Made by a program: the position numbers and the translations under genes
Assembly: GCA_002269645.1 (NCBI GenBank)
Contig: NIVC01000272.1
Coordinates: 186,001-250,000 of the forward strand
Length of the DNA: 64,000 nucleotides
Origin: Macrostomum lignano
Lineage: Eukaryota
Direction: 5' to 3'
The notes under the pieces: model-generated
What the model was told of the DNA's origin: nothing
Database searches by the model: none
The model's input: only the letters and a program-made list of their open reading frames with translations
Part shown: one piece after another, positions 1-64,000 of the stretch
Numbering within the stretch: position 1 is the first letter of the stretch
Layout of the letters: each line of letters starts with the position of its first letter

Positions 1-159
<159 letters not shown>

Positions 160-699
160 CCCCCAACACTATCCCGATGAATTGCAGCAGGTAAAAGTTT
201 CAAATTGTTTGCCGCCTTTTCACGTCTGCATTTCTATGCATCCCACATAGGAGGCGGGAAGGTTCAGTAAAATGGGAACAGGGTGCCGCAGCCTTCATGA
301 ATCCCTCATTCCCAGGGGCATTTCTTGTTTTGCCGACAGCAGCAGCCGCCTCCGCTGCCTCTTTCTCTGCCAGATGATGAATGAAAGTCCCACGCTGAAT
401 CGCCCTGTTTCAGCTCTGCTTGTTCTTCACCTGTTTAACCTGCCGCCTCCTGGCCCGAAATTCTATCATCTGTTCAGAGGTAAACTGCGTTTCTTTCTTC
501 TCCGCGCATCGTTTTTTGAACTTCAGTGGCGATTCCGCTTAGCCTGAGGAACTGGGTGCTAGCGAATGCGCTACATATCGGCGCTTGACACGAAAATACG
601 ATTTTTTGAGAACCTGAACCCGAGTCGACAGAAACTTTCCCGGTTCTGTCTGTTCTCCTCTCCTTCCTCTGCTTTTTCTGGCTGAACTTTCTGAACTCT

Positions 700-1072
700 T
701 CTCTCTCCCCTCTCCCACTTTATCTGATCTCCTCTCCCTCTCTCACTTCATCTCATCTCTGCTGTCTTCTCTCCTCTCTCTTTTCTCATCTCTCCTTTCT
801 TATCTCTTCTTTATAATATCTCCTCTCCTCTCCCATCTCTCCTGTCTCTCCTCTCTCCTCTCTCCTCTCTCATCTCTCCTTTCTCATCTCTCCTCTCTCC
901 TCTCTCCTTTCTCCTCTCTCCTCTCTCCTCTCTCCTCTCTCCTCTCTCTTCTCTTCTCTCTCCTCTCTCATCTCTCCTCTCTCCTCTCTCCTCTCTCCCC
1001 TCTCATCTCTCCTTTCTCCTCTCTCATCTCTCCTCTCTCCTTTCTCCTCTCTCCTCTCTCTCTCTCCTCTTC
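700..1072. repeat. CT-rich low-complexity tract
   Basis: ctctcct/ctctc repeats. Confidence 0.9.
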
Positions 1073-1551
1073 CCTCAGAATTTTGCCTAAAATAACGCAA
1101 TGAATTTCCTACGCCAAATGCGGCAGCCAATTTCAAGCAAGTTTTGATTCCGCAGGCATTCAGTCAGCCAGATAGGCTGAGAGCGTGGCTCAATCAGACG
1201 TGAGGCAATGTCCGCATTCACTCTGAGCCTCATTCATTCCACCCACTCCGTCCGCTTGAAGTTACGCACCGGGGCGTGCGATGCGGCTGAAACACTGGCG
1301 GAGCCGGAATTAGAAATTGCAGTATTTATGGATGCATCGCCTGTTGCTGGCACTGGGGTACCCTACTGTCAACTCTCACAATTCAAAACCTAATGCCAAT
1401 TCTCTTCAGTTGCCTGTCTACATATGCATCCTCTACTATGCGGAAGTCTGTGGTGCCAATGGGCTCAGCGTGCGGCCGGAGCAGCTTTGAGCAGGGAAGT
1501 TGAGAGCAGATAGGGATGGCTGGATTTTTAGGCTGCAACCGAGGACAATGG

Positions 1552-1682
1552 TACTACTAAGGGCCCCTTGGCATCAAGCAACTGTGGTGATCGGTGCCGA
1601 GCATCGTCAGCCAATGAGAGCCGAGGTGGGTTGACACCCACCTCACCTTTAAAAATCGGTCTAACGGGGGCCCTTAGTAGTA
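1552..1682. other. 16-bp inverted repeat pair enclosing a 9-bp-stem hairpin
   Basis: tactactaagggcccc (1552-1567) / ggggcccttagtagta (1667-1682); internal gaggtgggt-tgac-acccacctc (1623-1644). Confidence 0.7.
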
Positions 1683-1727
1683 ACGGTTTTCAGCGTCCTT
1701 GCTTCTTGATCAGGACCAGACCATTCG

Positions 1728-2158
1728 CTACCACCAGCAACCCAGGCCTTCGGTCCTCGGTACGCTTAGATAAGATTAGATAAGAGCAGGCTGTCACCAC
1801 CAACAACCCAGGCCTTCGGTCCTCGGTACGCTTAGATAAGATTAGATAAGAGCAGGCTGCCACCACCAACAACCCAGGCCTTCGGTCCTCGGTACGCTTA
1901 GATAAGATTAGATAAGAGCAGGATGCCGCCACCAACAACCCAGGCTCTCGGTCCTCGGTGCGCTTAGATAAGATTAGATAAGAGCAGGCTGCCACCACCA
2001 ACAACCCAGGCTCTCGGTCCTCGGTGCGCTTAGATAAGATTAGATAAGAGCAGGCTGCCACCACCAACAACCCAGGCTCTCGGTCCTCGGTACGCTTAGA
2101 TAAGATTAGATAAGAGCAGGCTGCCACCACCAACAACCCAGGCTCTCGGTCCTCGGTG
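1728..2158. repeat. 66-bp minisatellite, about 6.5 copies, each with TTAGATAAGATTAGATAAGA
   Basis: Unit ccaccaccaacaacccaggctctcggtcctcggtgcgcttagataagattagataagagcaggctg; 22-aa periodicity in the 1690..2136 ORF. Confidence 0.95.
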
Positions 2159-3177
2159 CCATCGAGTCTCGCAATTCAAATCTGGCAGTCACCGAAACCA
2201 AAACAGGACGGCTCGTTGGAAGTTTCCTGAGCAAGCAGCCGAGTCAACGATTCGCACTGCCTAACGAGCAGTACTTATACGGCCATTTGTCTCGTTCGCT
2301 CCCACTCTCCGCTCCTCCTTCCTTTTCATCCCACTTCTCTTCTCTTAGTTCGGGTGGCTGAGGAGCTCAACTCTAAGCAAAAGTGGAGCTCCCGATTTTG
2401 GCACACTTGCTCCTGCAAGCGTGTAATTTCACCAATCAGTCAGGCGAAGTTGGGAGCCGCGCATCCCGCCAGCCCCCACCCACGCCACAAGGCAGCACAG
2501 CGGAATCCTCACACAAACAAGCTCGTTGGCAAATGCAATCAACACGCGAGGAAGAAAGGCGCCCCCCCCCAGTCTCAGCCCCAGCAGCCAGCCTGACTCG
2601 CCGGCTAAGCGTGCAGTCGTGCCGTCGGTTGAGACAGGAGGAGGAGGCGACGCAGACAGGCAGACAGCCTTTCTAACTCTGGCGAAGATCTCGCGAGTTG
2701 CAAAGTGCAGCCACTTGCTCTCCTACACTCTGCTTAGAGTTTCAAACCTTTTCCCTATCTATTTCTCATCTGCTTCTCAACGAGTCCACTTCTAAAGTAC
2801 TTTTTAACCTGCTTCTCTGATAGTTTTCATCTGGTTCTAGTCCATCCTCTGCGTCGGCTTCTCATATATATTTTTTGATCTGCTGATCCAGCAGTCCGAG
2901 CATAGCTGTCACCGTGAATACTGATAGATCTCGGCGCAATCGACTGACTTTTCCCACAACTGGAAACCGCATGGTCATTGGTTCTCGCGGCTCCAGCCAA
3001 TGTCCGACTGCCTTGGGCTTCTTCTGGCTGCAACTAAAAATCAAGCGGCGGAGAATCCCGACCTGCGCAGGTGCAGCCGCCGCTGAGAAGTTCTCCCTTA
3101 GAGAAAATTCCGAAACCTACAACGGGATTTCAACTCCCAGACGACCAGCGGCACAGCAGAGCAGCTGCCAACCCGCC

Positions 3178-4015
3178 ATGCTGCTGTGGTTTCTCGCCGC
3201 CGCTGCCGCCTCCATCGCCTCGACCGCCGCGGACCGGACCGGCTTCTCCGCCGCTCTCAGCGGCAACAGCTCCTACTTGACCCTGCCGGCCTGGCAGCCC
3301 TGCCCCAGCGCCAGCCTGGAGTTCGAGTTCCGCACCGCCAGCCACTCCGCACTGCTGCTGTACGCCGAGCTGCGCGAGCCGGGCGCCAACCTCAGCCGCA
3401 AGGCCGCCATGTTCCTGCACGCGAGACTGGCCAAGGGCAGGCTCAAGGTCAGCCTGCGCCTGAGCCCCGCCGAAGCCTCCGGCGGCCTCCCGCTGCATCG
3501 GCCAGATATTGTCAGCCTGGGCAGCTTCGCCAAGGCCGCAGGCGGCGCCGGCAAGTTCGCCCGGGTCGGCATTCGCGTCGGCGACGGCTTCGTCCGGGTC
3601 GACTTCGGCAACCGCACGGAGACGCTGCGGACTGCCGGTTCGCGGCGGCCTCCCCGCGTCTGGACGGCCGCCAGCCCCGTTCACTTCGGAGGCCTGCCGC
3701 CGCAGCTCCGGGTGGACGCCACCCAGCGGACCGTCTTCATGGCAGCCTTCGAGAAGGCGCTGCAGGGCCAGCTGAGGAACATCGTGTACGCCGACTGCCC
3801 CGACGCTGAGACCGCCGCGGCTTCGACTTCGATGTCGAATCGCGTCGCTCGGGCGCCGCAGCCGCTGTCGAGCGCCGGTGCCGGCGTCCTTCAGCACCCA
3901 GCTGCCTGCAGCGGCGACCCCTGTCGGAATGGCGGCGTCTGTCTCGCTGTCGACGACCCCGACGATCGGCGCTGCCGCTGCCAGGAGGAGTTCGATGGCG
4001 GCAGATGCGAAAATC
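3178..4015 (+). CDS. Nrx-1: neurexin exon 1: signal peptide, LNS1, EGF1
   Basis: gccATG context; [18 protein letters not shown] signal-like; [22 protein letters not shown] motif; [25 protein letters not shown]; donor C|GTGAG, phase 1. Confidence 0.92.
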
Positions 4016-7000
4016 GTGAGAACTGCTCGCTCATAGAGAGTTTGCTAAGTGGTCTTGTGAGAAGTTTACAGTAAATTACAGTAAAGCGAGAGAGTGAGCA
4101 AAGATTTCCGCTGCCCTCTGTGACTGTGTACAGTCTGAGGCGGTACACACTAAGTGACTGTTGGCCTTATGTACCTGTACGCTACCGTGAGAGCGTAACA
4201 GCTCACGGGTCAGGCATGAGAGTGGGCGTGACGACTGTTTGTCTTCTCTCAGGCAACCTTGTCGTCTTAATCCTCGACTGCGCTCACAGCAACCTTTCCA
4301 ACTAGCCAGCTACCCCCCCCCCCAGACTTTACTCCGACAATTGATTAGTGATCTGAAACAATATTTTTAGGGATGGGGAACAGACCAAGCCTTAAAAAGG
4401 AACTTTGCGTCCCCCATTTTTTTTTATCTTGTTACGCCAAATGCCAGCTGCGCAATTAATCTGCGCTAACAATCTTTACGCAAAATTTGACCTTTGCCCC
4501 GCCAGGGCATCTAAAATATTTTTCTTGCATCGACAGCGGGTTTGCACACAGACAGGCTGTCCCCTGCCCCGGCCCGATGAGGCTGTCTGCAGCAGCGGGT
4601 GTCGGCTTCCGGCAGCGCAGCGTCTCCGGTTGCAATCCAGTTTTTTAATGGGCAGTGGGCTGGGGCTCGTACCAGTGTATTTGTGTTCCTGTGCGCCCGG
4701 ATTCGGGGCCGCCTGCGCCCATTTCGCCACGCCACTCTGCCTGTCTTTGGCTCCGGGCTCCCGGGCCTCTCCGAACTCTGCGGCTTTCTTCATCATTGAA
4801 GCGCGGAGGCGGTGTTTGGCACAGGGATCGCGGCGGGACTGGAAAAGTGAATGGAGGACTTGAGGGGAGATCCCTACATCTGGCTGGGGATCTTTACTAG
4901 ATGCAATATTCCTTTTTCCCAATCCAAATCCCCTTACCTGCAGTGGCGTCCCCGCCCGCGTCTCCTTCCCTCGTTAAATCCGGAGAAAGGCGGGCCGCGC
5001 GGAGAGACTGACTGCTGACAGTTGTCCCCGCGCCAGCCCGTTATTTTCTCAGCGTGACATCTGGGCGCATGAGAAGCGACAGGAGCGGCTGAGGGGATGG
5101 AGGCGGGTGGGCGAAAATGGGCTGCGGGGATCATCGGGTAAATGGCGGCAACACGCGACTGCGCAGACGCCGCTACAGGTTATTATTCGGGAGGGAGACT
5201 GTACAGATGATGAGGTGGCTGAAGGATGGCCATGACGTCTGATGTCTGGCGAAGTCCGGATGTGCGGAGCAAATTTGACTATCACATGATTGACAACAAT
5301 TTGGAAACCCAGAGCCGCCGTACACCCTGTGAATTACCTCAGCGGACGATGTCGCCAACCGCAGACCTCCAGCGAATATTTATTTTATGTTTTACATTAC
5401 CATCGACTCACCCAATTCAATCCGTTATTAATTATTTCTGGCGCAAGCACCTTACTCGGGTTAAGCCTTCTCTAGTAGCGCTGGCCTCAGTCCTGTCAAT
5501 CTGGCTGGCTCAGGACACGTGAGCTGCCCGGATACTTTTCTCCCAAAGCTGTGGGAAAGACTTGGAAGTGCTGGGAAATCTCCGGTGATCGCAGCGTAAC
5601 CAATGAGGTGGGATTGTGCTAATCCGCTTAGCTTGACCCGAGCCGGTGAGCTCACCGGGTCGGGCGGCCGAGCGGTGCCCAGCGGTGGGATTTCTACACA
5701 GGAATTTTCTTCAACCTCGAGACTGTTGACTCAACCAGCTGTAACTTGAGAAGCCTGGGCTGGCTGGTCTTCGCACTTGGAAACAGGCCGGCCCCGAGCA
5801 GCTTGGGGCCGAGTGCTTGGCGAGTAGGGAAAGAAAGAAGCGCCTGGCTAGCCGATGCTGGCTAGAATGGTCAAATCAAAGTGCGCGTGGCCACTCTGAT
5901 GCCGCTGAACAGCTGGAGGCCCGGCGCACCTCGCCAGCTGGGAACGCCTCAAGCGGAGTCCCCCCCAGCCTCTCCAGCCCGTCTCCCCTTCTCGGTTGGT
6001 TTCTTAGAAAAAAGTCGTCCATCTCCAGGCTTGGGGTGGCCCGGGCCGCATCCCCCCTGCCGAGCCCGGCCCTGCTAAGCTTCAGGCCGCGGCGCTGGGA
6101 ACTGGAGTTAATTAAGCAACTGGCAACAGCTTCATCTCCACTTTCCCGCGAATTCTGCCAGCAGGCCTCGGATATTAGAGAAAATAAGCCAATGTTTTGG
6201 CGTTTTGTCGAGTTCGATGCCTATTTGGTTGCTAAGAAGGCGGGCGATACGGGGGCTGCGGCTGTGCAGTGCAAGCCGCAAGGCACGATCTGAGGGTCCC
6301 GGACCCGCCGGAGACTGGGAGGGCGGCCTCCGGAGTAGGGGGGGGATAAAATGAGAAGAGCAAACAGCCACGAAAGCAAATTTTGCCCTTTTTTCCCTTT
6401 TCTTATTTTGCTTTCGCTTTCCACATCCCCGCGCAGATGCCGCCCTTCTCACGGAGCGGCCAGGCGGTTGGAGAAAGGGAGAGAAAGCCGCTGGATGAGG
6501 CGTCAGTGAAGCTGGGACCAGTTAGACTTTTCCTCCAGCCTCCCGATCCTTGGGATGAAGATTAGCCCGTGCAGCGGGGCGAACAAGTCAGTGAATTATT
6601 CAGCAGCCTTTCAGACCAATAATGCAATAAAATATAATATTTCCTTCGACCTGCAGCAGCAGCCAAAGCAATCTTCCCTGTCATTATATTTTTGTTTTAA
6701 TAAACCTTGCACTAATTGGGACTCAGATTTCTTAACTGGTCCTGCCGGCCTCGAGAGCAGAAAGTTTTGCCGTGAGCTCACGGCTGAGCCCAAATGAATT
6801 GCTCAACTTCTGTCTTACTAGCTCTCGGTTTTCACTCTTAGCGACAGGCCAGAGACGCTGATCCTCCTCCCAAATTCTAATAGCTACATGCGGTGGCCAC
6901 TGCATCGCCCAGTTGCATTGTGCCCTTCACTTCCATGCTGATGGATGGAGCATGCATTATTTATGGCGCTCTGCTGCACCCCCATGACTGACTCCGCGCC

Positions 7001-10000
7001 TCCTTCGGGCCTCCTCAGCTGGCTGCGTCTCCAGTCAGCCGGCCACCTTCGCCGCAGCCCCCGCCTTCTCCTCGCACGATAAAAGGAGAAGATAAAAGGC
7101 AAGCGCGATCCCCAGCCCCGAAACAGAAGTGGAAAGAGACACAGCAAGGTCAGTGGGGACCACCCAAAGATGAAGTGGCTGAGCCGCTCCCAGCCTCCTC
7201 TTTCTGTTTAAGTTCGGGCGTATCGCATGGGACTCGATCAAAAGAGGAAAATGGCCAGCCGGGACGCTGAGGGGATCTGCTGTCCCCAGCCAAGCCGAGG
7301 AGCTTTTCCTGCTCTGATCCTCTGAGAGGCCGCCCACTGCCCCAGCGACTGGTCGTGTGTTCCTGGCGGGGCCGGCTGCCCCCACTATCCTCTTTGCGGC
7401 CTGATCCCACTGCCACTGCAGATCTCCCTCCACTCTGCCACTGCAGATCTCCCTCCACTCTGCCACTGCAGATCTCCCTCCACTCTGCCACTGCAGATCT
7501 CCCTCCACTCTGCCACTGCAGATCTCCCTCCACTCTGCCACTGCAGATCTCCCTCCACTCTGCCACTGCAGATCTCCCTCCACTCTGCCACTGCAGATCT
7601 CCCTCCACTCTGCCACTGCAGATCTCCCTCCACTCTGCCACTGCAGATCTCCCTCCACTCTGCCACTGCAGATCTCCCTCCACTCTGCCACTGCAGATCT
7701 CCCTCCACTCTGCCACTGCAGATCTCCCTCCACTCTGCCACTGCAGATCTCCCTCCACTCTGCCACTGCAGATCTCCCTCCACTCTGCCACTGCAGATCT
7801 CCCTCCACTCTGCCACTGCAGATCTCCCTCCACTCTGCCACTGCAGATCTCCCTCCACTCTGCCACTGCAGATCTCCCTCCACTCTGCCACTGCAGATCT
7901 CCCTCCACTCTGCCACTGCAGATCTCCCTCCACTCTGCCACTGCAGATCTCCCTCCACTCTGCCACTGCAGATCTCCCTCCACTCTGCCACTGCAGATCT
8001 CCCTCCACTCTGCCACTGCAGATCTCCCTCCACTCTGCCACTGCAGATCTCCCTCCACTCTGCCACTGCAGATCTCCCTCCACTCTGCCACTGCAGATCT
8101 CCCTCCAATCTGCCACTGCAGATCTCCCTCCACTCTGCCACTGCAGATCTCCCTCCACTCTGCCACTGCAGATCTCCCTCCACTGTGCCACTGCAGATCT
8201 CCCTCCACTCTGCCACTGCAGATCTCCCTCCAATCTGCCTCTCACTCTGCCTCTCACTTTGCCTCTCACTCTGCCACTCACTCTGCCTCTCATTCTGCTT
8301 CTCACTCTGCCTATCACTCTGCCTCTCACTCTGCCTCTCACTCTGCCACTCACTCTGCCACTCACTCTGCCTCTCACTCTGCCTCTCACTCTGCCACTCA
8401 CTCTGCCTCTCCTCTGCCTCTCACTCTGCCACTCACTCTGCCACTCACTCTGCCTCTCACTCTGCCTCTCACTCTGCCTCTCACTCTCCCTCTCACTCTG
8501 CCTCTCACTCTGCCTATCACTCTGCCTCTCCTCTGCCTCTCACTCTGCCACTCACTCTGCCTCTCATTCTGCTTCTCACTCTGCCTCTCACTCTGCCTCT
8601 CACTCTGCCTCTCACTCTCCCTCTCACTCTGCCACTCACTCTGCCACTCACTCTGCCTCTCACTCTGCCTCTCACTCTGCCTCTCACTCTCCCTCTCACT
8701 CTGCCTCTCACTCTGCCTATCACTCTGCCTCTCACTCTGCCTCTCACTCTGCCACTCACTCTGCCTCTCACTCTGCCTCTCATTCTGCTTCTCACTCTGC
8801 CTCTCACTCTGCCTCTCACTCTGCCTCTCACTCTGCCACTCACTCTGCCTCTCATTCTGCTTCTCACTCTGCCTATTACTCTGCCTCTCACTCTGCCTCT
8901 CACTCTGCCACTCACTCTGCCACTCACTCTGCCTCTCACTCTGCCTCTCACTCTGCCTCTCACTCTGCCTCTCCTCTGCCTCTCACTCTGCCACTCACTC
9001 TGCCACTCACTCTGCCTCTCACTCTGCCTCTCACTCTGCCTCTCACTCTCCCTCTCACTCTGCCTCTCACTCTGCCTATCACTCTGCCTCTCACTCTGCC
9101 TCTCACTCTGCCACTCACTCTGCCTCTCACTCTGCCACTCACTCTGCCTCTCACTCTGCCTCTCACTCTGCCTCTCACTCTGCCTATCACTCTGCCTCTC
9201 ACTCTGCCTCTCACTCTGCCTCTCACTCTGCCTCTCACTCTGCCTCTCACTCTGCCTCTCACTCTGCCTATCACTCTGCCTCTCACTCTGCCTCTCACTC
9301 TGCCACTCACTCTGCCTCTCATTCTGCTTCTCACTCTGCCTCTCACTCTGCCTCTCACTCTGCCTCTCACTCTGCCTCTCACTCTGCCTCTCACTCTGCC
9401 TCTCACTCTGCCTCTCACTCTGCCTCTCACTCTGCCTCTCACTCTGCTACTCTAACTTTCTTTTTGCCTCTCAGTCTCTCTATCTCAGATATAATAGAAA
9501 TCGAGATGCAGTGATTTGCAGAGTGATGCGGAGAATGGGACGCAAAGTGAGACGCAGAGTGAAGTGGAGGGTGAGACGGAGAGTGAGACGGAGAGTGAGA
9601 CGGAGAGTGAGACGGAGAGTGAGACGGAGAGTGAGACGGAGAGTGAGACGGAGAGTGAGACGGAGAGTGAGACGGAGAGTGAGACGGAGAGTGAGACGGA
9701 GAGTGAGACGGAGAGTGAGACGGAGAGTGAGACGGAGAGTGAGACGGAGAGTGAGACGGAGAGTGAGACGGAGAGTGAGACGGAGAGTGAGACGGAGAGT
9801 GAGACGGAGAGTGCGATGTCATCCTATTCCATCTCCTAAGTTTCTGTTTGTCATCAGTTCCAACTTTCAATTCTCCCATTATCGCTTCTCCCCCTTCGCC
9901 TCCACGCCAGGGATAATTCGAAAGGAGATTTCCAGCTGGGCCCATCAAATTCTAATGCACGAAAATGTATATTTTTTCGACCAGCTTAAGAAAAGATTTC

Positions 10001-13000
10001 GCTTTGTCAGTCCGGGCAGTCCAACAAATCAATTCATGTCGCCCTCGCTTCTGCCTCTGGGCATCGATTTTCCTGTGGAATGAAGAAAGTCTGCAAATCC
10101 GAGACCTCGAGCCCAGCCCGAGCAGCATTTAGCGGCACTTTGAGCGCAGCAGACATTTTTTGCCCATCTCGGACTCGGACACGAATTCGCCCGGCCGAAT
10201 TCGCCTGATCTCAGTGTACTTTTGGCCTGGATTGGCCCGGTCGGACTTTCCAGTTTTGGAATCCTCGCTGCGATGCCAATTTCAATGAGAGAAACAGAGA
10301 GGGGTGGCCCCCCCTCAGTCACCTGCTGCCTGCGCTGTTGCTATGCCGGAAAGATAGTGAAAACGGGCTTCGAGTTTGCCTGCCCTTGCCGTGCCTGTCA
10401 GGCTGCGGTTTAACTGCAGTTTGGGGGCGATAAACACTCGCGAAACACTCTGTGTAGCCCAGCTCCCCCCGACTGCCACACAGCACCTTTTCATTATTGC
10501 TATCAATTGGGCAGCTTAGTATTAACTGTGGCTTCACTGACAGTCTGACATTTGGGGAGAACCCTGCCTCCCTCCTGTGCCCTACTAATGTTCCACTACT
10601 TCTCTCTCATTATCTCCCATTTCTATTCTCCTTCTCCCCGGCTTCTCTATCTGCTTCTTCATCTCCTCTTCTCCCTCTCTCTACCCCTCTCCATCTCCCT
10701 CTCCTTTGGCATCAACCTCCCCCTCTCCCTCTCTACTCATTCTTCGTCTCACTCTACATCTTCTTCTCCCTCTCCCTCTCCCTCTCCTTCTCCCTCTCCT
10801 TCTCCCTCACCACCACCCTCTACTTTACCCTCTCCTCTCCTCTCTCCTTTTCTCCCTTTCCCTCTCCATCACTCTCTTCTTATTCCTCTCCCTCTCCTTC
10901 TCCCTCTCCATCTCCCTCTCCATCTCCCTATCCATCTCCCTCTCCATCTCCCTCTCCATCTCCCTCTCCATCTCCCTCTCCATCTCCCTCTCCATCTCCC
11001 TCTCCATCTCCCTCTCCATCTCCCTCTCCATCTCCCTCTACATCTCCTTCTCCATCTCCCTCTCCTTTTCCTTCTCCTTTTCCCTCAACATCTCCTTTCT
11101 TTCCTTCTCTTTCTGCCCCGTCTTCCCAGTAAACAATTTCCTGTCGAATAATTAGACTTTTACGGGAAATGTTCTATCCTAAACGCTCTCAAGCGGCTTC
11201 CGTCATCAAATCAGTCTGGTTTCAAAGCTTTTGGCGAATTTCAAAAGTCTGCCGACTAAAATCCTCACTGAGGGCGCCTGAAGTACCCTGGGGAATTCCA
11301 TAGCAGTGTCTGTCAACCTGACCCGCCACAAACTGGCCCTTGTGAGCCAGGCGGAATCCAATTATGAGCATCTTTTGTAGGTAAAGGAGCTGTGAGCAGT
11401 CTTACTGAACAAGAGCTGCTGAGTGACAGGCAGATTGATTTATTGACAGTTTGATTGACAGGTTGATTTATTAGATGGCAGTTTGATTGACAGGCTGATT
11501 GGTTTGTTGGCAGTTTGATTGACAGGTTGATTTATTAGATGGCAGTTTGATTGACAGGCTGATTTATTAGTTGGCAGTTTGATTGACAGGCTGATTGGTT
11601 TGTCGGCAGTTTGATTGACAGGCTGACTGGTTTTTTAGCAGATTGATTGACAGGCTGACTGGTTTTTTGGCAGATTGATTGACAGGCTGATTGGTTTGTT
11701 GGCAGTTTGATTGACAGGCTGATTGATTTATTGGCAATTTGATTCACAGGCTGATTAGTTCATTGGCAGTTTGATTGACAGGCTGATTTATTAGAAGGCA
11801 GTTTGATTGACAGGCTGATTGGTTTGCTGGCAGTTTGATTGACAGGCTGATTTATTAGATGGCAGTTTGATTGACAGGCTGATTTATTAGTTGGCAGTTT
11901 GATTGACAGGCTGATTGGTTTGTCGGCAGTTTGATTGACAGGCTGACTGGTTTTTTGGCAGATTGATTGACAGGCTGATTGGTTTGTTGGCAGTTTGATT
12001 GACAGGCTGATTGATTTATTGGCAGTTTGATTCACAGGCTGATTAGTTCATTGGCAGTTTGATTGACAGGCTGATTTATTAGAAGGCAGTTTGATTGACA
12101 GGCTGATTGGTTTGTTGGCAGTTTGATTGACAGGCTGATTTATTAGTTGGCAGTTTGATTGACAGGCTGATTTATTAGATGGCAGTTTGATTGACAGGCT
12201 GATTGATTTATTGGCAGTTTGATTGACAGGCTGATTGGTTTGTTGGCAGTTTGATTGACAGGCTGATTGGTTCATTGGCAGTTTGATTGACAGGCTGATT
12301 GATTTATTGGCAGTTTGATTGACAGGCTGATTTAGTTCATTGGCAGTTTGATTGACAGGCTGATTGGTTTGTTGCGTTGCGCTAGGTTGCCTTTTTTGAT
12401 TATTTCTTTCTTTCTGACACTTGACTGATTGACTGATTAGGAGGCTGCAAGTTGGCTGAAGCAGTTTGACAATTCTACTCTAATCAGTTTCAAGCTCATT
12501 GTGCAATTAATCTACTCAATTTGAAATAATTTGCGAAAACTCTTGTTCAACACCGACTGCGATAAAGCGGATATCCGTGCTTAAAAGATGGTGCTACGGA
12601 GCAGACGCTCATCCGGGAATTTCCTATGCGCTCGGGCCCTAATTAATTATTAATTATTTGGACGCGCAGGAAGGCAGGCGCAGCTCCCGAGCCCCCCCCC
12701 CCGTCCGCCAAGGCTGCCGCCTTCCCAGCCATTGATATAATTATCCCATTACTGGGCGCCTCCGGCGCAGGCGGCCTCAATTCAGGTTAATTGAAGGCAG
12801 CCGACGTTCACCTATGAGGCTGGGAATCTGATTAGCGAGGAGGCGAGCCCGGCAAACCGGGAGAGTTGAGGGGACGCGGAAGCGGCAGAATTGACAGCAA
12901 AGATTGGACGAATTTTAAAGCTGAAAAAATTGCCCGACAGGAAGTCATTGCCGGGATAATTTCTGCCCGCGTTTTCTCCGCTTCTGCTTTGAACACTCGG

Positions 13001-16000
13001 GCGACTGATCACTTTTTATGCGGGGCTTCAAGTGAAAAACCTTGCCATCACACTTCTTCCGCCCCTGTCTGATCTGCTTCTGCTGCTCGCAATACCACCC
13101 TCTCCTCCCTGTCCTCCTCCCTGTCCTCCTCCCTGTCCTTCTCCCTGCCCTTCTCCCTGTCCTTCTCCCTGTCCTTCTCCCTGTCCTTCTCCCTGTCCTT
13201 CTCCCTGTCCTCCCTGTCCTCCTCCCTGTCCTCCTCCCTGCCCTTCTCCCTGTCCTTCTCCCTGTCCTCCTCCCTGTCCTCCTCCCTGTCCTCCTCCCTG
13301 TCCTTCTCCCTGTCCTTCTCCCTGTCCTCCCTGTCCTCCTCCCTGTCCTCCTCCCTGTCCTTCTCCCTGTCCTCCTCCCTGTCCTCCTCCCTGTCCTTCT
13401 CCCTGCCCTTCTCCCTGCCCTTCTCCCTGTCCTCCTCCCTGTCCTCCTCCCTGTCCTCCTCCCTGTCCTTCTCCCTGCCCTTCTCCCTGTCCTTCTCCCT
13501 GTCCTTCTCCCTGCCCTCCTCCCTGTCCTTCTCCCTGTCCTCCTCCCTGTCCTTCTCCCTGTCCTTCTCCCTGTCCTCCTCCCTGTCCTCCTCCCTGTCC
13601 TCCTCCCTGCCCTTCTCCCTGTCCTTCTCCCTGTCCTCCTCCCTGTCCTCCTCCCTGTCCTCCTCCCTGTCCTCCTCCCTGTCCTCCTCCCTGTCCTTCT
13701 CCCTGTCCTTCTCCCTGTCCTCCTCCCTGTCCTCCTCCCTGTCCTCCTCCCTGTCCTTCTCCCTGTCCTTCTCCCTGTCCTCCCTGTCCTCCTCCCTGTC
13801 CTCCTCCCTGTCCTTCTCCCTGTCCTTCTCCCTCTCCTTCTCCCTGTCCTCCTCCCTGTCCTCCTCCCTGTCCTTCTCCCTGTCCTCCTCCCTGCCCTTC
13901 TCCCTGTCCTTCTCCCTCTCCTTCTCCTTCTCTCTTTCTCTCTCTCTCTCTTTCTCTCTCTTTCTGTCTTATTGTCTCATTTCTTAATTTCTATATTCCT
14001 TCATCTCCCCCTTACTACCATTATCTCTTCTCGATTCCCACCCCTTCTGCCTCTGAACTTCCTTTCCACCCCAATCCTCCGCTCCCTCCATCCATATAGA
14101 TATCTCTCATTCTCTTAATCTTCCAATCTGTTAATCAGTAGTCAGATTCTCTTCAAAAATCCACTTTCCCGATCCCAAAAACTCCTCACTTGCCCCTCAA
14201 TCCAATCGATGGTGACGCAATCCGCGGCAGCGTATAAACTTCAAAGAGCGATCGACCAGCAGAAACGCAGCGGCCGAGCCTTGCCGCTTTTGCAACAACA
14301 AAGACATCAATTTGCTGGTTTACTCGCTGTGCTCAGGGGAGGCAATCGGATTAAAATTAATGAGAAGGGCGGATAAACAAATCGGATTTGCGCGGGGCTG
14401 AGGCAGGACGGTGAGGGATTAACGGCTGCGGTGCGGACCGGCTCTCAGATATCCCCACCGCGCAGAGCTCCCTCAGATAGCGGCAAAAATGCATTTGTAT
14501 CGCAGTAGCGACTTCCCAGAAAAATGGTTAGCCAAAATCGGTGGGTTCGATTCTCTGCTGCAGTCGCAATGGCTACCCACTGTCATCGGAGAATCTGGGA
14601 GCAAATAATTAAACTTATGAATTCAAAACCGCGCCAAAATAACGCGTTAGAATAAACCCGGAAGTCGTAGGCGGCGGCATAGGCGGCCGTTTCGATTGTC
14701 GCCTCCGAGATGAAATTCGTTTCCGCCAATCATCTGCCAGGGCGATGGCCGGCGGGGTCAATCAGGGACCCTTTGACTGCTCTGTCTGCTCTGGCCCGGC
14801 AGGCCAGGGCCCTTCATTGGCTTCTCAAAGCCGGTCCAGAGCCGGGCTCAGGCATGACGCTGCTTGAGCTATCGCGAAATTAAGGAGCGGCCTCCGTGTC
14901 CCGGAATGCCGGAAAATTCCCTTATTATTATTTCCTTATTTGCCCGCCTCCCAATTCTCGGGAGCCGAGCAGCCCAGCCTCATTTCATGCCAAATCCCCG
15001 ACAGTCCGGGGGGGGGGGCGCTGGCTGGGAAGGCAGGACAAAAAATTGGGAGCTCCCCAAGCAGCTTGTAGCAGATGGGGAAACGGGGAAATGGATACGT
15101 GAGAAGAGGGCGGATCTTATCCTCTGCATCTCATCCGATCCTCATCAGCCTGTAAGCCTGTCTGCAGTCTCTTCTGCCCCTCTTGCTGCGGCAGGCAAAG
15201 TGTGGCTGCTGGCAGGGCCTGCGGATCTGGGAGATTGCTAAATAAGCTGCTGTTGTCTTCTGGAAGCGGCCAGGCAGAACTGTTCTGGTCGAATTGCCAG
15301 GCTCCGCTGCATCTGCCGCTGGAGTCGTTGCCAGGGCGGCCGGAGCAGCTCAGCACTTTCCCCCCAGCCTGCCAGCTCGCTGGATGGCCGACTGCGCACT
15401 TCGCTGTCCCACGGCAGCTGTTCCAGCGGCCTCGGCTCGCTAATCCCCGGGCCCGGCTTCCCAGCCAGGGGAGAGAATTAATTGTCCCCTTAGAGAGCGG
15501 GGAGAGGAACTAAAAATTGCCCCCCATCACCCTGTGCGAGTGAAAGCCCGGCACTTCTTGAACTTGAAGTTGGAGAAACTCGACTGCTCCCTAGATGTAC
15601 TTTTCATTTCTCATCCTTGATTATTAACCTCCCCCGGACTGACGCCTGCAATTCGGCCAGCTTTCGGACAGCATTTCCTAATATTAAAAAACTTATTTTT
15701 AACAACTAGAAGCATAAAGTCCGTGTAAACCATTTTGTAAAAATGGATAGCAAATTTGTTCACATTGCTACTGATGGCAGTAGTGTATTTGGAAATTTAT
15801 GCGTACGAAAACTTTATTTTTAAAGCACTTCCCCTACGGCTTGACATCAGATTGCATTTAGCTCGCATCCAGTGGCTGCCGGACAAGACTAAGCACTTAA
15901 GTTATGGACCACCTTCTTGCGGGCAGCCGGGCAGCCTGCGGCCGCTCACCCTTCATCAAGGCCTGGGGAAACTGACTGATCAAAGTGGCCGTACTTGAAG

Positions 16001-19000
16001 TCTGCGGCTTCACCAAAACTGCCCTGTTCGGCTGACGGCTGAAAATCACTGTGCCGCTTACGTGCCAGTTTTGCTCTTGACAAGCTAACTTGGCCGAAAT
16101 TTATTGAGTTCAAAACCAGCTTTCATCAATTTTTCACTCATATTCGATGAGGCTTTCCTCAGACGATTGTTAGATAAGATTTGCACCTGTCAGTTGTCCC
16201 ACTCGGTGAGTGGCCGCCAAATTCCTGCGACATGCGATTAGATTAGCTTATTTGACTGGCAACCTGCTGAGCTGCTCGAATGGATTGCTAATCTAGCCTA
16301 TCATGGGTGCAGGAATAGCATGGATTGCTAATCTAGCCTATCATGGGTGCAGGAATAAAATGGATTGCTAATCTAGCCTATCAAGGGTGCAGGAATAGAA
16401 TGGATTGCTAATCTAGCCTATCATGGCTGCAGGAATAGAATGGATTGCTAATCTAGCCTATCATAGGTGCAGGAAAAGAATGGATTGCTAATCTAGCCTA
16501 TCATGGGTGCAGGAATAGAATGGATTGCTAATCTAGCCTGTCTGAGATGCAGGAATAGAATGGATTGCTAATCTAGCCTATCATGGGTGCAGGAATAGAA
16601 TGGATTGCTAATCTAGCCTATCATGGCTGCAGGAATAGAATGGATTGCTAATCTAGCCTATCATAGGTGCAGGAAAAGAATGGATTGCTAATCTAGCCTA
16701 TCATGGGTGCAGGAATAGAATGGATTGCTAATCTAGCCTATCATGGATGCAGGAATAGAATGGATTGCTAATCTAGCCTGTCTGAGATGCAGGAATAGAA
16801 TGGATAGCTAATCTAGCCTATCATGGGTGCAGGAATAGAATGGATTGCTAATCTAGCCTATCATGGGTGCAGGAATAGAATGGATTGCTAATCTAGCCTA
16901 TCATGGGTGCAGGATTAGAATGGATTGCTAATCTAGCCTATCATAGATGCAGGAATAGAATGGATTGCTAATCTAGCCTATCATGGGTGCAGGAATAGAA
17001 TGGATTGCTAATCTAGCCTATCATGGGTGCAGGAATAGAGTGGATAGCTAATCTAGCCTATCATGGGTGCAGGAATAGAATGGATTGCTAATCTAGCTTA
17101 TCATGGATGCAGGAATAGAATGGATTGCTAATCTAGCCTATCATGGGTGCAGGAATAGAATGGATTGCTAATCTAGCCTATCATGTGTGCAGGAATAGAA
17201 TGAATTGCTAATCTAGCTTATCATGGATGCAGGAATAGAATGGATTGCTAATCTAGCCTATCATGGGTGCAGGAATAGAATGGATTGCTAATCTAGCCTA
17301 CCATGGATGCGGGAATAGAATGGATTTCCAGTATACTCCGCCCCTAACTCAGTCACCCCAGCCGGCTGTCCAGTCGGACACTGGCAGTTTTGGCTAGAAG
17401 TCTGTCAGCCAATCAGCAGTCTCGCAGGGCAGGCCAGGCTGTTCAATCAACTGATAAAGGGGCCTTTCTGACGCTCTCAGCGCTCCATTCAAACCACAAA
17501 ATTCCACAAAGTTCGCGAGGAAGGAATCATGAATTTAAAAAAATTCGTCTTTTAACAAAACTTGACTGATTTCAAAACTATCAGATGGCGCCGAGGCAAA
17601 CTATTTAGAAGTGCAACTCAGAGTTGGCTGAACATCTATTAGAGCTCGGCGATGAGGCGCCGGGCAGCCTCCGAAATTGCAGCTGCCGCGCTGCTTCTGT
17701 GCGCCTCTGTGGCTGCCGTGACAAATCGTGAGTTTAACTGGGAGATACTGAGTGAGATGCTGGGGGAGATACCGAGTGCGACACAGGGGGAGACACTGGG
17801 TGAGATACTGAGTCAGACCAACATACCCTGGTAGACACACTGTGAGACACACTGGAAGACACACTGGGAGACACAATGGGAGACACACTGGGAGACACAC
17901 TGGGAGACACACTGGGAGACACACTGGGAGACACAATGAGAGACACAATGAGACACACTGGGAGACACAATGGGAGACACACTGGGAGACACAATGAGAG
18001 ACACAATGAGACACACTGGGAGACACAATGAGAGACACACTGGGAGACACACTGGGAGACACACTGGGAGACACACTGGGAGACACACTGGTAGACACAC
18101 TGTGAGACACACTGGGAGACACACTGGGAGACACACTGGGAGACACACTGGGAGACACACTTGGAGACACACTGTGAGACACACTGGGAGACACTCTGGG
18201 AGACACACTGGAAGACACACTGTGAGACACACTGGGAGACACACTGGTAGACACACTGGTAGACACACTGTGAGACACACTGTGAGACACACTGGGAGAC
18301 ACTCTGGGAGACACTCTGGGAGACACACTGGAAGACACACTGTGAGACACACTGGGAGACACACTGGGAGACACAATGAGAGACACACTGGGAGACACAC
18401 TGGGAGACACACTGGAAGACACACTGGGAGACACACTGTGAGACACACTGGGAGACACACTGGGAGACACACTGGGAGACACACTGGGAGACACACTGAG
18501 AGACACACTGTTAAACTAGCCGAGTCAAACAGAAGCAGAACAGCAGGGACAGAAGCAGAACACAGCAGGAGCAGAAGCAGAACACAGCAGGAGCAGAAGC
18601 ATAACACAGCAGGAGCAGAAGCAGAACACAGCAGGAACAGAAGCAGAACACAGCAGGAACAGAAGCAGAACACAGCAGGAACAGAAGCAGAACACAGCAG
18701 GAACAGAAGCAGAACACAGCAGGAGCAGAAGCAGAACAGCAGGAACAGAAGCAGAACACAGCAGGAGCAGAAGCAGAACAGCAGGAACAGAAGCAGAACA
18801 CAGCAGGAACAGAAGCAGAACACAGCAGGAGCAGAAGCAGAACACAGCAGGAACAGAAGCAGAACAGCAGGAACAGAAGCAGAACACAGCAGGAACAGAA
18901 GCAGAACAGCAGGAACAGAAGCAGAACACAGCAGGAGCAGAAGCATAACACAGCAGGAGCAGAAGCAGAACACAGCAGGAACAGAAGCAGAACACAGCAG

Positions 19001-22000
19001 GAACAGAAGCAGAACAGCAGGAACAGAAGCAGAACACAGCAGGAACAGAAGCAGAACAGCGGGAACAGAAGCAGAACAGCGGGAACAGAAGCAGAACAGC
19101 AGGAACAGAAGCAGAACACAGCAGGAACAGAAGCAGAACAGCAGGAACAGAAGCAGAACACAGCAGGAACAGAAGCAGAACAGCAGGAACAGAAGCAGAA
19201 CACAGCAGGAACAGAAGCAGAACAGCAGGAACAGAAGCAGAACACAGCAGGAACAGAAGCAGAACAGCAGGAACAGAAGCAGAACACAGCAGGAACAGAA
19301 GCAGAACAGCGGGAACAGAAGCAGAACAGCGGGAACAGAAGCAGAACAGCAGGAACAGAAGCAGAATAGCAGGAACAGAAGCAGAACAGCAGGAACAGAA
19401 GCAGAACAGCGGGAACAGAAGCAGAACACAGCAGGAACAGAAGCAGAACACAGCAGGAACAGAAGCAGAACACAGCAGGAACAGAAGCAGAACACAGCAG
19501 GAACAGAAGCAGAACAGCAGGAACAGAAGCAGAACACAGCAGGAACAGAAGCAGAACACAGCAGGAACAGAAGCAGAACACAGCAGGAACAGAAGCAGAA
19601 CAGCAGGAACAGAAGCAGAACAGCAGGAACAGAAGCAGAACACAGCAGGAACAGAAGCAGAACAGCAGGAACAGAAGCAGAACACAGCAGGAACAGAAGC
19701 AGAACAGCAGGAACAGAAGCAGAACAACAGGAACAGAAGCAGAACAGCAGGAACAGAAGCAGAACACAGCAGCCCGCATCCGGCTGTGCAGCGACTCGCT
19801 ATCGTCGCTCACGGCCCTGCAAGCGGGCCCCCTAGATCAGCGCACCGAGAGTGGCCTCTCCTGCTGGCGTTTCCTCATCAGCCTGGGCACCTGCGACCTC
19901 AATGATATTGACCTCGCCTGGGTCCCTGCCCACTGCGGCATACCCGCTAACGAAGCCGCGGACAGAGCTGCGAACGCCGCAGCCCGCTTGCCGCAAACCA
20001 CGGCTGCCATTTCGCTGGGCGCTGCCAAGGCTGCCATCCGCCGTGACCGCCGTGCGCTGGACGACAGCGCTATGCCCCCGGCCTGGCCAACCTTCCACGC
20101 TAGAAGCCGGACCGAGCACACGGCGGTCTGCCAACTCCGAGCCGGTGCCTCAATGCTCGCCGCCGAGGTCCGACACCGTTTCGGCCTGACGGACTCCCCG
20201 CTCTGCCAGGACTGCGGGGCACCGGACTCGAGCCTGCACGCGATCTACAGCTGCCCGAGGGGGGACGCGCACCGCACTCGCCTGGTCGGCACTGAAGTGG
20301 AGCGCCTCCTTACCGAACCGGGCTTGGCCCTCTCGCTCCTCCGGAACATGGGGCGTTGGCCCCCGTCTATTTCGGCGCCGCCGCGCCGCTGACGAGCGCT
20401 GAAGAAGAAAGAAAAAAAGAACACAGCAGGAACAGAAGCAGAACAGCAGGAACAGAAGCAGAACAGCAGGAACAGAAGCAGAACAGCAGGAACAGAAGCA
20501 GAACACAGCAGGAACAGAAGCAGAACAGCAGGAACAGAAGCACGCGCAGAACTGCAAACAGTGCTACAAACTGTTTTAAAGTTCAACTAGGTCACCGCAG
20601 CCTCAGCTGCTGGGTCTAAGCCGTGGGAATCCTGCTGGCTCCCTGAGGTGTTTTCTTGCAGTCCAAAGGAAAACTGGCCCTGTGAATTGCAGCCTCATGC
20701 TGGATTCCCTTTTACGAAACGTTTCACTCCCCGAAGCGAGGCAATCGAAGCTCACTGGGCAGCTCAAAAGTGCTCGCTACTCATGCGGCTGAGCAGCTGG
20801 CTTCGCTACTCTCTCGCAGGGGAGGGGGGCTTTGACATAACGATTTCTTCAGCCGTTATGTCTGCTTTCACAAGAGCTTCTTTTAGTAGAGTTTCCATAT
20901 CCTTTTCTTTCGCAGCCCGTCAGTCACCCTGCTGTTCAGTTGACTGCGAAGGGGGGGGGGCTCAGCGCCTCCCGAGTGACATATGGCGAGCCAAGTGCCG
21001 GCTCCGAGGCGCTGAGGGGGAAATTATTATGGGAATATCCTCGCCCCTCCCCCAAGCGCCCAGCCAATTCGCGCGGGTCCACCGTGGGGTGTTTATTTAT
21101 CGACTAATTGCACCTTGCAGCTCCGGCGCCTCCCCCCGGAGACTACGGGGAGAATTCTCCCCTCCGATCCGTAGCGCGCCCCCCCCCGCACTTCGATGGG
21201 ACTTATTTCTCTCAGGATCGACATTTAAGGGTCAATTTTGGCGGCCTGACAGGGCGAGGCAGCGGTGCAGCTCCTCATTAGGGGTTATCAATCAGGTGTG
21301 GGCCCCGGCAACCGGTTGTCACTGATCAGAGAATCGGGGAACAGGTGCAGCTCCTCACACCCGCCCGAATCCCACAGCTCCGGTGGGCCCCCGGGTTAGC
21401 TTAAAAGTACATTTCAGCGAGACGTCCCGCCAGCCCCCCAGGCTGTCAGGGGCGGCGCAGCGCTGGATTGTAGCGAAAATTGTGAATTCGAAATCGATTG
21501 AAACACCTGGCCTGCAGGGGCGCTCGGCCCCCGGCATCCGTCCGCGCACCGTCACTGCAGGCTTCAAAAAGACTAACTTAGTTTGAAATCTATTTTTTAT
21601 CTGTTGCTTTGGCTATTTCATCTCGGAACAACAGTCATTTCTGCTACTGCACTTGTGCCTGTGCTGTGCGCCAGCATCAGTTGAGCAGTTTTGAGTCTCC
21701 GCCGCGCGGATCACCGCGGCCTCAGCCAGGTCCGATGGGCCCCAGCTGGCCCGATCGCGCAGAGAGCCGTCGCCGCGGTTTTGGCTGAAGCTGATCAATA
21801 ATGCAGGCGCGGCAATGTTTGGCCAGAAAACAGCAGCATGACCGGACCGCCCCCTCCCGCCGGCTCCTGCGCGTCCTCTGCGCTTAAATAAAACTGTACA
21901 GAGCTTTGCAGTCTGAAACATGACTGAAAAACAGCGCGCTTTGCGGAGCCATAAAATTTAGCGTGGGGGCTGGGCGCTGAGATTCTAAGGGGGTGGGGGG

Positions 22001-25000
22001 GGCAAATTAAAACTGATAGTTCGGGTTGTAAATATGCTCAGCTGAGGGAAGAGACACTGGTGTGCCACCGGTAGATTCTGGGAGACACACTGGGAGACAC
22101 ACTGGGAAACACAATGAGAGACACACTGGCAGACACAATGAGAGACACACTGGCAGACACAATGAGAGAAACAATGAGAGACACAATGAGAGACACACTG
22201 GGAGACACACTGGGAGACACACTGGGAGACACACTGGGAGACACAATGAGAGACACACTGGGAGACACAATGAGAGACACACTGGAAGAGACACTGGGAG
22301 ACACACTGTGAGACACACTGTGAGACACACTGGGAGACACACTGGGAGACACAATGGGAGACACACTGGGAGACACATTGGGAGACACACTGGGAGACAC
22401 ACTGGGAGACACACTGTGAGACACACTGGGAGACACACTGTGAGACACACTGGGAGACACAATGGGAGACACACTGGGAGACACACTAGGAGACACACAG
22501 GGAGACACACTGGAAGACACACTGGGAGACACACTGTGAGACACACTGTGAGACACACTGGGAGACACACTGGGAGACACAATGGGAGACACACTGGGAG
22601 ACACAATGGAAGAGACACTGGGAGACACACTGTGAGACACACTGTGAGACACACTGGGAGACACACTGGGAGACACAATGGGAGACACACTGGGAGACAC
22701 AATGGGAGACACACTGGGAGACACACTGGGAGACACACTGGGAGACACACTGGGAGACACACTGGCAGACACACTGGCAGACACACTGGGAGACACACTG
22801 GGAGACACACTGGGAGACACACTGGGAGACACACTGGGAGACACACTAGGAGACACACTGGGAGATACACTGGGAGATACACTGGGAGACACACTGGGAG
22901 ACACACTGGGAGACACACTGGGAGACACACTGGGAGAGACACAATGAGAGACACACTTGGAGACACACTGGGAGACACAATGAGAGACACACTGGGAGAC
23001 ACACTGGGAGAGACACAATGAGAGACACAATGAGAGACACACTGGGAGACACACTGGGAGACACACTGGGAGAGACACAATGAGAGACACAATGAGAGAC
23101 ACACTGGGAGACACAATGGGAGACACAATGAGAGACACAATGAGAGACACAATGGGAGACACAATGGGAGACACAATGAGAGACACAATGAGACACACTG
23201 GGAGACACACTGGGAGACACAATGAGAGACACACTGGGAGACACAATGGGAGACACAATGAGAGACACAATGAGAGACACAATGGGAGACACAATGAGAG
23301 ACACAATGAGACACACTGGGAGACACACTGGGAGACACAATGAGAGACGCAATGAGACACACTGGGAGACACACTGGGAGAAAAGCAAAAAAGAGATCAA
23401 TAAGCGGCTTCCCCTTCAATTGAGGCATCGCCGACCCAATCAGCCCCGGCCAGCATCGGGCCGGACGTCTCCAGTTTGATGTGCTTGCCGCATTTCCTAA
23501 TTAAATAAGCGAGCACTATAGAAAACGGATGAGGCAGACTGAATTTTTTATACTTTGTTCCAAGCGTCTGATTTATCTGAAATTCTTTAAAAAATTTCTT
23601 GAAGTTTCTGCCAGCGCCGTCCTCCCATCGCCCTGCCCTCCCCCCGTGTCAGCCGTGGCTCAGGGGAGTTTTGCTAACTGATTGAGTTTCCCAGCATTAA
23701 GTCTGAAAGTTATTGCTGCGGGAGAGCTCGATGAAAACTTTCTCTCCATCCATATATTTTTGAGCGAAGCACTTTCCATATTTTCATAAGCCGCGAATTC
23801 CCCAGTTGGGGGGAGAAAGACTCTCCAGCTCGGGAAAATATCAAATGTGATGAGGCAGAGTCTGGACCATCCCCTAGCCTATTGGCCTCATAATTCACGA
23901 GCTCTGGTCGGGTCCGTGAAGTGTAGCCGAACTCGAGAACGCAGGGTCATCGGGTGAGCATCCCGAAGTCTTCGGAAGTGTTATCAGCCGAGAGGCTGCC
24001 GGGGGCTCCTTCATCGCTTTAATTTGCTAATGGCGCCCAGCAGAAACTGAAGCTCAGTCTCTGGAGTTTTTCTTTTTCTTTGCCTATCGCTTTTCTATCC
24101 GGCCCTCCCAGCCTCTGTTTGTTCCTCCCCTGCCGCTGTTTGCCCAGCAACACCGACCCAAGCCAACTTGTTGCCGGGCGCCGCTTGCAGTCAGGCAGGC
24201 AGCCACAGACTCGCGGCTGCTTCACTTCCTTCTCCCCTCTCTCCCTTTCTCCCCTGCAGTTCGCGAGGAGACGCCGACAACCTTTGATGGTCGCGGCTTC
24301 ATCTACCTGGACCTCAGCTCGGATGCGCTGGGCATCTACGGCAACTCCGACACCATCAGCCTGATGTACCGGACGAGGCAGAGGTCTGCCTTCCTCATCT
24401 ATGCCGGTGAGTTGGTGGGATTCAGAGTCCGGGATGTGGGATTCAGAATCTGGGACGTGGGATTGAGTATCCGGGATGTGGGATTCAGAATCTGGGATGT
24501 GGGATTGAGAATCTGGGATGTGGGATTGAGAATCTGGGATGTGGGATTGAGTATCCGGTATGTGGGATTTAGAATCCGGGGTGTGGGAGTCAGCATCCGG
24601 GATGTGGGATTTAGAATCCGGTATGTGGGATTTAGAATCCGGGGTGTGGGAGTCAGCATCCGGGATGTGGGATTGAGAATCCGGGATGTGGGATTGAGAA
24701 TCCGGGATGTGGGATTGAGAATCCGGGATGTGGGATTGAGAATCCGGGATGTGGGATTGAGATCACTACGGGATGTGGGATTGAGAATCTGGGACATGGG
24801 ATTCGTAATCCGGGATGTGGGATTGAGAATCCGGGATGTGGGATTGAGAATCTGGGACGTGGGATTCGGAATCCGGGATGTGGGATTCAGAATCTGAGGT
24901 TTGGGATTTAGACAGCTTATAGATTTGCTTGCAGAGCTGGTCTCAGCTTCTCTTGGCCACTGCTCCCTTTGACTGACAATTTAGTTCGCTAAAACTTGCA

Positions 25001-27658
25001 AACAGAAAAGATTTTGAACGCTACTCCTTATTCCCCAATCGCCCCTCCTAATCTGGTTGTTAAGCTGCATCCCCCTTTACCAGCAGCTTCGCAGGTCCCC
25101 AGGAAGCAGCTGGGCAAACAGCTCTCTAAGCCTGGCCGGTCCCGAAGGAAAAAGAGGGGAGTAAAATAGGGAGAGGGATGGCGAGGAAGCTGGGGATCTG
25201 CAGCTTGTAGCCAACAGCCCCCAGTGCGCCGGACCTCAGCGCCAAGGGTTGAAAGGATGGCGGGTCTCCGCAGCTTCATCTGTATCGCTCAATCCGGTCT
25301 CACGCGAGGCTGCCGGAGCAGTCCCGGCAGCGGTGCCCCCCCCCCCTGTTGTTGCTGCCGCTCGGCGCGGTTGTCAGGCCGGGTGAGAAGAAAAAGAGGA
25401 AGAAGCGCTCACTCACACTCTGAGCTCCTTTACGAGCCAAGAAGACTCGGATGGGGAAGGCGCGGGCGGAAGCGGAGGCTGGATGGATCCTCCCCTGTAG
25501 TAGCCAGGAGGCTGCAGCGGGGATCAAAGCTCGCTACACTTTTATTATCGAATACTCGAGCGCCGCAAGGCTGAGGCTCGAGGGCTGCGGCGGGGGGGGG
25601 GGGGCTCCGACCCCGGGAAATTGCGGGCTGCGGCCCGGCGTGATGGAAATTAACCGGAGAGTGAAAAACTTTGCCGAGATGCCGCAGCCGAATTCTTGGA
25701 GCCCTAAAAAATTGCGCAGATCCTGACTATTAATCCCGAATTGCTGGCGTTTTCTGCGGAATTTTCTAGGAACTTGAAGACATGAAAATTCGAATTTTTG
25801 CTTCATTTTCACCTTGCGTGTGCTTTGCTACAGTGACCTGTCTGACCACGGCATGCAACTGCCCCACACCTCAGCTACCCCACACCCTAGCTACTCCACA
25901 CCCCAGCTACCCCACACCTCAGCTACCCCATACCTCAGCTACCCCACACCCCAGCTACTCCACACCCCAGCTACCCCACACCCCAGCTACCCCACACCCC
26001 AGCTAACCCACACACCCCAGCTACCCCACACTCCAGCTACCCCACACCTCAGCTACCCCACACCCCAGCTACCCCACACCCCAGCTACCCCACACCCCAG
26101 CTACCCACACCCCAGCTACCCCACACCCCAGCTACCCCACACCCCAGCTACCCCACACCCCAGCTACCCCACACCCCAGCTACCCCACACCCCAGCTACT
26201 CCACACCCCAGCTACCCCACACCTCAGCTACCCCACACCCCAGCTACCCCACACCCCAGCTACCCCACACCCCAGCTACCCCACACCTCAGCTACCCCAC
26301 ACCCCAGCTACCCCACACCCCAGCTAACCCACACACTTCAGCTACCCCACACCCCAGCTACCCCACACCCCAGCTACCCCACACCCCAGCTACCCCACAC
26401 CCCAGCTAACCCACACCTCAGCTACCCCACACCCCAGCTACCCCACACCCAGCTAACCCACACACCTCAGCTACCCCACACCCCAGCTACCCCACACCCC
26501 AGCTAACCCACACACCCCAGCTACCCCACACCCAGCTACCCCACACCTCAGCTACCCCACACCCCAGCTAACCCACACACCCCAGCTACCCCACACCCCA
26601 GCTACCCCACACCCCAGCTACCCCACACCCCAGCTACCCCACACCTCAGCTACCCCACACCCCAGCTAACCCACACACCCCAGCTACCCCACACCCCAGC
26701 TAACCCACACACCCCAGCTACCCCACACCCCAGCTACCCCACACCTCAGCTACCCCACACCCCAGCTAACCCACACACCCCAGCTACCCCACACCCAGCT
26801 ACCCCACACCCCAGCTAACCCACACCCCAGAATTCCACGCCTCTCAGCATAAAAGATTCCGGAAGTCCCAAGCAAGCAGCCTAGTTGAAATTATTCCCCA
26901 TCTTTCTGAAATCCCCGCCCCCGCTTTCTTCTCCTGCCGCAGGCTCCGCCCGCCAGCCGCCGCAGGGCCTGGACAGGCGCGACTTCATCGCCCTCAGCCT
27001 CCGGAACGGCAGCCTCTTCCTGGACATGTCCGTCAACCGTGTCGGCCGCAATGTGACCATCCGGCCGTCCCAGCCAGATCAGTTCTCGGACAGCCGCTGG
27101 CACCGCCTGCTGGTCAAGCGCAACTACGAGAAGGTAAGCAGAGCCAGCTTGAGCACTCAACTGAGTCCGCAGCATTTTTTAACTCCCCGGAAGGAAGCTG
27201 AGCGGGCAGTTGCTAAGCGGGCTGGCTGCCATTCTTGAGGCTGCCATTTTCTGTACCCGGCTGCACTGCTCAGTTTTGGCCGGAGTCCTCTGGAAGCCAC
27301 TCTCTACTTCAAACAGAATCCCCCCAGAGCTCGCCACCCACACTATGGGATCAAACAGCAGGGGAGGCCCAGACAGAGAAGAATCGGGGAGAAAAAGAGA
27401 GCCAGGCCGAGATGGCCAATGATGAGGTAGTGGGAAACTTATCCCATCCAAAAAAATCATTTGGGATTTCTGAGCACAGGGCACTGGGCATTGGGCACTG
27501 ATCTTTCATCCCGCATAATCCAATAAGTGCCAAACAGACAGACAGAAGCCACTGCGCAAAAAAATCCCGAGCATGGGAGAAATTTGCAGCTACAGTCCGG
27601 CTGCTCAGCCAAAGAAATGCAGCAGCCGATCTCGCCAGAAAATTTGCGGGCAACATCC

Positions 27659-27711
<53 letters not shown>

Positions 27712-30700
27712 CTCTGCTTCCGCGTTCCCGGGGTCGATTAACGGCCTTGTTGTTTTAATTAACTGGCAAGTGCGAGCTCGCGCTAAACTCTTGCAGAGTC
27801 GGCGGGTATCCGCTGATCCTCTGGCAATCCCTCGCATCTTGTTCCCGGATCCAAGAATAAAAGGAATTCTCTGCGGGCTTGATGAGGCCGAGGGTGATAA
27901 AAAAATAGAGCCGCATAATTGGGCCGGAATTCACGCCCCTGAGCCTGGAGGGGATATTTCTCTCCAAATTGAGATCCCAATTGCAATTTTCTTCTCACTT
28001 AGCGACCAATCCCGCCGTTGTTCTTTTCCGATGAATGAAATAAAATTTCTGCTTCTGCGGATCTCCCTGCGGCGGATTGACTTGCATTTCTGGCGGCTCA
28101 GCACTGAACTTTTCTGCTTCTGGCATCATCAGCTTTGTGCGAGCCTTATTTGCCGGGACTGCTTCTCTGGGGTCTGACTGTGTCCGGGTGTTCGGCTGTG
28201 TTCGGGTGTCCGAATGTGTTTGACTGTGTCCGGGTGTTTGTTTGGCTGTGTCCGAATGTGTCCGGTTGTGTTTAGGTGTTTGACTGTGTCCGGGTGTTTG
28301 GCTGTGTCCGGGTGTTCGGGTGTTCGAATGTTTTTGACTGTGTCCGGGTGTCCGAATGTGTCCGGGTGCCCGAATGTGTCCGGTTGTGTTTATGTGTTTG
28401 ACTGTGTCCGGGTGTCCGAATGTGTCCGGTTGTGTTTAGGTGTTTGACTGTGTCCGGGTGTTTGGCTGTGTCCGGGTGTTTTAATGTGTCCGGGTGTGTC
28501 CGAATGTGTCCGGCTGTCCGAATGTGTCCGGTTGTGTTTAGGTGTTTGACTGTGTCCTGGTGTTTGGCTGTGTCCGGGTGTTTGACTGTGTCCGGGTGTG
28601 TCCGAATGTGTCCGGCTGTCCGAATGTGTTTGACTGTGTCCGGGTGTCCGAATGTGTCCGGGTGTCCGAATGTGTCCGGTTGTGTTTAGGTGTTTGACTG
28701 TGTCCGGGTGTCCGAATGTGTCCGGTTGTGTTTAGGTGTTTGACTGTGTCCGGGTGTTTGACTGTGTCCGGGTGTTTGGCTGTGTCCGGGTGTTCGGGTG
28801 TTCGAATGTGTCCGGTTGTGTTTAGGTGTTTGACTGTGTCCGGGTGTCCGAATGTGTCCAGGTGTCCGAATGTGTCCGGTTGTGTTTAGGTGTTTGACTG
28901 TGTCCGGGTGTCCGAATGTGTCCGGTTGTGTTTAGGTGTTTGACTGTGTCCGGGTGTTTGGCTGTGTCCGGGTGTTTTAATGTGTCCGGTTGTGTCCGAA
29001 TGTGTCCGGCTGTCCGAATGTGTCCGGTTGTGTTTAGGTGTTTGACTGTGTCCGGGTGTTTGGCTGTGTCCGGGTGTTTGACTGTGTCCGGGTGTGTCCG
29101 AATGTGTCCGGCTGTCCGAATGTGTTTGACTGTGTCCGGGTGTCCGAATGTGTCCGGGTGTCCGAATGTGTCCGGTTGTGTTTAGGTGTTTGACTGTGTC
29201 CGGGTGTCCGAATGTGTCCGGTTGTGTTTAGGTGTTTGACTGTGTCCGGGTGTTTGACTGTGTCCGGGTGTTTGGCTGTGTCCGGGTGTTCGGGTGTTCG
29301 AATGTGTCCGGTTGTGTTTAGGTGTTTGACTGTGTCCGGGTGTCCGAATGTGTCCAGGTGTCCGAATGTGTCCGGTTGTGTTTAGGTGTTTGACTGTGTC
29401 CGGGTGTTTGGCTGTGTCCGGGTGTTCGGGTGTTCGAATGTGTCCGGCTGTCCGAATGTGTTTGACTGTGTCCGGGTGTTTTACTGTGTCCGGGCGTGTC
29501 CGAATGTGTCCGGGTGTTCGAATGTGTTTGACTGTGTCCGGGTGTCAGAACGTGCCCGGGTGTCCAAATTCGTCCGTATATCTGAATGCGTCCGTATGTC
29601 CGAATGTGTCCGGGTGTCCCAACGTGTCCGGGTGTTTGAAGGTGTCCGGGTTTCCGACTTTGTGTGTCCAAAAGAGCCTGATTGTGTGTCCAGGTGTCGG
29701 ATTATGTCTGTGTGGGTCAATTTTTCGTGTCCGACTGTGTGTGTGTCCAAGTGTGCCCAATTGTGTTTCCAAGAGCCCGGTAGTGTGATTATCCGAGTAA
29801 AATTTTTGTGTCCGATTGTGTCCGGATGTTTTAATTTCTGCTTCTCACATTTTGTCGTACCATAAAGTCACAAAGCTATACTTAATTTTAGTTACTACAT
29901 GTATGTGAATAGATTTTTCTGTTTATAACAGCTGTGCTTTCATCAGCTGCAGAGGATTATATGTGTATTAGCCCGCATACTCCTGATAGCCAGCGTCTTA
30001 TACCCCAGAATATGTTTTTTATTTCATAATTAACTACTAATGTTTTTCTAATCATAATTAATAATGCTAGCTCGCATTGGCGGTCACCCGAGTGGCCCCA
30101 GCAGCAACGGTCGCGCATTTTTGCTTAAAACTCCTGAGAGCTCCGCTGTGCTGAGCTCTGCCCGATCCGCAAGCAGTTACTCAACCTACCGAACCCGCTC
30201 ATCCCCTCCCCATTCGCTCAAGGACAAGAAGGAGATTCTGGTGAGTCTGGTGAGCTGGTTCCGGGGCTCCGCTGCAGCCGTTGCCGTCTCCGGTTCGCGC
30301 GCCACACTTTTTCTCTGTCTGTTTAATCCAAGCCGGATCCCACCACCACCTCACTAACTGTCGCACCTGCCTCTGAGACTTGAAGCTGACTGAATCGCTT
30401 CTCCACCCCGCTATGTGTGACAGAATTCCCCATCCAGTGTCCTCACAACCGCTCCTATCTCACCTGCGCTCTATTTAATCCCCTCTCCCTCTCTCTCTCC
30501 ATGTCTCTAAATCTCTCTCCCTTTCTCCCTTTCTCTGCCTCTCCCTCTCTCCCTTTCGCCCCTTCTATCCACTCTCTCTCTCTTTTCCTCACTCTCCCTC
30601 TCTCATCCACTCTCTCCCTCTCTTTTCCTCTCTCTCCCTCTCTCATCCACTCTCTCCCTCTCTTTTCCTCTCTCTCCCTCTCTCATCCACTCTCTCCCTC

Positions 30701-33700
30701 TCTCTCCCTCTCTCATCCACTCTCTCCCTCTCTTTTCCTCTCTCTCCTTCTCTCATCCACTCTCTCCCTCTCTCTCCCTCTCTCATCCACTCTCTCCCTC
30801 TCTTTTCCTCTCTCTCCCTCTCTCATCCACTCTCTCCCTCTCTCTCCCTCTCTCATCCACTCTCTCCCTCTCTTTTCCTCTCTCTCCCTCTCTCATCCAC
30901 TCTCTCCCTCTCTTTTCCTCTCTCTCCTTCTCTCATCCACTCTCTCCCTCTCTTTTCCTCTCTCTCCTTCTCTCATCCACTCTCTCCCTCTCTTTTCCTC
31001 TCTCTCCTTCTCTCATCCACTCTCTCCCTCTCTCTCCCTCTCTCATCCACTCTCTCCCTCTCTTTTCCTCTCTCTCCCTCTCTCATCCACTCTCTCCCTC
31101 TCTCTCCCTCTCTCATCCACTCTCTCCCTCTCTTTTCCTCTCTCTCCCTCTCTCATCCACTCTCTCCCTCTCTCTCCCTCTCTCATCCACTCTCTCCCTC
31201 TCTTTTCCTCTCTCTCCCTCTCTCATCCACTCTCTCCCTCTGTCTCCCTCTCTCTTCCTCTCTTTTCCTCTCTCTCCCTCTCTCATCCACTCTCTCCCTC
31301 TCTCTCCCTCTCTCTCCCTCTCTTTTCCTCTCTCTCCCTCTCTCTTTCACTCTCTGCCTCTCTCTCCCTCTGTCTCTCCCTCTTGCCCCTCTATCCCACT
31401 CTCTCTTACTCTCTCTCCTCTCCCTCTCCCTCTCCCCTGCTTTTTCCTGCCAGTGTCAGGTGATTTTTGTGAACACAAAACTTTCCTTAAGCAGCCGCGC
31501 TAAGGCGACTTCCGGCCCCCCCCCTCTAACGACGCACCAACTTTGAAATGATTGTGCCGTGTTCAATATTTTGTTACCGAAAATCAAACGCATTATGAAA
31601 CAATTTTTATTGGCACTAAACATTGGCCCTCAGTCTTGCAAGTTTCCCAGCGACATCACTATTGCACCTGTGCACTGCAATTGTTCCTTGTAGCGACCTG
31701 ATTTTCATTTTCTCAGGGCACCTAGCAACCTCTAATAATCCAAAATCCATGCATTAGATGGGCACACACCTGAGCAAATAAATATTAACAGCCGTACTAG
31801 TTTTGCCTGTGTTCATCACAGTGCAACTGCACTGCTGAGCATCACTTCTTTGCACTTTAAAGTAGTTCACAAGCACTGAACTTTTGCTCGCCTGACAAGA
31901 AAACGTCTTTTTGACCCGTTTGCTAGCATGAGTTTTTTGTGACGCATCAGTGTAGCGTTTTATTAGGCTATTAAGCTAGATTAGCAATCCATATTGGCTA
32001 GATTAGCAATCCATATTGGCTAGATTAGCAATCCATATTGGCTAGATTAGCAATCCATATTGGCTAGATTAGCAATCCATATTGGCTAGATTAGCAATCC
32101 ATATTGGCTAGATTAGCAATCCATATTGGCTAGATTAGCAATCCATATTGGCTAGATTAGCAATCCATATTGGCTAGATGAGCAATCCATATTGGCTAGA
32201 TTAGCAATCCATATTGGCTAGATTAGCAATCCATATTGGCTAGATTAGCAATCCATATTGGCTAGATTAGCAATCCATATTGGCTAGATTAGCAATCCAT
32301 ATTGGCTAGATGAGCAATCCATATTGGCTAGATTAGCAATCCATATTGGCTAGATTAGCAATCCATATTGGCTAGATTAGCAATCCATATTGGCTAGATT
32401 AGCAATCCATATTGGCTAGATTAGCAATCCATATTGGCTAGATTAGCAATCCATATTGGCTAGAACAGCAATTCATTTGCTAGATTAGCAATCCATATTG
32501 GCTAGATTAGCAATCCATATTGGCTAGATTAGCAATTCATTTGCTAGATTAGCAATCCATATTGGCTAGATTAGCAATCCATATTGGCTAGATTAGCAAT
32601 CCATATTGGCTAGATTAGCAATTCATATTGGCTAGATTAGCAATCCATATTGGCTAGTTTAGCAATCCATATTGGCTAGATCAGCAATTCATTTGCTAGA
32701 TTAGCAATTCATATTGGCTAGTTTAGCAATCCATATTGGCTAGATCAGCAATTCATTTGCTAGATTAGCAATCCATATTGGCTAGATTAGCAATTCATTT
32801 GCTAGATTAGCAATCCATATTGGCTAGATTAGCAATCCATATTGGCTAGATTAGCAATCCATATTGGCTAGATTAGCAATTCATATTGGCTAGATTAGCA
32901 ATCCATATTGGCTAGTTTAGCAATCCATATTGGCTAGATCAGCAATTCATTTGCTAGATTAGCAATCCATATTGGCTAGTTTAGCAATCCATATTGGCTA
33001 GATCAGCAATTCATTTGCTAGATTAGCAATTCATATTGGCTAGTTTAGCAATCCATATTGGCTAGATTAGCAATTCATTTGCTAGATTAGCAATCCATAT
33101 TGGCTAGATTAGCAATCCATATTGGCTAGATTAGCAATCCATATTGGCTAGATTAGCAATCCATATTGGCTAGATTAGCAATTCATATTGGCTAGATTAG
33201 CAATCCATATTGGCTAGTTTAGCAATCCATATTGGCTAGATCAGCAATTCATTTGCTAGATTAGCAATTCATATTGGCTAGTTTAGCAATCCATATTGGC
33301 TAGATCAGCAATTCATTTGCTAGATTAGCAATCCATATTGGCTAGATTAGCAATTCATTTGCTAGATTAGCAATCCATATTGGCTAGATTAGCAATCCAT
33401 ATTGGCTAGATTAGCAATCCATATTGGCTAGATTAGCAATCCATATTGGCTAGATTAGCAATTCATATTGGCTAGATTAGCAATCCATATTGGCTAGTTT
33501 AGCAATCCATATTGGCTAGATCAGCAATTCATTTGCTAGATTAGCAATCCATATTGGCTAGTTTAGCAATCCATATTGGCTAGATCAGCAATTCATTTGC
33601 TAGATTAGCAATCCATATTGGCTAGTTTAGCAATCCATATTGGCTAGATCAGCAATCCATATTGGCTAGATCAGCAATTCATTTGCTAGATTAGCAATCT

Positions 33701-36700
33701 ATTGAGCAATCCATAGACTAATCAAGAGAAAACCTATATTATTAACAATTGCACGGTTTACACAAAGAGTTTTTTCAAACGAGACACTAACACCGAACAC
33801 AAATGATCGATTGCAAGTGAAATTATTGTCAAACATCGCCAAAATGCAAGTCTTCCTTAACCAATACAGTTCCTGAATTTTCATTTTCAAATTGGTCTGC
33901 ATGCTTTGCAAAATTGCCCAACTGATTCCAGAAAATTTTGGAATAAAAAGGACGTCCCCACCAAAATCTCCCATCACCAGGTAAACGTCATCTTCGACGA
34001 CATGGTGATCAAGATGCTGACCATTAAGCAGCCTGCCCAGCTCATCAGCCGGACTTTGTACCTGGGCGGTCACAGGTCGGTGCTTCATCAATACGCAGGC
34101 ATCGAATTCTTCAAGGGCTGCATGAGAGAGGTGAGAGACTGTTCCTATTCCCAGTCAAGCCCAACAACATGACAACATGACAACATAACACAACAACATG
34201 ACAACACAACAACATGACAACACAACAACATGACAACACAGAAACATGACAATACAACAACACAACAACAGGACAACACAACAACATGACAACACAACAA
34301 CAGTACAACACAACAGCATGACAACACATAAGCAGGACAACACAACAACAGGACAACACAACAAAAGTTCAACACAACAACAGTACAACACAACAACAGG
34401 ACAACACAACAAAAGTGCAACACAACAACAGTACAACACAACAACAGGACAACACAACAAAAGTACAACACAACAACAGTACAACATAACAACAGGACAA
34501 CACAACAACAGGACAGCACAACAAAAGTACAACACAACAACAGTACAACACAACAACAGGACAACACAACAACAGGACAACATAACAACAGGACAACACA
34601 ACAACGCGGTAGACGCATCTGACTCTCGCGCCGCGACCCCTGGTTTAATTCCATGCGCGGCCCCCGCATTCATTTGGGACTTGTGTGCACCGAAAATATG
34701 CCAGGTCGGTTGTCGTGCGATTCGCACCTAGAAGGGCCAACCCCCAAGGCGCAGAGTCTGTTGCATACCTGACGATTAGAAAGTCCGGGCCGGTGTACAC
34801 CCGGTGTGAGTGAGCGTATGAGTGCGTCCACGGTCGCCTCTGTCGATGGGCCGACGGGCCGACGGGCTATGAGCAGGCCGACGGTCGCCTCGACAAGTTT
34901 TGTTAAACTGCATAGCGGCCGTCCTCCTTGATATCGATTGGCTAAACTGGGCAGCAGTGCACAGACAGTTGGCAGCCAGGTGCTTGGAACTGAATGCCCA
35001 TCAAGTGAGAATCCATCGGGAGCAGAATTCTGTCCCAGATTCCCATGAGCAGCTTCCCCTCTGTGGGAGAATCGATTATTCACTGAGCCGCGTGGTGCAG
35101 CTCGCTAATTCGGCCGTGGAATCTTCATCATCGGCCGGCCCAGCCTCTCCTGAGTAGATTAAGCAGATTTCGAGATTTCGCACTTCAGCCGAGTCGAACA
35201 GCTTTGTGAGCTCAGTAGAGAGGAAGAGAGGAAATCAGCTGCTCAAGGAAGGATGCTGGGGAGGAGGCGCGATTTGATGAAGCGAGGGAAGGGAAGAAAC
35301 AAGTTCGGCGAGACTCAATGGCAACTCCGTGTTTCTTTCGGAAGTTTTTGAGGCACCTGAGCTTCATCTGACTGACGCGAAATTGTTTGAGTTTGAGCTT
35401 GGGCCACAGCTTCCTGGCGTCCGACATCTGCCACCCCTTCAGAGCACTTCAGTTTGGTAGCTCTCCGTTTTCACCTTCAGACCTCCTCATTCCCGACCTC
35501 TCAGATTCCCCCACAGCTCATTCCCGACCCCTCAGATTCCCCCACAGCTCATTACCGACCCCCCAGATTCCCCCACAGCTCATTCCCGACCCCTCAGATT
35601 CCCCTACAGCTCATTCCCGACCCCTCAGATTCCCCACTGCTCATTACTGACCCCTCAGCTTCCCCACTGCTCATTCCCGACCCCTCAGATTCCCCACTGC
35701 TCATTACTGACCCCTCAGCTTCCCCACTGCTCATTCCCGACCCCTCAGATTCCCCACAGCTCATTCCCGACCCCTCAGATTCCCCCACAGCTCATTCCCG
35801 ACCCCTCAGATTCCCCACAGCTCATTCCCGACCCCTCAGATTCCCCCACAGCTCATTCCCGACCCCTCAGATTCCCCACAGCTCATTACCGACCCCTCAG
35901 ATTCCCCCACTGCTCATTCCCGACCCCTCAGATCCCCCCACAGCTCATTCCCGACCCCTCAGATTCCCCCACAGCTCATTCCCGACCCCTCAGATCCCCC
36001 CACAGCTCATTCCCGACCCCTCAGATTCCCCCACAGCTCATTACCGACCCCTCAGATTCCCCCACAGCTCATTCCCGACCCCTCAAATTCCCCCACAGCT
36101 CATTCCCGACCCCTCAGATTCCCCACAGCTGATTCCCGACCCCTCAGATTCCCTCTTCAGCTGATTCCCTACCATACTCTAAGTTACAGTGAAAGGCACA
36201 CATAATATGGCACAGCATCGGCAGGGTGCGCACCTGTACATCCCACTATAAATCAAAATCCCAATCAACATTAATTTCCTAATCAGTCAAGCAAATGTTG
36301 CGTGCGGAAGTGAAGAAAGGTTAAAAGTTATTTTTTCCAATAGAAGCGCTTCACAAGTCGGCCAAATGAGGAAATGTCATAGGAGGAGGGGGTGGTCGCG
36401 GAGCGCAATAAAGCGGCCGGACAAGCTCGCTGAAGTGTCTCCCGGGGTCGGTCAGATCAGCTGTCTCTTAACTCCCTCCGCCACCTCAGTCGGCAGCAAT
36501 AACGCACTTTCCACCGCTGTCAGGAGGATCCCCTTGTTGTTGCTCGGCGGCTCGACTTTGTCAGAATTCCTGGGAGTCCCGGAACTGCGCCGGCTGGCTG
36601 AAGTTTACCCCCCCCCTGCTGCCGCCCACCCCCGGGGCGCCAACAGGATCGATTTCTGGCACTGTGTGCCGTGTTGCGAATTTGCACTCATCCACCGCCT

Positions 36701-37582
36701 CCCGCCATTCTCACTCCATCTCGCACTTCTGTTCCTACCCACGCGTTGCTGCCTCCCAGTCTCATACTTGCTCACTGCATCACGCTTTCTCTTCGGCTCT
36801 TGCACCGTCTCTTCTCTCCTCTCTACCTCTCTCTCTCCCTATCTCCCTCCCTATCTCTCTCCCTATCTCTCTCCCTATCTCTCTCCCTATCTCCCTCCCT
36901 ATCTCCCTCCCTATCTCCCTCCCTATCTCCCTCCCTATCTCTATCCCTATCTCTCTCCCTATCTCTCTCCCTATCTCCCTCCCTATCTCCCTCCCTATCT
37001 CTCTCCCTATCTCCCTCCCTATCTCCCTCCCTATCTCTCTCCCTATCTCTCTCCCTGTCTCTTTCCCTATCTCTCTCTTCCTGTCTCTCTCTTCCTGTCT
37101 CTCTCCCTGTCTCTCTCTCCCTGTCTCTCTCCTTGTCTCTCTCCCTGTCTCTCTCCCTGTCTCTCTCTCCCTGTCTCTCTCCCTGTCTCTCTCCCTGTCT
37201 CTCTCTCCCTGTCTCTCTCTCCCTGTCTCTCTCCCTGTCTCTCTCTCCCTGTCTCTCTCCCTGTCTCTCTCTCCCTGTCTCTCTCCCTGTCTCTCTCCCT
37301 GTCTCTCTCCCTGTGTCTCTCCCTGTCTCTCTCACTGTCTCTCTCTTCCTGTCTCTCTCCCTGTCTCTCTCCCTATCTCTCTCCCTGTCTCTCTCCCTGT
37401 CTCTCTCCCTGTCTCTCTCTCCCTGTCTCTCTCCCTGTCTCTCTCCCTGTCTCTCTCCCTGTCTCTCTCTCCCTGTCTCTCTCCCTGTCTCTCTCTCCCT
37501 GTCTCTCTCTCCCTGTCTCTCTCTTCCTGTCTCTCTCCCTGTCTCTCTCCCTGTCTCTCTCCCTGTCTCTCTCCCTGTCTCT

Positions 37583-37648
<66 letters not shown>

Positions 37649-40600
37649 ATCTCTCCATATCTCTCCTTATCTCTCTCCCTCTCTCCCTCTCTCCCCCTTC
37701 TCTTTCCCTATCTCTCCTTACCACCCTCCCTACTTCTCTCCCCTTATCTCTTCGTCTCTCTCCCTATCTCCCTCCCTATCTCTAATCCTATCTCTCCCTA
37801 TCTCCCTCCCTATCCATCTATAAAGCCGAGCGCACTCAGAAGTAATTTAAAACAGCTGCACAGCAAATCATTCGCAGTGGAAAATTTGCAATCCCACAAG
37901 CCCATGTAAAAGCCGTGACAAACGATCCCCCCTCTTGTACATGCGAGTGGCTGGTACGGCTGGAAGATTAACAGCCGAGCAGAGAGGTTGTAAAACTGAG
38001 CCAAAAAATTGCGGCCATGATTAACACTGACCAGTCACCAAATTAGCTAATACACTATGCAGCGAATGAACTGCAGTCAATTTTTACTATATTAGAAAGT
38101 TTTTCCTTGAAGTTTAGAACCATTGCTAGGCATTCTTATATTAAATTATGCAATAAAAATTGGCTACCTAATGATGGTTCCAGTCTGAATTGAAATTTGA
38201 AACGCAGCTTACCGGGTCACGTGACTGTACTCCAGTCAAAGAGCCACGTGAATCTATTCCCAGTCAAAGAGTCACGTGACTCTATTCCCAGTCAAAGAGT
38301 CACGTGACTCTAATCCCAGTCAAAGAGTCACGTGAATCTAATCACAGTCAAAGAGTCACGTGAATCTAATCCCAGTCAAAGAGTCACGTGAATCTAATCC
38401 CAGTCAAAGAGTCACGTGAATATAATCCCAGTCAAAGAGTCACGTGAATCTAATCCCAGTCAAAGAGTCACGTGAATCTAATCCCAGTCAAAGAGTCACG
38501 TGAATCTAATCCCAGTCTAAGAGTCACGTGAATCTAATCCCAGTCAAAGAGTCACGTGAATCTAATCCCAGTCAAAGAGTCACGTGAATCTAATCCCAGT
38601 CTAAGAGTCACGTGAATCTAATCCCAGTCAAAGAGTCACGTGAATCTAATCCCAGTCAAAGAGTCACGTGAATCTATTCCCAGTCTAAGAGTGACTGTAA
38701 CTAAGAGGCCTAGTGATATAGACTAAAGAATCATGTAAACATATTCACTGGAACACGTGACTTTAACTATGGAATCATGGGACTTCCTCGCCAGGCCCGC
38801 GTGATCTCCGAGGACGCCACCTTCGACCTGCTGCGTTACGGCCGGCTCGGCCAACACGGCGTCCGGACGTCCGACATGCCGGTAGGGGCTTTCGACGGTT
38901 GCTCGGATCCGCACTCGGCCGAACCCGTCCGGTTCCGGGCGCCGGGTGGTCATCTAGTCGTCCGCCGGGACGCCGGCGGGCCGTGGTCGAGCATCGGCGG
39001 CACCGTGACCCGGCTGGCCTTCCAGTTCGCCACCAACGAGCCGGACGCCCTCCTGCTGTACATCGCCGGCGAGAGCGGCGACTTTCTCGCATTCGAGCTG
39101 CGCGGCGGCGAGCTGCACTTCCTTAGCGACGCCGGGGCAGGCGCGTCGCAGAGACAGGTGAGATGAGAGATGAGATGCGAGATGTGAGATGTGAGATAAC
39201 AGATGAGAGATCTGAGATGAGAGATCTGAGATCTGAGAAGTGAGGTGTGAGATGAGAGATCTGAGATCTGAGAAGTGAGGTGTGAGATAAGAGATGTGAG
39301 ATGAGAGATGAGAGATGTGAGATGAGAGATCTGAGATCTGAGAAGTGAGGTGTGAGATGAGAGATATGAGATGTGATATGAGAGATGTGAGAAGTGAGGT
39401 GAGTGATGCGAGATTTTAGATGAGAGTTCTGAGATCTGCGATCTGAGAAGTGAGGTGTAAGATGCGAGATTTGAGATGTTAGATGCGAGACCTGAGATAA
39501 GATCTGAGACCTGAGAAATGTAAGACAAGAGATCAGAGGGGTCAGAGAGGTAAACACAAAGGATTTGTTTTGTTCATCGCGCTGCCGGTGAGGTAGCAAA
39601 TCAGTCAGCCCGGTTCCGCTGACCCGTGAGCTGACCAAGAAATCTCACTACCCGGCAGTGCGCCGGTGTTGCCATGGAAACGGCAGCCTGTAACTAAAAG
39701 CGCCGCCTTCCTCTCCCCGCCAGGTGACGGATCTGCGCAACCGCCTGAGCGACTCCGACTTCAACAGCGTCAGCTTCTCCGTCAACGATGCCGACAGCAG
39801 CCAGAGCGTCACCCTGAACAGCAACTGGACGGTGCGGCTGGACCAGGACCCGCAGCGCGCCTTCCACCGGCTGGACCTCGGCGCCCGGCTGTACCTCGGC
39901 GGCCTGCCAGCGACCAAGCGGTTCACCACCCCGCCGGAGCTGCAGGCGGCGGCGCTGAACTATGGCTTTGTAGGCCTGCTGGCCGGCCTGAGCGTCAACG
40001 GCGAGGGCGTCGACCTGGTTCAGCTGGTGCTCGCCGGCAGGACCGCCGGACCACCCGGCCTCATCGACGTCCCCGCGCCGCCGTGGCTTCTGCGACGGCG
40101 TCACCTCTGCGACAGTCGGCCCTGCGGCAACGGTGGCGTCTGCAGGGAGGGCTGGGATCGGTTCGTGTGCGACTGCACTCTGACCAGCTTCACTGGGGAG
40201 ACCTGCTCGGACAGTGAGTTCGGGTTGTGGGGAGACCTGCTCGGACAGTGAGTTCGGGTTGTGGGGAGACCTGCTCGGACAGTGAGTTCGGGTTGTGGGG
40301 AGACCTGCTCGGAAAGTGAGTTCGGGGTCCCTCCAAACCGATATGACCCCCTCCACACCGATATGACCCCCTCCACACTGATATGACCCCCTCCACACCG
40401 ATATGACCCCCTCCACACTGATATGACCCCCTCCACACCGATTTGACCCCTCCACACTGATATGACCCCTCCACACCGATGTGACCCCTCCACACCGATT
40501 TGACCCCTCCACACTGATATGACCCCCTCCACACCGATGTGACCCCCTCCACACCGATGTGACCCCTCCACACCGATGTGACCCCTCCACACCGATGTGA

Positions 40601-43600
40601 CCCCTCCACACCGATGTGACCCCCTCCACACCGATGTGACCCCCTCCATACCGATTTGACCCCTCCACACCGATGTGACCCCCTCCACACTGATGTGACC
40701 CCCTCCACACCGATGTGACCCCCTCCATACCGATTTGACCCCCTCCACACCGATGTGACCCCTCCACACCGATGTGACCCCCTCCACACCGATGTGACCC
40801 CTCCACACCGATGTGCAGATTAATTAATGAACCCTGCTCAACAAGGGAGCACAATTTCTGCGAGTCCTTTTAACCCTGCCGAACTTTCTTGGCTCTCATG
40901 CTTTGATGTTCCTCATGGCAAAGAGATAAGAGAGAGAGAGAGAGAGCATTTCTGGGGCTCTTGAGAACAGCGAAGCCAGGGAGCAAGATCAAGGAGATGC
41001 GGGGCCGCACCGCTACTCATCTCCAAGGCTGTTGTGGCCAGCCGCTTATGAGGGGGGGTCTTTGAGAAGAGAGGGGGGATGCACAAATTTCCTTATTTGC
41101 GCTGAAAGAAGGATTTTTCCCGGGGGCAGGCGGGCAGCGCTTTGAAGCGGACAAAAAGCTCGGCTGGCAGAGCGCGCCTTCGGAGCTCATTAGTTTCATC
41201 GCCGCTCTGAAATAAAAAAACTGGTAATCCATTGAAAAATATCGGCAGCGAGAGTGATTTATTTCCCTGACAAGGCGCAGCGGGGAGCCGAGATGAGGCG
41301 GGGCGGGTCAGAGCGGATCAGCTCACGGCTCAAACCGGGCGAAACGAAATAAAGTGAGGACCGTAGAGACGGGAGAAATTCCTTTTGACACAGATTCTAC
41401 TCCCCTACACTGCTCAATGCTGCACGAGTCTGCTCCTGCCACTGGATCTGCTTCTCAGTGTTACATAACAGCAGAATTTCCCCGCGATTCAGACGAGATC
41501 AGAGCTGGGCGGGGCGGTTCCGGGATCTGGGATTGAAGAGAGCTGACCTGCAATCCTGCTAGCTGTTCTGTGGAACAACTGCAAGCGTATTTTATCAATT
41601 CCATTTTTATTTACTGTCCGAAGCACCACTCCGGCGACTCCTAGGGGAGGGGACTGAGGAGTATTGGGACAGAGATGGGGCGCCAACTGTCTGGCTGCTG
41701 GTTAGTTAAGACAGAATGCTGCCAGAATGCGCACAGGGCAATCCATCATCATCTGCAGCAGCATCAGTGAAGCTGTGTGTTTATTGTAGCGACAAGCGGG
41801 GAGTAGCGCTGCTTTTAAGCCAGGAAGAACAAGAAAACTGCAGACACTTGCAGCTGCTCTTGCGTGCTCATTTCCGCATTTCCGCCAGCCCGAACCCCTC
41901 TTTCAATCGTAGCTCGATTGTGACGAGAATAGGGACTCTCGGCTGGGGGATCGAGTTCGGGATCGGGGGGATGTCAAGGCGGCGATGGGGACGCCTCATT
42001 TGCATGCAAATCAGGCCGGTCCGATCCCCACTTATCCGCAGGCGCTCCCGAGGTCCTTCTCCGCAGCCCCGCAACTTCAGAATTTATCCCACTTTTCATT
42101 CAGCCGGTCGCTTAATACAACTTGGCAGCACTTGATGCGCCCCCCTCCCGCCTTGTCCGTCTGACGGCCCCTGAGACGGCGGCGGCATTAAATGACCTGT
42201 CAAACTGTTAATTCCCGCCGCTAATTCCCCAATCAGCTGAGCTGAAAGTCCGGCAAGGTCTGATCCTCCACCCCCTGTTTCAGAGGCTCGGGTGCTCAAA
42301 TTCGATGGCAACGGCTGGTTGCGAGTTCGATTCGCGGCGCCGTTGAGGACCCAAGCTGAGGACCTGGTCCTTCGGCTGAGGACCAACACTTCGGACGGAA
42401 TTCTGCTGGCTACGGTGGACAGAAAGTCCGCCTCCAATGACTCCATGCGGCTGCTGCTGCGGCGGGGGCTGCTGGCCTGCTCTGTGAACTACGGGACCGG
42501 GACCAAGGTGAGGGCGGATGGGGAACCTCAGGGCGGATGGGGAACCTCAGGGCGGACGGGGAACCTCAGGGCGGATGGGGAACCTCAGGGCGGATGGGGA
42601 ACCTCAGGGCGGATGGGGAACCTCAGGGCGGATGGGGAACCTCAGGGCGGACGGGGAACCTCAGGGCGGATGGGGAACCTCAGGGCGGATGGGGAACCTC
42701 AGGGCGGATGGGGAACCTCAGGGCGGATGGGGAACCTCAGGGCGGATGGGGAACCTCAGGGCGGATGGGGAACCTCAGGGCGGATGGGGAACCTCAGGGC
42801 GGATGGGGAACCAAGGTGAGGGCGGATGGGGAACCAAGGTGAGGGCGGATGGGGAACCAAGGTGAGGGCGGATGGGGAACCAAGGTGAGGGCGGATGGGG
42901 AACCAAGGTGAGGGCGGATGGGGAACCAAGGTGAGGGCGGATGGGGAACCAAGGTGAGGGCGGATGGGGAACCAAGGTGAGGGCGGATGGGGAACCAAGG
43001 TGAGGGCGGATGGGGAACCAAGGTGAGGGCGGATGGGGAACCAATGTGAGAGGTGGATTAAGTTGGAATAAAGCCGATTTGCATCATTAGTGCAATCCCA
43101 CTTCAGCAGGGAACCAATTTCCTGAGCCTAAAGTGCGCAGCTGTACGGCAAACGCAGTGCAAAGCATGCAGGCACTGAAATGCAGCTCCTGATTGAACAA
43201 TGCCAATCCTGATTTACAGGATGCGATTTATATAAGAGTCCGAAGGACTAAGAGTGGCCGGTTTTGTAAATCTGATGGCCCAGTCACTGGCGCACATCAG
43301 AGCAGCCAGACAATTTGTGAAATGAGTTTGAGGACCCGGGGCTCCAAGACAGGTGTGAAATCTGAGAGGACAATGCTGCATTTCAATCTTCCCTCTGTCT
43401 GTGTCCCATATCTCCGCTTATTTTGGTCATTTCATTTGATTTTACAATTCGGAGGCGATAGAGGGAGATAGAGGGAGAGATAGAGAGGGAGATAGAGAGA
43501 GATAGAGAGGGAGATAGAGAGGGAGGGAGATAGAGACAGATGGAGAGAAGTGTACAGAAGAGGGTGAGAGAGGGAGATGAGAGAGGGAGATAGAGAGGGA

Positions 43601-46600
43601 GATAGAGACAGATGGAGAGAAGTGTACAAAAGAGGGTGAGAGAGGGAGATGAGAGAGGGAGATGAGAGAGGGAGATGAGAGAGGGAGATAGAGAGGGAGA
43701 TAGAGACAGATGGAGAGAAGTGTACAGAAGAGGGTGAGAGAGGGAGATGAGAGAGGGAGATGAGAGAGGGAGATGAGAGAGGGAGATAGAGAGGGAGATA
43801 GAGACAGATGGAGAGAAGTGTACAGAAGAGGGTGAGAGAGGGAGATGAGAGAGGGAGATGAGAGAGGGAGATAGAGACAGATGGAGAGAAGTGTACAGAA
43901 GAGGGTGAGAGAGGGAGATGAGAGAGGGAGATGAGAGAGGGAGATAGAGAGGGAGATAGAGACAGATGGAGAGAAGTGTACAGAAGAGGGTGAGAGAGGG
44001 AGATGAGAGAGGGAGATGAGAGAGGGAGATAGAGAGGGAGATAGAGACAGATGGAGAGAAGTGTACAGAAGAGGGTGAGAGAGGGAGATGAGAGAGGGAG
44101 ATGAGAGAGGGAGATAGAGACAGATGGAGAGAAGTGTACAGAAGAGGGTGAGAGAGGGAGATGAGAGAGGGAGATGAGAGAGGGAGATGGAGAGAAGTGT
44201 ACAGAAGAGGATGAGAGAGGGAGATGAGAGAGGGAGATGAGAGAGGGAGATGAGAGAGGGAGATGAGAGAGGGAGATGAGAGAGGGAGATGAGAGAGGGA
44301 GATGAGAGAGGGAGATGAGAGAGGGAGATGAGAGAGGGAGATGAGAGAGGGAGATGAGAGAGGGAGATGGGATAGGGAGATGAGAGAGGCAGATGGAGAG
44401 AAGTGTACAGAAGAGGGTGAGAGAGGGAGATGAGAGAGGGAGATGAGAGAGGGAGATGAGAGAGGGAGATGAGAGAGGGAGATGAGAGAGGGAGATGAGA
44501 GAGGGAGATGAGAGAGGGAGATGAGAGAGGGAGATGAGAGAGGGAGATGAGAGAGGGAGATGAGAGAGGGAGATGAGAGAGGCAGATGGAGAGAAGTGTA
44601 CAGAAGCATACAACGGAAACGACACTGTAACGCAAGTACCAAGCCTGAGACCAGAGCTGCCTTATCCGTTTGGGATGCCAGTCGGACAGGAAGATCCCGC
44701 GGTGGCACTCGGGCGGGGATTTGGGGGGGGGGGTCCAGCAGGAGCTGACAGGCCGCAGTTGCGGACAGCGGGGCTGACAGGGAGGAAATGAGGGTGGCAG
44801 AGACTGTGGCTGGAGTGGCTGGCAAGTGGAGCTGCTGACAGTGTAAAAGTTCGGGCACAGTTGGCCGGAGAGAAAAAGTCCTTCGTCTCGAGCTGGCGAT
44901 CGATCCGAAGCGGTTCCACTTGAAGCGGCTTCATCCCCGGCTCCAGAGTCCCTCCCAGTTACAGAGAGAATCTGGGAAGACGCGATTTGCTAAAAACTGA
45001 GAGAAGAATTCTGTTCGACTGACATCTGCTCGGGGCCGTGATACGCCCTGCCGCTCTGCAACTCCCCCAGCTCAGCTCAATTAGTCTGCAGCTTCCCAAC
45101 TCAGGGGGGTTGGCGGCCCGGGGGATTGCGGGAAGGAGCTGTTAGCCGGGACAGTGATTAGAAGAGCTCATAATTAACTTTTCTCTACTGCAGCCAGCAG
45201 TGCAGCACTTGATCCAGCTCCGCCTATACCCCAGCTGCGCAATTCCCCCATGCAGTCTTCCCACTGGGAATAATTAGGCGCGCAGGCGAAGGTGCCGCGG
45301 CCAGAGGCAGAGGAGGAGGCTCTGGAGGGGTGGTTTGCGATCGCCAGGAGACAAGAGGGAAAAATCAGCGAGGGAGGCAGCAGTTGTCGGGGCGCTGCCC
45401 AGATTCCAAGGCATTGATGAGAACAATAAAACAAATGTTCGTTTTGGCAGCTGGCCCGGCTTCTTCTTGCGTGTTGTTTCTTCTTGCAGTGCACGGGTTC
45501 GAGTCCTGTTGAGCCACCGGCCCCGTCTCCCGGGGGCCGCTGCGGGATCAGATAAGCCCCGCCTGCCCCATTCTTCTTTTTCAGGAATCTGGGAGGAGGT
45601 CAGGGTTGGGCGGGGCGTGGCGCCCCTCGGAACCTCCCGCATCCCCTCGGCCTGGCGCTAATCCCCACTCCCATCTTGCACCGGCTGCCCTCCGATGGGG
45701 GGCGGCTTTTATATTAATCCCCTGCCCCACCTCCCCAGGCCATTCAAAGATCCGCAGTCCCGATATTCGGAGGGCAAAAAAGCGAAAAGTGAGTGAGTGA
45801 TGGCGGATGAGGAGAAATGAAGGGATAAAAAAGTAGCGGCTGCGAAGGGGAGTCGCCGCCCCCCGCTGCGCATTTTAAGATAAGATTGAAAAGTCCCACC
45901 CCCCAGCCGGACTTTCTCCCTGCCATTTTAGCTTGAAAACAGATCCCCGCTGTTCCTTCTTGCCACAGCGGGCGGCGGAGTGGGTGGCGGCTCGAAGCTC
46001 CTTCGACATTCAGCCGGGCCGGCCATCCATCACGAACTGCATGGCTGCCATGAGGGAATTGTCTGGGACTTCGTGCTTGCTGACCAGTGTTAATGAAACA
46101 TTGTCTGCTGCTTTTTCTAATGTTTGTTAGCGATAGCACAGTCTGTCTGCTTTTTGCCCAAGTAATTTTCGTTTTTATTGCAATTTTCTGGGACAGCGAA
46201 GGCTGAAGGCGCCTCCCATTTCCAGACCCCGCTCTAGTGCCATGGGTCTGCTCATGCAACTAACGCCCAACCCCAAAGGCACAATGAAGTGTACATGCCT
46301 AACGATAAATACAGTTAGGGCCGCTGTAAACTCCTGTGTGGGTGTGTGACTGTGCTCAGGGGACTCGGCGGAACGGGCAGTAATGCACACAGTCCCCTGC
46401 CTCTAGCTAACTCCCCAGACCCTCCTCACACCTCAGCCCTGCACCCACCTCCCTCCCCCAGACCCTCCTCCTCACACCTCAGCCCTGCACCCACCTCCCT
46501 CCCCCAGACCCTCCTCACACCTCAGCCCTGCACCCACCTCCCTCCCCCAGACCCTCATCACCCCTCAGCTCTGCACCCAACTCCCTCCCCCAGACCCTCC

Positions 46601-49600
46601 TCGCCCCTCAGCTCTGCACCCAACTCCCTCCCCCAGACCCTCATCACCCCTCAGCTCTGTACCCACCTCCCTCCCCCAGACCCTCATCACCCCTCAGCTC
46701 TGCACCCACCCCCTCCTTAGCCCTATAAAGCTGCTTTCCCTCATTGTCTCCCGTCCCTCCGAACCCGGATTCCGCAGATTCTGGAGGCCGCCAGCCACCG
46801 CCTGGACGATGGCCAGTGGCACACTATCGTGGTGCGCAGGCGGGACACCACGCTGGAGCTGAAGCTCGACGGCAAGCCGAAGTTTGCCACAAGTGAGCAA
46901 AAAGCCTCCCTGCTGTCCAGATCCCATGTTGTCTGAATCCCTTCCGTTTTCAAATCCCAACTGGTCTTGCAAGTTTGATTTTTTATTGCATTTGCCTTTG
47001 TTTTACCTGTTTTTAGTCGCTAAGGCCCAAAACTGACTGGCAATGCCTCATCAGTGACTGGCAGAATTAGCAGGGATAATTTTCCTCTCAGTTTTTCGCC
47101 CTTAACGCCTGTAAACAAAAATAAGGGACAGAAATTAAACAAAAAAGCAAATTGCGCTACTAATAGTAGGCTGCATAGAACTACTTTACGATATGACAGA
47201 CACAGCGAGTTTGTCGTATTTAGAATGCAACAAATCAGTCTTCACATAGAAAAAAATACAATAACAAAAGAAGCCTTTTGTTACAAAGTTTGCTGTGCAA
47301 TTCTTGCATTTTGAATTCTCTTCGGTTCAAGGTTGCACCAAATTGTCTGTCTGTTTAACGCCCATCCAAATGCGGCAAGGACCCCACCGTTTTAACAAAT
47401 TAACTTTTATTATTAAAACGATTATAAAAACCCCACGGATGACCTTCTGATTTTCATCAGTTATTTATTAATAATTAGCTTAATCGATTTACGCTACTCA
47501 CTATAGTAGAAATATAAGCATATTAAGCCATTATTATTTTCTAACGCTCCTACCATTGGTTTTTTTTCAATTTGATATCAAATGATTTTTCTGCATGCGC
47601 CGTGGCGAGCCGCCAGTCGAACTTCAGTGCTAAATGAGTTGCTTTGACAATTGCTTGCACCCAGTGACCGCTGCACGATAGAGGGGCTGAAATTTACTCA
47701 CAGATACAATTTCGCCAAGAAACTCTCACTGCGATGGGGATTTTCCGTTTCTTTACACAAAAATGGCTAATTGCTCATCTTTTGGATTTCCGAAGATTGC
47801 TAGAAGTACATAGGTGTGTACACATTTGTACATACTGGTAGGTGTCCATCGGTGTACATAGGTGTATGTAGGTGTACATGTATGTAGGTGTACATAGGTA
47901 CATAGGTGTACATAGGTACATAGGTGTACATAGGTACATAGGTGTACATAGGTGTACATAGGTGTACATGGGTGTACATAGATGTACATAGGTGTACATA
48001 GATGTACATAGGTGTACATAGGTGTACAGAGGTGTATGTAGGTGTACATAGGTACATAGGTGTACATAGTTGTACATAGGTGTACATAGGTGTACATAGG
48101 TGTATGTAGGTGTACATAGGTACATAGGTGTACATAGGTGTACATAGGTGTGCATAGGTGTACATAGGTGTACATAGGTGTACATAGGTGCACTTAGGTG
48201 TATATAGGTGTACATAGGTGTATGTAGGTGTACATAGGTACATAGGTGTACATAGGTGTACATAGGTGTACATAGGTGTACATAGGTGTACATAGGTGTA
48301 TGTAGGTGTACATAGGTACATAGGTGTACATAGGTGTATATAGGTGTACATAGGTGTATGTAGGTGTACATAGGTACATAGGTGTACATAGGTGTACATA
48401 TGTGTACATAGGTACATAGGTGTACATAGGTGTACATAGGTGTACATAGATGTACATAAGGTCTTCATCCTTGGCTTGCCACGAACCATAGTTGAACAAA
48501 TATTGTTAGGCTTTACATATTGTTAGCTAATAAAATTTACAAGTTCCAATCCTATGCAGATGAGCATTCTAGTAAAAAAATGTCTATGGTAAAACCGCAC
48601 TTGATGCAGTGCATTAAGAAGGGATTATCAACCTGCAGGAAATTATGAAAGTGTACAGAAGTTGAGCAATAGCAAATTGGTGCAGTTTGAAATTCCATAG
48701 AGATGAGGTGTTACTGTCAGACCAGCGGTTGCTGGGTGCATCAGCAGAAGCTGAGTTCTGTCCAGCCGCCAGTTAGTCCCATTCACCGCGACCCGAAAAT
48801 CCTTTCAGGCCTTAAGTCGATGGGGTTGGCAAAGACCCTGGCTGTCAATGCCATCTATGTCGGTACGGCTACTCTGCTCGGCAGTCGAAATCTTATTTTT
48901 AATTTGCATTTATTAATTACTCAGTGTGCATGCGAGACGAGTCTTATTTTTTTTAAATCTAGACGCTATCAATACTGGCTGTCTCTTTATGTCCCTGCCG
49001 TTCTATCCGCCTACTCTATCTATTCTATCTATTATTCTATCTTTTCTCTATCTCGCACAGATGAGTTTCGTGCACAGTGCGCGTCATTCGAAGCTCCCCC
49101 CCACCCCCAGGTTTGAGGTCGCTGTTAGGGGGAGGTTGGGCAACAAATTAGCAAACTCAACTGCAACAATCTTGCTTTTTTAAGTTCCTCTATATTTCCT
49201 TTTATATCTTTGTACGCGGAGAAGTGAGTATATTAGCAACTGAGCTTTGATTAGTAGTTGGTTTCCCCCACAGATACTAAAATGACTAGATGGGCCACTC
49301 AGGCATATACTTAGTAAAACAGCTTTCTACTTTCAGTTCAGTAGCAAGGAAGAATACATAAGCTATTTTATGAAAATAAAGCCAGCTGAAATGACTTTGA
49401 TAAGTTAAGAAGCCAAGCTTGCAGGCGCGTAAACAACTTGCTAATTGGGTCAGCAATAATGTACATTAGCCAGTCCACTGAAATGTACATGGCAGCCTTA
49501 GGCTGGAATTCCGAGAACGGCAATAAAAATTGGGTCGGACGGGGGGTAGTGCGGCAAGGCGCGGTTGGAGGGTTTAAGCTGGGTGTAAGAGGCAATAAAT

Positions 49601-52600
49601 GAGCTTTGGCTTTAAAAATACACTAAAATGCTTCTGTTTAACTTACTACTGAGTTGAAAGTAGCTTGTACCCAAATGTGCTGAGTGGCCTATCTAGTTAT
49701 TCCGGTATCTGTGGTTTACTTGATACTGAGTCCCCCGTTGCCACGCCTAGAGTACTGCTAGAGTGCCATTGTAGGGCAAATAATGCCAGGTTTTGCCATA
49801 GACATCGCCTAGACCCCTATTTTCTAGAGCTCTCTCTGCTGTGCCGAACTCCCGCGACCCTTTGATGACGTCACAGTAAAATGAGTCCAGATAGTCTCAC
49901 TGAGAGCCGCTCTCCTCATGCGTGAGTTACTGCCGTCACCAGCTGAGCTCAGAATCTGACAGCCGTCACCGCCCCCGCACCTCCACCTTCCACGCTGCTG
50001 CCGCCCGCTGCCAGGCGTGCTGAACGAGCGCAAATTCAAACTGCTCGGCACCTCGGAGATCTCGCTGGGCCGCCAGCCCGCCTCTGGCAGCGTCCGCAGA
50101 GTCAAAGGCGGCGTGGGCGACTTTTTTGTCGGCCACGTGTCGCATTTCAGCTTCAACGGCGTCGACTACTTGGATGCCGGCAACCTGGGCGATGGCGGCG
50201 ACTCGGCCACCACCGTGGAGGCGACCGCCCAGCTGGACGAGACGCCCATCGAGGTGCTGCTGCCGTTCACCGTCCGCAGTCCGACGGCGTTTGCTGAGCT
50301 GCCGCCGCTGCGGCTGTACACCAACTTCAGCCTGCAGCTGCACTTCCGCACTGGCCAGGTGGGCCTCCATGGAGTCGCGCTTTTCCACCAGTCAGGACTG
50401 AGCAGGGCTGAGCTGAGCTGCAGCCATAGCAGCTTGCAACCCTGCAGCCCTGCAAATCCTTAGAAATCTCCCTACTAAATGTAACCCTGCAAAACCCTAC
50501 AGCACTAAATAAAACCCTTACAATGCTAAAACCCTACCACTAAAAAACCCTGCAACCCTACAGCTTTTACAACCCTAAAACCCATCACCCTGAAACCCTA
50601 CAACCCTACAACCCTACAACCCTACAACCCTACAACCCTACAGCCCTACAGCCCTACAACCCTACAACCATACAGCTCGAACCCTATGCCCCTCATTTAA
50701 TCCCCATTGAATCTTCTTCTCCTGAAACTAGGCCCACGGCCTAATTATGTACAACTCGGGCGGCAGCCACTCCTCCGACTTCTTCCTGCTGGAACTCGTG
50801 GACGGCGAGCTGCGCCTCGCCCTCGACGCCGGCTCCGGCCGGCTGGAGCGGCGGATCGGCGCTGGCGCCGGCAGCGACACCCGGCTGAACGACGACGCCT
50901 GGCACCAAGTGGAGATCCGCCGTCTGGCCACCGACCGCTTGCTGTTCCGCGTGGACGGCCGGCCGGCCGGGCAGGCCGCCGTGATCCGGTCGCCGACGAC
51001 GTCCGGCAGCGCAGGGCTGAACGTCAACGTGCACCGGAACAGCCTGCGGCTGGGTGGCGCTCCGCCGCTCGATTTCCAGGGGCGTCGGGGTGACGTCATG
51101 TCCAACGCCGGCTTCCAGGTGAGCTTCTGAGCACTTTGCCTGAAAGCCCTGGAATCCGATTCACACAATTCTGCAATCCGATTCACACAATTCTGCAATC
51201 CGATTCATACTACCCTACAATCCGATTCACACAATTCTGCAATCCGATTCACACAATTCTGCAATCCGATTCACACAATTTCTGCAATCCGATTCACACA
51301 ATTCTGCAATCCGATTCATACTACCCTACAATCCGATTCATACTACCCTACAATCCGATTCACACAACCCTGTAATCCTATTCACACAATTCCGCGATTC
51401 GATTCACACTACCCTGTAATCCGATTCTGTTCTCACACAGTTCAGCAAACCGATTCACACAACCTTAATCCGATTCCCACGATTCTGCAATTCGATTCAC
51501 ACTACCCTGCAATCCGATTCACACTACCCTGCAATCCGATTCACACTACCCTGCAATCCGATTCACACTACCCTGCAATCCGATTCACACTACCCTGCAA
51601 TCCGATTCACACTACGCTGCAATCCGATTCACACTACCCTGCAATCCGATTCACACTACCCTGCAATCCGATTCACACTACCCTACAATCCGATTTACAC
51701 TACCCTGCAATCCGATTCACACTACTTTGTAATCCGATTCACACAACCTTGTAATCCTACTCACACAATTCTGCAAACCGATTCACACAATTCTGCAAAC
51801 CGATTCACACAATTCTGCAAACCGATTCACACAATTCTGCAAACCGATTCACACAATTCTGCAAACCGATTCACACAATTCTGCAAACCGATTCACACAA
51901 TTGTTCAATCCGATTCAAAATTCATCAATCCGATTCACACAATTATGCAATCCGATTCACACAATTCTGCAATCCGATTCACACAATTCTTCAATCCGAT
52001 TCACACAATTCTGCAAGCCGATTCACACAATTCTGCAATCCGATTCACAGCACCCTGTAATCTGGTTCACACAACCCTGTAAACCCGTTAACGAAATTCT
52101 GCAAGCCGATTCACACAACCTTGCATTCTGATTCACACAATTCTGCAAACCGATTCACGCAACCCTGCAAACCGACCTAAAACAAACAACGCAGGGTTGC
52201 CTGGGCTCGGTGCGGCTGTACGATGACACAGACCACGGCCCACCGTGCGACGTGCTGGAGCAGCGGATCAACCGCGCGATGTTCGAGCGGGACCTGACGC
52301 CCGGCTGCGAGCGGCCTCAAGTCGAGTGCTGGCCGGGCGTCTGCCACTACGGCGGCCTCTGCCTGCAGCAGTGGGACCGCCTGGTCTGCAGCTGCGAGGC
52401 CACCACCTTCACTGGCGACTGGTGCAACCGGGGTGGGTGATTGAGAAACTGAGATTATAGTAGTTATTACTGAGAAGGGTTCAGGTGAGAAGGGTTCAGA
52501 TGAGAAGGGTTCAGGTGAGAAGGGTTCAGGTGAGAAGGGTTCAGGTGAGAAGGGTTCAGGTGAGAAGGGTTCAGGTGACAAGGGTTCAGGTGACAAGGGT

Positions 52601-55600
52601 TCAGGTGACAAGGGTTCAGGTGACAAGGGTTCAGGTGACAAGGGTTCAGGTGACAAGGGTTCAGGTGACAAGGGTTCAGGTGACAAGGGTTCAGGTGACA
52701 AGGGTTCAGGTGACAAGGGTTCAGGTGACAAGGGTTCAGGTGACAAGGGTTCAGGTGACAAGGGTTCAGGTGACAAGGGTTCAGGTGACAAGGGTTCAGG
52801 TGACAAGGGTTCAGGTGACAAGGGTTCAGGTGACAAGGGTTCAGGTGACAAGGGTTCAGGTGAGAAGGGTTAATTCAGGTGCTAGCAGGGTTGCCCACAC
52901 CAGTTAGCCAACACTGCCACTCCGCACCCGCAGTCGGCAACACAACCTTCGAATTCGGGGTCGGCGGCCGGGCCGGCCGGCTGTCGTTCGAGTTCGTGGA
53001 CAACAACAGCCTGCCGAACACGCGCCGCGACGAGATCACGTTGGGCTTCCAGACTCTTAAGAGCAGCGGGGTGCTGGTGTTCCTGACCGCCAGCTTCCCC
53101 ACCTCCGACTTCATCCTCATCGCCATCGTGAGCTCAGTTTCTCAGCTTTAACTCTTCATTGGAGTGACTCTTCATTGGAGTGACTCTTCATTGGAGTGAC
53201 TCTTCATTGGAGTGACTCTTCATTGGAGTGACTCTTCATTGGAGTGACTCTTCATTGGAGTGACTCTTCATTGGAGTGACTCTTCATTGGAGTGACTCTT
53301 CATTGGAGTGACTCTTCATTGGAGTGACTCTTCATTGGAGTGACTCTTCATTGGAGTGACTCTTCATTGGAGTGACTCTTCATTGGAGTGACTCTTCATT
53401 GGAGTGACTCTTCATTGGAGTGACTCTTCATTGGAGTGACTCTTCATTGGAGTGACTCTTCATTGGAGTGACTCTTCATTGGAGTGACTCTTCATTGGAG
53501 TGACTCTTCATTGGAGTGACTCTTCATTGGAGTGACTCTTCATTGGAGTGACTCTTCATTGGAGTGACTCTTCATTGGAGTGACTCTTCATTGGAGTGAC
53601 TCTTCATTGGAGTGACTCTTCATTGGAGTGACTCTTCATTGGAGTGACTCTTCATTGGAGTGACTCTTCATTGGAGTGACTCTTCATTGGAGTGACTCTT
53701 CATTGGAGTGACTCTTCATTGGAGTGACTCTTCATTGGAGTGACTCTTCATTGGAGTGACTCTTCATTGGAGTGACTCTTCATTGGAGTGACTCTTCATT
53801 GGAGTGACTCTTCATTGGAGTGACTCTTCATTGGAGTGACTCTTCATTGGAGTGACTCTTCATTGGAGTGACTCTTCATTGGAGTGACTCTTCATTGGAG
53901 TGACTCTTCATTGGAGTGACTCTTCATTGGAGTGACATCGAGTGATTCTCATCGATTCCACCGCCCCCCGCAGTGGTCTGGCCGCGTTGTCGTGCAGTAC
54001 AACCTGAAAGCCCGCCGGCTGCAGCTGACGAGCGGCCCCGGCGTCAACGTGGCCGACGGCCGCTACCATCGGCTGCGCCTCCTACGCGAAGAGGCCGGCG
54101 TCAGCCTCTTCCTAGATGACGAGCCTGCCGTGATTCTGCAGCCAGGTTGACCTCTGTGCTCTCTACTTGTCTCCCATTTTATTTACTTATCTCCCATTCT
54201 ATCTACTTGTCTCCCATTCTATCTACTTGTCTCCCATTCTATCTACTTGTCTCCCATTCTATCTACTTATCTCCCATTCTATCTACTTGTCTCCCATTCT
54301 ATCTACTTATCTCCCATTCTATCTACTTGTCTCCCATTCTATCTACTTGTCTCCCATTCTATCTACTTGTCTCCCATTCTATCTACTTGTCTCCCATTCT
54401 ATCTACTAAATCTCCCATTCTATCTACTTGTCTCCCATTCTATCTACTTGTCTCCCATTTTATATACTTGTCTCCCATTTTATCTACTTATCTCCCATTC
54501 TATCTACTTATCTCCCATTCTATCTACTTGTCTCCCATTCTATCTACTTGTCTCCCATTTTATCTACTTGTCTCCCATTCTATCTACTTGTCTCCCATTC
54601 TATCTACTTGTCTCCCATTCTATCTACTTATCTCCCATTCTATCTACTTGTCTCCCATTCTATCTACTTATCTCCCATTCTATCTACTTGTCTCCCATTC
54701 TATCTACTTGTCTCCCATTCTATCTACTTGTCTCCCATTCTATCTACTTGTCTCCCATTCTATCTACTTGTCTCCCATTCTATCTACTTGACTCTTATTC
54801 TATCTACTTGACTCTTATTCTATCTACTTGACTCTTATTCTATCTACTTGACTACCATTCTATCTCTTGTTTCTCCTGGGGATTATCCATCTGATCCCAT
54901 TCTATCTGTCTATTGTATTCGCTGCAGGACGCGACGCGGGCACGCAGTTCAACAAGCAAAAGTACATTCAAGTAGGCGGTGCCGACCCCAGCCGGGACAG
55001 CCCGGCCCGCGCCATGCTGAACGCTGGGCTCGGCGGGGACGGCGTCGTCGGAGGCCAACAGAAGCGTCGGCGACGAAGGCGACGCCGGTGGCGGCGGCAG
55101 AAACGGCGCCGGCGCAGCGTCGGCGACTGGCCGCACTTCGAAGGCCAGCTGGTCGGCCTGGTGGTGAACGGCCTGCCGCTCAGCCGCATCGCGGCAGGCG
55201 AGGAGGCCGCCGCCGACCTGGTCCGTCTGCGCACCAGCTGGCACGGCGGCGTCCGGCTGGTTGGCGCCGATTTTCGGCCGAATTTGGCCGGCTTCCCACC
55301 TGAGGACCGGCCGGCCTACTACAGAGATCCCCAGCTGCTGCCGGCCACTAGCCCGGCTGGGGTAAGCGTTGCAAGTTGCACACTATATAGTGCGCATGCA
55401 CTCACTATGACTAGTACGCTCGTGCACCTGTTTTAGTATGCATGTACTTTCTAAGTACGCGTGCACCTATTGAAGTGCGCATGCACTTTCAAAGTGCACG
55501 TGCACTTTTATTTACCTTTGGAATCTCCTTGGAATTTCAACTCTAGATTCTGCTTGGAATTCTCTCTCTCGAAATTCTTCTGGGATTACCGTCGTGGCTT

Positions 55601-56498
55601 CCCTGGGGATTCCCCTTCAGATTCTCGTCTGAATCCTGTTTAGGATTCTCTCTGAGATGATCTGTGGGAATTATCTTTGGAATTATTTAGATCTCTCGTA
55701 GCATTACTCTGAATGAAAAGCTTGTAGTCATTCTTTTAAACTAAAATGCACTTAACTTGGAGCAACTTTATAGTTGGCCCGTCGTAAAAATAGTGCAAAA
55801 AGTCTGCTTTTTCCGCACCCAGCCTGGCCCCACCGGCATCATCGGCCCGGCAGTCCAGTGCGCGTCTGCCGACGGCTGCGACACCCGCGAGGGCCCCGGC
55901 AGCAGCGGAGGAAGCGGCATCATCGTCCCGGCGGACTACAGGACCGGCAACTCTGACGGGTGATCAGCTTTGGGACAGCTTTGGAATTGACTGAGTCAGG
56001 GTTGTAGTTGGCTGAGTCAGGGTTGTAGTTGGCTGAGTCAGGGTTGGAGTTGGCTGAGTCAGGGTTGGAGTTGGCTGAGTCAGGGTTGGAGTTGGCTGAG
56101 TCAGATGTAAGGCTCGAGGCGGTTGAGTTCACTGGTTCCACATCACCGATTCCAGAGATCCGGACGCGGCTCAGGCGACGAAGCCGCCGTCAACCAGCGG
56201 CGGGGACTCGAACGCTGAGGGCGGCGGCAAAGGCGGCAAGCAGCCTCAGTCAGCCAAGATTGACATCTTCATCATCGTGATTGTCGCCGCGGCCGGAGCG
56301 GTGCTGCTGCTGGTGTTTTTCTGCCTGATCTACCGCTGCCGCAGCAAAAACGAGGGCTCGTACCGGGTGGACGAGACGCAGAACTTCGCCGAGGACCCAG
56401 CGCTGAAGCCGTTGCGGGGCGGCCTGCACCAGTCCAACGGCGACGTGCGGACTAAAATTGCGTCGAAGAAACGCGACATCAAGGAGTGGTACGTGTGA
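3178..56498 (+). CDS. Nrx-1: alpha-neurexin, complete 16-exon gene model: join(3178..4015,24260..24406,26943..27133,33981..34130,38795..39157,39724..40213,42284..42507,46778..46892,50015..50358,50732..51118,52195..52432,52934..53127,53974..54145,54928..55361,55823..55959,56156..56498), 1588 aa
   Basis: Manual splicing gives GT-AG at all 15 introns, matching phases and a 4767-nt open frame. Domain order is SP-LNS1-EGF-LNS2-LNS3-EGF-LNS4-LNS5-EGF-LNS6-Cys [19 protein letters not shown], which is diagnostic of alpha-neurexin (KEWYV as in invertebrate Nrx-1). Confidence 0.95.
7410..8233. repeat. 25-bp minisatellite, about 33 near-perfect copies
   Basis: Unit ctgccactgcagatctccctccact. Confidence 0.97.
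8234..9449. repeat. 12-bp minisatellite (cactctgcctct and variants)
   Basis: Continues directly from the 25-mer array. Confidence 0.97.
9546..9813. repeat. 12-bp minisatellite (gagtgagacgga)
   Basis: About 20 perfect copies from 9571. Confidence 0.97.
10600..11115. repeat. CT-rich repeat with 12-bp ctctccatctcc units
   Basis: Direct inspection. Confidence 0.9.
11425..12373. repeat. about 35-39-bp minisatellite (ggcagtttgattgacaggctgatt + variable spacer)
   Basis: Direct inspection. Confidence 0.93.
13100..13925. repeat. 12-bp pyrimidine-rich minisatellite (ccctgtcctcct/ccctgtccttct)
   Basis: Direct inspection. Confidence 0.95.
16281..17325. repeat. 40-bp minisatellite, about 26 copies
   Basis: Unit tggattgctaatctagcctatcatgggtgcaggaatagaa. 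Confidence 0.97.
17745..18510. repeat. 12-bp minisatellite (gagacacactgg / gagacacaatga), degenerate at its 5' end
   Basis: Direct inspection. Confidence 0.95.
18519..19772. repeat. 20/22-bp minisatellite (cagcaggaacagaagcagaa[ca]), left arm
   Basis: Direct inspection; interrupted by the LINE. Confidence 0.96.
19773..20417 (+). mobile_element. 5'-truncated non-LTR retrotransposon (RNase H + CCHC zinc knuckle; I/R1/Loa/Tad1-type)
   Basis: Open frame 19778..20392: [34 protein letters not shown] (RNase H C-terminal half), then [17 protein letters not shown] (CX2CX7HX4C), stop, and a short GAA/A-rich tail. Flanked on both sides by agaacacagcag. Confidence 0.88.
20418..20540. repeat. 20/22-bp minisatellite, right arm after the LINE
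   Basis: Same unit as 18519..19772. Confidence 0.93.
22077..23380. repeat. 12-bp minisatellite (gagacacactgg family), second array
   Basis: Same units and orientation as 17745..18510. Confidence 0.96.
24260..24406 (+). CDS. Nrx-1: neurexin exon 2: start of LNS2
   Basis: ctcccctgcag acceptor; [50 protein letters not shown]; donor G|GTGAGT; phase 1-1. Confidence 0.92.
24415..24910. repeat. 21-bp minisatellite (ccgggatgtgggattgagaat) starting just after the exon 2 donor
   Basis: Direct inspection. Confidence 0.94.
25853..26830. repeat. 16-bp minisatellite (cagctaccccacaccc) with cagctaac variants
   Basis: Ends about 110 nt before the exon 3 acceptor. Confidence 0.95.
26943..27133 (+). CDS. 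Nrx-1: neurexin exon 3: LNS2
   Basis: ctcctgccgcag acceptor; [36 protein letters not shown]; donor AAG|GTAAGC; phase 1-0. Confidence 0.92.
27655..27708. repeat. (CT)n microsatellite
   Basis: Direct inspection. Confidence 0.95.
28175..29830. repeat. complex 9-18-bp minisatellite (tgtgtccgggtg/tccgaatg/tttgactg) with a 496-bp higher-order duplication
   Basis: Near-identical ORFs at 28420 and 28916. Confidence 0.92.
30483..31440. repeat. CT-rich minisatellite (tctcatccactctctccctc/tcttttcctc)
   Basis: Direct inspection. Confidence 0.93.
31975..33700. repeat. 22-bp minisatellite (gctagattagcaatccatattg), about 78 copies
   Basis: Direct inspection; shares an inverted 19-bp core with 16281..17325. 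Confidence 0.97.
33981..34130 (+). CDS. Nrx-1: neurexin exon 4: LNS2
   Basis: catcaccag acceptor; [21 protein letters not shown]; donor GAG|GTGAGA; phase 0-0. Confidence 0.9.
34162..34605. repeat. CA-rich minisatellite (caacacaacaacaggac-type) just after the exon 4 donor
   Basis: Direct inspection. Confidence 0.92.
34605..34900 (+). mobile_element. probable tRNA-derived SINE or tRNA-Glu-like pseudogene head, with unresolved 3' boundary
   Basis: ggtagacgcatctgactctcgcgccgcgacccctggtttaattcc resembles the anticodon arm, variable loop and T-arm of tRNA-Glu(CTC), with a degenerate B-box at 34642..34652. The 5' end/A-box is missing and a non-tRNA body follows. Confidence 0.4.
35485..36170. repeat. 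30/31-bp minisatellite (attcccccacagctcattcccgacccctcag)
   Basis: Direct inspection. Confidence 0.94.
36825..37810. repeat. CT-rich 12/14-bp minisatellite (ctatctccctcc, ctgtctctctcc) plus (CT)n
   Basis: Direct inspection. Confidence 0.93.
38215..38697. repeat. 28-bp minisatellite (cccagtcaaagagtcacgtgaatctaat), about 17 copies
   Basis: Ends about 100 nt before exon 5. Confidence 0.95.
38795..39157 (+). CDS. Nrx-1: neurexin exon 5: end of LNS2, start of LNS3
   Basis: cttcctcgccag acceptor; [45 protein letters not shown]; donor CAG|GTGAGA. Confidence 0.92.
39158..39545. repeat. GAGAT/GTGAGAT degenerate repeat starting at the exon 5 donor
   Basis: Direct inspection. Confidence 0.9.
39724..40213 (+). 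CDS. Nrx-1: neurexin exon 6: LNS3 and EGF2
   Basis: ctctccccgccag acceptor; [46 protein letters not shown]; donor A|GTGAGT, phase 1. Confidence 0.93.
40195..40326 (+). repeat. 34-bp x4 tandem repeat spanning the exon 6/intron 6 junction
   Basis: Unit ggggagacctgctcggaca|gtgagttcgggttgt. Confidence 0.95.
40327..40815. repeat. 19/20-bp minisatellite (ccctccacaccgatgtgac[c])
   Basis: Direct inspection. Confidence 0.94.
42284..42507 (+). CDS. Nrx-1: neurexin exon 7: LNS4
   Basis: ccctgtttcag acceptor; [31 protein letters not shown]; donor AAG|GTGAGG. Confidence 0.92.
42498..43045 (+). repeat. G-rich 19-bp (gggaacctcagggcggatg) then 23-bp (gggaaccaaggtgagggcggatg) array beginning at the exon 7 donor
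   Basis: Direct inspection. Confidence 0.95.
43455..44605. repeat. GA-rich compound minisatellite (gagagagggagat; gagagaagtgtacagaagagggt)
   Basis: Direct inspection. Confidence 0.93.
46405..46720. repeat. 43-bp C-rich minisatellite, about 7 copies
   Basis: Unit cagaccctcctcacacctcagccctgcacccacctccctcccc; ends about 57 nt before exon 8. Confidence 0.92.
46778..46892 (+). CDS. Nrx-1: neurexin exon 8: LNS4
   Basis: ttccgcag acceptor; [32 protein letters not shown]; donor A|GTGAGC, phase 1. Confidence 0.92.
47806..48457. repeat. 8/10-bp minisatellite (ataggtgtac)
   Basis: Direct inspection. Confidence 0.94.
50015..50358 (+). CDS. Nrx-1: neurexin exon 9: end of LNS4, start of LNS5
   Basis: ccgctgccag acceptor; [47 protein letters not shown]; donor CAG|GTGGGC. 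Confidence 0.9.
50480..50690. repeat. 8-bp repeat (ccctacaa; TTGTAGGG on the - strand), degenerate at its 5' end
   Basis: Direct inspection. Confidence 0.85.
50732..51118 (+). CDS. Nrx-1: neurexin exon 10: LNS5
   Basis: tag acceptor; [40 protein letters not shown]; donor CAG|GTGAGC. Confidence 0.92.
51152..52175. repeat. 22-bp minisatellite (aatccgattcacacaattctgc) filling intron 10
   Basis: Direct inspection. Confidence 0.93.
52195..52432 (+). CDS. Nrx-1: neurexin exon 11: end of LNS5 and EGF3
   Basis: [48 protein letters not shown]; donor G|GTGGGT, phase 1. Confidence 0.92.
52471..52871 (+). repeat. 15-bp minisatellite (tga[g/c]aagggttcagg), about 27 copies
   Basis: Direct inspection. 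Confidence 0.97.
52934..53127 (+). CDS. Nrx-1: neurexin exon 12: LNS6
   Basis: cacccgcag acceptor; [34 protein letters not shown] (Asp at the position of the Ca2+ ligand); donor ATC|GTGAGC. Confidence 0.92.
53151..53936. repeat. 16-bp minisatellite (actcttcattggagtg), about 49 essentially perfect copies
   Basis: Fills about 786 of the 846 nt of intron 12. Confidence 0.98.
53974..54145 (+). CDS. Nrx-1: neurexin exon 13: LNS6
   Basis: ccccccgcag acceptor; [33 protein letters not shown]; donor AG|GTTGAC, phase 1, at the SS4-equivalent position. Confidence 0.9.
54160..54910. repeat. 20-bp minisatellite (tctatctacttgtctcccat) filling intron 13
   Basis: Direct inspection. Confidence 0.96.
54928..55361 (+). 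CDS. Nrx-1: neurexin exon 14: end of LNS6 with polybasic insert
   Basis: gctgcag acceptor; [12 protein letters not shown]...[21 protein letters not shown]; donor GGG|GTAAGC. Confidence 0.88.
55823..55959 (+). CDS. Nrx-1: neurexin exon 15: stalk with Cys-loop
   Basis: ttttccgcacccag acceptor; [32 protein letters not shown]; donor GG|GTGATC (phase 2) fits exon 16. Confidence 0.75.
55991..56104. repeat. 21-bp minisatellite (tgagtcagggttggagttggc), about 5.5 copies
   Basis: Direct inspection. Confidence 0.92.
56156..56498 (+). CDS. Nrx-1: neurexin exon 16: stalk, TM helix, cytoplasmic tail
   Basis: ttccag acceptor, phase 2; [27 protein letters not shown]; [12 protein letters not shown] band-4.1-type motif; [13 protein letters not shown] ligand. 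Confidence 0.95.
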
Positions 56499-58518
56499 CC
56501 CGCTGACCTCTGCCGCTCCTCCGACCCAACGCCGTCCCTCTTGAGCTACCGTTTCGCCTTTCTCCGCACACGTGGATGGACCTCTCCAAGGCCATTATTT
56601 GCACAACATAGACTGAGCTTAGCCCTGACAAATCAGCCAGGAACTGCCAATATCGACATCTACTTAGTCGGAATCAGAATTGTTGAGTAAAAGCATCACA
56701 AAGCATTGACTTATAAAAGAACTTCATGGACTGCATGGAAACTTCTTGTAGCATTTAATTAGCAGTCTCTGTACTTTAATGCTAGGGAGATAAACCCTCA
56801 CTTTCGTACCTGTTACCGATGCTGTTATATGCACTTTATGCAAAAGTCGATCCCAAAGTCACTAACCAATCCAGCTGTCAATGCATTTTTTATTAGCTAA
56901 GACTTGACCGCACAGCCCCAGCAGACCTTCATTCTCGCAATAGCTCCGCAATGTGTCAACCTCTGACCCCGGGTTTCCACCGCCGCAAACCATTGCAAAG
57001 TTGAACGATTTCCTCAATGCACCCGACCGCCCACGCAATTGCGAAACCATGCTGGCTCTTGAACTTGCTCAATAACAAATAGCAATCTGACTGAACATGA
57101 CCTTGAATTTCATTAACCTAATTTGTCTGCTCTTATTACACCTATAAAAGTACTTTATCATGTCACGGATGTACAGTTTATGGCACGTGTACTCTAACAG
57201 CAACTTTCTAAATGCATAAATATACACTTATTGATTCCGGATGTAACTTCAAATGCATTAAAAACTACTTATACAAGTAGTATAGAGTATCTGTTTCGGT
57301 ATAGATTAATAACTGAAAAATATCAGAAAGATTCAATTTTTCTAGATCAACGTGATCGACAGGACTCACACGAGAAGAGAAATAACTTTATTTATTTAGG
57401 AATTTTACATCTAGTGAACAGTTGCAATTACTAGCATAGTTATAAGTTTTTAATTAATTAATAATGTTAATTATCAGCTACGCAACACAACACTGGCTGG
57501 GGAGTTGCTCAGGTGACATGTGTTGCATATTGATTCAGTGCAGCAGCAGCAGCTAGTGGCTACGAAGATGCAAAGCACAGCTATGACTCATCAACTATCA
57601 GCCAAAAGCTGACGTGGACAGCAGGTGCATAAAATGAAGCGACGGGAATCCTGGATTAAAAAGAGCATTTAAAATTAATATGGATAAATTATTGAATAAA
57701 GGAGCTTGTTTTTCATTGACAGACTAGATAAGCAGTGCGTTAAAAATAGGAAAGCAGTGACTCAAGACCACTCTAAAACGACAAGATGTCACGGCACGAT
57801 TCACCAAAACGTCGCCAAAGAATCGCCTCCGACTCTGGCGCCGTGGAGTCGCTGTAGAATCAGTGAGTTGCGGCTGCCTCACATTATGAATTTGAAATCG
57901 CATTTCGCATTTTTAACAACTCTCCGTATTCAGCCTACTTGAGTTAGTAGAAAGTTAAGCGCCAACCACAACGACTCTTTGACAGTCATTTGAGTCGTTA
58001 AAAAGTCGCAAGAGTCGCCCCCGGAGTCATCGCTGTGACGAATTTCCCAGCGGCCTGCTGAGGTGACTAGGGCAGCTTAGTGACTCATAAAAATCTGCAT
58101 ATATTACTCAATCTAACTATACTACTACATCTGTTGAATTGCACAAGTAGAGAGCGAGAGTAAAGTTCGTACAAATACGGGTGTAAAATGTGTATCGCAC
58201 AGTCTATAGCAGGCTTATAAGCGTCATAATAATAATAATATTGATAATATATAATAACGAAACGTAAACGCGAACACGAGCCTGATTATCTTGGGCCTAA
58301 TTGACCGAATCTCCTAAGTGAACAGCGGAGACGCGCAGGCCAAACAATTATGCAATTTTTATCTGGACAGGCGGGCAGCAGGTGAGAGCGGAGGAAAGAG
58401 GGGGGGGCACAGCGGGGAATGCAGAGTGCCGGACAAAAATAGAGACAGATATCATTAGTTTGAATTTGCATGACAGCCCAGCAGACCAGCTCAACCTGTC
58501 AATCAAATCGCCAGATGC

Positions 58519-58686
58519 TCAGTCCTCGGCCTTCGTGCCGCGCACCTGGCCGGAGGCGATCTGGCTGTCCAAATCGCGCTTGGTCCGCTCCTCCAGCTGG
58601 CGGATGTCCTCCATGGTGAGGCCGAACCACTGGTCGGTGAGGCAGAACACCTGCCTGTGGAAGTTCGTGAAGATGCGGCGCTCCAT
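58519..58686 (-). CDS. PITP: last coding exon of a class I phosphatidylinositol transfer protein (PITP alpha/beta-like); rest of gene lies beyond the window
   Basis: Minus strand: cacccgcag|ATG GAG CGC... translates to MERRIFTNFHRQVFCLTDQWFGLTMEDIRQLEERTKRDLDSQIASGQVRGTKAED*, matching the PITP C-terminal motif ERR(L/I)FTNFHRQ(L/V)FCxxDxWxxLTMxDIRxxEEETK. This frame is absent from the supplied ORF track. Confidence 0.92.
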   Translation of the reverse strand: MERRIFTNFHRQVFCLTDQWFGLTMEDIRQLEERTKRDLDSQIASGQVRGTKAED

Positions 58687-58711
58687 CTGCGGGTGGTTTG
58701 AGGGCGGTTGG

Positions 58712-61700
58712 CGTCAGCATGGGTCAGTGTTGGTGTCAGCATGGGGTCAGTGTTGGTGTCAGCATGGGGTCAGTGTTGATGTCAGCATGGGGTCAGTGTT
58801 GGTGTCAGCATGGGGTCAGTGTTGGTGTCAGCATGGGGTCAGTGTTGATGTCAGCATGGGGTCAGTGTTGGTGTCAGCATGGGGTCAGTGTTGGTGTCAG
58901 CATGGGTCAGTGTTGGTGTCAGCATGGGGTCAGTGTTGGTGTCAGCATGGGTCAGTGTTGGTGTCAGCATGGGGTCAGTGTTGGCGTCAGCATGGGGTCA
59001 GTGTTGGTGTCAGCATGGGGTCAGTGTTGGCGTCAGCATGGGGTCAGTGTTGGTGTCAGCATGGGGTCAGTGTTGGTGTCAGCATGGGGTCAGTGTTGAT
59101 GTCAGCATGGGGTCAGTGTTGGTGTCAGCATGGGGTCAGTGTTGGTGTCAGCATGGGGTCAGTGTTGGTGTCAGCATGGGGTCAGTGTTGGCGTCAGCAT
59201 GGGGTCAGTGTTGGTGTCAGCATGGGGTCAGTGTTGGTGTCAGCATGGGGTCAGTGTTGGCGTCAGCATGGGGTCAGTGTTGGCGTCAGCATGGGGTCAG
59301 TGTTGGTGTCAGCATGGGGTCAGTGTTGGCGTCAGCATGGGGTCAGTGTTGGAGTCAGCATGGGGTCAGTGTTGGCGTCAGCATGGGGTCAGTGTTGGTG
59401 TCAGCATGGGGTCAGTGTTGGTGTCAGCATGGGGTCAGTGTTGATGTCAGCATGGGGTCAGTGTTGGTGTCAGCATGGGGTCAGTGTTGGCGTCAGCATG
59501 GGGTCAGTGTTGGTGTCAGCATGGGGTGAGTGTTGGCGTCAGCATGGGGTCAGTGTTGGTGTCAGCATGGGGTCAGTGTTGGCGTCAGCATGGGGTCAGT
59601 GTTGGTGTCAGCATGGGGTCAGTGTTGGCGTCAGCATGGGGTCAGTGTTGGCGTCAGCATGGGGTCAGTGTTGGCGTCAGCATGGGGTCAGTGTTGGTGT
59701 CAGCATGGGGTCAGTGTTGGCGTCAGCATGGGGTCAGTGTTGGCGTCAGCATGGGGTCAGTTTTGGCGTCAGCATGGGGTCAGTGTTGGCGTCAGCATGG
59801 GGTCAGTGTTGGCGTCAGCATGGGGTCAGTGTTGGTGTCAGCATGGGGTCAGTGTTGGTGTCAGTGTTGGTGTCAGCATGGGTCAGTGTTGGCGTCAGCA
59901 TGGGGTCAGTGTTGGTGTCAGTGTTGGAGTCAGCATGGGTCAGTGTTGGCGTCAGCATGGGTCAGTGTTAGTGTCAGCATGGGGTCAGTGTTGGTGTCAG
60001 CATGGGGTCAGTGTTGATGTCAGCATGGGGTCAGTGTTGGTGTCAGCATGGGGTCAGTGTTGGCGTCAGCATGGGGTCAGTGTTGGTGTCAGCATGGGGT
60101 GAGTGTTGGCGTCAGCATGGGGTCAGTGTTGGTGTCAGCATGGGGTCAGTGTTGGCGTCAGTATGGGGTCAGTGTTGGTGTCAGCATGGGGTCAGTGTTG
60201 GCGTCAGCATGGGGTCAGTGTTGGCGTCAGCATGGGGTCAGTGTTGGCGTCAGCATGGGGTCAGTGTTGGTGTCAGCATGGGGTCAGTGTTGGTGTCAGC
60301 ATGGGGTCAGTGTTGGTGTCAGCATGGGGTCAGTGTTGATGTCAGCATGGGGTCAGTGTTGGTGTCAGCATGGGGTCAGTGTTAACGTCAGCATGGGGTC
60401 AGTGTTAACGTCAGCATGGGGTCAGTGTTGGTGTCAGCATGGGGTCAGTGTTGGTGTCAGCATGGGGTCAGTGTTGGAGTCAGCATGGGGTCAGTGTTGG
60501 TGTCAGCATGGGGTCAGTGTTGGAGTCAGCATGGGGTCAGTGTTGGTGTCAGCATAGGGTCAGTGTTGGTGTCAGCATGGGGTCAGTGTTGGTGTCAGCA
60601 TGGGGTCAGTGTTGGAGTCAGCATGGGGTCAGTGTTGGCGTCAGCATGGGGTCAGTGTTGGTGTCAGCATGGGGTCAGTGTTGGTGTCAGCATGGGGTCA
60701 GTGTTGATGTCAGCATGGGGTCAGTGTTGGTGTCAGCATGGGGTCAGTGTTGGTGTCAGCATGGGGTCAGTGTTGGCGTCAGCATGGGGTCAGTGTTGGT
60801 GTCAGCATGGGGTCAGTGTTGGCGTCAGCATGGGGTCAGTGTTGGCGTCAGCATGGGGTCAGTGTTGGTGTCAGCATGGGGTCAGTGTTGGTGTCAGCAT
60901 GGGTCAGTGTTGGTGTCAGCATGGGGTCAGTGTTGGTGTCAGCATGGGTCAGTGTTGGTGTCAGCATGGGGTCAGTGTTGGTGTCAGCATGGGGTCAGTG
61001 TTGGTGTCAGCATGGGGTCAGTGTTGGCGTCAGCATGGGGTCAGTGTTGGTGTCAGCATGGGGTCAGTGTTGGTGTCAGCATGGGGTCAGTGTTGATGTC
61101 AGCATGGGGTCAGTGTTGGTGTCAGCATGGGGTCAGTGTTGGTGTCAGCATGGGGTCAGTGTTGGTGTCAGCATGGGGTCAGTGTTGGCGTCAGCATGGG
61201 GTCAGTGTTGGTGTCAGCATGGGGTCAGTGTTGGTGTCAGCATGGGGTCAGTGTTGGCGTCAGCATGGGGTCAGTGTTGGCGTCAGCATGGGGTCAGTGT
61301 TGGTGTCAGCATGGGGTCAGTGTTGGCGTCAGCATGGGGTCAGTGTTGGAGTCAGCATGGGGTCAGTGTTGGCGTCAGCATGGGGTCAGTGTTGGTGTCA
61401 GCATGGGGTCAGTGTTGGTGTCAGCATGGGGTCAGTGTTGATGTCAGCATGGGGTCAGTGTTGGTGTCAGCATGGGGTCAGTGTTGGCGTCAGCATGGGG
61501 TCAGTGTTGGTGTCAGCATGGGGTGAGTGTTGGCGTCAGCATGGGGTCAGTGTTGGTGTCAGCATGGGGTCAGTGTTGGCGTCAGCATGGGGTCAGTGTT
61601 GGTGTCAGCATGGGGTCAGTGTTGGCGTCAGCATGGGGTCAGTGTTGGCGTCAGCATGGGGTCAGTGTTGGCGTCAGCATGGGGTCAGTGTTGGTGTCAG

Positions 61701-64000
61701 CATGGGGTCAGTGTTGGCGTCAGCATGGGGTCAGTGTTGGCGTCAGCATGGGGTCAGTTTTGGCGTCAGCATGGGGTCAGTGTTGGCGTCAGCATGGGGT
61801 CAGTGTTGGCGTCAGCATGGGGTCAGTGTTGGTGTCAGCATGGGGTCAGTGTTGGTGTCAGTGTTGGTGTCAGCATGGGTCAGTGTTGGCGTCAGCATGG
61901 GGTCAGTGTTGGTGTCAGTGTTGGAGTCAGCATGGGTCAGTGTTGGCGTCAGCATGGGTCAGTGTTAGTGTCAGCATGGGGTCAGTGTTGGTGTCAGCAT
62001 GGGGTCAGTGTTGATGTCAGCATGGGGTCAGTGTTGGTGTCAGCATGGGGTCAGTGTTGGCGTCAGCATGGGGTCAGTGTTGGTGTCAGCATGGGGTGAG
62101 TGTTGGCGTCAGCATGGGGTCAGTGTTGGTGTCAGCATGGGGTCAGTGTTGGCGTCAGTATGGGGTCAGTGTTGGTGTCAGCATGGGGTCAGTGTTGGCG
62201 TCAGCATGGGGTCAGTGTTGGCGTCAGCATGGGGTCAGTGTTGGCGTCAGCATGGGGTCAGTGTTGGTGTCAGCATGGGGTCAGTGTTGGTGTCAGCATG
62301 GGGTCAGTGTTGGTGTCAGCATGGGGTCAGTGTTGATGTCAGCATGGGGTCAGTGTTGGTGTCAGCATGGGGTCAGTGTTAACGTCAGCATGGGGTCAGT
62401 GTTAACGTCAGCATGGGGTCAGTGTTGGTGTCAGCATGGGGTCAGTGTTGGTGTCAGCATGGGGTCAGTGTTGGAGTCAGCATGGGGTCAGTGTTGGTGT
62501 CAGCATGGGGTCAGTGTTGGAGTCAGCATGGGGTCAGTGTTGGTGTCAGCATAGGGTCAGTGTTGGTGTCAGCATGGGGTCAGTGTTGGTGTCAGCATGG
62601 GGTCAGTGTTGGAGTCAGCATGGGGTCAGTGTTGGCGTCAGCATGGGGTCAGTGTTGGTGTCAGCATGGGGTCAGTGTTGGTGTCAGCATGGGGTCAGTG
62701 TTGATGTCAGCATGGGGTCAGTGTTGGTGTCAGCATGGGGTCAGTGTTGGTGTCAGCATGGGGTCAGTGTTGGCGTCAGCATGGGGTCAGTGTTGGTGTC
62801 AGCATGGGGTCAGTGTTGGCGTCAGCATGGGGTCAGTGTTGGCGTCAGCATGGGGTCAGTGTTGGTGTCAGCATGGGGTCAGTGTTGATGTCAGCATGGG
62901 GTCAGTGTTGGTGTCAGCATGGGGTCAGTGTTGGCGTCAGCATGGGGTCAGTGTTGGTGTCAGCATGGGGTGAGTGTTGGTGTCAGCATGGGGTCAGTGT
63001 TGGTGTCAGCATGGGGTCAGTGTTGGCGTCAGCATGGGGTCAGTGTTGGTGTCAGCATGGGGTCAGTGTTGGCGTCAGCATGGGGTCAGTGTTGGCGTCA
63101 GCATGGGGTCAGTGTTGGCGTCAGCATGGGGTCAGTGTTGGTGTCAGCATGGGGTCAGTGTTGGTGTCAGCATGGGGTCAGTGTTGGTGTCAGCATGGGG
63201 TCAGTGTTGATGTCAGCATGGGGTCAGTGTTGGTGTCAGCATGGGGTCAGTGTTGGTGTCAGCATGGGGTCAGTGTTAACGTCAGCATGGGGTCAGTGTT
63301 GGTGTCAGCATGGGGTCAGTGTTGGTGTCAGCATAGGGTCAGTGTTGGTGTCAGCATGGGGTCAGTGTTGGTGTCAGCATGGGGTCAGTGTTGGAGTCAG
63401 CATGGGGTCAGTGTTGGTGTCAGCATAGGGTCAGTGTTGGTGTCAGCATGGGGTCAGTGTTGGTGTCAGCATGGGGTCAGTGTTGGAGTCAGCATGGGGT
63501 CAGTGTTGGCGTCAGCATGGGGTCAGTGTTGGTGTCAGCATGGGGTCAGTGTTGGTGTCAGCATGGGGTCAGTGTTGATGTCAGCATGGGGTCAGTGTTG
63601 GTGTCAGCATGGGGTCAGTGTTGGCGTCAGCATGGGGTCAGTGTTGGTGTCAGCATGGGGTCAGTGTTGGAGTCAGCATGGGGTCAGTGTTGGTGTCAGC
63701 ATGGGGTCAGTGTTGGTGTCAGCATGGGGTCAGTGTTGGTGTCAGCATGGGGTCAGTGTTGGCGTCAGCATGGGGTCAGTGTTGGCGTCAGCATGGGGTC
63801 AGTGTTGGCGTCAGCATGGGGTCAGTGTTGGCGTCAGCATGGGGTCAGTGTTGGTGTCAGCATGGGGTCAGTGTTGGCGTCAGCATGGGGTCAGTGTTGG
63901 CGTCAGCATGGGGTCAGTGTTGGCGTCAGCATGGGGTCAGTGTTGGTGTCAGCATGGGGTCAGTGTTGGTGTCAGTGTTGGTGTCAGCATGGGTCAGTGT
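58712..64000. repeat. 23-bp satellite (gtcagcatggggtcagtgttggt), about 230 copies, inside the last PITP intron, with a 1997-bp higher-order duplication; runs off the window
   Basis: Direct inspection; diagnostic variants recur at exactly +1997 (59761/61758, 60161/62158, 60384/62381). Confidence 0.98.

What the first reader, a model, noticed from the sequence alone, without database searches (positions are those of the whole stretch)
54990..55118. Arg-rich insert ([19 protein letters not shown]) inside the neuroligin-binding LNS6 domain
Between the conserved IQVGG and PHFEGQL motifs, which are only a few residues apart in vertebrate LNS6 as I recall it, about 45 extra residues include 16 basic residues out of 18 (55062..55115). 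The Arg codons are mixed (CGT, CGG, CGA, AGG, CGC), which argues against DNA slippage and for protein-level retention. The run ends in RRRR|S, a textbook furin/proprotein-convertase site (R-X-K/R-R). Cleavage would split LNS6 or shed the ectodomain. Alternatively the loop could bind heparan sulfate. The Ca2+-site residues (SDF Asp, FNKQ Asn) look intact.
Basis: partly seen in the sequence, partly recalled or inferred. Interest (0 to 1): 0.7.

Follow-up and report, generated by a model that had tools for sequence, protein, structure and literature searches.

The report
Polybasic cleavage-type loop in flatworm neurexin
A flatworm (Macrostomum) neurexin gene really does encode a 50-residue, arginine-packed loop inside its last ligand-binding domain, and its furin-type RRRR-Ser core is shared by the worm's other neurexin copies and echoed in nematode, echinoderm, hemichordate and annelid neurexins, which suggests an undescribed processing or polyanion-binding site that vertebrate neurexins lack.

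Summary
Exon 54928-55361 (+) of an alpha-neurexin gene encodes IQVGG, then 50 residues (54981-55130), then PHFEGQL. Mammalian LNS6 has 5 residues there. K55062..R55115 is 16 basic residues of 18, followed by Ser.

The segment looks like exon, not intron. GC is 0.77 and CpG 0.19, against 0.38-0.42 and about 0 in the flanking introns. No tandem repeat is found, and no in-frame splice removes it while keeping the conserved motifs.

AlphaFold2 gives a confident LNS6 beta-sandwich (pTM 0.84). Its best structural matches are neurexin-1beta LNS6 (TM 0.91-0.93). The insert is a low-confidence excursion.

Two other M. lignano neurexin paralogs, 51-54% identical, carry inserts at the same loop. Their length and sequence differ, but both have a multibasic-Ser core (RRGRR|S, RRRRR|S). 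One paralog's model comes from RNA-seq-guided annotation.

Multibasic motifs also sit in this loop in nematode, echinoderm, hemichordate and annelid neurexins. R-X-K/R-R is about 49-fold enriched in the loop.

Best reading: an exposed proprotein-convertase site yielding a two-chain neurexin held together by the sandwich, with a paralog-specific poly-Arg extension. Cleavage is inferred, not shown. A heparan-sulfate-binding loop is the main rival. I found no published description.

The parts
54928..55361 (+). Third and last LNS6 exon of the neurexin gene (exon C). It holds the Ca2+-site Asn, IQVGG, the insert, PHFEGQL and the last three beta-strands.
   Evidence: Acceptor ctgcag|GA and donor GGG|gtaagc; reading frame continuous with neighbouring exons. 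Aligns to Nrxn1alpha LNS6. Paralog C has the same exon boundaries.
54966..54980 (+). IQVGG, the end of the beta-strand that starts just after the Ca2+-ligand Asn. N-terminal anchor of the loop.
   Evidence: one Gly of the GG pair is an invariant column; strand E133-138 in the model.
54981..55130 (+). 50-residue insert ADPS...SVGDW (net charge +14). The mammalian counterpart is 5 residues (KEQGQ).
   Evidence: GC 0.77, GC3 0.84, CpG 0.19, which is exon-like. Low pLDDT: 73, 63, 49, 58, 52 per 10-residue block.
55062..55115 (+). Basic run [18 protein letters not shown] (16 of 18 basic). All 8 R-X-[KR]-R starts of the 505-aa C-terminal part of the protein lie here.
55092..55118 (+). Core RRQKRRRR|S. 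The predicted convertase scissile bond lies between R (55113-55115) and S (55116-55118). This is the part shared with paralogs B (RRGRR|SAV) and C (RRRRR|SSP).
   Evidence: Paralog C DNA reads CGA CGC CGG CGG CGC AGC TCG; the window reads CGG CGC CGG CGC AGC GTC.
55131..55151 (+). PHFEGQL, the C-terminal anchor of the loop and start of the next core beta-strand.
   Evidence: F at 90% or more, G invariant; strand E196-203 in the model.
55063..55074 (+). First copy of the 12-nt direct repeat AGCGTCGGCGAC, read here as (K)RRR.
   Evidence: 29 of 1000 dinucleotide shuffles give a repeat of 12 nt or longer.
55116..55127 (+). Second copy of AGCGTCGGCGAC, 53 nt downstream, read in another frame as SVGD.
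54951..54953 (+). Asn of FNKQ, aligned with the Ca2+-ligand Asn of neurexin LNS6.
   Evidence: N131 at 90% or more.
53107..53109 (+). Asp of SDF, aligned with the Ca2+-ligand Asp, in LNS6 exon A.
   Evidence: D59 invariant.
52934..53127 (+). LNS6 exon A.
53974..54145 (+). LNS6 exon B. It ends ...ILQPG in phase 1, at the position of vertebrate splice site 4.
54146..54927 (+). Intron at the SS4-equivalent position. It is almost entirely a 20-mer tandem array (54162-54870) with no cassette exon evident.
   Evidence: GC 0.38, CpG 0.001.
52195..52432 (+). Exon encoding the end of LNS5 and EGF3.
55823..55959 (+). Stalk exon with a Cys-x6-Cys loop and GSSGGSG, a candidate glycosaminoglycan attachment region.
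   Evidence: Compared with the Drosophila and mammalian heparan-sulfate sites described in PMC6173057. The attachment itself is inferred.
56156..56498 (+). Last exon: TM segment, syndecan-like cytoplasmic domain, C-terminal KEWYV and stop codon.
   Evidence: PF01034.

Best explanation
The segment is a genuine, exon-encoded, lineage-expanded surface loop of the LNS6 domain of a Macrostomum alpha-neurexin. It sits between the strand ending in IQVGG and the strand beginning at HFEGQL.

By strand topology this is the pole of the beta-sandwich opposite the Ca2+/neuroligin rim, because the loop starts at the far end of the strand that begins right after the Ca2+-ligand Asn.

Its conserved element is a multibasic motif followed by Ser (RRQKRRRR|S). 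I infer that it is an exposed recognition site for a furin-type proprotein convertase, met in the secretory pathway.

Cleavage would convert the single-chain receptor into two chains. One is LNS1 through most of LNS6. The other is the last three LNS6 strands plus stalk, TM segment and tail. They would stay together non-covalently because the three C-terminal strands remain part of the sandwich.

The extra [10 protein letters not shown] run is a copy-specific low-complexity extension. It possibly arose by a local out-of-frame duplication. It adds further cleavage sites and a strong polyanion-binding surface.

Shown: the insert, its exon character, its position in the fold, and conservation of the core in paralogs with recurrence in other phyla.

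Inferred: exposure, cleavage, two-chain architecture and the consequences.
For: 1. The insert is real and exon-like. GC, GC3 and CpG match the flanking coding sequence and not the introns. It is not a tandem repeat.

2. The LNS6 core folds confidently around it. pTM is 0.84 and 170 residues have pLDDT of 90 or more. The insert has pLDDT 49-73. The top Foldseek hits are neurexin-1beta LNS6, with E about 1e-19 and TM 0.91-0.93.

3. All M. lignano neurexin paralogs found have an insert at the same loop. Lengths are 50, 42 and 25 aa and the sequences are otherwise unalignable. Each has a multibasic-Ser core: QKRRRR|SV, RSRRGRR|SAV, GIRRRRR|SSP.

4. Paralog C genomic DNA (Mlig_3_7 contig NIVC01002697.1) has the same exon layout, with the loop inside one exon. 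Its GenBank model derives from an RNA-seq-guided transcriptome assembly (PMC5730564).

5. The same loop carries R-X-K/R-R motifs in other phyla:
- Holothuria: QRRRRRRR|N
- Asterias: SRRKRR|V
- Antedon: GRRKRR|Q
- Ptychodera: KRSKR|A
- Owenia: HRGKR|Q
- Nematodes: RSRRRK|SV, RLRRRLRR|TS, RRRRRR|HS
- Saccoglossus has a dibasic NRERR|D, which is not a strict R-X-K/R-R match.

6. Across 46 representatives the motif density is 19 per 806 loop residues against 23 per 47,944 residues elsewhere. That is 49-fold, Fisher p = 4e-23.

7. Holothurian contigs of 6.1-6.5 kb, each carrying an ORF of 1539-1556 residues and therefore most likely transcripts, keep their motif. So do all nine Asterias isoform models.

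8. All eight R-X-[KR]-R starts in the 505-aa C-terminal part of this protein lie in the loop.
Against: - No transcript or protein evidence exists for this particular gene copy.
- The only near-identical database protein is P0001 (A0A1I8F6F3, from the older ML2 assembly). It reads the 18 codons before RRQK in another frame ([20 protein letters not shown]), which implies a compensating +1/-1 indel pair. That model also has frameshifts in strongly conserved parts, so I take it as assembly noise. It still leaves open which frame is right for the upstream run.
- The loop is a hot spot of length variation. It is 5 aa in vertebrates, 10-12 in arthropods and molluscs, and 16-24 in parasitic flatworms, most of them without a full R-X-K/R-R motif. 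That fits relaxed constraint.
- Only 9 of 46 representatives carry a strict furin motif.
- CpG- and GC-rich coding sequence favours CGN codons.
- Runs of Arg inflate the motif-start count, so the Fisher p-value overstates independence.
- A basic cluster could equally serve binding rather than cleavage.
- No cleavage predictor and no model coordinates were available. The 'opposite pole' placement is an inference from strand order.
Confidence: 0.5

Rival explanations
1. The loop is retained uncleaved and works as a polyanion-binding arm. A +14 disordered loop on LNS6 would bind heparan sulfate. This could be the chain that neurexins themselves carry on the stalk (in cis), or those of partners or matrix, or other sulfated or acidic ligands. 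Binding would tune ligand choice or clustering.
For: - Neurexins are conserved heparan-sulfate proteoglycans, modified between LNS6 and the TM segment. Their partners use basic patches to bind that chain (PMC6173057).
- The window's stalk exon has a Cys loop followed by GSSGGSG.
- Mean K+R fraction of this loop across 46 neurexins is 0.22, against 0.09 elsewhere. This includes lineages without a strict furin motif, for example arthropod K..KRIERPF.
- From general knowledge, LG domains of laminins bind heparin and sulfatide through basic patches.
Against: - A run such as RRRR|S in a flexible luminal loop is unlikely to escape furin-type convertases, which all metazoans have.
- What is conserved among paralogs is specifically a multibasic block followed by Ser/Thr, which is the cleavage-site pattern, rather than overall charge.
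- Binding and cleavage are not mutually exclusive.
Confidence: 0.25
2. The insert is a tolerated, essentially neutral low-complexity expansion in a permissive surface loop. It would be produced by local duplication or slippage in GC- and CpG-rich coding DNA. The multibasic motifs in other lineages would be independent compositional accidents.
For: - Loop length ranges from 5 to 50 aa and its sequence is unalignable outside the basic core.
- A 12-nt direct repeat is read in two different frames at 55063 and 55116, with p about 0.03.
- All three frames and the antisense strand are open across the exon.
- The long poly-Arg part is specific to this copy.
- Most parasitic flatworm loops lack the motif.
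Against: - The basic core persists in three paralogs that are only about 51-54% identical overall.
- It recurs at the same loop in at least five phyla, with 49-fold enrichment over the rest of the same proteins.
- In each of the two longest Macrostomum paralog models there is at most one other R-X-K/R-R motif in the ectodomain.
- Codons are mixed and no tandem array is detected.
Confidence: 0.17
3. The segment is an artefact. Either it is a retained or unannotated intron, or an alternative exon part removed from the mature mRNA. Or assembly indels mean the true peptide is not the one read here.
For: - No RNA evidence exists for this copy.
- An in-frame GT (54972) and in-frame AG sites (55060, 55063, 55099) exist.
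- P0001 shows a different frame for 18 codons.
Against: - Composition is exon-like (GC 0.77, CpG 0.19). The real introns here have GC 0.38-0.42, CpG of about 0.04 or less, and are full of tandem repeats.
- Every in-frame splice would delete invariant residues (VGG or F-x-G).
- The candidate acceptors lack pyrimidine tracts.
- Paralog C's RNA-seq-guided model keeps its loop in one exon with identical boundaries.
- All six 3' exons of the window read through without frameshift, unlike P0001.
Confidence: 0.08

Closest known systems
Vertebrate neurexin-1/2/3 LNS6 (for example PDB 2R1D, 1C4R, 3BOD, 3QCW)
   Same: Same domain and fold (Foldseek TM 0.91-0.93). Same Ca2+-site Asp and Asn. Same flanking GG and PF-x-G-Q-L motifs. 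Same intron position at splice site 4. Same stalk, TM and PDZ-motif tail.
   Different: Vertebrates have a 5-residue loop (KEQGQ, QDKGR) with no multibasic motif. Here the loop is 50 residues with 16 Arg. The vertebrate regulatory insert (SS4) lies in the preceding loop and is a cassette exon. This insert is constitutive exon sequence, starting 18 codons downstream of the exon start.
Other invertebrate neurexins: Asterias, Antedon, Holothuria, Ptychodera, Saccoglossus, Owenia, and the nematodes Trichostrongylus, Plectus and Panagrolaimus
   Same: A basic cluster in the same loop, usually 6-8 residues before the conserved Phe or Tyr. Most match R-X-K/R-R; Saccoglossus has only a dibasic RR.
   Different: Their loops are 13-41 residues. 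None has a run of 16 basic residues in 18. No function is reported for any of them in the literature I could search.
Notch S1 site (furin cleavage in a flexible loop of the heterodimerisation domain)
   Same: Works like it. A convertase site in a disordered loop inside a folded extracellular domain of a type I receptor would give two chains that stay associated non-covalently. Use of the site also varies between lineages. This comparison rests on general knowledge, not on a test here.
   Different: Unrelated fold (alpha/beta HD domain against LG beta-sandwich). No evidence here for force-dependent dissociation or a following S2 cleavage.
LAR-family receptor tyrosine phosphatases, teneurins, Fat cadherins and other furin-processed adhesion receptors
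   Same: These adhesion receptors, several of them synaptic, are constitutively cut at R-X-K/R-R in the ectodomain into non-covalently associated subunits. Some of them are neurexin-pathway partners.
   Different: Their sites lie in linkers or juxtamembrane regions, not inside an LG domain.
Heparin- and sulfatide-binding basic patches of laminin, agrin and perlecan LG domains
   Same: Same LG/LNS fold used to bind polyanions through clustered Lys and Arg.
   Different: Those patches are formed by structured surface residues, not by a long disordered poly-Arg loop.

Membership tests
alpha-neurexin | Ectodomain made of LNS (laminin-G) domains interspersed with EGF modules | tested here: met
   LNS and EGF exon pieces lie on the + strand from about 3.3 kb to 55.4 kb. 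Pfam Laminin_G_1/2 hit on the C-terminal part, with EGF3 upstream.
alpha-neurexin | The last LNS domain resembles neurexin LNS6 more than any other LG domain | tested here: met
   The phmmer best domain hit is Nrxn1alpha residues 1066-1203 plus 1204-1232. Foldseek ranks LNS6 structures first, ahead of LNS4, LNS2, agrin and perlecan.
alpha-neurexin | Ca2+-ligand Asp and Asn of the LNS6 rim | tested here: met
   D (SDF) and N (FNKQ) align to conserved columns D59 and N131. Their identity as the Ca2+ ligands comes from published structures, not from a test here.
alpha-neurexin | Single TM segment, syndecan-like cytoplasmic domain and C-terminal PDZ-binding motif | tested here: met
   [31 protein letters not shown], and ...KEWYV followed by the stop codon. 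PF01034 hit.
alpha-neurexin | Binds neuroligin through LNS6 | not testable with these tools
   Needs a binding assay. Nematode NRX-1 LNS6 binds NLG-1 only weakly (PMC11257444), so binding should not be assumed.
furin-type proprotein convertase substrate | R-X-K/R-R motif with a permissive P1' residue | tested here: met
   QKRRRR|SV plus seven further overlapping motif starts.
furin-type proprotein convertase substrate | Site lies in a luminal or extracellular, solvent-exposed, flexible segment | tested here: inconclusive
   The site is N-terminal to the TM segment of a type I protein. Insert pLDDT is 49-73 while the core is above 90. Low confidence suggests disorder but does not prove it. The N-terminal signal peptide was not examined.
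furin-type proprotein convertase substrate | Motif conserved among homologues while its surroundings vary | tested here: met
   Seen in three M. lignano paralogs and in several phyla, with 49-fold enrichment.
furin-type proprotein convertase substrate | Demonstrated endoproteolysis at the site | not testable with these tools
   Needs a blot or mass spectrometry, with and without convertase inhibitor or in a convertase-deficient cell line.
neurexin splice site 4 (SS4) insert | Insert located at the ...PAG|R... junction, in the loop preceding the Ca2+-ligand Asn, and encoded by a cassette exon | tested here: not met
   That junction corresponds to the exon B / exon C boundary (54145|54928). The insert starts 18 codons further on, inside exon C. 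The intron at the SS4 position is a 20-mer tandem array.
heparin- or heparan-sulfate-binding motif (Cardin-Weintraub type) | Clustered basic residues (XBBBXXBX or XBBXBX) | tested here: met
   Trivially satisfied by 16 basic residues in 18. Actual binding was not tested.
microsatellite or trinucleotide-repeat expansion | Head-to-tail repetition of a short DNA unit | tested here: not met
   No TRF array overlaps 54981-55130. Five different Arg codons are used. Only a 12-nt two-copy direct repeat is found, with p about 0.03.

The most novel reading that the evidence does not exclude
A multibasic convertase site in the GG-to-F-x-G loop of LNS6 is an ancestral bilaterian feature of neurexins that vertebrates lost. 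Under this reading, many invertebrate neurexins (flatworm, nematode, echinoderm, hemichordate, annelid) are constitutively processed inside LNS6 into a two-chain receptor held together only by the beta-sandwich. This would create a built-in, possibly force- or protease-sensitive release point. In Macrostomum the loop has additionally grown into a +14 arm that could grip the receptor's own heparan-sulfate chain.
Probability: 0.3. Interest if true: 0.75.

Novelty: new variant of a known kind. Interest (0 to 1): 0.55.

Why it matters
Neurexins are central presynaptic organisers. Their known regulation is by alternative splicing, heparan-sulfate addition and juxtamembrane shedding.

A conserved convertase-type site inside the ligand-binding LNS6 domain of invertebrate neurexins would add a processing step that nobody appears to have described. 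It could explain differences between invertebrate and mammalian neurexin biochemistry. It would also affect how recombinant invertebrate neurexin ectodomains behave in interaction screens.

The idea is directly testable in tractable models. Macrostomum has transgenesis, and C. elegans and sea stars carry the same kind of motif.

If the loop is instead an uncleaved polybasic arm, it offers a natural experiment on cis interaction between neurexin's protein core and its own glycan.

Tried and rejected
1. Retained intron or alternative splice. I listed every GT and AG in the exon with its phase. All in-frame combinations delete invariant residues, and the putative intron would have GC 0.77. Rejected as unlikely, not excluded.

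2. SS4 equivalence. Rejected, because the position differs.

3. PDB search with exon C alone hit only the arginine-rich motif of a retroviral regulatory protein, at E about 0.4-0.8. This is low-complexity chance similarity and was not pursued.

4. The word-indexed homologue search was close to useless here. Searches returned 1, 2 and 5 proteins and missed paralogs that the exhaustive search found. The exhaustive phmmer run supplied all comparative data.

5. Exact-product look-ups for P0001 and for the 189-aa window ORF found nothing. So no second DNA copy of this paralog could be compared, and no dN/dS estimate was possible.

6. P0001's alternative frame for 18 codons is attributed to indel noise in the older ML2 assembly, because the same model is frameshifted in the conserved Cys-loop and cytoplasmic tail.

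7. Literature searches on neurexin plus furin, convertase, kpc-1 or Macrostomum found no description of LNS6 cleavage.

8. Model coordinates are not exposed. The distance between the loop and the Ca2+ site could therefore not be measured and is inferred from strand order.
Full report
WHAT IS IN THE SEQUENCE

The window is eukaryotic. A large multi-exon gene runs on the + strand from at least about 3.3 kb to 56.5 kb. I worked out its last six exons by hand and checked them by translation:
- End of LNS5 plus EGF3: 52195-52432
- LNS6 exon A: 52934-53127
- LNS6 exon B: 53974-54145
- LNS6 exon C: 54928-55361
- Stalk exon: 55823-55959
- Last exon: 56156-56498

All have AG/GT boundaries and join into one open frame of 505 codons. 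The frame ends in a TM segment, an EGSYRVDE cytoplasmic domain and KEWYV followed by the stop codon. Pfam finds Laminin_G and the syndecan-type cytoplasmic domain.

Every close relative whose source was looked up is a Macrostomum lignano protein. The window is therefore from M. lignano or a very close relative.

CHECKING THE OBSERVATION

Exon C reads ...[13 protein letters not shown], then [50 protein letters not shown], then [14 protein letters not shown]....

The phmmer alignment to solved neurexin-1alpha structures (E = 3.6e-30) aligns [10 protein letters not shown] with IIIGGKEQGQ(1203), and HFEGQL with (1204)PFQGQL. The flatworm protein therefore has about 45-47 residues inserted between positions that are adjacent in mammals.

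Arg codons in the insert are CGG 7, CGC 4, CGA 3, CGT 1 and AGG 1. Tandem Repeats Finder reports nothing there.

One caveat for the record. My hand-typed protein queries had 9 Arg instead of 8 after the Lys. This does not affect the results.

EXON OR INTRON?

The insert has GC 0.77, GC3 0.84 and CpG 0.19, like the coding sequence on either side. The two flanking introns have GC 0.38 and 0.42 and CpG of 0.001 and 0.035, and one of them is almost entirely a tandem repeat.

I listed every internal GT and AG with its phase. The other in-frame options delete F-x-G or the Ca2+-ligand Asn. None has a pyrimidine tract.

I could not obtain RNA evidence for this copy. This remains the main gap.

WHERE THE INSERT SITS IN THE FOLD

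AlphaFold2 was run with a 26-sequence alignment. It gives pTM 0.84, with 170 of 245 residues at pLDDT 90 or more. The insert blocks score 73, 63, 49, 58 and 52.

Foldseek ranks neurexin-1beta LNS6 structures first (2R1D, 1C4R, 3BOD; E about 1e-19, target TM 0.91-0.93). They come ahead of LNS4, LNS2, agrin and perlecan LG domains.

The Ca2+-site Asp and Asn are conserved columns.

The insert begins at the far end of the six-residue strand that starts two residues after the Ca2+-ligand Asn. It is followed by three more core strands (E196-203, E224-230, E232-235). From this strand order I infer that the loop projects from the pole opposite the Ca2+/neuroligin rim. I also infer that a cut in it would leave the two halves interlocked.

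The insert is not the SS4 insert. SS4 corresponds to the exon B / exon C junction, 18 codons upstream. The intron at that junction is a 20-mer tandem array with no evident cassette exon.

RELATIVES: THE DECISIVE EVIDENCE

The exhaustive phmmer search found 356 proteins. The closest are M. lignano models that fall into three paralog groups:
- The window's own group: P0001.
- Paralog B: P0002 = A0A1I8IX53, 51% identical.
- Paralog C: P0003, P0004, P0007, PAA55861.1 and PAA88912.1, 43-54% identical.

All have an insert at the same loop:
- Window: 50 aa, ...QKRRRR|SVGDW-PHF
- Paralog B: 42 aa, ...RPRSRRGRR|SAVRTEWS-HF
- Paralog C: 25 aa, ...GIRRRRR|SSPAVADESQQ-YF

Outside the multibasic-Ser block the three loops cannot be aligned.

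I fetched the paralog C locus from the Mlig_3_7 assembly. Its exon layout matches the window's, the loop lies within one exon, and the core codons (CGA CGC CGG CGG CGC AGC TCG) resemble the window's (CGG CGC CGG CGC AGC GTC). GenBank models of that assembly come from an RNA-seq-guided transcriptome assembly (PMC5730564). For paralog C, therefore, the loop is retained in mRNA.

P0001 comes from the older ML2 assembly. It is nearly identical to the window from exon C onward, but reads the 18 codons before RRQK in another frame. It is also frameshifted in the conserved Cys-loop and tail. I treat it as indel noise. It still shows [13 protein letters not shown] unchanged.

BEYOND FLATWORMS

I measured the loop in all representatives where both anchors could be placed and looked up names for 27 of them.

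Loop lengths by lineage:
- Vertebrate-type neurexins: 5 residues (KEQGQ, QDKGR).
- Insects, a barnacle and a mollusc: 10-12 residues (K..KRIERPF).
- Parasitic flatworms: 16-24 residues, mostly without a strict motif.

Several lineages carry clear multibasic motifs at the same place:
- Holothuria: QRRRRRRR|N
- Asterias: SRRKRR|V
- Antedon: GRRKRR|Q
- Ptychodera: KRSKR|A
- Owenia: HRGKR|Q
- Trichostrongylus: RSRRRK|SV
- Plectus: RLRRRLRR|TS
- Panagrolaimus: RRRRRR|HS

Saccoglossus has a dibasic NRERR|D, which is not a strict R-X-K/R-R match.

The basic block usually ends 6-8 residues before the conserved Phe or Tyr.

Across 46 representatives, R-X-[KR]-R starts occur 19 times in 806 loop residues and 23 times in 47,944 other residues. 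That is 49-fold, Fisher p = 4e-23. Nine of 46 proteins have the motif, and 6 of 43 outside Macrostomum. Arg runs make the starts non-independent, so the per-protein count is the safer figure.

Holothurian contigs of 6.1-6.5 kb each carry an ORF of 1539-1556 residues and are therefore most likely transcripts; they keep the motif. So do all nine Asterias isoform models.

In this protein's 505 C-terminal residues, all eight motif starts are in the loop.

MECHANISM

The pattern is a variable, probably disordered loop whose one conserved element is a multibasic block followed by a small polar residue, in the luminal part of a type I membrane protein. That is the signature of a furin-type convertase site.

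I therefore favour constitutive cleavage in the secretory pathway. It would give a two-chain neurexin held together by the LNS6 sandwich, by analogy with the Notch S1 site and with furin-processed synaptic adhesion receptors. The analogy rests on general knowledge.

The long [10 protein letters not shown] run is specific to this copy. A 12-nt direct repeat is read in two frames (55063 and 55116, p about 0.03), which hints that it arose by a local duplication.

The main rival is an uncleaved polyanion-binding arm. Neurexins carry heparan sulfate on the stalk (PMC6173057). This gene's stalk has a Cys loop followed by GSSGGSG.

A neutral expansion and an annotation or assembly artefact are less likely but not excluded.

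NOVELTY

I found no paper that describes convertase cleavage or a polybasic loop in neurexin LNS6. The library searched is limited to open-access papers and preprints.

The gene is an ordinary neurexin. The loop is a new variant feature. The cross-phylum recurrence is the part worth following up.

Noticed in passing
window 52470-52870, 53151-53936, 54162-54870, 55981-56104: Each of the last introns is largely filled by its own tandem array. These include a 16-mer in 49 copies at 100% identity, a 20-mer in 35.5 copies, another array of roughly 20-nt units, and a 21-mer in 6 copies. This fits the report that tandem and simple repeats make up about 15% of the M. lignano genome (PMC5730564), but one distinct array per intron is striking.
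   Followed up: partly
window 54145|54928 (exon B / exon C junction): The intron position and phase (phase 1, ...QPG|RD...) match the vertebrate SS4 site (...PAG|RQ...). The intron is only repeat DNA, so SS4-type alternative splicing seems absent in this gene.
   Followed up: partly
window 55823-55959: The stalk exon encodes a Cys-x6-Cys loop followed by GPGSSGGSG. This resembles the Ser-Gly glycosaminoglycan attachment region described for Drosophila and mammalian neurexins (PMC6173057).
   Followed up: partly
window 54848-55303 (+), 54852-55244 (-), 54968-55234 (-): All three forward frames and two reverse frames are open across exon C because of its GC richness. These ORFs are mechanical by-products. 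One of them matches the frameshifted stretch in database protein P0001.
   Followed up: yes
P0001 (UniRef A0A1I8F6F3, M. lignano ML2 assembly) compared with window 55038-55091, 55850-55959 and 56156-56215: The database model switches frame and back several times relative to the window, including in the conserved Cys loop and cytoplasmic tail. This implies paired +1/-1 indels in that assembly, or a decayed duplicate copy.
   Followed up: partly
window 55053-55127 (protein level): The poly-Arg-Trp-Arg stretch gives a weak phmmer match (E 0.4-0.8) to the arginine-rich RNA-binding motif of a retroviral Rev protein in the PDB. I judged it low-complexity chance similarity.
   Followed up: yes
relatives P0010, P0015, P0049, P0052, P0103, P0190 (insects and, by sequence similarity, other arthropods; only three were looked up by name): Arthropod-type neurexins share a well-conserved 11-12 residue version of the loop, GGK(W/F)N..K.(R/K)IERPF. 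It has a dibasic or near-dibasic element just before IERPF, which may be a reduced form of the same site.
   Followed up: no
window 9529, 10806-11084, 13970: Other translated stretches with at least 12 K/R in 18 residues lie outside the exon pieces recognised by homology. They were not examined further.
   Followed up: no
window 32001-34000: A 2-kb block has much lower GC (0.36) than the rest of the window (0.43-0.61). It lies within a long intron of the neurexin gene. Its nature is not determined.
   Followed up: no
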